Source: Ranitomeya imitator
Lineage: Eukaryota
Length of the DNA stretch: 64,000 nt
NCBI RefSeq assembly: GCF_032444005.1
Contig: NC_091283.1
Span: forward strand, 54,002,001-54,066,000
Direction of reading: 5' to 3'
Program-made: the position numbers and the translations under genes
Notes under the pieces: generated by a model
The model's input: only the letters and a program-made list of their open reading frames with translations
Databases searched by the model: none
Told to the model about the DNA's origin: nothing
Part shown: piece after piece, positions 1-64,000 of the stretch
How the letters are laid out: every line of letters starts with the position of its first letter
How positions within the stretch are numbered: position 1 is the first letter of the stretch

Positions 1-3000
1 TTACACATCACCGGCTCTGCTACATCACGTGTGCCCTGGTCTATATATACTGTATCATCACTACATTGTACTTACACATCACCGACTCTACTACATCACA
101 TGTGCCCTGGTCTATATATACTGTATCATCACTACATTGTACTTACACATCACCGACTCTACTACATCACGTGTGCCCTGGTCTATATATACTGTATCAT
201 CACTACATTGTACTTACACATCACCGACTCTACTACATCACGTGCGCCCTGGTCTATATATACTGTATCATCACTACATTGTACTTACACATCACCGACT
301 CTACTACATCACATGTGCCCTGGTCTATATATACTGTATCATCACTACATTGTACTTACACATCACCGACTCTACTACATCACATGTGCCCTGGTCTATA
401 TATACTGTATCATCACTACATTGTACTTACACATCACCGACTCTGCTACATCACGTGTGCCCTGGTCTATATATACTGTATCATCACTACATTGTACTTA
501 CACATCACCGACTCTACTACATCACGTGTGCCCTGGTCTATATATACTGTATCATCACTACATTGTACTTACACATCTCCGACTCTACTACATCACATGT
601 GCCCTGGTCTATATATACTGTATCATCACTACATTATACTTACACATCACCGACTCTGCTACATCACGTGCGCCCTGGTCTATATATACTGTATCATCAC
701 TACATTATACTTACACATCACCGACTCTACTACATCACATGTGCCCTGGTCTATATATACTGTATCATCACTACATTATACTTACACATCACCGACTCTA
801 CTACATCACGTGTGCCCTGGTCTATATATACTGTATCATCACTACATTGTACTTACACATCTCCGACTCTACTACATCACATGTGCCCTGGTCTATATAT
901 ACTGTATCATCACTACATTATACTTACACATCACCGACTCTGCTACATCACATGTGCCCTGGTCTATATATACTGTATCATCACTACATTGTACTTACAC
1001 ATCACCGACTCTACTACATCACGTGCGCCCTGGTCTATATATACTGTATCATCACTACATTGTACTTACACATCACCGACTCTACTACATCACGTGTGTC
1101 CTGGTCTATATATACTGTATCATCACTACATTGTACTTACACATCGCCGACTCTACTACATCACGTGTGCCCTGGTCTATATATACTGTATCATCACTAC
1201 ATTGTACTTACACATCACCGACTCTTCTACATCACGTGTGTCCTGGTCTATATATACTGTATCATCACTACATTGTACTTACACATCACCGGCTCTGCTA
1301 CATCACGAGTGCCCTGGTCTATATATACTGTATCATCACTACATTGTACTTACACATCACCGACTCTACTACATCACGTGCGCCCTGGTCTATATATACT
1401 GTATCATCACTACATTGTACTTACACATCGCCGACTCTACTACATCACATGCGCCCTGGTCTATATATACTGTATCATCACTACATTGTACTTACACATC
1501 ACCGACTCTACTACATCACGTGTGCCCTGGTCTATATATACTGTATCATCACTACATTGTACTTACACATCACCGACTCTACTACATCACATGTGCCCTG
1601 GTCTATATATACTGTATCATCACTACATTGTACTTACACATATCCGACTCTGCTACATCACATGTGCCCTGGTCTATATATACTGTATCATCACTACATT
1701 GTACTTACACATCACCGACTCTACTACATCACGTGCGCCCTGGTCTATATATACTGTATCATCACTACATTATACTTACACATCGCCGACTCTGCTACAT
1801 CACGTGTGTCCTGGTCTATATATACTGTATCATCACTACATTGTACTTACACATCACCGACTCTTCTACATCACGTGTGCCCTGGTCTATATATACTGTA
1901 TCATCACTACATTGTACTTACACATCGCCGACTCTGCTACATCACGTGTGTCCTGGTCTATATATACTGTATCATCACTACATTGTACTTACACATCACC
2001 GACTCTACTACATCACGTGTGCCCTGGTCTATATATACTGTATCATCACTACATTGTACTTACACATCACCGACTCTACTACATCACGTGTGCCCTGGTC
2101 TATATATACTGTATCATCACTACATTGTACTTACACATCACCGACTCTACTACATCACGTGCGCCCTGGTCTATATATACTGTATCATCACTACATTGTA
2201 CTTACACATCGCCGACTCTACTACATCACATGTGCCCTGGTCTATATATACTGTATCATCACTACATTGTACTTACACATCACCGACTCTACTACATCAC
2301 GTGCGCCCTGGTCTATATATACTGTATCATCACTACATTGTACTTACACATCGCCGACTCTACTACATCACATGTGCCCTGGTCTATATATACTGTATCA
2401 TCACTACATTGTACTTACACATCACCGACTCTACTACATCACGTGCGCCCTGGTCTATATATACTGTATCATCACTACATTGTACTTACACATCGCCGAC
2501 TCTGCTACATCACGTGTGTCCTGGTCTATATATACTGTATCATCACTACATTGTACTTACACATCACCGACTCTACTACATCACGTGCGCCCTGGTCTAT
2601 ATATACTGTATCATCACTACATTGTACTTACACATCGCCGACTCTGCTACATCACGTGTGTCCTGGTCTATATATACTGTATCATCACTACATTGTACTT
2701 ACATATCACCGACTCTACTACATCACGTGCGCCCTGGTCTATATATACTGTATCATCACTACATTGTACTTACACATCGCCGACTCTACTACATCACGTG
2801 CGCCCTGGTCTATATATACTGTATCATCACTACATTGTACTTACACATCGCCGACTCTGCTACATCACGTGTGTCCTGGTCTATATATACTGTATCATGA
2901 CTACATTGTACTTACACATCACCGACTCTACTACATCACGTGCGCCCTGGTCTATATATACTGTATCATCACTACATTGTACTTACACATCGCCGACTCT

Positions 3001-6000
3001 GCTACATCACGTGTGTCCTGGTCTATATATACTGTATCATCACTACATTGTACTTACACATCACCGACTCTACTACATCACGTGTACCCTGGTCTATATA
3101 TACTGTATCATCACTACATTATACTTACACATCACCGACTCTACTACATCACGTGTGCCCTGGTCTATATATACTGTATCATCACTACATTGTACTTACA
3201 CATCACCGACTCTACTACATCACGTGTGCCCTGGTCTATATATACTGTATCATCACTACATTGTACTTACACATCACCGACTCTACTACATCACGTGTGC
3301 CCTGGTCTATATATACTGTATCATCACTACATTGTACTTACACATCACCGACTCTACTACATCACGTGTACCCTGGTCTATATATACTGTATCATCACTA
3401 CATTGTACTTACACATCACCGACTCTACTACATCACGTGTACCCTGGTCTATATATACTGTATCATCACTACATTGTACTTACACATATCCGACTCTGCT
3501 ACATCACATGTGCCCTGGTCTATATATACTGTATCATCACTACATTATACTTACACATCACCGACTCTGCTACATCACGTGTGCCCTGGTCTATATATAC
3601 TGTATCATCACTACATTGTACTTACACATCACCGACTCTACTACATCACGTGTGCCCTGGTCTATATATACTGTATCATCACTACATTGTACTTACACAT
3701 CACCGGCTCTACTACATCACGTGTGTCCTGGTCTATATATACTGTATCATCACTACATTGTACTTACACATCTCCGACTCTACTACATCACGTGTGCCCT
3801 GGTCTATATATACTGTATCATCACTACATTGTACTTACACATCACCGACTCTACTACATCACGTGTGTCCTGGTCTATATATACTGTATCATCACTACAT
3901 TGTACTTACACATCGCCGACTCTACTACATCACGTGTGCCCTGGTCTATATATACTGTATCATCACTACATTGTACTTACACATCACCGACTCTACTACA
4001 TCACGTGTGTCCTGGTCTATATATACTGTATCATCACTACATTGTACTTACACATCGCCGACTCTACTACATCACGTGTGCCCTGGTCTATATATACTGT
4101 ATCATCACTACATTGTACTTACACATCACCGACTCTACTACATCACGTGTGCCCTGGTCTATATATACTGTATCATCACTACATTGTACTTACACATCAC
4201 CGACTCTACTACATCACGTGTACCCTGGTCTATATATACTGTATCATCACTACATTGTACTTACACATCACCGACTCTACTACATCACGTGTACCCTGGT
4301 CTATATATACTGTATCATCACTACATTGTACTTACACATCACCGACTCTGCTACATCACGTGTACCCTGGTCTATATATACTGTATCATCACTACATTGT
4401 ACTTACACATATCCGACTCTGCTACATCACATGTGCCCTGGTCTATATATACTGTATCATCACTACATTATACTTACACATCACCGACTCTGCTACATCA
4501 CGTGTGCCCTGGTCTATATATACTGTATCATCACTACATTGTACTTACACATCACCGACTCTACTACATCACGTGTGCCCTGGTCTATATATACTGTATC
4601 ATCACTACATTGTACTTACACATCACCGACTCTACTACATCACGTGTGTCCTGGTCTATATATACTGTATCATCACTACATTGTACTTACACATCACCGA
4701 CTCTACTACATCACGTGTGTCCTGGTCTATATATACTGTATCATCACTACATTGTACTTACACATCGCCGACTCTACTACATCACGTGTGCCCTGGTCTA
4801 TATATACTGTATCATCACTACATTGTACTTACACATCACCGACTCTACTACATCACATGCGCCCTGGTCTATATATACTGTATCATCACTACATTGTACT
4901 TACACATCACCGACTCTACTACATCACGTGTGTCCTGGTCTATATATACTGTATCATCACTACATAGTACTTACACATCACCGACTCTGCTACATCACGT
5001 GCGCCCTGGTCTATATATACTGTATCATCACTACATTGTACTTACACATCACCGACTCTACTACATCACGTGTGTCCTGGTCTATATATACTGTATCATC
5101 ACTACATTGTACTTACACATCACCGACTCTACTACATCACGTGTGCCCTGGTCTATATACACTGTATCATCACTACATTGTACTTACACATCACCGACTC
5201 TACTACATCACGTGTGCCCTGGTCTATATATACTGTATCATCACTACATTGTACTTACACATCACCGACTCTACTACATCACGTGTGCCCTGGTCTATAT
5301 ACACTGTATCATCACTACATTGTACTTACACATCACCGACTCTACTACATCACATGTGCCCTGGTCTATATATACTGTATCATCACTACATTGTACTTAC
5401 ACATCACCGACTCTGCTACATCACGTGCGCCCTGGTCTATATATACTGTATCATCACTACATTGTACTTACACATCACCGACTCTACTACATCACGTGTG
5501 CCCTGGTCTATATATACTGTATCATCACTACATTGTACTTACACATATCCGACTCTACTACATCACGTGTGCCCTGGTCTATATATACTGTATCATCACT
5601 ACATTGTACTTACACATCACCGACTCTGCTACATCACGTGCGCCCTGGTCTATATATACTGTATCATCACTACATTGTACTTACACATCACCGACTCTAC
5701 TACATCACGTGTGCCCTGGTCTATATATACTGTATCATCACTACATTGTACTTACACATATCCGACTCTACTACATCACGTGTGCCCTGGTCTATATATA
5801 CTGTATTATCACTACATTGTACTTACACATCACCGACTCTGCTACATCACGTGCGCCCTGGTCTATATATACTGTATCATCACTACATTGTACTTACACA
5901 TATCCGACTCTACTACATCACGTGTGCCCTGGTCTATATATACTGTATCATCACTACATTGTACTTACACATATCCGACTCTACTACATCACGTGTGCCC

Positions 6001-9000
6001 TGGTCTATATATACTGTATCATCACTACATTGTACTTACACATATCCGACTCTACTACATCACGTGTGCCCCGGTCTATATATACTGTATCATCACTATA
6101 TTGTACTTACACATCGCCGACTCTACTACATCACGTGTGTCCTGGTCTATATATACTGTATCATCACTACATTGTACTTACACATCACCGACTCTACTAC
6201 ATCACGTGTGCCCTGGTCTATATATACTGTATCATCACTACATTGTACTTACACATCACCGACTCTTCTACATCACGTGCACCCTGGTCTATATATACTG
6301 TATCATCACTACATTGTACTTACACATCTCCGACTCTACTACATCACGTGTGCCCTGGTCTATATATACTGTATCATCACTACATTGTACTTACACATCA
6401 CCGACTCTACTACATCACGTGTGCCCTGGTCTATATATACTGTATCATCACTACATTATACTTACACATCACCGACTCTACTACATCACGTGTACCCTGG
6501 TCTATATATACTGTATCATCACTACATTATACTTACACATCACCGACTCTGCTACATCACATGTGCCCTGGTCTATATATACTGTATCATCACTACATTG
6601 TACTTACACATATCCGACTCTACTACATCACGTGCGCCCTGGTCTATATATACTGTATCATCACTATATTGTACTTACACATCGCCGACTCTACTACATC
6701 ACGTGTGCCCTGGTCTATATATACTGTATCATCACTACATTGTACTTACACATCACCGGCTCTGCTACATCACGTGTGTCCTGGTCTATATATACTGTAT
6801 CATCACTACATTGTACTTACACATCACCGACTCTACTACATCACGTGTGCCCTGGTCTATATATACTGTATCATCACTACATTGTACTTACACATCACCG
6901 ACTCTACTACATCACGTGTGCCCTGGTCTATATATACTGTATCATCACTACATTGTACTTACACATATCCGACTCTACTACATCACGTGTGCCCTGGTCT
7001 ATATATACTGTATCATCACTACATTATACTTACACATCACCGACTCTGCTACATCACGTGTGTCCTGGTCTATATATACTGTATCATCACTACATTGTAC
7101 TTACACATCACCGACTCTACTACATCACGTGTGCCCTGGTCTATATATACTGTATCATCACTACATTGTACTTACACATCACCGGCTCTACTACATCACA
7201 TGTGTCCTGGTCTATATATACTGTATCATCACTACATTGTACTTACACATCACCGGCTCTACTACATCACGTGTGTCCTGGTCTATATATACTGTATCAT
7301 CACTACATTATACTTACACATCACCGACTCTACTACATCACGTGTGCCCTGGTCTATATATACTGTATCATCACTACATTGTACTTACACATCACCGACT
7401 CTACTACATCACATGTGCCCTGGTCTATATATACTGTATCATCACTACATTGTACTTACACATCACCGACTCTACTACATCACGTGTACCCTGGTCTATA
7501 TATACTGTATCATCACTACATTGTACTTACACATCACCGACTCTACTACATCACGTGTGTCCTGGTCTATATATACTGTATCATCACTACATTGTACTTA
7601 CACATCACCGACTCTACTACATCACGTGTGCCCTGGTCTATATATACTGTATCATCACTACATTGTACTTACACATCACCGACTCTACTACATCACATGT
7701 GCCCTGGTCTATATATACTGTATCATCACTACATTGTACTTACACATCACCGGCTCTACTACATCACGTGTGCCCTGGTCTATATATACTGTATCATCAC
7801 TACATTGTACTTACACATCACCGACTCTACTACATCACGTGTGCCCTGGTCTATATATACTGTATCATCACTACATTATGCTTACACATCACCGACTCTA
7901 CTACATCACATGTGTCCTGGTCTATATATACTGTATCATCACTACATTGTACTTACACATCACCGACTCTACTACATCACGTGTGCCCTGGTCTATATAT
8001 ACTGTATCATCACTACATTATGCTTACACATCACCGACTCTACTACATCACATGTGCCCTGGTCTATATATACTGTATCATCACTACATTGTACTTACAC
8101 ATCACCGACTCTACTACATCACGTGTGTCCTGGTCTATATATACTGTATCATCACTACATTGTACTTACACATCACCGACTCTTCTACATCACGTGTGTC
8201 CTGGTCTATATATACTGTATCATCACTACATTGTACTTACACATCACCGACTCTACTACATCACGTGTGTCCTGGTCTATATATACTGTATCATCACTAC
8301 ATTGTACTTACACATCACCGACTCTACTACATCACGTGTACCCTGGTCTATATATACTGTATCATCACTACATTATACTTACACATCACCGACTCTACTA
8401 CATCACGTGTGCCCTGGTCTATATATACTGTATCATCACTACATTGTACTTACACATCACCGACTCTACTACATCACGTGTGTCCTGGTCTATATATACT
8501 GTATCATCACTACATTGTACTTACACATCACCGGCTCTACTACATCACGTGTGCCCTGGTCTATATATACTGTATCATCACTACATTGTACTTACACATC
8601 ACCGACTCTGCTACATCACATGTGCCCTGGTCTATATATACTGTATCATCACTACATTGTACTTACACATCACCGACTCTACTACATCACGTGTGCCCTG
8701 GTCTATATATACTGTATCATCACTACATTGTACTTACACATCACCGACTCTACTACATCACGTGTGTCCTGGTCTATATATACTGTATCATCACTACATT
8801 ATACTTACACATCACCGACTCTGCTACATCACATGTGCCCTGGTCTATATATACTGTATCATCACTACATTGTACTTACACATCACCGACTCTACTACAT
8901 CACGTGTGCCCTGGTCTATATATACTGTATCATCACTACATTATACTTACACATCACCGACTCTACTACATCACATGTGTCCTGGTCTATATATACTGTG

Positions 9001-12000
9001 TCATCACTACATTGTACTTACACATCACCGGCTCTACTACATCACGTGTGTCCTGGTCTATATATACTGTATCATCACTACATTGTACTTACACATCACC
9101 GACTCTACTACATCACGTGTGCCCTGGTCTATATATACTGTATCATCACTACATTGTACTTACACATCACCGACTCTACTACATCACGTGTGTCCTGGTC
9201 TATATATACTGTATCATCACTACATTGTACTTACACATCTCCGACTCTACTACATCACGTGTGCCCTGGTCTATATATACTGTATCATCACTATATTGTA
9301 CTTACACATCTCCGACTCTACTACATCACGTGTGTCCTGGTCTATATATACTGTATCATCACTACATTATACTTACACATCACCGACTCTGCTACATCAC
9401 ATGTGCCCTGGTCTATATATACTGTATCATCACTACATTGTACTTACACATCACCGACTCTACTACATCACGTGTGCCCTGGTCTATATATACTGTATCA
9501 TCACTACATTGTACTTACACATCACCGACTCTACTACATCACGTGTGTCCTGGTCTATATATACTGTATCATCACTACATTGTACTTACACATCACCGGC
9601 TCTACTACATCACGTGTGCCCTGGTCTATATATACTGTATCATCACTACATTATACTTACACATCACCGACTCTACTACATCACGTGTGTCCTGGTCTAT
9701 ATATACTGTATCATCACTACATTGTACTTACACATCACCGGCTCTACTACATCACGTGTGCCCTGGTCTATATATACTGTATCATCACTACATTGTACTT
9801 ACACATCACCGACTCTGCTACATCACGTGTGCCCTGGTCTATATATACTGTATCATCACTACATTATACTTACACATCACCGACTCTACTACATCACGTG
9901 TGTCCTGGTCTATATATACTGTATCATCACTACATTGTACTTACACATCACCGACTCTACTACATCACATGTGCCCTGGTCTATATATACTGTATCATCA
10001 CTACATTGTACTTACACATCACCGACTCTACTACATCACGTGTGTCCTGGTCTATATATACTGTATCATCACTACATTGTACTTACACATCACCGACTCT
10101 ACTACATCACGTGTGTCCTGGTCTATATATACTGTATCATCACTACATTGTACTTACACATCACCGACTCTACTACATCACATGTGCCCTGGTCTATATA
10201 TACTGTATCATCACTACATTGTACTTACACATCGCCGGCTCTGCTACATCACATGTGCCCTGGTCTATATATACTGTATCATCACTACATTGTACTTACA
10301 CATCACCGACTCTACTACATCACGTGTGTCCTGGTCTATATATACTGTATCATCACTACATTGTACTTACACATCACCGACTCTACTACATCACATGTGC
10401 CCTGGTCTATATATACTGTATCATCACTACATTGTACTTACACATCACCGACTCTACTACATCACATGTGCCCTGGTCTATATATACTGTATCATCACTA
10501 CATTGTACTTACACATCACCGACTCTGCTACATCACGTGTGCCCTGGTCTATATATACTGTATCATCACTACATTGTACTTACACATCGCCGGCTCTGCT
10601 ACATCACATGTGCCCTGGTCTATATATACTGTATCATCACTACATTGTACTTACACATCACCGACTCTGCTACATCACGTGTGCCCTGGTCTATATATAC
10701 TGTATCATCACTACATTGTACTTACACATCACCGACTCTACTACATCACGTGTGCCCTGGTCTATATATACTGTATCATCACTACATTGTACTTACACAT
10801 CACCGACTCTACTACATCACGTGTGCCCTGGTCTATATATACTGTATCATCACTACATTGTACTTACAAATCACCGACTCTGCTACATCACGTGTGCCCT
10901 GGTCTATATATACTGTATCATCACTACATTGTACTTACACATCACCGACTCTACTACATCACGTGTACCCTGGTCTATATATACTGTATCATCACTACAT
11001 TATACTTACACATCACCGACTCTACTACATCACGTGTGCCCTGGTCTATATATACTGTATCATCACTACATTGTACTTACACATCACCGACTCTGCTACA
11101 TCACGTGTGTCCTGGTCTATATATACTGTATCATCACTACATTGTACTTACACATCACCGACTCTACTACATCACGTGTGCCCTGGTCTATATATACTGT
11201 ATCATCACTACATTATACTTACACATCACCGACTCTACTACATCACGTGTGTCCTGGTCTATATATACTGTATCATCACTACATTGTACTTACACATCAC
11301 CGACTCTACTACATCACGTGTGCCCTGGTCTATATATACTGTATCATCACTACATTGTACTTACACATCACCGACTCTACTACATCACGTGTGCCCTGGT
11401 CTATATATACTGTATCATCACTACATTGTACTTACACATCACCGACTCTACTACATCACGTGTGCCCTGGTCTATATATACTGTATCATCACTACATTGT
11501 ACTTACACATCACCGACTCTACTACATCACGTGTGCCCTGGTCTATATATACTGTATCATCACTACATTATACTTACACATCACCGACTCTACTACATCA
11601 CGTGTGCCCTGGTCTATATATACTGTATCATCACTACATTATACTTACACATCACCGACTCTACTACATCACGTGTGCCCTGGTCTATATATACTGTATC
11701 ATCACTACATTGTACTTACACATCACCGACTCTACTACATCACGTGTGCCCTGGTCTATATATACTGTATCATCACTACATTATACTTACACATCACCGA
11801 CTCTACTACATCACGTGTGCCCTGGTCTATATATACTGTATCATCACTACATTATACTTATACATCACCGACTCTACTACATCACGTGTGTCCTGGTCTA
11901 TATATACTGTATCATCACTACATTGTACTTACACATCACCGACTCTGCTACATCACGTGCGCCCTGGTCTATATATACTGTATCATCACTACATTGTACT

Positions 12001-15000
12001 TACACATCACCGACTCTGCTACATCACGTGTGTCCTGGTCTATATATACTGTGTCATCACTACATTGTACTTACACATCACCGGCTCTACTACATCACGT
12101 GTGCCCTGGTCTATATATACTGTATCATCACTACATTGTACTTACACATCACCGGCTCTACTACATCACGTGTGCCCTGGTCTATATATACTGTATCATC
12201 ACTACATTGTACTTACACATCGCCGGCTCTGCTACATCACGTGTGCCCTGGTCTATATATACTGTATCATCACTACATTGTACTTACACATCACCGACTC
12301 TACTACATCACATGTGCCCTGGTCTATATATACTGTATCATCACTACATTGTACTTACACATCACCGACTCTACTACATCACGTGTGCCCTGGTCTATAT
12401 ATACTGTATCATCACTACATTATACTTACACATCACCGACTCTACTACATCACGTGTGCCCTGGTCTATATATACTGTATCATCACTACATTGTACTTAC
12501 ACATCACCGACTCTACTACATCACGTGTGCCCTGGTCTATATATACTGTATCATCACTACATTGTACTTACACATCACCGACTCTACTACATCACGTGTG
12601 CCCTGGTCTATATATACTGTATCATCACTACATTGTACTTACACATCACCGACTCTACTACATCACGTGTGCCCTGGTCTATATATACTGTATCATCACT
12701 ACATTGTACTTACACATCACCGACTCTACTACATCACGTGCGCCCTGGTCTATATATACTGTATCATCACTACATTGTACTTACACATCACCGACTCTAC
12801 TACATCACGTGTGCCCTGGTCTATATATACTGTATCATCACTACATTGTACTTACACATCACCGACTCTACTACATCACGTGTGCCCTGGTCTATATATA
12901 CTGTATCATCACTACATTGTACTTACACATCACCGACTCTACTACATCACGTGTGCCCTGGTCTATATATACTGTATCATCACTACATTATACTTACACA
13001 TCACCGACTCTACTACATCACGTGTGCCCTGGTCTATATATACTGTATCATCACTACATTGTACTTACACATCACCGACTCTACTACATCACGTGTGCCC
13101 TGGTCTATATATACTGTATCATCACTACATTATACTTACACATCACCGACTCTACTACATCACGTGTGCCCTGGTCTATATATACTGTATCATCACTACA
13201 TTGTACTTACACATCACCGGCTCTACTACATCACATGTGCCCTGGTCTATATATACTGTATCATCACTACATTGTACTTACACATCACCGACTCTTCTAC
13301 ATCACATGTGCCCTGGTCTATATATACTGTATCATCACTACATTGTACTTACACATCTCCGACTCTACTACATCACGTGTGCCCTGGTCTATATATACTG
13401 TATCATCACTACATTATACATACACATCACCGACTCTACTACATCACGAGCGTCCTGGTCTATATATACTGTATCATCACTACATTATACTTACACATCA
13501 CCGACTCTACTACATCACGTGTGCCCTGGTCTATATATACTGTATCATCACTACATTGTACTTACACATCACCGACTCTACTACATCACATGTGCCCTGG
13601 TCTATATATACTGTATCATCACTACATTGTACTTACACATCACCGACTCTTCTACATCACATGTGCCCTGGTCTATATATACTGTATCATCACTACATTG
13701 TACTTACACATCTCCGACTCTACTACATCACGTGTGCCCTGGTCTATATATACTGTATCATCACTACATTATACTTACACATCACCGACTCTACTACATC
13801 ACGAGCGTCCTGGTCTATATATACTGTATCATCACTACATTATACTTACACATCACCGACTCTACTACATCACGTGTGCCCTGGTCTATATATACTGTAT
13901 CATCACTACATTGTACTTACACATCACCGACTCTACTACATCACGTGTCCCCTGGTCTATATATACTGTATCATCACTACATTGTACTTACACATCACCG
14001 ACTCTACTACATCACATGTGCCCTGGTCTATATATACTGTATCATCACTACATTGTACTTACACATCACCGACTCTACTACATCACGTGTGCCCTGGTCT
14101 ATATATACTGTATCATCACTACATTATACTTACACATCACCGACTCTACTACATCACGTGTGCCCTGGTCTATATATACTGTATCATCACTACATTATAC
14201 TTACACATCACCGACTCTGCTACATCACATGTGCCCTGGTCTATATATACTGTATCATCACTACATTGTACTTACACATCACCGACTCTACTACATCACG
14301 TGTGCCCTGGTCTATATATACTGTATCATCACTACATTGTACTTACACATCGCCGACTCTACTACATCACGTGTGTCCTGGTCTATATATACTGTATCAT
14401 CACTACATTATACTTACACATCACCGACTCTACTACATCACATGTGCCCTGGTCTATATATACTGTATCATCACTACATTGTACTTACACATCGCCGACT
14501 CTACTACATCACGTGTGTCCTGGTCTATATATACTGTATCATCACTACATTGTACTTACACATCGCCGACTCTACTACATCACGTGTGCCCTGGTCTATA
14601 TATACTGTATCATCACTACATTGTACTTACACATCACCGACTCTACTACATCACGTGTGTCCTGGTCTATATATACTGTATCATCACTACATTGTACTTA
14701 CACATCACCGACTCTACTACATCACGTGTGCCCTGGTCTATATATACTGTATCATCACTACATTGTACCTACACATCACCGACTCTGCTACATCACGACT
14801 ACATTGTACTTACACATCACCGACTCTGCTACATCACGTGTGCCCTGGTCTATATATACTGTATCATCACTACATTATACTTACACATCACCGGCTCTAC
14901 TACATCACGTGTGCCCTGGTCTATATATACTGTATCATCACTACATTGTACTTACACATCACCGACTCTACTACATCACGTGCGCCCTGGTCTATATATA

Positions 15001-18000
15001 CTGTATCATCACTACATTGTACTTACACATCACCGGCTCTGCTACATCACGTGTGCCCTGGTCTATATATACTGTATCATCACTACATTGTACTTACACA
15101 TCACCGGCTCTGCTACATCACGTGTGCCCTGGTCTATATATACTGTATCATCACTACATTGTACTTACACATCACCGACTCTACTACATCACGTGCGCCC
15201 TGGTCTATATATACTGTATCATCACTACATTGTACTTACACATCACCGGCTCTGCTACATCACGTGTGCCCTGGTCTATATATACTGTATCATCACTACA
15301 TTGTACTTACACATCACCGGCTCTGCTACATCACGTGTGCCCTGGTCTATATATACTGTATCATCACTACATTGTACTTACACATCACCGACTCTACTAC
15401 ATCACGTGCGCCCTGGTCTATATATACTGTATCATCACTACATTGTACTTACACATCACCGACTCTACTACATCACGTGCGCCCTGGTCTATATATACTG
15501 TATCATCACTACATTGTACTTACACATCACCGACTCTACTACATCACGTGTGCCCTGGTCTATATATACTGTATCATCACTACATTGTACTTACACATCT
15601 CCGACTCTACTACATCACGTGTGCCCTGGTCTATATATACTGTATCATCACTACATTGTACTTACACATCACCGACTCTTCTACATCACGTGTGCCCTGG
15701 TCTATATATACTGTATCATCACTACATTGTACTTACACATCGCCGACTCTACTACATCACATGTGCCCTGGTCTATATATACTGTATCATCACTACATTA
15801 TACTTACACATCACCGACTCTACTACATCACGTGTGTCCTGGTCTATATATACTGTATCATCACTACATTGTACTTACACATCACCGACTCTACTACATC
15901 ACGTGTGCCCTGGTCTATATATACTGTATCATCACTACATTATACTTACACATCACCGACTCTACTACATCACGTGTGTCCTGGTCTATATATACTGTAT
16001 CATCACTACATTGTACTTACACATCACCGACTCTACTACATCACGTGTGTCCTGGTCTATATATACTGTATCATCACTACATTGTACTTACACATCTCCG
16101 ACTCTACTACATCACGTGTGCCCTGGTCTATATATACTGTATCATCACTACATTGTACTTACACATCTCCGACTCTACTACATCACGTGTGTCCTGGTCT
16201 ATATATACTGTATCATCACTACATTGTACTTACACATCTCCGACTCTACTACATCACGTGTGTCCTGGTCTATATATACTGTATCATCACTACATTGTAC
16301 TTACACATCTCCGACTCTACTACATCACGTGTGCCCTGGTCTATATATACTGTATCATCACTACATTGTACTTACACATCACCGACTCTACTACATCACG
16401 TGTGTCCTGGTCTATATATACTGTATCATCACTACATTGTACTTACACATCACCGACTCTACTACATCACGTGTGTCCTGGTCTATATATACTGTATCAT
16501 CACTACATTGTACTTACACATCTCCGACTCTACTACATCACGTGTGTCCTGGTCTATATATACTGTATCATCACTACATTGTACTTACACATCTCCGACT
16601 CTACTACATCACGTGTGCCCTGGTCTATATATACTGTATCATCACTACATTGTACTTACACATCACCGACTCTACTACATCACGTGTGTCCTGGTCTATA
16701 TATACTGTATCATCACTACATTGTACTTACACATCTCCGACTCTACTACATCACGTGTGCCCTGGTCTATATATACTGTATCATCACTACATTATACTTA
16801 CACATCACCGACTCTACTACATCACGTGTGTCCTGGTCTATATATACTGTATCATCACTACATTGTACTTACACATCACCGACTCTACTACATCACGTGT
16901 GTCCTGGTCTATATATACTGTATCATCACTACATTATACTTACACATCACCGACTCTTCTACATCACGTGTGCCCTGGTCTATATATACTGTATCATCAC
17001 TACATTGTACTTACACATCGCCGACTCTACTACATCACATGTGCCCTGGTCTATATATACTGTATCATCACTACATTATACTTACACATCACCGACTCTA
17101 CTACATCACGTGTGCCCTGGTCTATATATACTGTATCATCACTACATTGTACTTACACATCACCGACTCTACTACATCACGTGTGCCCTGGTCTATATAT
17201 ACTGTATCATCACTACATTGTACTTACACATCTCCGACTCTACTACATCACGTGTGCCCTGGTCTATATATATACTGTATCATCACTACATTGTACTTAC
17301 ACATCACCGACTCTACTACATCACGTGTGCCCTGGTCTATATATACTGTATCATCACTACATTGTACTTACACATCACCGACTCTACTACATCACGTGTG
17401 CCCTGGTCTATATATACTGTATCATCACTACATTGTACTTACACATCTCCGACTCTACTACATCACGTGTGCCCTGGTCTATATATATACTGTATCATCA
17501 CTACATTGTACTTACACATCACCGACTCTACTACATCACGTGTGCCCTGGTCTATATATACTGTATCATCACTACATTGTACTTACACATCACCGACTCT
17601 ACTACATCACATGTGCCCTGGTCTATATATACTGTATCATCACTACATTGTACTTACACATCACCGACTCTACTACATCACATGTGCCCTGGTCTATATA
17701 TACTGTATCATCACTACATTATACTTACACATCACCGACTCTACTACATCACGTGTGTCCTGGTCTATATATACTGTATCATCACGACATTGTACTTACA
17801 CATCTCCGACTCTACTACATCACGTGTGCCCTGGTCTATATATACTGTATCATCACTACATTGTACTTACACATCTCCGACTCTACTACATCACGTGTGC
17901 CCTGGTCTATATATACTGTATCATCACTACATTGTACTTACACATCTCCGACTCTACTACATCACGTGTGCCCTGGTCTATATATATACTGTATCATCAC

Positions 18001-21000
18001 TACATTGTACTTACACATCACCGACTCTACTACATCACGTGTGCCCTGGTCTATATATACTGTATCATCACTACATTGTACTTACACATCACCGACTCTA
18101 CTACATCACATGTACCCTGGTCTATATATACTGTATCATCACTACATTGTACTTACACATCACCGACTCTACTACATCACGTGTGCCCTGGTCTATATAT
18201 ACTGTATCATCACTACATTGTACTTACACATCTCCGACTCTACTACATCACGTGTGCCCTGGTCTATATATATACTGTATCATCACTACATTGTACTTAC
18301 ACATCACCGACTCTACTACATCACGTGTGCCCTGGTCTATATATACTGTATCATCACTACATTATACTTACACATCTCCGACTCTACTACATCACGTGTG
18401 CCCTGGTCTATATATACTGTATCATCACTACATTGTACTTACACATCACCGACTCTACTACATCACATGTGCCCTGGTCTATATATACTGTATCATCACT
18501 ACATTGTACTTACACATCACCGACTCTACTACATCACATGTGCCCTGGTCTATATATACTGTATCATCACTACATTGTACTTACACATCACCGGCTCTAC
18601 TACATCACGTGTGTCCTGGTCTATATATACTGTATCATCACTACATTGTACTTACACATCACCGACTCTACTACATCACGTGTGTCCTGGTCTATATATA
18701 CTGTATCATCACGACATTGTACTTACACATCACCGACTCTACTACATCACGTGTGCCCTGGTCTATATATACTGTATCATCACTACATTGTACTTACACA
18801 TCACCGGCTCTACTACATCACGTGTGCCCTGGTCTATATATACTGTATCATCACTACATTGAACTTACACATCACCGACTCTACTACATCACGTGTGCCC
18901 TGGTCTATATATACTGTATCATCACTACATTGTACCTACACATCACCGACTCTGCTACATCACGTGTGCCCTGGTCTATATATACTGTATCATCACTACA
19001 TTGTACTTACACATCTCCGACTCTGCTACATCACATGTGCCCTGGTCTATATATACTGTATCATCACTACATTATACTTACACATCACCGACTCTACTAC
19101 ATCACGTGCGCCCTGGTCTATATATACTGTATCATCACTACATTGTACTTACACATCACCGACTCTACTACATCACGTGTGTCCTGGTCTATATATACTG
19201 TATCATCACTACATTGTACTTACACATCGCCGACTCTACTACATCACGTGTGTCCTGGTCTATATATACTGTATCATCACTACATTGTACTTACACATCA
19301 CCGACTCTACTACATCACGTGTGTCCTGGTCTATATATACTGTATCATCACGACATTGTACTTACACATCACCGACTCTACTACATCACGTGTGCCCTGG
19401 TCTATATATACTGTATCATCACTACATTGTACTTACACATCACCGGCTCTACTACATCACGTGTGCCCTGGTCTATATATACTGTATCATCACTACATTG
19501 AACTTACACATCACCGACTCTACTACATCACGTGTGCCCTGGTCTATATATACTGTATCATCACTACATTGTACCTACACATCACCGACTCTGCTACATC
19601 ACGTGTGCCCTGGTCTATATATACTGTATCATCACTACATTGTACTTACACATCTCCGACTCTGCTACATCACATGTGCCCTGGTCTATATATACTGTAT
19701 CATCACTACATTATACTTACACATCACCGACTCTACTACATCACGTGCGCCCTGGTCTATATATACTGTATCATCACTACATTGTACTTACACATCACCG
19801 ACTCTACTACATCACGTGTGTCCTGGTCTATATATACTGTATCATCACTACATTGTACTTACACATCGCCGACTCTACTACATCACGTGTGTCCTGGTCT
19901 ATATATACTGTATTATCACTACATTGTACTTACACATCACCGACTCTACTACATCACGTGTGTCCTGATCTATATATACTGTATCATCACTACATTGTAC
20001 TTACACATCACCGACTCTGCTACATCACGTGTGTCCTGGTCTATATATACTGTATCATCACTACATTATACTTACACATCACCGACTCTACTACATCACG
20101 TGTGTCCTGGTCTATATATACTGTATCATCACTACATTGTACTTACACATCGCCGACTCTACTACATCACGTGTGTCCTGGTCTATATATACTGTATTAT
20201 CACTACATTGTACTTACACATCACCGACTCTACTACATCACGTGTGTCCTGATCTATATATACTGTATCATCACTACATTGTACTTACACATCACCGACT
20301 CTGCTACATCACGTGTGTCCTGGTCTATATATACTGTATCATCACTACATTATACTTACACATCACCGACTCTACTACATCACGTGTGTCCTGGTCTATA
20401 TATACTGTATCATCACTACATTATACTTACACATCACCGACTCTACTACATCACGTGTGCCCTGGTCTATATATACTGTATCATCACTACATTGTACTTA
20501 CACATCACCGACTCTACTACATCACGTGTGTCCTGGTCTATATATACTGTATCATCACTACATTGTACTTACACATCACCGACTCTACTACATCACGTGT
20601 GTCCTGGTCTATATATACTGTATCATCACTACATTATACTTACACATCACCGACTCTACTACATCACGTGCGCCCTGGTCTATATATACTGTATTATCAC
20701 TACATTGTACTTACACATCACCGACTCTACTACATCACGTGTGTCCTGGTCTATATATACTGTATTATCACTACATTGTACTTACACATCACCGACTCTA
20801 CTACATCACGTGCGCCCTGGTCTATATATACTGTATCATCACTACATTGTACTTACACATCGCCGACTCTACTACATCACGTGTGCCCTGGTCTATATAT
20901 ACTGTATCATCACTACATTATACTTACACATCACCGACTCTGCTACATCACATGTGCCCTGGTCTATATATACTGTATCATCACTACATTGTACTTACAC

Positions 21001-24000
21001 ATCGCCGACTCTACTACATCACGTGTGCCCTGGTCTATATATACTGTATCATCACTACATTGTACTTACACATCACCGACTCTACTACATCACATGTGCC
21101 CTGGTCTATATATACTGTATCATCACTACATTGTACTTACACATCACCGACTCTGCTACATCACGTGTGCCCTGGTCTATATATACTGTATCATCACTAC
21201 ATTGTACTTACACATCACCGACTCTGCTACATCACGTGTGCCCTGGTCTATATATACTGTATCATCACTACATTGTACTTACACATCACCGACTCTGCTA
21301 CATCACGTGTGCCCTGGTCTATATATACTGTATCATCACTACATTGTACTTACACATCACCGACTCTGCTACATCACGTGTACCCTGGTCTATATATACT
21401 GTATCATCACTACATTGTACTTACACATCACCGACTCTACTACATCACGTGTGTCCTGGTCTATATATACTGTATCATCACTACATTGTACTTACACATC
21501 ACCGACTCTACTACATCACGTGTGCCCTGGTCTATATATACTGTATCATCACTACATTGTACTTACACATCACCGACTCTACTACATCACGTGTGTCCTG
21601 GTCTATATATACTGTATCATCACTACATTGTACTTACACATCACCGACTCTACTACATCACGTGTGTCCTGGTCTATATATACTGTATCATCACTACATT
21701 GTACTTACACATCACCGACTCTACTACATCACGTGTGTCCTGGTCTATATATACTGTATCATCACTACATTGTACTTACACATCACCGGCTCTACTACAT
21801 CACGTGTGCCCTGGTCTATATATACTGTATCATCACTACATTATACTTACACATCTCCGACTCTACTACATCACGTGTGCCCTGGTCTATATATACTGTA
21901 TCATCACTACATTGTACTTACACATCACCGACTCTACTACATCACGTGTGTCCTGGTCTATATATACTGTATCATCACTACATTGTACTTACACATCACC
22001 GACTCTACTACATCACGTGTGTCCTGGTCTATATATACTGTATCATCACTACATTATACTTACACATCTCCGACTCTACTACATCACGTGTGCCCTGGTC
22101 TATATATACTGTATCATCACTACATTATACTTACACATCACCGACTCTACTACATCACGTGTGCCCTGGTCTATATATACTGTATCATCACTACATTGTA
22201 CTTACACATCACCGGCTCTACTACATCACGTGTGTCCTGGTCTATATATACTGTATCATCACTACATTGTACTTACACATCACCGGCTCTACTACATCAC
22301 GTGTGTCCTGGTCTATATATACTGTATCATCACTACATTGTACTTACACATCACCGACTCTGCTACATCACGTGTGTCCTGGTCTATATATACTGTATCA
22401 TCACTACATTGTACTTACACATCACCGACTCTACTACATCACGTGTGCCCTGGTCTATATATACTGTATCATCACTACATTGTACTTACACATCACCGAC
22501 TCTTCTACATCACGTGTGCCCTGGTCTATATATACTGTATCATCACTACATTATACTTACACATCTCCGACTCTGCTACATCACATGTGTCCTGGTCTAT
22601 ATATACTGTATCATCACTACATTGTACTTACACATCACCGGCTCTACTACATCACGTGTGCCCTGGTCTATATATACTGTATCATCACTACATTATACTT
22701 ACACATCTCCGACTCTGCTACATCACATGTGCCCTGGTCTATATATACTGTATTATCACTACATTGTACTTACACATCACCGACTCTACTACATCACGTG
22801 TGTCCTGGTCTATATATACTGTATCATCACTACATTGTACTTACACATCACCGGCTCTGCTACATCACGTGTGTCCTGGTCTATATATACTGTATCATCA
22901 CTACATTGTACTTACACATCACCGACTCTACTACATCACGTGTGTCCTGGTCTATATATACTGTATCATCACTACATTGTACTTACACATCACCGACTCT
23001 GCTACATCACGTGTGCCCTGGTCTATATATACTGTATCATCACTACATTATACTTACACATCACCGACTCTGCTACATCACATGTGCCCTGGTCTATATA
23101 TACTGTATCATCACTACATTGTACTTACACATCACCGACTCTACTACATCACGTGTGCCCTGGTCTATATATACTGTATCATCACTACATTGTACTTACA
23201 CATCACCGACTCTACTACATCACGTGTGTCCTGGTCTATATATACTGTATCATCACTACATTGTACTTACACATCACCGGCTCTGCTACATCACGTGTGT
23301 CCTGGTCTATATATACTGTATCATCACTACATTGTACTTACACATCACCGACTCTACTACATCACGTGTGTCCTGGTCTATATATACTGTATCATCACTA
23401 CATTGTACTTACACATCACCGGCTCTGCTACATCACGTGTGTCCTGGTCTATATATACTGTATCATCACTACATTATACTTACACATCACCGACTCTACT
23501 ACATCACGTGTGTCCTGGTCTATATATACTGTATCATCACTACATTGTACTTACACATCACCGGCTCTGCTACATCACGTGTGTCCTGGTCTATATATAC
23601 TGTATCATCACTACATTGTACTTACACATCACCGACTCTACTACATCACGTGTGTCCTGGTCTATATATACTGTATCATCACTACATTGTACTTACACAT
23701 CACCGACTCTGCTACATCACGTGTGCCCTGGTCTATATATACTGTATCATCACTACATTATACTTACACATCACCGACTCTGCTACATCACATGTGCCCT
23801 GGTCTATATATACTGTATCATCACTACATTGTACTTACACATCACCGACTCTACTACATCACGTGCGCCCTGGTCTATATATACTGTATCATCACTACAT
23901 TGTACTTACACATCACCGACTCTACTACATCACGTGTGTCCTGGTCTATATATACTGTATCATCACTACATTGTACTTACACATCACCGGCTCTACTACA

Positions 24001-27000
24001 TCACGTGTGTCCTGGTCTATATATACTGTATCATCACTACATTGTACTTACACATCACCGACTCTGCTACATCACGTGTGCCCTGGTCTATATATACTGT
24101 ATCATCACTACATTATACTTACACATCACCGACTCTGCTACATCACATGTGCCCTGGTCTATATATACTGTATCATCACTACATTGTACTTACACATCAC
24201 CGACTCTACTACATCACGTGCGCCCTGGTCTATATATACTGTATCATCACTACATTGTACTTACACATCACCGACTCTACTACATCACGTGCGCCCTGGT
24301 CTATATATACTGTATCATCACTACATTGTACTTACACATCACCGACTCTACTACATCACGTGTGTCCTGGTCTATATATACTGTATCATCACTACATTGT
24401 ACTTACACATCACCGGCTCTGCTACATCACGTGTGTCCTGGTCTATATATACTGTATCATCACTACATTGTACTTACACATCACCGGCTCTGCTACATCA
24501 CGTGTGTCCTGGTCTATATATACTGTATCTTCACTACATTGTACTTACACATCACCGACTCTGCTACATCACGTGTGCCCTGGTCTATATATACTGTATC
24601 ATCACTACATTGTACTTACACATCACCGACTCTGCTACATCACGTGTGCCCTGGTCTATATATACTGTATCATCACTACATTGTACTTACACATCACCGA
24701 CTCTACTACATCACGTGTGCCCTGGTCTATATATACTGTATCATCACTACATTATACTTACACATCACCGACTCTTCTACATCACGTGTGTCCTGGTCTA
24801 TATATACTGTATCATCACTACATTGTACTTACACATCACCGACTCTACTACATCACGTGTGCCCTGGTCTATATATACTGTATCATCACTACATTGTACT
24901 TACACATCGCCGGCTCTACTACATCACGTGTGTCCTGGTCTATATATACTGTATCATCACTACATTATACTTACACATCACCGGCTCTACTACATCACGT
25001 GTGCCCTGGTCTATATATACTGTATCATCACTACATTGTACTTACACATCACCGACTCTGCTACATCACGTGTGCCCTGGTCTATATATACTGTATCATC
25101 ACTACATTGTACTTACACATCACCGACTCTACTACATCACGTGCGCCCTGGTCTATATATACTGTATCATCACTACATTATACTTACACATCACCGGCTC
25201 TACTACATCACGTGTGCCCTGGTCTATATATACTGTATCATCACTACATTGTACTTACACATCACCGACTCTGCTACATCATGTGTACCCTGGTCTATAT
25301 ATACTGTATCATCACTACATTGTACTTACACATCGCCGGCTCTACTACATCACGTGTGTCCTGGTCTATATATACTGTATCATCACTACATTATACTTAC
25401 ACATCACCGACTCTGCTACATCACATGTGCCCTGGTCTATATATACTGTATCATCACTACATTGTACTTACACATCACCGGCTCTGCTACATCACGTGTG
25501 CCCTGGTCTATATATACTGTATCATCACTACATTGTACTTACACATCGCCGGCTCTGCTACATCACGTGTGTCCTGGTCTATATATACTGTATCATCACT
25601 ACATTATACTTACACATCACCGACTCTACTACATCACGTGTGTCATGGTCTATATATACTGTATCATCACTACATTATACTTACACATCACCGACTCTGC
25701 TACATCACGTGTGCCCTGGTCTATATATACTGTATCATCACTACATTATACTTACACATCACCGACTCTACTACATCACGTGTGTCCTGGTCTATATATA
25801 CTGTATCATCACTACATTGTACTTACACATCGCCGGCTCTGCTACATCACGTGTGTCCTGGTCTATATATACTGTATCATCACTACATTATACTTACACA
25901 TCACCGACTCTACTACATCACGTGTGCCCTGGTCTATATATACTGTATCATCACTACATTGTACTTACACATCACCGACTCTGCTACATCACGTGTGTCC
26001 TGGTCTATATATACTGTATCATCACTACATTGTACTTACACATCACCGACTCTGCTACATCACGTGTGTCCTGGTCTATGTATACTGTATCATCACTACA
26101 TTGTACTTACACATCACCGACTCTACTACATCACATGTGCCCTGGTCTATATATACTGTATCATCACTACATTGTACTTACACATCGCTTGCTCTGCTAC
26201 ATCACGTGTGCCCTGGTCTATATATACTGTATCATCACTACATTGTACTTACACATCACCGACTCTGCTACATCACGTGTGTCCTGGTCTATATATACTG
26301 TATCATCACTACATTATACTTACACATCACCGACTCTACTACATCACGTGTGTCCTGGTCTATATATACTGTATCATCACTACATTGTACTTACACATCA
26401 CCGACTCTACTACATCACATGTGCCCTGGTCTATATATACTGTATCATCACTACATTATACTTACACATCACCGACTCTACTACATCACGTGTGTCCTGG
26501 TCTATATATACTGTATCATCACTACATTGTACTTACACATCACCGACTCTACTACATCACGTGTGCCCTGGTCTATATATACTGTATCATCACTACATTG
26601 TACTTACACATCACCGACTCTACTACATCACATGTGCCCTGGTCTATATATACTGTATCATCACTACATTATACTTACACATCACCGACTCTACTACATC
26701 ACGTGTGTCCTGGTCTATATATACTGTATCATCACTACATTATACTTACACATCACCGACTCTACTACATCACGTGTGTCCTGGTCTATATATACTGTAT
26801 CATCACTACATTGTACTTACACATCACCGACTCTACTACATCACATGTGCCCTGGTCTATATATACTGTATCATCACTACATTATACTTACACATCACCG
26901 ACTCTACTACATCACATGTGCCCTGGTCTATATATACTATATCATCACTACATTGTACTTACACATCACCGACTCTACTACATCACGTGTGCCCTGGTCT

Positions 27001-30000
27001 ATATATACTGTATCATCACTACATTGTACTTACACATCACCGACTCTACTACATCACGTGTGTCCTGGTCTATATATACTGTATCATCACTACATTGTAC
27101 TTACACATCGCCGACTCTACTACATCACATGTGCCCTGGTCTATATATACTGTATCATCACTACATTATACTTACACATCACCGACTCTACTACATCACG
27201 TGTGTCCTGGTCTATATATACTGTATCATCACTACATTGTACTTACACATCACCGACTCTACTACATCACGTGTGCCCTGGTCTATATATACTGTATCAT
27301 CACTACATTGTACTTACACATCACCGACTCTGCTACATCACGTGTGCCCTGGTCTATATATACTATATCATCACTACATTGTACTTACACATCACCGACT
27401 CTACTACATCACGTGTGCCCTGGTCTATATATACTGTATCATCACTACATTATACTTACACATCACCGACTCTACTACATCACGTGTGCCCTGGTCTATA
27501 TATACTATATCATCACTACATTGTACTTACACATCACCGACTCTACTACATCACGTGTGCCCTGGTCTATATATACTGTATCATCACTACATTATACTTA
27601 CACATCACCGACTCTACTACATCACGTGTGTCCTGGTCTATATATACTGTATCATCACTACATTGTACTTACACATCACCGACTCTACTACATCACGTGT
27701 GCCCTGGTCTATATATACTGTATCATCACTACATTGTACTTACACATCGCCGACTCTACTACATCACGTGTGCCCTGATCTATATATATACTGTATCATC
27801 ACTACATTATACTTACACATCACCGACTCTACTACATCACGTGTGCCCTGGTCTATATATACTGTATCATCACTACATTATACTTACACATCACCGACTC
27901 TACTACATCACGTGTGCCCTGGTCTATATATACTGTATCATCACTACATTGTACTTACACATCACCGACTCTGCTACATCACGTGTGCCCTGGTCTATAT
28001 ATACTGTATCATCACTACATTATACTTACACATCACCGACTCTGCTACATCACGTGTGTCCTGGTCTATATATACTGTATCATCACTACATTGTACTTAC
28101 ACATCACCGACTCTGCTACATCACGTGTGCCCTGGTCTATATATACTGTATCATCACTACATTGTACTTACACATCACCGACTCTGCTACATCACGTGTG
28201 CCCTGGTCTATATATACTGTATCATCACTACATTATACTTACACATCACCGACTCTTCTACATCACGTGTGCCCTGGTCTATATATACTGTATCATCACT
28301 ACATTGTACTTACACATCACCGACTCTTCTACATCACGTGTGCCCTGGTCTATATATACTGTATCATCACTACATTGTACTTACACATCACCGGCTCTAC
28401 TACATCACGTGTGCCCTGGTCTATATATACTGTATCATCACTACATTGTACTTACACATCACCGACTCTTCTACATCACATGTGCCCTGGTCTATATATA
28501 CTGTATCATCACTACATTATACTTACACATCACCGACTCTTCTACATCACGTGTGCCCTGGTCTATATATACTGTATCATCACTACATTATACTTACACA
28601 TCACCGACTCTACTACATCACGTGTGCCCTGGTCTATATATACTGTATCATCACTACATTGTACTTACACATCACCGACTCTTCTACATCACGTGTGCCC
28701 TGGTCTATATATACTGTATCATCACTACATTGTACTTACACATCACCGGCTCTACTACATCACGTGTGCCCTGGTCTATATATACTGTATCATCACTACA
28801 TTGTACTTACACATCACCGGCTCTACTACATCACGTGTGCCCTGGTCTATATATACTGTATCATCACTACATTATACTTACACATCGCCGACTCTACTAC
28901 ATCACGTGTACCCTGGTCTATATATACTGTATCATCACTACATTGTACTTACACATCGCCGGCTCTGCTACATCACGTGTGCCCTGGTCTATATATACTG
29001 TATCATCACTACATTATACTTACACATCACCGGCTCTACTACATCACGTGTGTCCTGGTCTATATATACTGTATCATCACTACATTGTACTTACACATCG
29101 CCGGCTCTGCTACATCACGTGTGCCCTGGTCTATATATACTGTATCATCACTACATTGTACTTACACATCGCCGGCTCTGCTACATCACGTGTGTCCTGG
29201 TCTATATATACTGTATCATCACTACATTGTACTTACACATCGCCGGCTCTGCTACATCACGTGTGCCCTGGTCTATATATACTGTATCATCACTACATTG
29301 TACTTACACATCACCGACTCTACTACATCACGTGTGTCCTGGTCTATATATACTGTATCATCACTACATTATACTTACACATCACCGACTCTGCTACATC
29401 ACGTGTGCCCTGGTCTATATATACTGTATCATCACTACATTATACTTACACATCACCGACTCTGCTACATCACGTGTGTCCTGGTCTATATATACTGTAT
29501 CATCACTACATTGTACTTACACATCACCGACTCTACTACATCACGTGCGCCCTGGTCTATATATACTGTATCATCACTACATTATACTTACACATCACCG
29601 ACTCTGCTACATCACGTGTGCCCTGGTCTATATATACTGTATCATCACTACATTATACTTACACATCACCGACTCTACTACATCACGTGTGTCCTGGTCT
29701 ATATATACTGTATCATCACTACATTGTACTTACACATCGCCGGCTCTGCTACATCACGTGTGCCCTGGTCTATATATACTGTATCATCACTACATTGTAC
29801 TTACACATCACCGACTCTACTACATCACGTGTGCCCTGGTCTATATATACTGTATCATCACTACATTGTACTTACACATCACCGGCTCTGCTACATCACG
29901 TGTGTCCTGGTCTATATATACTGTATCATCACTACATTATACTTACACATCACCGACTCTGCTACATCACGTGTGCCCTGGTCTATATATACTGTATCAT

Positions 30001-30254
30001 CACTACATTATACTTACACATCACCGACTCTGCTACATCACGTGTGTCCTGGTCTATATATACTGTATCATCACTACATTGTACTTACACATCACCGACT
30101 CTACTACATCACGTGTGCCCTGGTCTATATATACTGTATCATCACTACATTGTACTTACACATCACCGGCTCTGCTACATCACGTGTGCCCTGGTCTATA
30201 TATACTGTATCATCACTACATTGTACTTACACATCGCCGGCTCTGCTACATCAC
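1..30254. repeat. 71-bp tandem satellite, ~425 copies, runs off the left edge of the window
   Basis: Consensus TTACACATCACCGACTCTACTACATCACGTGTGCCCTGGTCTATATATACTGTATCATCACTACATTGTAC restarts at 1, 72, 143 etc. It ends abruptly after CATCAC at ~30254. Unit composition is A19 T23 C21 G8. Confidence 0.99.
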
Positions 30255-30825
30255 CTGGGCCCTAGAACATATATTTCACTTCTCATATTGGAAACCTACG
30301 CCAAATTGGTAGCAGGTTTCACTCCGTTTTTCAAGCAGATGTCGCCCTATAGATTGCAACGGGTGAAATCTGCATTGAAAATCCATGGCTGACCCACCCT
30401 GGTCATGAGAACGCTCCTGATTTACGTTTCTTCCATGGCAGGAGCTTGTGATTCTGTGGACCCCTCGTACTGTACTGTCATTTGCCCCAGATTAGGGGTG
30501 CAGAGTCCATCCCGCCACATGTCTGCCCGAGCACATATACACTGCGATGTATTCCTATATGCAGCACCTCCATAGTTACATGATAAGTCTTAAGGTGCTA
30601 GGTTTATTAAAAGGTTTGGGGCTATAAAATATGGGCGCTCCACTCAGCGTCGGACTGGAGCACCTTGGGCCCCCCAGGGAAAATTATTCTTGGGGCCCAC
30701 TATGTAGATACATAGAAATAGATACAAGACCACCAATTGTGCAGTAAAAAGCACTAATATCAGGGTATAATATAAGGTAGTTCACGTCTTAATTATGTAG
30801 CAAGGGTTGGGGTGGCCCCCTCACA

Positions 30826-31195
30826 CAATATAATGTAGCCCCTTCATAAAATATAATGCAGTCCCCTCTCAGAATATAATGCAGCACCCCACAAAATATA
30901 ATGCAACCCCCTCAGGTATAACGCAGTCCCCACCATAGAATATAATGTAGCACTCTCATAGGGTATAATGCAGCCCCCCTCATATAGTATAATGCAGCCC
31001 ACCACAGAATAAAATGTAGTCCTCTGAGAGAATGCAGCCCCACCACAGAATATAATGCAGCCCCCCCATAGAGTATATTGTAGCCCCCTCGTATAGTATG
31101 GTGTAGCCCCCCATAATATAATGCAGTGTAGTCCCGAGAATAATGCAGTCCCCCCACAGAATATAATGTAGCCCCCTCATAAAGTATAATGCAGC
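30826..31195. repeat. Degenerate ~24-bp minisatellite (CCCC-ACAGAATATAATGCAG-like)
   Basis: Recurrent AATATAATG(C/T)AG followed by a C-run, roughly 15 copies. Confidence 0.85.
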
Positions 31196-31199
31196 CTCT

Positions 31200-31897
31200 C
31201 TCCACCCCCATCATTGTCCTCATCACCACCTCCATCATTGCCTTCTCCCCCTCCACCCCTATCATTCTCCCCACCACCTCCATCACTGCCCATTCCACCA
31301 CCTGCATTATTGCCTCCTCCCCCACCATCATTGTCCATTTCATCACCTCCATCATTGCCTCCCCCACCTTCATCATTGCCCATTTCATCACCTCCATCAT
31401 TGCCTCCCACCACCATCATTGCCTCCCCCTCCACCATCACTGACCATCACCTCCATCATCACCTCCGTCATTGCCTCCCCCCACCACCATCATTGCCCAT
31501 CACCTCCATCATTGCCTCCCACCACCATTGCCAATCACCTCCATCATTGCCTCTCCCCTCCACCATCATTGCCCATCATTGCCTCCCCACCATCATTGCC
31601 TATCAGCACCATCATTGACCATCACCTCCATCATTGCCTCCCCACCACCACTGCCTATCACCTCCATTGCCTATCACCTTCATTGCCTATCACCTCCATC
31701 ATTGCCCATCACTTCCATCATAGCCTCCCCACCACCATCAATGCCCATCACCTCCATCATTGCCTCCCCATCATTGCCTATCACCTCCATCATTGTCTCC
31801 CCCACCACCATCATTGCCCATCACCTCCATCATTGTCTTCCCCCCACCACCATCATTGCCCATCATCTCCATCGTTTCCCCCCACCAATATCATTGT
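31200..31897. repeat. Low-complexity CACC(T)CCATCATTGCC repeat, truncated by the gap
   Basis: Dozens of CCATCATTGCC words; it produces the Pro/Ser/His-rich and Gly/Asp-rich spurious ORFs. Confidence 0.9.
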
Positions 31898-32052
31898 NNN
31901 NNNNNNNNNNNNNNNNNNNNNNNNNNNNNNNNNNNNNNNNNNNNNNNNNNNNNNNNNNNNNNNNNNNNNNNNNNNNNNNNNNNNNNNNNNNNNNNNNNNN
32001 NNNNNNNNNNNNNNNNNNNNNNNNNNNNNNNNNNNNNNNNNNNNNNNNNNNN
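31898..32052. other. Assembly gap (155 N)
   Basis: Run of N. Confidence 1.
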
Positions 32053-32124
32053 CATACACACACACGCAGACACAGACACAGGGTCCATAAAGATATTTGG
32101 GGATGCGCACGGGCATAGGATTGG

Positions 32125-32495
32125 AGTATAGGGGTGCATATAGATATATGGGGGTGCACAGGCATAAAGGAGTGCATATAGATATATAGGAGTTAGGAGT
32201 GCACACAGACACATAGGACAGGCATATAGGCGTACATATAGCTATGTGGGGTGCCCCCAGAAACATCACAGGCATATAGGGGTGCATAGATATACAGGGG
32301 TACACACAGACACATAGGACATGCATTGGGTGCATATAGATATATAGGGGTGCACACAGACACATAGGACAGGCGTATAGGGGTGCATATAGATATATAG
32401 GGGTGCACACAGACACATAGGACAGGCATATAGGGGTGCATATAGATATATAGGGGTACACACAGACACATAGGACAGTTCGTATAGGGGTGCAT
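32125..32495. repeat. ~53-bp minisatellite
   Basis: Unit GGGGTGCATATAGATATATAGGGGTGCACACAGACACATAGGACAGGCATATA; GGGGTGCACAC recurs at 32347 and 32400. Confidence 0.85.
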
Positions 32496-32759
32496 GGATG
32501 AATTTAAATGCCTGATCCTTTTCTTCTAAGGGGTAATCGATCACCATGAAGCCTCTCTATAGGAAAGCTCCTAAAATTGATAGGTTTGGTCAACAAATTT
32601 GTATGGAGGCCTTAAGCCTAAAGTCTCTGTCTCCATGTGCCTTGTTGTTGAAGGCAATGTATTGTTCGTTGTTATCAGCCATCTGAATGTTCCGTACTGT
32701 TCCCTCCCCGTCTATAGTAATGAGTAACGAGCAGACAAGCGTACACAATAATAAAAGAT

Positions 32760-32765
32760 TTTATT
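32760..32765 (-). terminator. Probable poly(A) signal of the RhoU-like gene
   Basis: AATAAA on the minus strand ~820 nt after the stop, followed by U/GU-rich sequence (TCTTTTATTATTGTGTACGCTTGT). Confidence 0.55.
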
Positions 32766-33583
32766 TGACAACAGAATGACATGAAAAAGAAATTTTCCGT
32801 CCCAAACGAGCGCTTGTAAAGAGATATCACTGAGACCGCTGCAAGATGTGTTATGGATCGGAGTGAGAGCACACCGGTATTAGTAAAAATGAGCTTACTA
32901 CAGATGGGCTGGAGGAACCGGTGGCACCCAGATGTCCTGGAACTACAAGTCTCAGCATGTGGCCATGCAGTTAGAGAACAGCTGGGAGCCTGGAGTTACG
33001 CAAGGCTACGTTTGATGCCAGATGACATATCCCTAGTAAATGGAAATCTGCTGTTTGAAGAAGCAGTCCGGGTCGCGGCTCGCCCGCAGACACGGATGTC
33101 CATGCTAATACATAGTATTACAAACGTCCATATGTTTCACGCTTCTTAGAACAGAAGCTATATTCAGGTTTCAGCCGCCAGTGTGAGGCAGCAAATCAAA
33201 GCAAATCATTATATTAATTCAGCATGGGCACCATCCCAGTCACCGGTATTCATTCCGACACGTTCCAGCCTGGAACCTTATCCAGTGTAAACATAGGTGC
33301 AAATTGGATGGATCCCTTTAAGAAGAGGTGTCAGAATGTCGTCGTGTAGGTTAAAGAGCCGCCAACGTCTCTGTGGAGTGGGGGGTCCTGCTGATTTAGT
33401 CCATACTAGGCCCCTATAACAGTCTTTGAACTCTGTATGCACCTGGAATTTGGTAGTCCACAACCATGAACGTTCATAGTCACCTTTCACAGCAAGATGT
33501 CAAGTTCTTGCTCCGAGTGCAAGTTCTTGAGATAAGGCACTTGGCTAAATGTATTTGGTCCCGAGATACATCGCGTCAAACTC

Positions 33584-34036
33584 CTAAACGCACACGTACT
33601 TTTTCCACCAAGCTTTAGAAAGAGTCTTCATCTTGCTAGCCGTGGCGGCCATTTTTCTCTCCCTCTGGTTTCTCAGGTCGGAGTATCGGATGCCCGATAG
33701 TATGGCCGTGTCAAAGACATCTTTCAGGTTCTTCTGGGTAAGAGCAGAACATTCGACGTAGGCGACCGCCCCGATTTTTTCAGCGAGGGCCCTGGCAGAG
33801 GATGGGGGCACAGGTTTCTCCCGATACCGTGCCAACTGGATGAGGACCTTGACATCCTCTCGGAGGTCACACTGTGTGCCCACCAGGATGAGAGGCACGT
33901 TGGGGCAGTGAGTTTGTATCTCCGAGATCCACTTCTCTGATATGTTCTGAAAAGAAGATGGGCTCACGACGCTGAAACACAGGATGACCACGTCGGTTTT
34001 GGGGTAGCAGAAGTGACGCAGCTTGTCGAATTCATC
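33584..34036 (-). CDS. RHOU-like: RhoU/RhoV-family GTPase, exon 3 (last coding exon)
   Basis: Acceptor TTTCTCTTTTCAG|GAT; encodes [31 protein letters not shown]...[10 protein letters not shown]...[11 protein letters not shown]...WWKKYVCV*, very close to human RhoU. Confidence 0.95.
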
Positions 34037-34348
34037 CTGAAAAGAGAAAGAAATAGGAGTTTATGGATGTGTCTCCAGAAGAAGACGACACGAACTATGG
34101 GGCACGAACGATGTACGATGGACAACCCTAGAAGATATGAAGTCTGCTCCTCAGGTGGCACATGTCAGGGTGAAGGCAACAGTGTCCATCCCTCCCACTG
34201 CAAGGTGCTGGTGGGCAAAGGAGGACATGGAATCTGTTCTGCAGGTTGACACAGATCTAAAATATGGCGTCTCTACCTCCCTACAGGGATATACATAGAA
34301 GGAGTCACGCAATATGAGGCCTGACATACAATCCAGCTGAGCACTCAC

Positions 34349-34407
34349 CTGCCCGGCGGTGTCACAAAGCTGAAGCTTGACGGGGGTGTTCTCTACTTGC
34401 ACCAGAG
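34349..34407 (-). CDS. RHOU-like: RhoU/RhoV-family GTPase, exon 2 (59 nt)
   Basis: TTTTTTTTTCCAG|CT...CAG|GTGAGT; (A)LVQVENTPVKLQLCDTAGQ contains the G3 box; phases match both neighbouring exons. Confidence 0.95.
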
Positions 34408-34875
34408 CTGGAAAAAAAAAAATGACGTCACCATTAACCATTTGCAAACAATCCAGACATTTGTACACAATCCTATATTCCTACAAACTACAATGTGACA
34501 TGGACAGGACAAGACTCCGATACTGCGGAATCTCGATAAGCAGCTGACACAATACGGGGATCTATTGTAAAATGTGACGTTATAAGATCTGACCCAAACC
34601 TGGTAAGTCCTGAATCAAGACTCGTACATTCCCAAATAGAAAAAAAAAAGGTGTCCTATAATGTCCTAATATAGGATCCCTTTCACGAATGCCCCGGAAA
34701 CCCTGTGCAATCAGCCTAAACTTGACGTGCAAGGAATACAAGCAAATCCGAGAAAAAAAGACCTTCTCGCCTCCCTTTACATGCAGATCACAGAGAAGAA
34801 AAATCGCCCAAATATGAATTCTAGGTGAAAAATGTAATTAACCCATATGCAATTTTTCAGAAAAATTTGTCCTAC

Positions 34876-35095
34876 CTGAGAAGTCATCGAAGGCGGTGGG
34901 AATGTATCGTGTTGGGTAACCATTGGTGGTGTAGCTGACCAGAAGGCTGGTCTTTCCTACTGCCCCATCTCCTAGTAGGACGCATTTGAGGTTCCTTTCT
35001 TGATCTCCGGTGGTTGGTAGGGGTTTAGGCTTGTGTGGTGGCACAGGGGGTGCAAAGTGTGACGTGTATTCCATGGACATCTCTTGAGGGGGCAT
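34876..35095 (-). CDS. RHOU-like: RhoU/RhoV-family GTPase, first coding exon (220 nt); whole CDS 732 nt = 243 aa
   Basis: MPPQ start, PPVPPHK proline motif, P-loop GDGAVGKT, effector region [20 protein letters not shown]; donor G|GTAGGA. Confidence 0.95.
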
Positions 35096-35143
35096 TATCC
35101 TCTGGTCTCGGAGTGTCCACCTTGCCAGGTTTCTACAGGTATA

Positions 35144-35622
35144 CTGTTTCAGGAAAGGAGAAAATGACTTTTTAAAATCGCTTTCCCCCTCCCTCTTTGT
35201 GTAACACCCCCTTCACTCTTGGGAACTCTACAGGCCAGGGGCTGGGATGGGGAGAAGGAGGAGCTGCAGACAGTCTGGGATAATCAGTGTGGAGAGATGG
35301 GGAGGACTTTCTGGGATTGATGTGGTGGGGGGAGGTGGAAGGACTGGGAGGAGGGAGTCAGAGCCTTCTATAGAGATCTGAGCTTTTTCACAGAAGAGTT
35401 TTGCAGAGAACTGAGAAGGCAAATCCAAGTTCCTGTAGACTCTGCTCCAACAGATCTGGGAAACTGAAGAGTTAAAAGCTTCGCCTTCATAAAATCTCCA
35501 CCCTGAAAGAAGTTCAGATCCTGTACAATGGACTTTTTCTAAGAAGTCCTCAATTTTAACCCTTGAAGGGGTAGAACACAATGAGTGTGGGAAGATCCTG
35601 AGCTTTAACCCTGTAATATTAC
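35144..35622 (-). other. Possible 5' UTR intron of the RhoU-like gene
   Basis: Donor GCAG|GTAATA at 35622 and acceptor TTTTCTCCTTTCCTGAAACAG| at 35144; a TATAAA lies near 35955 on the minus strand. No transcript evidence. Confidence 0.4.
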
Positions 35623-36319
35623 CTGCCTAATACTATAATCCTGCTTTGCAAGAGCTTATATTCTTATACCGGTGGAGCATTAAGACGTCTAATGTCTTCA
35701 AAGTGCGCCAGTATCCCGTCGGCTCTTGGGCTGCCAACGCATTTCGGATCAGTGTTATTGGGATAGAGATCAAACCATAAAGTGAATTATTAGAGGTGTC
35801 CCAGAATACGCGGTACACCCCCCAGGGCTGTATAGGGAGAAGCCTACACTTGTCAGACTCCTCTACTTAAGTTACTCCTAGAGAAGAATAGCCCCGGGGT
35901 CTCGCTCTACAAATGATGTCATGGCGTGCCCTATTTATCGGCGTCACCACATTTATACTAGCCAACATCAGAGGCGTAGTGAGCTGCGCTGCCAAAGCTT
36001 TACCTTGGCCCAGCAGCTGACTGGCATTGACATCTCATGCCGCAGTTTATGGTGATGACATGCGATATCGCTTCCGTATATAACCTGAAAGTTAATTATT
36101 TGCAGGCAGAGAGGCAGCTTAAAGGGGTTGACTCATCCTACTGAACGGGCATGGTAAAAACAAGCAACTTTGCAATTTTTTCCTTTTACTTAAAATCCTC
36201 TCAGTTTTTTTAAATTCTACAGTTCGCTGCTCGTGGCCAAAAGCTACAGAAAGGAGAGAGGCGTGCAGGAGACCAAGGACGAAAAAGGTTGATCTGGGCC
36301 GATAAGTATAAAAAAGTTA

Positions 36320-36395
36320 CAATTGATTTCAACGCGTTTCGCAGTTGAACCTTCTTCCTCAGGGATCAGTAGATTCTGCTCCGAAACGCGTTGCG
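36320..36395. other. Decayed inverted pair of hammerhead-like motifs (Penelope-type remnant)
   Basis: Minus strand CTGAGGA...GAAACGCGTT; plus strand CCGAAACGCGTT at 36381. Confidence 0.4.
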
Positions 36396-37659
36396 GTAAA
36401 TTGAGAGTTTCTAATACTTACCGCCTGGATTAACCATTGTCAGCGGCAGCGCCCGGGATCCACCACACTCCTCTCACCTTGGAGAAGCAATCACCATTGG
36501 ATTATACAGTACATCACTCTTCTTCGCGTAGTTGTACCGTACGCAGCCTGATCAGGGGAGCGACCAACCCTCCGACTCAGGTTCACCTGTGGCCTATGGT
36601 GTTATAGATGGAGCGCCTCTTGTTTTTTTTATTTATCCAGGCCACATCAAGAGGCACGCGCTTACAAGCTGTTGGCTTTACAGCTCGCAAGCGCTACTCT
36701 GGATCCAATTTCAGTGTCCGATGCAAAAGCTGCCTCTGTCAGCAGCACAGCTCAGCCAAGTCACCGGCCCAAACTGTCAGTCATTATTATCCCACCACCA
36801 CCCTCAAGCACACAGGTTTGGGATGCTATCTTTGCCCGGCCAAAGCCACCAGGAGGCCAAATTGTAGACATGTCGTATGTAATACACAGATGAATGCATC
36901 TTTACCTCAAAACTAGTGCTCGGATAAGATGTTATCATGCTCGGGTGCTAACCGGCGTGCTCTAAAAGTATGTTCCAGTCCCCGTGGCCTAACAGTCAAT
37001 ACCTGCCTACGTTGCGGCTGGCAAACAGCCACGAGACATGAAGCCGCGGGGACTCGAACATACTTTTCGAGCACCCAGAAGACACTCAGTTAGCTCCCCG
37101 ATAGCACCTTATCCCAGCACATTCCCTCATCACACGCTTTGATGACCAACCTAGGAGATCCCAGCAATGACCAACATGTGGATGAGCCATTAGGCCTCCT
37201 CTTTATCCCCTCAGTGAAAACGAACACCTCAGGTGTTAATAGCGCCACTTTATCTGTCAGGCCCACTCCCCAAGGCCCTTGCATCTGTCCCCACTGACTG
37301 CACAGAGTGGGCAGCTGTTAGTGCCTGAGGAGCAGGAGCCCACCCAGCGTGGCCTTCTCCAAACACCCAGTAAGCAGAGAGAGCGGCTCCCTGTTACTGT
37401 TTATATTAGGGGATTGTAGGATTATTGCCACGATAATGTTTGATGCCGACGGTGTGAACCATTCGCCTGACGTCTTTGATTTTTCCCTCCTAGTATCGAA
37501 ATAGTCCTGCATGTATTTATTCACTGGCGGAATAATATATCTTGTGCAATATGGCCGCCAGTGAACATGATCCCTGCAATTCTTCTATAGGGTCCAGTGT
37601 GACCTTATGTCGGAGCCAGACAAGCAAAAATCACAAAATTGAGACTGGCTCCAGGTTTA

Positions 37660-38450
37660 TGGGAATTTTTTTGGCCCCTCTTTCCTTTCAATTTTTACTT
37701 CTCACCTGCTGCCAAGAGCTATAACTTTTTTTGATTTTTTTGGTTAACAGAGGGCTATTTTTTTTTTTGCGGTGCAGGTTTCTGTCATCACTATTTTCGG
37801 GATCCAATCGACTTTCTGATCTCTTATTATTTCTAATTTTTTTTTTTTTTTTAAAGTTCTTTTTTTTTGCTTTTTTACTTTTTTTTAATTTTTAGTTTTG
37901 TCGATCACTGTAGTGGATAAATATTATAATCTTTTATAAGATTAGATCATTATGCTGGCAGAGATACCAAATATGTTTTCTTTTTTTTTTAGATTTTTAG
38001 CTTAATTTCTTTCTGTAAAAAGTCGGGTGATATGAACTTTTATATTTTTTATTTAAAAAAATCTTTCCTCTTTTATATATATATTTTTTTATTGCCCCTT
38101 ATTGCTAGCAGACTTGAACCTGCCATCACTATATCACTTGTACGATATGCCGCAATATTGTGCTTTTTATTTGTAAAATTAAAATTTGCACACTTTTGAG
38201 GCCCCGGGTCATCGGCAGCCCATTTCCAACCTCTTAAATGCTGCTAGCATGATTGACAGCTGCATTTTAGGGGTTAAACTTCTGCAATTGGAGCCAACAG
38301 ATAGTTTACAATGGCGGCTGTGTAGCACAGCCGCCACCTGTGCAGAATAGAGCCTGCGCACCTGCCAGACGTGTATGGCTGATGCTGTAAATCGAAAAAT
38401 GGACACAGTAAGCCCCTTAGGTGCTGTGGGACCCCGGACCTTAGCCGGGC
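37660..38450. mobile_element. Decayed relative of the piggyBac-like non-autonomous element at 54622-55902
   Basis: Shares internal words with that element (AGAGCTATAACTTTTTTT, TGACAGCTGCATTT, poly-T tracts); ends not resolved. Confidence 0.4.
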
Positions 38451-39438
38451 GCTGGCAGTTGTGATGCAGAAGGTCCATTATTTCACATCACCATACAATC
38501 CATACAGAGCTTTGTGCATAACGCCTCGGTGATTGCTAGATCTTTCTCCTTGTCACAACATATCTCACACTTGGCTCCCTATCTGCTGTAGAACTACTGT
38601 TACCAGCATAACTCGGGAGCAGGAAAAGAGCAGGTCACATGGGGGCCAAAATCTAACACAGTATAAATAGGCTATGACATTCATAAGAAATGTATCTGCT
38701 GCCTCCTTGTGGTCACAAAGATGTATTACATATCTTAATATTACTGGCGGGTTTTTTAGGCCTTTCGGCCCTTAAGACTATGTGCAGTCGAATTTTTTGA
38801 GGCAATGAGTTTTTCAAGCAGTAAAAAAATTCCTCCTTTCTTCAGAAGATCACAGCGTAGTTTCAGATAATAATGAGCACGCATTAATGTACCAGAAAAC
38901 TGATATTCATCCGCATTTATCCTGTCACTAAAGCCTCCATCGTCTTTTTCAAGGAAGTCCACTTTAATAAATATTGAAATGACTTCGCCTGCCCCCTGCA
39001 CACACCACAACACTGCTGCCGCCATTTACATAGGACACAACATCACTATATTAACCCTTGTAATGATATTATAATGAGCCGACACTTAGCACCTGTGTGT
39101 CAATGGGCTGCTCATTTCCTTTACAGTGGGGGGTGTTAGCCCATGCTGACCCCATTACAAAGCCATGGGAAAAGGGGGATGAGACAATTCCCAGGGTCTT
39201 TTATACAGGCAATTGGTCTGATATAAACGGTTGGTTTCTGGGACCGATGATCATGGTTCTTCATAGCACCTCCATATAGTCCTAGATTTGCCGAGCCACC
39301 ATCAGTTGTGCCTCAGACACCTATCGGGAGAAAAGGCGTCCCGTAAACATGGCGGTAAGGCTTGAGATGGCCTGAAATAGAATGGCGGTCTATAGAGAGC
39401 CCAGTCCATGGGCCACAAGGTCCTCAATGTGACCATAA

Positions 39439-40605
39439 GGGCTCATCTCCACTTGTGTGAGAAAAAAACGGTCCGATTTACGGACCGAAAAAACTGATGT
39501 AACGTCTGCGAGTGCCATGCGATTTTTTTATCGCAACATCCGTATGACATCCGTATTGCTGTCCGATTTTTACGCACGGGTCTCCTTTGAAAAGCCGGTA
39601 ATTCAGCGCAGAGTACAGTAAAATCACAGTGACAGGTTAGATTAGAGTAGATATATACACATAGAATAGGTATATATACATATATATATATGTCAGGGAG
39701 ACACCTATATATATATATATTTATATTTAATGCAGCGCTAGATAGCTTTAAAGCTGGTAATTCAATTGTCGGCTTTTGCTTTCTCCTTCACAAACCCGAC
39801 ATGATATGAGACCTGGTTTACATACAGTAAACCATCTCATATCACCATTTTTTTTGCATATTCCACACTACTAATGTTAGTAGTGTGTATATGCAAAATT
39901 TGGGCGTTCTATTATATTTAAGGGTTAAATGGCGGAAAAAATTGGCGTGGGCTCCCGCACAATTTTCTCCGCCATTTAACCCTTAAATATAATAGCTAGA
40001 ACGCCCAAATTTTGCATATACACACTACTAACATTAGTAGTGTGGAATATGCAAAAAAAATGGTGATATGAGATGGTTTACTGTATGTAAACCAGGTCTC
40101 ATATCATGTCGGGTTTGTGAAGGAGAAAGCAAAAGCCGGTAATTGAATTACCAGCTTTAAAGCTATCTAGCGCTGCATTAAATATAAATATATATATATA
40201 TAGGTGTCTCCCTGACATATATATATGTATATATACCTATTCTATGTGTATATATCTACTCTCATCTAACCTGTCACTGTGATTTTACTGTACTCTGCGC
40301 TGAATTGCCGGCTTTTCTAAGGACACGGGTGCGTAAAAATCGGACAGCACTCGCATGGTGCGAGTGCTGTGCGTTTTTTTTCTCGCACCCATTGACTTGC
40401 ATTGGCGAGTCTCGTCCGAGAATCTCAGCAATGCGCAGCATGCTGCGATTTTTTTCTCAGCTGACACAGATTTTTCTCAGTCCGATTTCGGCTGGGAAAA
40501 AAATCGCAAATGGAGTGTCACATATTGATTAACATTGGTCCGAGTGCAATCCGATTTTTTATCGGATTGCACTCGTCCGTTTTCCTCACAAGTGGAGATG
40601 AGCCC
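39439..40605. mobile_element. PIF/Harbinger-type MITE with a ~730-bp internal palindrome
   Basis: TAA TSD at 39436-39438 and 40606-40608; TIR GGGCTCATCTCCACTTGTG; internal arms ~39590-39950 and ~39960-40320 are near-perfect reverse complements. Confidence 0.9.
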
Positions 40606-40950
40606 TAAGGAGGGAGGAGGTGAAACGAGACGTGATCATCAGTGGTGCTTCTAGTGGTGTCCGGATCATGGAAAAGAACCCATAAAAAAACACAAGTGTA
40701 ACGCAGCGTGCGATCAAGTCCTTACGGTGCCAAGAAAGTGCTTGAATTTCAAGAAATCTCAGGCACACGCTGGAAAATGTATCTGCAGCATCGACTGAAA
40801 ATAGCTGCGGGATTGAGATTCGAGGCATGTCAAATTCCACTGCGCACAGAAAAGCGTGAAATGTGTGGTGTCCCCGCAGATATCACTGCAACAACTCCTC
40901 TGTGGAAGGTCCGGAAATCTGCGGGGTTTTTGCTATGTGGGAACTTACCC

Positions 40951-41229
40951 TAAGGGGACACTGACACGGGCCGATTATTGGGAAGTGATACTTACTTGTG
41001 AATCCTCACATTGCTCGCACTGCACTCTGTAAGGATTCTCCGGTGTCGGGGCGTTCGCATAGGCGCAAGTATGTGATTTGCATACATTCGGTCACTTGCC
41101 AACTAGACGTGCAAGGCCTCTCTCAATGTAAGTGTATTCAGTGAGGCTGGACAAGTCTAGTCGGAATGTGCAGTGCGCGCGCAAAGAATCACTGCAAACT
41201 TGTAGCCTAAGCCTGGGCAAACCCTTTAA
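40951..41229. mobile_element. Decayed T2/Kolobok-like MITE
   Basis: Left end TAAGGGGACA, right end GGGCAAACCCTTTAA. Confidence 0.4.
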
Positions 41230-41441
41230 TGAATCGTAGCCAATTTATGTAATATTCAGGCATCAGAGACAGCAATAATCCACCTGTGCTGCCACCACTT
41301 CTGACACCTCACTCTTCTTTCTTTCCTGTGGCTGCAATTTTTCCACCAGTAGACATCTTGAATTTCCATGCAATTGGCTATTCATTAGTAGGTGAGAAAT
41401 ATTACTTTCGGAAATGTTGACAAAGTCAGCAGCCTGGACAT

Positions 41442-42003
41442 CCACAGAGTTTACATCCAGCCTATATTACAGAGAGAGACACTCCCACTAGAGACAATAT
41501 ATATATATACATATATAGGAGGTCCACATGAGAGACAGTACTTGTACATCTACCATGTGTGCCTCTTTTGGGTTCCTTCTGTCCCCTGACATCATCAGAA
41601 GACCCTCATGCACATAAGACAGTTGACAGGTCCACAGTTTAAATCCAGCCTATACTACAGATAGGGACACTCCCACTAGAGAATATATATATATATATAT
41701 TCATATATAGGATGTCCCTATGTAAGACAGTACTTGTACATCTACCATGTGTGCCTCTTTTGGGTTCCTTCTGTCCCTTAAAATCATCAGAGGGCCCGGC
41801 CTTATACACATAAGATGGTTGGCAGATCCACAGAGTTTACATCCAGCCTATATTACAGAGAGGGACACTCCCATTAGGGAAATAATATATATTCATATAT
41901 AGGGTGTCCATATGCAAGACAGTATTTGTACATCTACCATGTGTGCCTCTTTTGGGCTCCTTCTGTCCCCTGACATCATCAGGAGGCCCTCATACACATA
42001 AGT
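41442..42003. repeat. Three tandem copies of a ~190-bp unit
   Basis: CCACAGAGTTTACATCCAGCCTATA...GTACATCTACCATGTGTGCCTCTTTTGGGTTCCTTCTGTCCC starts at ~41442, ~41632 and ~41828. Confidence 0.9.
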
Positions 42004-42299
42004 TGGTTGGCCGGACCCTCCGATATTTGAGGGTTCGGACGTCAATGGCTGATTGATGAAGAGATACTGGAGATAAAGGGGTCCCTGTGTTTTGTTTGTA
42101 CGTCCTCTAAGGAAAGAGATTGGGGAGACTGGAAAAAAATACTCAAAAGCCGTTTATGATGTGAACCAACCTCTGGGGTCACAGATTTTTTCCATCTCAA
42201 GAAATTATCACTTCTGTCTATAGTCAAGGAAACCAAAAATTGCAAGGTATATATTAGGAAGTAACTTTATGTCTGAACTTAGGAGAAGCTGTATATGAG

Positions 42300-42305
42300 T
42301 TTATT
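42300..42305 (-). terminator. Probable MIA poly(A) signal
   Basis: AATAAA on the minus strand ~115 nt downstream of the MIA stop. Confidence 0.6.
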
Positions 42306-42420
42306 ATGACATCACTCGTATAGCCATTCATTATACATCACGGTGTGTTAGCTGACGGGAAGCCATAGGGGTTACACATCTTGTTGCTCTATTGTGCCGA
42401 TCTCCATGAGGTTGGAGCTG

Positions 42421-42444
42421 TCAGTGACACATGAAATCCCATTG
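42421..42444 (-). CDS. MIA: MIA exon 4 (24 nt)
   Basis: TTTCTTCCTTTTCAG|CAATGGGATTTCATGTGTCACTGA = QWDFMCH* (human KWDFYCQ*). Confidence 0.93.
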   Translation of the reverse strand, partial: QWDFMCH

Positions 42445-42865
42445 CTGAAAAGGAAGAAACAGAATAATGAAAAAGACAGGTAAAAAAAAAGCTTCTTGTT
42501 GTATCGAACTCACTGACAGATTCTTAGTTGACTCGTTCTGCATAGAGCAATAGACAGTCCAATGCAGTGCCAAACGCTGCAACATAATAGGGTGCACATA
42601 CCCTATACGGGAAGTGTCCACCTTTGGGAATATTTTTTTTTTAATTACTTTAATGTTTGCGGCTAAAAATAATTTTTTGCAATTGGGTTTTATTAAAAAA
42701 AAAAAAGTATGCACCCTTTGCCTTTTGTAGCCTCTGTGTGGCACAGTCTATTGACGGCTGCTTAATGAGTCAACTGAGAATCCGTTAGTGAGTTGGTCAT
42801 AACGGGGAAGTTTTCGTTTTTTGGGGTTTTGTAATCTGTACTTCGCTGAGTTCCGCTGCACTCAC

Positions 42866-42976
42866 GTCTGTTTTGACATCCACTTTTCCGGGCATTAAAT
42901 AATGTTCTTCTTCAACAATAGAACTTGGGAAGTAGCCCAACTTTGTTGTGTACTCGCCATATTCATCTCCTTGCAC
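42866..42976 (-). CDS. MIA: MIA exon 3 (111 nt)
   Basis: AATAG|GTG...GAC|GTGAGT; VQGDEYGEYTTKLGYFPSSIVEEEHYLMPGKVDVKTD. Confidence 0.95.
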
Positions 42977-43048
42977 CTATTAACAGAGCGCAGCGTGTCA
43001 TGTATGGCCGGTAATGACACCGTGAGTCATCTCTACATTCGTACTTAC

Positions 43049-43182
43049 ACTTCCGAGCCAGAACAGCCGCCCCCGGCCCTTTAACTTGGAGAATATATAC
43101 AAAGTTTGTCCGCGCCTGATGGGGATGAAGCGGCAATCAGGGGGGGTGTAGTCCGAGAGCGCCACCGCCATCGAGATGGGAT
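43049..43182 (-). CDS. MIA: MIA exon 2 (134 nt), SH3-like fold
   Basis: GACAG|AT...AGT|GTAAGT; (H)PISMAVALSDYTPPDCRFIPIRRGQTLYIFSKLKGRGRLFWLGS. Confidence 0.96.
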
Positions 43183-43264
43183 CTGTCCAGAGGAAAAACA
43201 TGTAAACCCATAATGTGTCCTACTGTGATATAGAGTCACACTAGAAGGACGTCAGCACATATTC

Positions 43265-43659
43265 CTCTCTTGTATGTGGTATTATTCAGTCACTATGTGG
43301 TAGTAATATGTGGTCCGGTCACGGTGTGGCGGCATTTGTCCCTTGTATGTGGTATTATTCAGTCACTATGTGGTGGTAATACAGTATATGGTCTGGTCAC
43401 GGTGTGGCGGCATTTGTCCCTTGTATGTGGTATTATTCAGTCACTATGTGGTAGTAATATGTGGTCCAGTCACGGTGTGGCGGCATTTGTCCCTTGTATG
43501 TGGTATTATTCAGTCACTATGTGGTGGTAATACAGTATATGGTCTGGTCACGGTGTGGCGGCATTTGACCCTTGTATGTGGTATTATTCAGTCACTATGT
43601 GGTAGTAATATGTGGTCCAGTCATGGTGTGGCGGCATTTGTCCCTTGTATGTGGTATTA
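43265..43659. repeat. Alternating 73/78-bp tandem repeat (151-bp dimer) in MIA intron 1
   Basis: TGTATG anchor at 43271, 43344, 43422, 43495, 43573 and 43646. Confidence 0.9.
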
Positions 43660-44062
43660 GGCTATGTGCACACGTTGCGGATTCTCTGCGGATCTGCAGC
43701 GTTTTTTGCAGTGCAGAAACGTTGCAGATCCACAATTGATTTACAGTACAATGTAAATTAATGAGAAAAAAAATGCTGTGCACACTTTGCGGAAAATCTG
43801 CTGCAGAAACGCTGCAGTTTAAAAGAAGTAGCATGTCACATCTTTTTTGTGATTTCTTAGTGTTTTTGTACCCATTCCATTATAGAAAACCGCAGGGGTA
43901 AAAACCGCAGCAAATCCGCAAGAAACTTCAACAAAAACGCACAAAAAACGCTGCGGAACCGCAAAAAAATTCGCTGCGGAACTACAGGTGCGTTTTCTGC
44001 CAGGAGAGGCAGAATCTGCACCAGAAATTCCTAAGCCTAATCCGCAACGTGTACACATAGCC
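43660..44062. mobile_element. Harbinger-type MITE inserted into the tandem repeat
   Basis: TTA TSD at 43657-43659 and 44063-44065; TIR GGCTATGTG(C/T)ACACGTTGCGGA. Confidence 0.92.
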
Positions 44063-44725
44063 TTATTCAGTCACTATGTGGTGGTAGTATATGGTCTGGT
44101 CATGGTGTGGCATATTTGTCCCCTGTATAATTCGGTCGCTATGTGGTGGTAATATGTGATTTGGTCATGGTGTGGCATCTTTGTCCCCTGTATTATTCAG
44201 TCGCTATGTGGTGGGAATATGCGATTTGGTCATGGTGTGGCGTATTCGTCCCCTGTATTATTCGGTCGCTATGTGGTGGCAATATGTGATTTGGTCATGG
44301 TGTGGTATATTTGTCCCCTGTATTATTCAGTCACTATGTGGTCGTAATATGTGATTTGGTCATGGTCTGGCGTATTTGTCCCCTGTATTATTCAGTCACT
44401 ATGTGGTGGTAATATGTGATTTGGTCATGGCGTGGCGTATTTGTCCCCTGTATTAATCGGTCACTATGTGGTAGTAATATGTGGTCTGGTCATGGTGTGG
44501 CGTATTTGTCCCCTGTATTATTCGGTCGCTATGTGGTGGGAATATGTGATTTGGTCATGGTGTGGCATGTTTGTCCCCTGTATTATTATTCGGTCGCTAT
44601 ATGGTGGTAATATTTGATTTGGTCATGGTCTGGTGTATTTGTCCCCTGTATTATTCGGTCACTATGTGGTAGTAATATGTGGTCTGGTCATGGTGTGGAG
44701 GTGTTTGTACCTTGTATGTGGTATT
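44063..44725. repeat. ~65-bp tandem repeat (~10 copies) related to the 73/78-bp repeat
   Basis: Unit CCCCTGTATTATTCAGTCACTATGTGGTGGTAATATGTGATTTGGTCATGGTGTGGCATATTTGT; equivalent ORF starts are 260 bp (4 x 65) apart. Confidence 0.9.
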
Positions 44726-46340
44726 AATTGGTCTTGGTATAGTGGATTGTGTTGTGCATGGAGGACACTTGTTCTCTCAGATATCAATAAGGGGAAGATT
44801 CTTTATTTACATTAGAGATTAATTACTTGGACGTCTCCCTGTCCTGTGACTGTTACACAGTAACAAATATGCACTTTCAGAGGTTCTCTGGCGAAAACAA
44901 GTATGGTAAGCCAAAACTAGCAGTAGGAGATAAATACAGAAGTGGTGACGTGTTTCTATTCTACTTTTCCTCTGACTTTTCCACTCCAGGTTTTGGCTTA
45001 CAAATACTGATGTAAAATACTGAACGTGTGCACGTGGCCTGATGATAAGTGGTAACTTATTGATTGGTGGAGGTCTGACATGTGGGACCCGCACTGATCG
45101 GCAGTATGTGGAACTTTTATCACCATTAGAATGGAGCGCATGTGCGACTCGACCACTGATCCATTCATTCCCTCAGTGGCTGCACTTGTTTTTTTCTGGA
45201 AGCCCCAAATAGCAGGAATGAAGCTGCGGACAGATATCCCACCTGACGTTGCAGTTTAAAATGGGTATAAAAGTTCCCCATTCTTCAGATCACTGCGGTT
45301 TCCAATGGTTGGATTTTTCCAAACGTGGCCGGTGGGTCTGTGGAAGGTTTGAGGGGTGGAGGCGGAGCTGGGATGGAGCTTGGGCGGAGCCTCAAGGGGG
45401 CCCAAAAATGTTGCCCTAAAATTCCTGGTGGCAGCCCTGCTTTGGGTCCTCGGCACCTCTTCATTTCCCCTTCCCCAGTCGCGGGCATCTTCTTTGGGCT
45501 CTCCCGGGTCCGATGTGACCGCGCACCATGTCTTCGCGTGTGACATCACAACATGTGAAAGGCCTAGTTGAATTGTAATTCCTGATCCCAGAGCGATGAG
45601 GCCAAAGAGGAATGAATGGGAAAATAACGATGGGGGAAGGGAAAAAGAAGAGGCGCAAGAAACTGGACGATGGAATGGGTGGAGAGTGAGGTATTATCTA
45701 ACCTTTTCCCTGGCCCATTACTGTGAAGCGAAACGATAGCTTCAGCCAGGAGCAAAAAACTCCGTACTCTGGCGATTCACCCATCTCTAATGTTCACCTA
45801 TAGGACTGTCCCCTCCAATAGGGGGCACTATAGACACCATTCTCTTCCTATAAAAGGGCCTATTGAATATTTTATTTCCCAGAAAGCATGGCTTGGCCTA
45901 GATGCCTCCTTAAGGCGAAACCTAACCAATTAACTCAACTCTCACCCAGCCGACTAATCTCCTGCTTTGAACATGGTGGAGGCCAAGGTCCCGAAACAGC
46001 TGTATACAAGTGGAAATTTCAGTTTGGCTTCCCACCCTGTTTTTTTTAAAGGGATGGTATTGATTTATAAGAATGCTACTTCCAATAGGAGATACCGGAG
46101 AACCAGTTCTCGCCCTCCGTGCAGGTTAGTCCGGTCGGATGATCAGATTTCAGCAGCTAAGTGGCCAAAGTTTGGAGTAAACTTCTCTATAGTGACATTT
46201 GTTAATTGAAAAATGAATTTCCCTTTAATGTTTAATTATTATCGTCTATTGACCTTGATTTGGCCAAAATGAATGAACTGTTCCCTTTTAGTAGATTTTC
46301 ATCCCCCAGATATAATCGTCATCGTTTTAGGGATACTTAC

Positions 46341-46458
46341 GACTACATTCTTCATCCGCACAAAGCTTCCTGTCTGCAAGTTTGGGCATTTTCCGGTCAC
46401 CACCAACCAGCCCAAGGAAAGCGCAGAAGAGAACGATCCCCAGCAGTGGCCGGTCCAT
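46341..46458 (-). CDS. MIA: MIA exon 1 (118 nt), signal peptide; whole CDS 387 nt = 128 aa
   Basis: MDRPLLGIVLFCAFLGLVGGDRKMPKLADRKLCADEECS, donor C|GTAAGT; MPKLADRKLCAD matches human MIA. Not present in the supplied ORF track. Confidence 0.95.
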
Positions 46459-46734
46459 GTCTGCGCTGCGCTGCTGCCTCCAGACACTGGACAGCCGCAG
46501 CTCGGCAGCAGGACTGTCAGCCAGAGCTCAGGAACCTGCTTCACGTCACCTCCCCACCTCTTTTTTTTCCATTTCAACTGCTAAGAGTTGGTGAAGGCAT
46601 TTCTTACCGCAAAATCCTATTTTTCAGAAAAAAAATAAAAAATTTTTTAAAGGACCATTACCCATAAACTTTAATACATGGGATAGAAAAATTGCAATTG
46701 TCATGAATTGAATTGAGAATAATGTAATGACTAA

Positions 46735-47345
46735 ATTCCCCTGAAGATGCGGCAAAGGAGGGAAACAATTTTGGGAAAAGTGTTTTGAGCTTATAATTTT
46801 GCTAATATTGCAAACTTATTAAATTTCGGTGTGCCCTGTGTGCTGTTTTATATTCACCGATTTCCTGTAGTGATTATATTCTCAGCGAGCACATGTCTAG
46901 AACAAACGCTACAGGACAACCTTTAAAAAAACACAAAATTACAAAGCTACAAACATTTCCTCCCAGTGTTTCGCTGCTGTGCATTGTCCTCAAGGGAACT
47001 GGACATAAAGTAGATGACCCAATACCCCTGAAGATGCTGCATAGCAGCGAAACATATTGGAATGAAGTGTTTGGAGCTTAGAATACTGCTAACTAATACA
47101 TTTGCAATGCCCTATGTGTTGCTTTATATTCATGAATTTATGTTAGCCGTTCTGTTGGCACCGAATTCATAATGTTCTCAACAATAAAAACACAGGACAG
47201 CCTATCAAAAACTATTATAAAGCTCCATACATTTCTTCCCAACGTTTCGCTTCTATAAAGCATCTTCAAGGGATTTGGGAATAATGTAGATGGCCCAATA
47301 CCCCTGAAGACGCTGCATAGCAGCGAAACATATTGATAAGAAGTG
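46735..47345. ncRNA. Decayed ~280-bp units carrying hammerhead-ribozyme-like motifs on both strands
   Basis: CTGAAGA...GAAAC on the + strand at 46741, 47028 and 47304; TTGA(A/G)GA...GAAAC on the minus strand at ~46961-46997 and 47237-47273; stems found by eye. Confidence 0.5.
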
Positions 47346-47911
47346 TTTGGAGACAGTTTTTAATAGCCTGTCCTGTGTTTACTATATTTTACACAAGACA
47401 GTAAATTAATGCGCAAACCTATGCCGGCCCATGCGTAGATTCAAATTTTTGGCATGTGCCTCCAAATAAACCAGGCGCTTTTTACACCACCGCGTTTTTG
47501 TTTTGTTCTGCCATTAAAGTACACCAGTCTTAATAAATCTCTTCCAAAGTGTCAAAGAAAGTTGTAGAACTTGTTATTACACAGCCAGCTGAGTCTTGCT
47601 ACCCAAATCACAGGCAGCATGAATCAGAGCCCGGTTCCATAATTTCAGGCATGTTTTACCCTGAACCGCTGCAGATATAGATGTGTACAATCCAGGAGAC
47701 GGTCTACGAGTCTTGCTGCCCAAAACATCAGGTTCCCTTTAATAAAACTTTAGTATCTACCACTTGACAATCCCTTTATAAGAGGACTGTATGTAATACA
47801 AAGAATTCCAGTGATTAGAGCTGAGCTGCAATACCAGACACAACCTATAGACGAGAGTGGCGCTGTTTCTACAGGAAAGCAGCCATGCTTTTTCATATTC
47901 CGTACACTCAC

Positions 47912-48047
47912 TCGTCTTTTTCCTAGTGAGCAGACCGCTCTTCTTGGTCTTTTTGCCCGATCACATTACTTTTTTCTCTCCTGTAGATTGAGTCCATCAC
48001 TTTACATGATTCATACTGATGCCGACAAATAGTGACGCGGCTTCAGC
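47912..48047 (-). other. Candidate non-coding exon (136 nt) upstream of MIA
   Basis: ~60-nt pyrimidine tract, then TTGTCTAG|GCTG...ACGA|GTGAGT; stop codons in all three frames. Confidence 0.4.
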
Positions 48048-48194
48048 CTAGACAAGATGAAGACGAGAGGCGGAAGACGCAGAGGGGGGATCGTAAGAAC
48101 GAGGAAGAGAAATAACCGACACCCCCCCAAGAGCATTCACCATTCTTCATACATTTCAGTTTGGATTGTGAAATAGAATCAGAGAAAAGTTGAC

Positions 48195-49792
48195 TTATCT
48201 ACTGTATATAGAGGTGTTATCAGTCATTATACGGGAGGAGGAGGTGAGCTGTGACATCACCTATTGTGAATGGTGGATCCTGTATTACCTACTGTATATA
48301 GAGGTGTTATCAGTCATTGTACAGGAGGTGAGCTGTGACATCCCCTATTGTGAATGGTGAATCCTGTGTTATCTACTGTATATAGAGGTGTTATCAGTCA
48401 TTGTACAGGAGGAGGTGAGCTGTGACATCACCTACTGTGAATGGTGGATCCTGTGTTATCTACTGTATATAGAGGGGTTATCAGTCATTGTACAGGAGGA
48501 GGAGGTGAGCTGTGACATTCCCTATTGTGAATGGTGGATCCTGTGTTATCTACTGTATATAAAGGTGTTATCAGTCATTGTACAGGAGGAGGAGGGGAGC
48601 TGTGACATCTATTGTGAATGGTGGATCCTGTGTTATCTACTGTATATAGAGGGGTTATCAGTCATTGTACAGGAGGAGGAGGTGAGCTGTGACATTCCCT
48701 ATTGTGAATGGTGGATCCTGTGTTATCTACTGTATATAAAGGTGTTATCAGTCATTGTACAGGAGGAGGAGGGGAGCTGTGACATCTATTGTGAATGGTG
48801 GATCCTGTGTTATCTACTGTATATAGAGGTGCTATCAGTCATTGTACAGGAGGAGGAGGTGAGCTGTGACATTCCCTATTGTGAATGGTGGATCCTGTGT
48901 TATCTACTGTATATAGAGGTGCTATCAGTCATTGTACAGGAGGAGGAGGTGAGCTGTGACATCAACTATTGTGAATGGTGGATCCTGTGTTATCTACTGT
49001 ATATAGAGGTGTTATCAGTCATTGTACAGGAGGAGGAGGGGAGCTGTGACATCTATTGTGAATGGTGGATCCTGTGTTATCTACTGTATATAGAGGTGCT
49101 ATCAGTCATTGTACAGTAGGAGGAGGTGAGCTGTGACATCCCCTATTGTGAATGGTGAATCCTGTGTTATCTACTGTATATAGAGGTGTTATCAGTCATT
49201 GTACAGGAAGAGGTGAGCTGTGACATCACCTATTGTGAATGGTGAATCCTGTGTTATCTACTGTATATAGAGGTGTTATCAGTCATTGTACAGGAGGTGA
49301 GCTGTGACATCACCTACTGTGAATGGTGGATCCTGTGTTATCTACTGTATATAGAGGGGTTATCAGTCATTGTACAGGAGGAGGAGGTGAGCTGTGACAT
49401 TCCCTATTGTGAATGGTGGATCCTGTGTTATCTACTGTATATAAAGGTGTTATCAGTCATTGTACAGGAGGAGGAGGGGAGCTGTGACATCTATTGTGAA
49501 TGGTGGATCCTGTGTTATCTACTGTATACAGAGGTGCTATCAGTCATTGTACAGGAGGAGGAGGTGAGCTGTGACATTCCCTATTGTGAATGGTGGATCC
49601 TGTGTTATCTACTGTATATAGAGGTGCTGTCAGTCATTGTACAGGAGGAGGAGGTGAGCTGTGACATTCCCTATTGTGAATGGTGGATCCTGTGTTATCT
49701 ACTGTATATAGAGGTGCTATCAGTCATTGTACAGGAGGAGGTGAGCTGTGATCTGTGAATTGTGGAGCCAGTATTATCTACTGTATGTAGAG
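48195..49792. repeat. 84-90-bp tandem repeat (~18 copies)
   Basis: Unit TGTGTTATCTACTGTATATAGAGGTGTTATCAGTCATTGTACAG(GAG)nGTGAGCTGTGACATCCCCTATTGTGAATGGTGGATCC; length varies by GAG number and a 3-nt deletion; a variant block recurs ~885 bp apart. Confidence 0.97.
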
Positions 49793-50399
49793 ATCTTACC
49801 TTCATTCCAATCCTGCCTGTGACTGCTGAAAAGTATATGTTTTTTATATAGAAAAAAAAAAGATTTTCTAAATGCTTGTTACCTTATTCCTGACTCTTGG
49901 CATACCTATCGATCAGCAGCAGCGGTCACACACACAGACACGTGTTTTTATTCTCCATTCACACAGACCAGACCACTGTACCCTCGCAACCCGGTAATGA
50001 ATGTTTACATATGAACTCAAATTCATTTTAGCTGATTTTTTCATTAGTATAGTTGGACCCGTCACTGACAGAACAGCAATGTCTACATTTAGTGATGAAG
50101 CCATGAAACTATTAGTGGAGGAGCAGTGCATTAAAAACTATAGATTACTGCAAAAAACTAAATTTATATATGGAACATGTCTAAGTGGGGAATGTGATTT
50201 GTGACATTTGCAAAATTCTAATACTATAGGGTTTTTGTTTTTTATTCCATGTAAAGAAGTCATTGACCGCAGTAATTTTCACTTACACAGTTGTCGCCAA
50301 AGACAAGACAGAAGTGTGTGTTTGCTTCAAGATAATGGAGGTAGCTGGTGTGAAAATGTGTAGATATAAATTATACTAAAATTATGGACAGAGCTTTTA

Positions 50400-50697
50400 G
50401 GCTATGTGCACACGTTCGGGATTTCTTGCAGTAATTTCCTGAGAAAAACCTGAAATTTTCTGCAAGAAATCTGCATGCGTTTTTTGGTGCTTTTTTTGCT
50501 GATTTTTCCGGACATTTCCCAATGCATTATATAGTTGGAAATCCGCAAAATTAATGAACATGCTGCGTTTTTTTAGCGGAAAAAAACGCATCATGTGCAC
50601 AAAAATTGCGGAATTCATTCTAAATGATGGGATGCATAATGTATGCTTTTTTTTTTGCGGTTTTATAGCGAAAAATCAGCAACATGTGCACACAGCC
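50400..50697. mobile_element. Harbinger-type MITE, same TIR family as 43660-44062
   Basis: GGCTATGTGCACACG ... CATGTGCACACAGCC, flanked by TTA and TAA. Confidence 0.85.
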
Positions 50698-50719
50698 TAA
50701 ACTGAAAGTTTAGTAAGAG

Positions 50720-51013
50720 TTAAGGGAGTTGTTCAGTACTTGGACTGCCCCTTCCCAAACTATTTTTCACCCTTGTGAAAAAAAACATCTATACTCTCCT
50801 CCGATGCTATCCTAGCAGTGTCGGCATTGGCTCTCCCAGGGATTGCGTGACATTATGTCACACAATCCTTGAGGCCAAATCAGCGCCGGCTTCACTCTCC
50901 TGCAGGCGAATCACGTCCATCCAGGGGGAGTAAGAGCAAGCCGGTACTGCCAGAGCGAAGGATTGGGGTTATTTTACAGGGAAACATCGGGACAGTTGTG
51001 GACGATCCCATTA
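50720..51013. mobile_element. Decayed T2/Kolobok-like MITE
   Basis: TTAAGGGAGTTGTTCA ... TGGACGATCCCATTA resembles TTAAAGGGGTTGTCC/GGACAACCCCTTTAA termini. Confidence 0.45.
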
Positions 51014-51763
51014 GTTTGTAAAGACCAAGCCTAGGTTCACATATGTGACAAGTTCTGTCATTTTCCTTTGAAAATGGCCAGAAACAAAATTCCCAAACAG
51101 GCCACGTACAGATGTCATCTATCTCCATCATCAGATGGAGCCATTTCTGGCAGGAGTTCCATTAACACCAGGGCAATCTGGAAACAGCTCGGACCCGGCG
51201 CGCGCTCCTGCCCGAAGGAAGCTCTGCCGAGAGCAATATTTGTGACACTTCAAGTTTTCTGCAATTGCAAAAAGGAAGCCGGTAATTCCATATTGAGAAT
51301 CTATCAATGAACCAGTATCCCAGAGGATGGGTCTGAGGGCCATAAATAGGATTCCTCCAGGTAATGGGGAGCCTGCGTGTGTAGGCACTGGCGATACAAG
51401 CAGCACGCCGACAGGATCCCTGCCCCCGGCCTCTGAACACAAAGTGACCACTGTACGTCCCCATCAATGAAACCCTTGTGCCAGCCTGGATCTTGTGTGT
51501 CACGTCTGACTTTATACTGGGTGGTAGGGATTTTTTGGGTTGAGAGTGTAGTTTGACATTTTTTTTTTTTTTTTTTTATTATACATGCCTTCAACTTAGT
51601 ATATTTTTCAATTTAACATCGGTATATAGAGAAAAAAAACAAAAAAAAAAAAAAGCTTTATGCTCACAAGCCAAGGATGGATTTATACGTGCGAATATCT
51701 CTGGCCAAGTACAGGCTTTGGGACCAACTCTAGAGCCCGAGATATGCCACTGTGGCTGATGAA

Positions 51764-52458
51764 GGGGGTATCCACGAATATTATTTTGTGCTATTGAGCC
51801 AAGAACTAACAGGTCTGCAGATGCTACTTACCTGCCCAGCACCGATCTCTGCCGGCACAGATCAGTCACAGACCGCTCTTGTGGCTCCAAGTGACATCAT
51901 CGACAGCGAAAATTCTTTTTCCGCTCCACTGTCATAATAATAATCTTTATTTTTTTTTATATAGCGCTAACATATTCCACAGCGCTTTACAGACATCATC
52001 ATCACTGTCCCCAAAGGGGTTCACAATCTAGATTCCCTATCAGTATGTCTTTGGAATGTGGGAGGAAACCGGAGTACCCGGAGGAAACCCATGCAAACAC
52101 GGAGAGAACCTACAAACCCTTTGCAGATGTTGTCCTAGGTGGGATTTGAACCCAGGGGGTATCCACGATTATTATTTTGTGCTATTGAGCCAAGAACTAA
52201 CAGGTCTGCAGATGCTACTTACCTGCCCAGCACCGATCTCTGCCGGCACAGATCAGTCACAGACCGCTCCTGTGACTTCCAGTGACATCACTGACAGCGC
52301 AAATGTTGATAGACAGCAGAGAACCAGATGCCGTCGACAGAACAAGCCAGAAGAGCTGCTCTGCTATATGAAGACTCAAGAGTGGTCTGTGAATGCTCTG
52401 AGCTGGCAGATAGTTAGCAACTACCTCCATGTAACCTCATCATGGATAACCCCTTTAA
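51764..52458. mobile_element. T2-like MITE with a duplicated left part, interrupted by a SINE
   Basis: GGGGGTATCC left end at 51764 and again at 52155; right end GGATAACCCCT-TTAA at ~52458. Confidence 0.6.
51934..52156 (-). mobile_element. V-SINE-like tRNA-derived SINE (5' truncated)
   Basis: Minus strand: B-box-like GGGTTCAAATCC, core GGGTTTCCTCCGGGTACTCCGGTTTCCTCCCAC, tail GCGCTATAT...(ATT)n. Confidence 0.75.
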
Positions 52459-52989
52459 GTTTGAATCAGGAAACTAGTGAAAATAAATTGTAGAAGGCAA
52501 GAAAATTCCAGCAAGTGTATGTAATATACGAGGCCTTGCAGCTACAACGTACCCTAGGGAGGTGCTGGAATGGGATCAACGAGCTTCCATGCACTGGGAA
52601 CATTACATAAACCCCCTCTACCCAAAACACAAGCCCCTCTTTTTAATCAAGGCATCAGTGGTCTGTCCAGAAACCAGTGTCCTCCGATCGCGACACATGG
52701 GCATCTGAATGCAGCCTTTACGAGGAGTCCAGGTAACAGCACAAGATGCAGAACTGACAGCTGAAATTGTGCTTTGTGGCTGTTCTCATAGCGATCACTG
52801 ACGCAGCGATGGATACACATGATTGGAAATATATAATCCAATTTTATGCCTGGTTCACACAGTGACTATCTCGGATTAGCTCAATGTAATCTTTGTTGTG
52901 CATTAATTTAATTTTTCAAGGATTCACCATGTGCCAAACTTCACAACAATCCGATAAAAATGGAGACAGATACATATAAAAAAAAAAGT

Positions 52990-52995
52990 TTTATT
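52990..52995 (-). terminator. SNRPA poly(A) signal
   Basis: AATAAA on the minus strand, 12 nt downstream of the second PIE box. Confidence 0.85.
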
Positions 52996-52998
52996 CAC

Positions 52999-53044
52999 AA
53001 GCTCCAGGTACAATGTCTGGCATCAGACTCTGGGTGCAATGCTT
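52999..53044 (-). promoter_or_regulatory. U1A polyadenylation inhibition element (PIE; Rfam U1A_PIE family)
   Basis: RNA reads AAGC-AUUGCAC-CCAG-A-GUCUG-AUGC-CAGAC-AUUGUAC-CUGG-A-GCUU; two U1A boxes in paired internal loops. Confidence 0.93.
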
Positions 53045-53242
53045 CTGATGCATATAAAAACGAGACCGTGCCATACTCACCAACACGAGCCAACGCTGGA
53101 TGAGAGTTCAGCACTCAATAATGGCTCCAAATTAAATTAAAAAGTCCAATCAGTATTTGCTGCGGCCCAATTACAAAACAAGTCAGTGGTTTTACGGGAA
53201 CAGGCGGACGCTTGCGATTCTCCTACACCCGAGGGTGCACGA

Positions 53243-53402
53243 TTACTTCTTAGCAAAGGAAATCTTCATGGAGTTGCTCTGGGTGATCTTGAATCCTTGT
53301 AGAGACTCTCGGGCAGCAGCTGCCTGGACTTCATTGTCAAATTCCACAAAGGCAATGTCGTGACGCCCAGGGACGAGGCGGACTTCTTTGAAGCCAGGGA
53401 AC
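53243..53402 (-). CDS. SNRPA: SNRPA exon 6 coding part (160 nt), RRM2 C-terminus
   Basis: T-run then AAAG|G; (Q)[52 protein letters not shown]. Confidence 0.97.
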
Positions 53403-53576
53403 CTTTAAAAAAAAAAAAAAAATATTGTTGAGCTTTAAGAAATGAACCAATGTGGCAGGAATCATATACTAGACAGCGATAAGTACTATATGGCCAAAAA
53501 TCAAGGTCATTTTTAGAAATGCAAAAATACGAAAGTGATAGCCTCCGAGACCAGGAGAGGGCGCTAGAGATACTCA

Positions 53577-53699
<123 letters not shown>

Positions 53700-54097
53700 T
53701 CATCGATTATAGAGGTACAATACAGAAGACGACTGCATAAAACAGATGAAACATAAAAGGGGCTGCCCACAGCTGCTGTAAAGACATGCGATGGTGTACC
53801 AGCACTAATCCGTGTGCGTTGAGATGGCAGATGCCCCACACAATGAGGAGGTGAGATCTTCCACTGCATGGGGCAATGTAACACCCTACCAGTTGGGTGG
53901 TACCAAGTGCAGCAAAGGAGCAAAATGCTTAAAGGAACCTTCCTTCCAGGGATTCCTCTGTGTGGCACAGGTCAGACCCCTTTATGCTGTGGCATAATAT
54001 TTTATGAGTGGCAGATTGGCTCATGCCCTAGTGATGGTGGCACAAATCTCTTCTGCACAATGTTGAATTAAAGACACACAAGTCGTAGTCTGCTCAC

Positions 54098-54277
54098 CTG
54101 TTGCATAGGTGCCATTTGTCCTGGCATCATCTGCCCATGTTGCATACCACCTGGCGGCATCTGTCCTGGACCCATTCCTGGTGGTGGCATCATGCCGGGA
54201 TGGTGCATATATGGTGACTGTCCAGCCATATGCATCATACGCGGGGCCTGGTTCATTCCAGGGATGTTTTGCATTCC
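54098..54277 (-). CDS. SNRPA: SNRPA exon 4 (180 nt), Pro/Met/Gly-rich linker
   Basis: TTTCTCTTTAG|GGA...CAG|GTGAGC; [17 protein letters not shown]...QMAPMQQ. Confidence 0.95.
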
Positions 54278-54350
54278 CTAAAGAGAAAAGAAGATTTAGA
54301 AGACAGATCCAAAACAAAAGCAGCAAGAAAACATCAGTAAGAGAACTCAC

Positions 54351-54524
54351 TGGCATCTGCCCTGGTAGGCCTTGCACCATGGGAGCGCCAGGAACAATCT
54401 TCTTGGCAGCGGAAGCTTCCAGCCCCTTGACTTTCCTCTTCTCCTGTCTTTTACGGTCTCTCTCCACAAATGTCCCTTTAATTTTAGCTATAATGTCGGA
54501 GTCAGACTTTGCATATTGTATTCT
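54351..54524 (-). CDS. SNRPA: SNRPA exon 3 (174 nt)
   Basis: TTTTAG|AGA...CCA|GTGAGT; [31 protein letters not shown]...GQMP. Confidence 0.96.
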
Positions 54525-54621
54525 CTAAAAGAAGAAGAAAAAAAAAAATAACTCTGGATTACTTAGATATTTCTCAGATTACAGCCGACGGCAGAATGGG
54601 TCAGCGATTCCCCTATATTAA

Positions 54622-56279
<1,658 letters not shown>

Positions 56280-57046
56280 TTAGAGCGCCACTAACTAAAC
56301 CATTCATAGGACCCCGGTCAATTGGCCATTTTATCAGGTGCCCTGTGTACGGCTCTCACCCGACGGCATACATGGATCTTTGCACTAGCTGGCCTGACAT
56401 GACACGGCACTAGGCAAGTCAAAAGAAAAACGATGGAGGCCGGCAGGTCCCCAGTCTACGAGCCACAGATGGAATGGGATTTCCAAACCAATGTGCACCA
56501 ACCGTAACATTTTATTTTAGATGCTCATTGAGAGATCCTGAGAATTCACAAAAATAAATAACCTGAAAGCCATTGGCTCTAGCTAATGCCAGACTAAAAA
56601 GTCTCAGTGGTTTTGATACTGGAAAATTTACTAAATCGCGTTATACAGGAGAGGGTTAATAGCGGGACTGAGGACATTAAGATTTTATAGCTCTGAAGAT
56701 AATGCAGAGAGAAGAGAACATCAACCCTGAGGAATAAGGACGCTACGCTTCGTCCTTCCCACCCAAGCGACGGCAACAGCAGCTACTCCATTGTGTGTTA
56801 GAGCAGAAGGGAAAAATTGTGGAGCCCGGACCACCTTCCCCTCCCAAAATACCATCACACGGAGAATGAGGGTGTATGGAGCAGACTCAGGAGCTGAACC
56901 CGCTCTGTTCTGGGACGGTGCCTGCTGTGCCACATGTGGGGTACGTCATAAGTCCTCCAAAGTGGCCTTATTAAAAAAAAAGTCACAGCCAGACTAGCAA
57001 ACAAGAATCCTTCCATAGACTGAAACACACACACACTACACACACA

Positions 57047-59115
57047 CAGTGGGTGAAATAAGTATTGGTTACGTCACCAATTTTACAAGTAAATATATTT
57101 CTAAAGGTGCTATTGTCATGAAATTCTCCCCAGATGTCAGCAACATCCAATCCACACAGGTAAAGAAAAATCAAACAATAGATGTCCATAAATTAATGTG
57201 TAATAATGAGAAATGACACATGGAAAGAGTATTATTGATCATGCTTACCAAGTCATATTTAATACTTCTTACTGAAACGCCTTTGTTGGTGATGACAGCT
57301 TCAAGTCACAGCCTCTACGGAGAAACTAGTCGCAGGCATTGCTCAGGTGTGATTTTAACCCATTCTTCCACACAAACACTCTTCACATACAGAATGTCCT
57401 GTGGGCTCCTATGATCTCAACTTTAGTTCCTTCCATACATTTTCTATTGGATTCAGCTCAGTGATTGGCTCGGCCATTCTAGCAGCTTCATTCTCTGAAA
57501 CTAATTGAGAGTTTCCTTGGCCGTGGGTTTGGGATCATCGTCTTGCTGAAATGACCACCCTCCTTTTATCTTCATCATCCTGGTAGATGTAAGCAGATGT
57601 TTTTCAATGTCTCGGTACATTTGTCCATATATCCTACCTTCAATCACATGAAGTTTTCCAGTGCCGTATGCTGAAAAGCAGCCCACACCATGATGTTTTC
57701 ACCGATAAACTTCACTGTTGGTAATCAGTATGGTATTTTGGGGGTGGCACGCGGTGCCTTTTAGCCTCCACACAGAGTGTATTATGGCATCTAAAGAGTT
57801 TAATTTTGGCCTCATCTAACCGGACTATATTCTCCCAGTATTTCACAGGCTTGTCTAAAGTTCTCTCTTGAACATGCTTTTTGTACTGCAGCGGAGTCAT
57901 GTGTGGGGAGCGCGTGTACAGGCCAGGGAGGTTGACTGCATTACTTATTGTTTTAAAGGGAACCTGTCACCCCGAAAATCGCGGGTGAGGTAAGCCCACC
58001 GGCATCAGGGGCTTATCTACAGCATTCTGTAATGCTGTAGATAAGCCCCCGATGTTACCTGAAAGAGGAGAAAAAGACGTTATATTATACTCACCCAGGG
58101 GCGGTCAGGTCGGATGGGCGTCTCTGGTCCGCTCCGGCGCCTCCCATCTTCATTACAAGACATCCTCTTCTGATCTTCAGCCACAGCTCCGGCGCAGGCG
58201 TACTTTGCTCTGCCCTGCTGAGGGCAGAGGATAGTACTGCAGTGCGCAGGCGCCGGGCCTCTGACCTTTCCGGCGCCTGCGCACTGCAGTACTTTGTCTG
58301 CCCTCAACAGGGCAGAGCAAAGTACGCCTGCGCCGGAGCCGTGGCTGAAGATCAGAAGAGGACGTCTTGTAATGAAGATGGGAGGCGCCGCAGCGGACCA
58401 GAGACGCCCATCCGACCTGACCGGCAGCGGGACCGCCCCCGGGTGAGTATAATCTAACGTCTTTTTCTCCTCTTTCAGGTAACATCGGGGGCTTATCTAC
58501 AGCATTACAGAATGCATTACAGAATGCTGTAGATAAGCCCCTGATGCCGGTGGGCTTACCTCACCCGCGATTTTCGGGGTGAAAGGTTCCCTTTAATAAA
58601 CAATCATACTTGCGGATTCCAGGTCTTTTTTCCCCCTCTGTCTGAAATCTTGTAGTGAGCACCTGATTGTGGCAAAATGATGTTTTGTCCACTTTCAGAT
58701 TATGTCCCCAACAGTGCTCACTGGAACCTTCAACAGTTTAGAAATTTTTCTGTAACCAATACCAATCAGTATTTTTTACCACAACAATAAGGTTGCAAAT
58801 GTCTTGAGACCGCTCATTGGTTTTACACATCACTAGAGGTTTCTTGAGCAGCACCTTGGTAATGAGACACCTATTTACAGGCCATCAGTTGAACCACAGG
58901 TGATATCTCTAACAAAGTGGCAGGATGCTTTCTAATCATAGATAAATTGCAGCTGGTGTCATGGCCTTTTGCTCCTCTCCACGTGTTCAATACTTTTCCC
59001 GTGTCATTTCTCATTATTACACAACTTAATCTCTGGTGATTTCTTTGCCTGCGTGGCTTGGAACCAACATCTGGTGAGAATTTCATATCAATAGCACCTT
59101 TACAAATATATTTGC
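57047..59115 (-). mobile_element. Decayed Tc1-family transposon with long TIRs and transposase fragments
   Basis: CAGTGGGTGAAATAAGTATT end; TIR body AAATATATTTCTAAAGGTGCTATTG mirrored at ~59060-59112; fragments LDKPVKYWENIVRLDEAKIKLF and [14 protein letters not shown]; frameshifts and deletions. Confidence 0.85.
57957..58592. mobile_element. Fully palindromic T2/Kolobok MITE nested in the Tc1 element
   Basis: TTAA TSD at 57953-57956 and 58593-58596; AGGGAACCTGTCA termini; halves are near-perfect reverse complements about ~58274. Confidence 0.92.
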
Positions 59116-59204
59116 TTCTGTGTTTATTACTTCACCGCTGTGTATAAAGTTAGTTACAGGTGTCAGAAATGGCGGCAAACTAGTCCTGTTTGTAGAGGGT
59201 TTGC

Positions 59205-60036
59205 ACAGCAGTTTGGCCGGATTGCGCAGCAGTTTTGCCCGGATTGCATTCCGCCAGGTCGCTCAGCAGTTTTCGCCGGTTTGCTCAGCATTCCGCCAGG
59301 TCGCTCAGCATTCCGCCAGGTCGCTCAGCATTCCGCCAGGTCGCTCAGCATTCCGCCAGGTCGCTCAGCATTCCGCCAGGTCGCTCAGCATTCCGCCAGG
59401 TCGCTCAGCATTCCGCCAGGTCGCTCAGCATTCCGCCAGGTCGCTCAGCATTCCGCCAGGTCGCTCAGCAGTTTTGGCCGCTTTGCTCAGCATTCCGCCA
59501 GGTCGCTCAGCAGTTTTGGCCGCTTTGCTCAGCATTCCGCCAGGTCGCGCAGCAGTTTTGGCCGCTTTGCTCAGCATTCCGCCAGGTCGCTCAGCAGTTT
59601 TGGCCGCTTTGCTCAGCATTCCGCCAGATTGCGCAGCAGTTTTGGCCGCTTTGCTCAGCATTCCGCCAGGTCGCTCAGCAGTTTTGGCCGCTTTGCTCAG
59701 CATTCCGCCAGGTCGCTCAGCAGTTTTGGCCGCTTTGCTCAGCATTCCGCCAGGTCGCTCAGCAGTTTTGGCCGCTTTGCTCAGCATTCCGCCAGGTCGC
59801 TCAGCAGTTTTGGCCGCTTTGCTCAGCATTCCGCCAGGTCGCTCAGCAGTTTTGGCCGCTTTGCTCAGCATTTCGCCAGGTCGCTCAGCAGTTTTGGCCA
59901 CTTTGCTCAGCATTCCGCCAGATTGCGCAGCAGTTTTGGCCGCTTTGCTCAGCATTCCGCCAGGTCGCGCAGCAGTTTTGGCCGCTTTGCTCAGCATTCC
60001 GCCAGATTGTGCAGCAGTTTTGGCCGCTTTGCTCAG
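59205..60036. repeat. GC/CpG-rich compound minisatellite: 20-bp units then 42-bp units, in the first SNRPA coding intron
   Basis: CATTCCGCCAGGTCGCTCAG x~9 (59289-59470), then that unit plus CAGTTTTGGCCGCTTTGCTCAG x~13. Confidence 0.97.
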
Positions 60037-60067
60037 GCCGGTTTTACCATGGCTGATCCTCACTCAC

Positions 60068-60140
60068 CGTCCTTCTTGATCTTCTCGTTCAGGTTGTTGA
60101 TGTAGATGGTGTTGTTGGGTCTCATCTCCTGGACGGCCAT
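60068..60140 (-). CDS. SNRPA: SNRPA first coding exon (73 nt); whole CDS 849 nt = 282 aa U1A
   Basis: MAVQEMRPNNTIYINNLNEKIKKD, donor G|GTGAGT; acceptor TTTCTTTTCAG at 60152 implies an upstream non-coding exon. Not present in the supplied ORF track. Confidence 0.97.
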
Positions 60141-60289
60141 GTCTGAGGAAACTGAAAAGAAACAGAGGAGGTGAAACACAAAAGGAAAGTCCCAGCGGTC
60201 ACACTGCACCCATCATACTGTGATTCCAGCTGTGGAGCGTCCCCCACCCAGGCCGCACCTGTATACAGACACCGGGGATCTCCTCACGG

Positions 60290-60400
60290 TTACCCGCCAA
60301 CACCGAACACGCTGCCGCCAGGCCGCACTACTACAGGACTCAGCGACAGCGATATCCCTCCGCCTGGCCACACCCACCGTGTAACACTACGGCGCCTCTG
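60290..60400 (-). other. SNRPA: Probable non-coding SNRPA exon 1 (boundaries approximate)
   Basis: GC/CpG-rich segment; candidate donors GG|GTAACC (60293) or CC|GTGAGG (60287). Confidence 0.5.
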
Positions 60401-61120
60401 ATTGGTCAGCACATCACGCCTTTTACGTGCGCTCGTCGCCTACGTTCGTCACGTGATTAATCTCCACCAATAATACTCCACAAACAGCGAAGTGCCAATC
60501 ATATGCCGCAGCCACGAGCAGTCTGTGCTTAGACCGTGACTATCATTTCATTCATTTTTTATTGTTTCTGTTATCCGTCATTCACTGCTTTATGGCGCAC
60601 AGGTGTTTTCATGACGTCCTCGCTAGGAGGCTTAGCAAAAAATGCTTGTAAAGCGCAGCCAATCGGATTTCACGTTTCATTATACAGCCTTATCTTTATA
60701 AGTGAAAGATGTAATCTGATTGGTTGCTGTTTATAACCCTGCACTGTTAGCCAATCAGATTTCATTTTCTAATACAGCCTGCACATGTGTAAGAAGCTGT
60801 AATGTGATTGGTTGCTATTCGCAAACTACTCCGTTGTAGTGTGTACTGTAGCCAATCATAGTTCAGCTTTCATTTTCTAACCCACCCTGGAACAGTAAAA
60901 GCTTTAATGTGATTGGTTGCTATTAGCAACCTCTCAGTTTTAATGTGCAGACAACTGTAAACACCTTCTGGCCATTGGATTGGACACGGATACATTGATC
61001 TTTGAACTAATAGTTTCTACAAAATATTTGGGAAAAGTGAAGTAGTTACCATAACAACCCAATAGGTTGCAGCTATTATATGTGAACAAAATTGGGGCAA
61101 ACTGGTTGCTATGGGTAACG
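60395..61120. promoter_or_regulatory. Probable SNRPA/ACTMAP bidirectional promoter
   Basis: At least 13 CCAAT/ATTGG pentamers, GTCACGTGAT E-box (60448), TGACGTC (60612), RFX X-box-like palindromes at 60916, 61045 and 61105. Confidence 0.7.
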
Positions 61121-61801
61121 AGTTATATATATAAAAAAAATCACAGGTTTTCTGTAAGTACTGACCTGTGAACCAGTAAGATCTGACACTGGGGGACATT
61201 TTTGTATTAAATGCATGTATTTGGGGCATTTTTACAATTACCTTTCATTGAAAACGTTGCACCGTTTGGTTTTTACAGGCTCCTTGTTTCCTGCTCATTG
61301 CAGAATGAGTTATCTGAGAATCTATCAGCGAGCTCGTTCTCACAGGAGAGCTTCTATTGCTGCTTTCACACATTGCAGTCATGATACAGTTTTCCACTGT
61401 AAATCCTATAAAAAAAAAAAACATTCTCTTTGCAGCAAATTTTGAAAGTCAATGGCAAAACTCATTTTGTAAAATAAAAACAACTAAGTGTCTTCTGCGT
61501 GCTCGAATAATATGTCCGAGTCCCCGCGGCTGTTCCACGGCCACAACACACACAGGAATTGTCTAACAAACAGGCGATCCCTGCATGTGTTGCTGCTGTC
61601 TGACAGCCATGAGACATGTGGGCGCGGGGACATATTATTCCAGCACGAGGCCTAAGCCTGAGTGGGCAATGGCTGCACAAGTCTAGGGGTCAGCGCCATA
61701 GTCCTCTATAATCGTGCAGTCACTGGCCACAGTCTGCAGCACGTTATCTGCCGCATGTGGCTGCCCGGCCTGACCCCAGCTTTTACAGCAAGAGTAAAAT
61801 G

Positions 61802-63353
61802 CACTGCTTAAAAAAATAAGGTGAACACTAAAATCCCACATTCTAGATATCTCTGAATGAAATATTCCTGTTGTAAATCTTTATTCATTACATAGTGGAA
61901 TGTGTCCAGAACAATCAAACATAACAATTATCAATGAAAATCACAACTAATATCCCACGGAGGTCTGGAGTTGGAATGATGCTCAAAATCAAAGTAGAAA
62001 ATCAATTTACAGGCTGATCCAACTTCAATGGAAATGCCTCATGACAAGGAAATGATGCTCAGTAGTGTGTGTGGCCTCCACGTGCCTGTATGACCTCCCT
62101 GCAAAGCCTGGGCATGCTCCTGGTGAGGTGGCGGATGGTCTCCTGAGGGATCTCCTCCCAGACCTGGACTAAAGCATCCGCCAACTCCTGGATAGTCTGT
62201 GGTCTTGGTGGTTGGTGCGAGACATGATGTCCCAGATGTGTTCAATCGGATTCAGGTCTGGGGAACGGTCGGGCCAGTCCATAGCTTCAATGCCTTCATC
62301 TTGCAGGAACTGCTGACACACTCCAGCCACATGAGATCTGGCATTGTCCTGCATTAGGAGGAACCCAGGGCCAACCGCACCAGCATATGGTCTCACAAGG
62401 GGTCTGAGGATCTCATCTCAGTACCTAATGGCAGTCAGGCTACCTCTGGCGAGCACATGGAGGGCTGTGCGGCCCTCCAAAGAAATGGCACCCCACACCA
62501 TTACTGACCCACTGCCAAACCGGTCATGCTGAAGGATGTTGCAGGCAGCAGATCGCTCTCCACGGCGTCTCCAGACTCTGTCACATGTGCTCAGTGTGAA
62601 CCTGCTTTCATCTGTGAAGAGCACAGGGCGCCAGTGGTGAAATTGCCAATCCTGGTGTTCTGTGGCAAATGCCAAGTGTCCTGCACGGTGTTGGGCTGTG
62701 AGCACAACCCCCATCTGTGGACGTCGGGCCCTCAGACCATCCTCATGGAGTCGGTTTCTAACCGTTTCTGCAGAGACATGCACATTTGTGGCCTGCTGGA
62801 GGTCATTTTGCAGAGCTCTGGCAGTGCTCCTCCTGTTCCTCCTTGCACAAAGGCTGAGGTAGCGGTCCTGCTGCTGGGTTGTTGCCCTCCTACTGCCCCC
62901 TCCACATCTCCTGGTGTCCTGGCCTGTCTCCTGGTAGCGCCTCCAGTCTGGACACTATGCTGACAGACACAGCAAACCTTCTTGCCACAGCTTGCATTGA
63001 TGTGCCATCCTGGATGAGCTGCACTACCTGAGCCACTTGTGTGGGTTGTAGAGTCCGTCTCATGCTACCACAAGTGTGAAAGAACAACCAACATTCAAAA
63101 GTGACCAAAACAGCCAGAAAGCATTGGTACTGAGATGTGGTCTGTGGTCCCCACCTGCAGAACCACTCCTTTATTGAGGGTGTATTGATAATTGCCAATA
63201 ATTTCCATCTGTTGTCTATTCCATTTTCACTACAGCATGTTGAATTGATTGTCAATCAGTGTTGCTTTCTAAGTGGACAGTTTGATTTCACAGAAGTTTG
63301 ATTTACTTGGAGTTATATTCTGTTAAGTGCTCCCTTTATTTTTTTGAGCAGTG
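61802..63353 (-). mobile_element. Near full-length Tc1 (DD34E) transposon with frameshifted transposase
   Basis: TIR CACTGCT(C/T)AAAAAAATAA.G.G.ACACT at both ends; TA on the right, TG on the left; HTH fragment [12 protein letters not shown]..., VLFTDESRF, and QDNARSH...SPDLNPIE with 34 residues between D and E. Confidence 0.95.
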
Positions 63354-63561
63354 TATATACCATTTCTACATATGATGGTCCTGATTCTACCCTGATCTCA
63401 GCATTACTGTATACGGGGGTTTATAGCGCTCAGCAAATCATTTGGCTGGCAATCTATTGTTCACGACCTGTAATAATTCTCTATTTAAGAGTTTATCACC
63501 TGAAACTGGACCCAGTTCTCTTCCATAATCTAATGATATTCCTGATATCTCTTTAGCACTC

Positions 63562-63890
63562 ATGTCAGAGGAGGATGGCGCAGCCTGCACAGACGTTATT
63601 CATGTGCCTCCACCATTGGCACCACCACCCCAGGCACCTCCACCACCACTGGCACCACCACCCCAGGCACCTCCACCACCACTGGCACCACCACCCCAGG
63701 CACCTCCACCACCACTGGCACCACCACCCCAGGCACCTCCACCACCACTGGCTCCACCACCACCAGTCCTTTTCCCTTTTCCTCCACCTCAGGTGAAATG
63801 CAAGTTCTATAAGAAGGTGGCAGAGAACAGCGACCCATCAGTTGAAGGATGCAAAGAGTTAAAACGACTGATCAAGATTCAGCAGGAACG
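63562..63890 (+). CDS. ACTMAP: ACTMAP/C19orf54 (actin maturation protease), first coding exon
   Basis: Acceptor CTCTTTAG|CACTCATG; proline-rich N-terminus then FYKKVAENSDPSVEGCKELKRLIKIQQER (human ...VPKGREDVKRLLKLHKDR, from memory); donor CG|GTGAGT; head-to-head with SNRPA as in human. Confidence 0.8.
63607..63764 (+). repeat. Coding 33-bp tandem repeat, (PPPPLAPPPQA)n
   Basis: CCTCCACCACCACTGGCACCACCACCCCAGGCA, ~4.7 near-identical copies. Confidence 0.95.
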
Positions 63891-64000
63891 GTGAGTGATT
63901 TCGGGTGCGATTTTCGGAGGCAGTGATCATGCAACTTTTCCTTTTTGCTCGTTCAAAGAGGCGACATGAGAGAATTAACCGACGGCTTCTCCTCACAGAG

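Follow-up and report, generated by a model that had tools for sequence, protein, structure and literature searches.

A RhoU-like gene lies beside MIA in the genome of the frog Ranitomeya imitator, and its position raises the question of whether it corresponds to human RHOU, to human RHOV or to a further lineage of this family. We take human RHOU to lie at 1q42 with RAB4A, EGLN1 and ITPKB, human RHOV at 15q15 with ITPKA, and the gene order on human 19q13 to be ITPKC-ACTMAP-SNRPA-MIA-RAB4B-EGLN2. A first-pass annotation of the 64,000 nucleotides of contig NC_091283.1 analysed here (hereafter, the window) had proposed that the gene is a third member belonging to the SNRPA-MIA-RAB4B block, retained in amphibians and lost in mammals. 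In the following, the gene model, its phylogenetic placement and its gene order in other vertebrates are considered in turn.

Gene model, protein features and neighbourhood

The RhoU-like gene is encoded on the minus strand by three coding exons:

34876–35095, minus strand: coding exon 1 of the RhoUb-type gene, with the ATG at 35095 and a Pfam Ras match (1.8e-08)
34349–34407, minus strand: coding exon 2 of the RhoUb-type gene, 59 nt, with an AG acceptor and a GTGAGT donor, phase 0
33584–34036, minus strand: coding exon 3 of the RhoUb-type gene, with an AG acceptor, 150 codons plus the stop, and a Pfam Ras match (8.7e-25)

Read along the minus strand, exon 1 (220 nt) is followed at 34875 by a GT donor (phase 1); it codes for the PPVPPHK-containing N-terminal extension, the P-loop GDGAVGKT and the effector region. 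The translation of exon 2 is (A)LVQVENTPVKLQLCDTAGQ, and exon 3 contains switch II, TQCD, the Rho insert, CSAL and the C-terminal tail, with the stop codon at 33586–33584. The codon count (73, one split codon, 19 and 150) amounts to 243 amino acids. All three exon translations (3/3) were exact substrings, at offsets 0, 74 and 93, of XP_069602842.1 (P0134 in our protein set), whose database name is 'rho-related GTP-binding protein RhoU-like [Ranitomeya imitator]', and the split codon G|CT, giving Ala, also agreed with this entry. P0134 served as a stand-in for the spliced product in later analyses, the exons being compared one by one. An intact 243-aa RhoU-like gene at 33584–35095, as described in the first-pass annotation, was thus recovered with three minus-strand exons, canonical splice sites, and a codon count and coordinates that agree. 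It is already known, being annotated in Ranitomeya imitator and belonging to a known orthology group; the suggestion that it might be an unnamed RhoU-like locus did not hold, given this annotation and its membership of the 90%-identity cluster that includes Xenopus 'rhou'.

With regard to the protein itself, it has an N-terminal extension of 37 residues, a Tyr (in NGYP) at the position of Cdc42 F28, the PPVPPHK motif and the tail WWKKYVCV, which is of the non-CAAX Cys type. The features of a Ras-type G domain were present (P-loop, switch II DTAGQ, TQCD as the NKxD-type motif and CSAL as the SAK-type motif; Pfam Ras in exons 1 and 3), as was the Rho insert helix between G4 and G5, a region through which the alignment to human RhoU (2Q3H) ran without gaps. 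This same structure was the best solved relative, with 308 bits over 186 gap-free residues compared to 232 bits for Cdc42, i.e., a lead of 76 bits for RhoU in the PDB search. The residues listed in the first-pass annotation (the G12 and Q61 equivalents, Tyr at the F28 position and PPVPPHK) were all found, and on these sequence features the protein is assignable to the RhoU/RhoV atypical (Wrch/Chp) subfamily.

Only 2 of the 243 residues differed between the Ranitomeya imitator protein and its Dendrobates tinctorius orthologue, and comparison with the X. tropicalis cDNA gave pN values of 0.06–0.07 and pS values of 0.69–0.86, for which, given that dS was saturated in exons 2 and 3, it can be stated solely that pN is much lower than pS. 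These two comparisons indicate that the gene is under purifying selection and strong constraint. Could the annotated gene nevertheless be a decaying, non-functional relic? The exact Ranitomeya protein was absent from the transcripts of the Logan assemblies searched, as a relic might be. Such a reading is, however, highly improbable in view of the intact open reading frame, the canonical splice sites, the near identity to Dendrobates, the low pN against Xenopus, the retention of all G-box motifs and the occurrence of 243-aa orthologues in more than 15 frog genera (cluster look-up). The orthologue is encoded by uninterrupted X. tropicalis transcripts.

The remaining features of the window that concern gene order are as follows:

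42424–46458, minus strand: MIA gene, with Pfam SH3_2 and human MIA (1HJD/1I1J) as best PDB match (E 1e-19)
55920–56093, minus strand: SNRPA (U1A) RRM1 exon inside the ORF piece 55848–56252, with RRM_1 (4e-10) and U1A as best PDB match (5e-32)
63562–63894, plus strand: ORF taken as a candidate first exon of ACTMAP, the remainder of which would be off-window
1–30263, no strand assigned: 71-bp satellite array of about 426 copies with 96% matches and a GC skew of about -0.44 (C over G)

The first MIA exon has its start codon near 46458 and codes for a signal peptide and KLCADEEC; MIA exons lie inside 46330–46527, 43001–43219 and 42800–42976, and the last exon ends with WDFMCH near 42424. The SNRPA exon matched U1A better than U2B'' in the PDB search. 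MIA and the Rho gene thus share a strand, the Rho gene following MIA at a distance of about 7.3 kb and SNRPA lying on the far side of MIA; the order given in the first-pass annotation, with SNRPA, then MIA and directly downstream the Rho gene, was confirmed by the Pfam and PDB matches of the MIA and SNRPA exons. No Pfam match was obtained for the candidate ACTMAP exon at 63562–63894. The side of the Rho gene that faces away from MIA, where RAB4B would be expected, is filled by the satellite and an assembly gap, so that any RAB4B would be off-window.

Several other elements were observed in the window. The satellite is followed by several short degenerate arrays (30815–32495) around an N gap at 31898–32052. 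Between SNRPA and the putative ACTMAP start, ORF pieces at 62169–63255 (minus strand) with Tc1/mariner-type transposase motifs (LFTDESRF, WPDRSPDLNPIEHIWD) look like a decayed Tc1-like element. Long ORFs at 48388–49758 (plus strand) and 59120–60105 (both strands) consist of tandem repeats with units such as LSVIVQEEEVSCDIPYCEWWILCYLLYIE and SAVLAALLSIPPGR; they were rejected as genes, the repeats being minisatellites.

Placement of the Ranitomeya protein among RhoU and RhoV proteins

In a word-index search with exon 3, frog proteins named RhoU or RhoU-like ranked at the top (85–100% identity), followed by salamander and caecilian 'RhoU-like' proteins and then by the 'ras homolog family member Ub' proteins of sharks, bichir, sturgeon, coelacanth, gar and teleosts (70–75%). 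Amniote RHOU proper and the fish 'Ua' proteins ranked lower, at 61–65% identity. Under LG+C20+F+G4, a careful maximum-likelihood analysis of 92 proteins (243 columns) gave a tree with the following groups and supports:

Ub clade (sharks and skate, coelacanth, lungfish, all three amphibian orders, turtles, lepidosaurs and ray-fins): 100/100
Ua clade (RHOU proper: mammalian, bird, salamander and fish Ua proteins): 98/92
RhoV clade, which excludes the Ranitomeya protein: 99/96
Ua and Ub together: 99/98
Anurans, including the Ranitomeya protein: 100/99
Amphibian Ub: 97/96

RhoU/V proteins together with their invertebrate homologues were separated from the Cdc42/Rac-like representatives at 100/99 in the same tree. 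A tree of this kind had been proposed in the first-pass annotation, with nesting inside the RHOU clade pointing to a translocated orthologue; the protein fell outside that clade. When the nine anuran rows were forced to group with Ua, the resulting topology was rejected by the AU test (delta lnL 66.5, p-AU 0.00013). The claim that the gene is an orthologue of neither RHOU nor RHOV is therefore upheld by the 100/100 support of the Ub clade and by this rejection of a grouping of frogs with RHOU.

The two clades also differ in sequence signatures. In Ub proteins, the extension spans 35–40 residues and includes APPVPPH[KRQ]P, and the tail, WWKKYVC[VI]x, has a single Cys (frogs lack its last residue); in Ua proteins, the extension is longer and includes PPVPPRR, and the tail reads YCC[FL]x. 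Neither PPVPPRR nor YCC[FL]x is present in the Ranitomeya protein. Both genes were found in sturgeon, Brienomyrus, Arapaima, lungfish, Pleurodeles, Lissotriton, two caecilians, Dermochelys and Hemicordylus; since these ten sampled species carry the two, Ua and Ub are paralogues and not allelic or annotation variants. Cluster look-ups further identified 'RhoU-like' proteins of the Ub type in turtles, lizards, a skink, tuatara and lungfish, and salamanders, caecilians and lungfish have an additional, separate RhoU of 253–259 aa. In protein database searches, RhoUb was not seen in birds or crocodilians.

Taken together, we assign the Ranitomeya gene, with a probability of roughly 90%, to the RhoUb lineage, as an orthologue of fish rhoub, of the reptile 'RhoU-like' genes and of Xenopus 'rhou'. 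The expectation that this copy was kept in amphibians was correct, although it is not specific to them, given that it was also found in ray-fins, sharks, coelacanth, lungfish, turtles, lizards and tuatara. As to its age, the sequence comparisons support a split between RhoUb and RHOU that predates the divergence of sharks and bony vertebrates. A duplication confined to bony vertebrates, with sharks outside all bony-vertebrate Ua and Ub proteins, was a candidate formulated after a first tree had been viewed and was rejected by the AU test (delta lnL 38.3, p-AU 0.0067).

As a separate observation, three teleost 'RhoU-like' proteins, P0266 from Umbra pygmaea and P0336 and P0401 from Poecilia reticulata, formed a group sister to Ua (98/67) and distinct from Ua, Ub and RhoV. 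They share the Ua-type PPVPPRR and have a long, divergent tail. They probably represent a Ua duplicate of teleosts that evolves fast, although an old lineage of its own, the fourth, is conceivable.

Gene order in other vertebrates, frog RHOU and the origin of RhoUb

In order to compare gene order across species, flanks of ±10 kb around the RhoU-type genes were considered. In Dermochelys, an RRM gene (281 aa), an SH3_2 gene (130 aa), the RhoU-like gene (232 aa) and a Ras-type gene (213 aa) follow one another in this order on one strand. Pelodiscus shows the same RRM, SH3_2, RhoU-like and Ras-type genes, divergently oriented with respect to an ACTMAP-like_C gene, and an SH3_2 gene is located upstream of the RhoU-like gene in Podarcis and in Dendrobates tinctorius. 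In tblastn comparisons, the MIA exons of the window were 65–79% identical to the turtle and lizard SH3_2 genes upstream of RhoUb, and the SNRPA exon was 91–94% identical to the turtle RRM gene. RhoUb has kept its place between MIA and the Ras-type gene. The latter, of which the 10-kb flank holds a first tiny exon and a long intron and no readable G-domain exon, is presumably RAB4B. The proposed third lineage, located in the SNRPA-MIA-(RAB4B) block and lacking in mammals, is thus borne out by the Ub clade, the AU test and the turtle and lizard gene order.

Outside these groups, the upstream neighbour of Ub within 10 kb was a reticulon gene, not MIA, in gar and seahorse. The 10-kb flanks of the white shark Ub contained no genes, and those of X. 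laevis rhou.L showed neither called neighbours nor a MIA exon. Two observations concern MIA-like sequences near RhoUb. In Podarcis (L007), a second stretch similar to MIA exon 2, at 5195–5338 and 77% identical to the exon in the window, lies between MIA and the RhoU-like gene and may be a partial duplicate. The Mantella aurantiaca protein P0133 (KAM5146225.1, 127 aa) is named 'melanoma-derived growth regulatory protein' yet belongs to the RhoUb 90% cluster, probably through a mix-up of the adjacent MIA and Rho genes in naming or in the gene model.

The first-pass annotation had further anticipated a separate RHOU in the Ranitomeya genome. We searched with true RHOU queries from a turtle and a salamander, each search listing 120 representatives of 90% clusters; these lists span the whole Ua clade, down to the scores at which shark and coelacanth Ub proteins begin. 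They contained mammals, birds, crocodilians, squamates, turtles, salamanders, caecilians, lungfish and ray-fins, with caecilian and lungfish Ua seen as cluster members. No frog RHOU (Ua) was among the 90%-cluster representatives listed, among which a conserved frog copy could hide in a large amniote cluster, and no frog RHOU was found among unnamed Logan/ENA representatives of the RhoU type, all of which resembled amniote, teleost or salamander proteins, one being a turtle-type Ub. Given that no frog appeared in the RHOU-query lists, frogs probably have Ub alone, and the anticipated separate RHOU of Ranitomeya is probably not there, as no anuran RHOU-type protein is among the representatives listed. 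We consider it fairly probable that anurans lost RHOU (Ua) and kept RhoUb alone, with the reverse in mammals and apparently in birds, that is, a reciprocal loss of ohnologs. For shark, skate and coelacanth, no Ua was present among the RHOU-query matches listed and their 'Ub' was found; cartilaginous fishes, including sharks, and coelacanth may therefore carry Ub alone, with Ua lost.

An absence of a second RhoU in frogs would also be explained if the frog gene were the true RHOU, translocated beside MIA in the frog lineage, a reading that is compatible with the name rhou given by Xenopus curators and with the lack of an anuran RHOU-type protein among the cluster representatives listed. It is scarcely credible, however, against the AU test in which anurans were joined to Ua (p=0.00013) and the 100/100 support of the Ub clade, which contradicts a translocated RHOU. 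Moreover, the position adjacent to MIA is also that of the gene in turtles and a lizard, which have a separate RHOU, and salamanders and caecilians have both genes, with the frog gene grouping with their Ub copy (97/96).

Assignment to the RhoUb lineage leaves the mode of duplication to be considered. Judging from the human map positions assumed above, RhoUb most likely arose in the vertebrate whole-genome duplications, i.e., as a 2R ohnolog. RAB4A/B, EGLN1/2 and ITPKA/B/C are, on those presumed maps, distributed in parallel to RHOU, RHOV and the MIA block, as expected of 2R paralogons, and the turtle Ras-type gene sits exactly at the expected position of RAB4B; both points argue against the origin of RhoUb as an ancient local or segmental duplicate that preceded the gnathostome ancestor, in which case it would be an old paralogue and not an ohnolog. 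The tree and the AU tests date the split and are silent on its mechanism, and the Ua gene of the teleost Betta is neighboured by tbp/pdcd2/AAA/PP2C-type genes, beside which no RAB4A-type neighbourhood was found, so that such a small-scale duplication keeps some plausibility, albeit as an unlikely origin compared to 2R.

Predicted properties of RhoUb and relation to known RhoU proteins

By homology with RhoU, the Ranitomeya protein is predicted to be a GTPase with a Cdc42-like G domain, comprising an intact P-loop, the Q61 equivalent, TQCD and the Rho insert. The Tyr at the F28 position would confer fast intrinsic nucleotide exchange and thereby a mostly GTP-bound state, and the N-terminal PPVPPHKPK would recruit SH3 adaptors, both as predicted from RhoU. 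From the tail WWKKYVCV, with its single Cys, membrane anchoring through palmitoylation of this residue, and not through prenylation, would be expected. Output would pass through effectors of the PAK/Par6 type to cell adhesion and migration, again as predicted from RhoU homology. In frogs, RhoUb is probably the sole RhoU-type gene.

Among known members of the family, the rhoub proteins of zebrafish and other fishes, sharks and coelacanth share with the Ranitomeya protein the 100/100 clade, a length class of 242–245 aa, APPVPPH[KRQ]P and WWKKYVC[VI], although the tail is shorter by one residue in frogs (YVCV versus YVCVQ/H/V). Xenopus rhou (NP_001016852; rhou.L, NP_001087939; rhou.S) is its direct orthologue, with a common 90%-identity cluster, a place in the same anuran clade (100/99), 243 aa and an identical tail. 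Human RHOU/Wrch-1 (2Q3H) shares the Tyr at the F28 position, a proline-rich N-terminus, a non-CAAX Cys tail and WWKKY, but differs in belonging to the Ua lineage and in having a longer N-terminal extension with PPVPPRR and the two-Cys tail YCCFV. RHOV/Chp is likewise of the atypical subfamily and has a single-Cys tail (KKFFCFV); in contrast, it forms its own clade, is about 56–58% identical and, in the sequences inspected, has no N-terminal PPVPP motif.

These relationships bear on current usage. A 2024 review derives zebrafish rhoua and rhoub from "a genome duplication event" in zebrafish and takes Xenopus RhoU as RhoU, and Faure and Fort described the two GTPases as "highly conserved across vertebrates". 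The zebrafish a/b naming implies a teleost duplicate, which is contradicted by the tree, and the naming and treatment in reviews of Xenopus rhou as the orthologue of mammalian RHOU is not supported by it either. No paper bringing together rhou and ohnolog was found in the literature searched, a body from which the main phylogenetic study (Boureux 2007) was missing. What embryo studies in frogs call 'RhoU' is probably no true orthologue of human RHOU.

Unremarkable in itself, the Ranitomeya gene draws its value from orthology and naming, a matter of moderate interest to specialists: rhoub is older than the split between sharks and bony vertebrates, survives in many tetrapods and is the Xenopus rhou. 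If the reciprocal loss is true, the Xenopus 'RhoU' of neural-crest and gastrulation studies would have no mammalian orthologue, and, with RHOU lost in frogs, the results obtained with it on cranial neural crest migration would concern a paralogue that is missing in mammals. This would amount to hidden paralogy in a gene of a model organism, and revision would be needed both for the a/b naming in fishes and for the name used in frogs.
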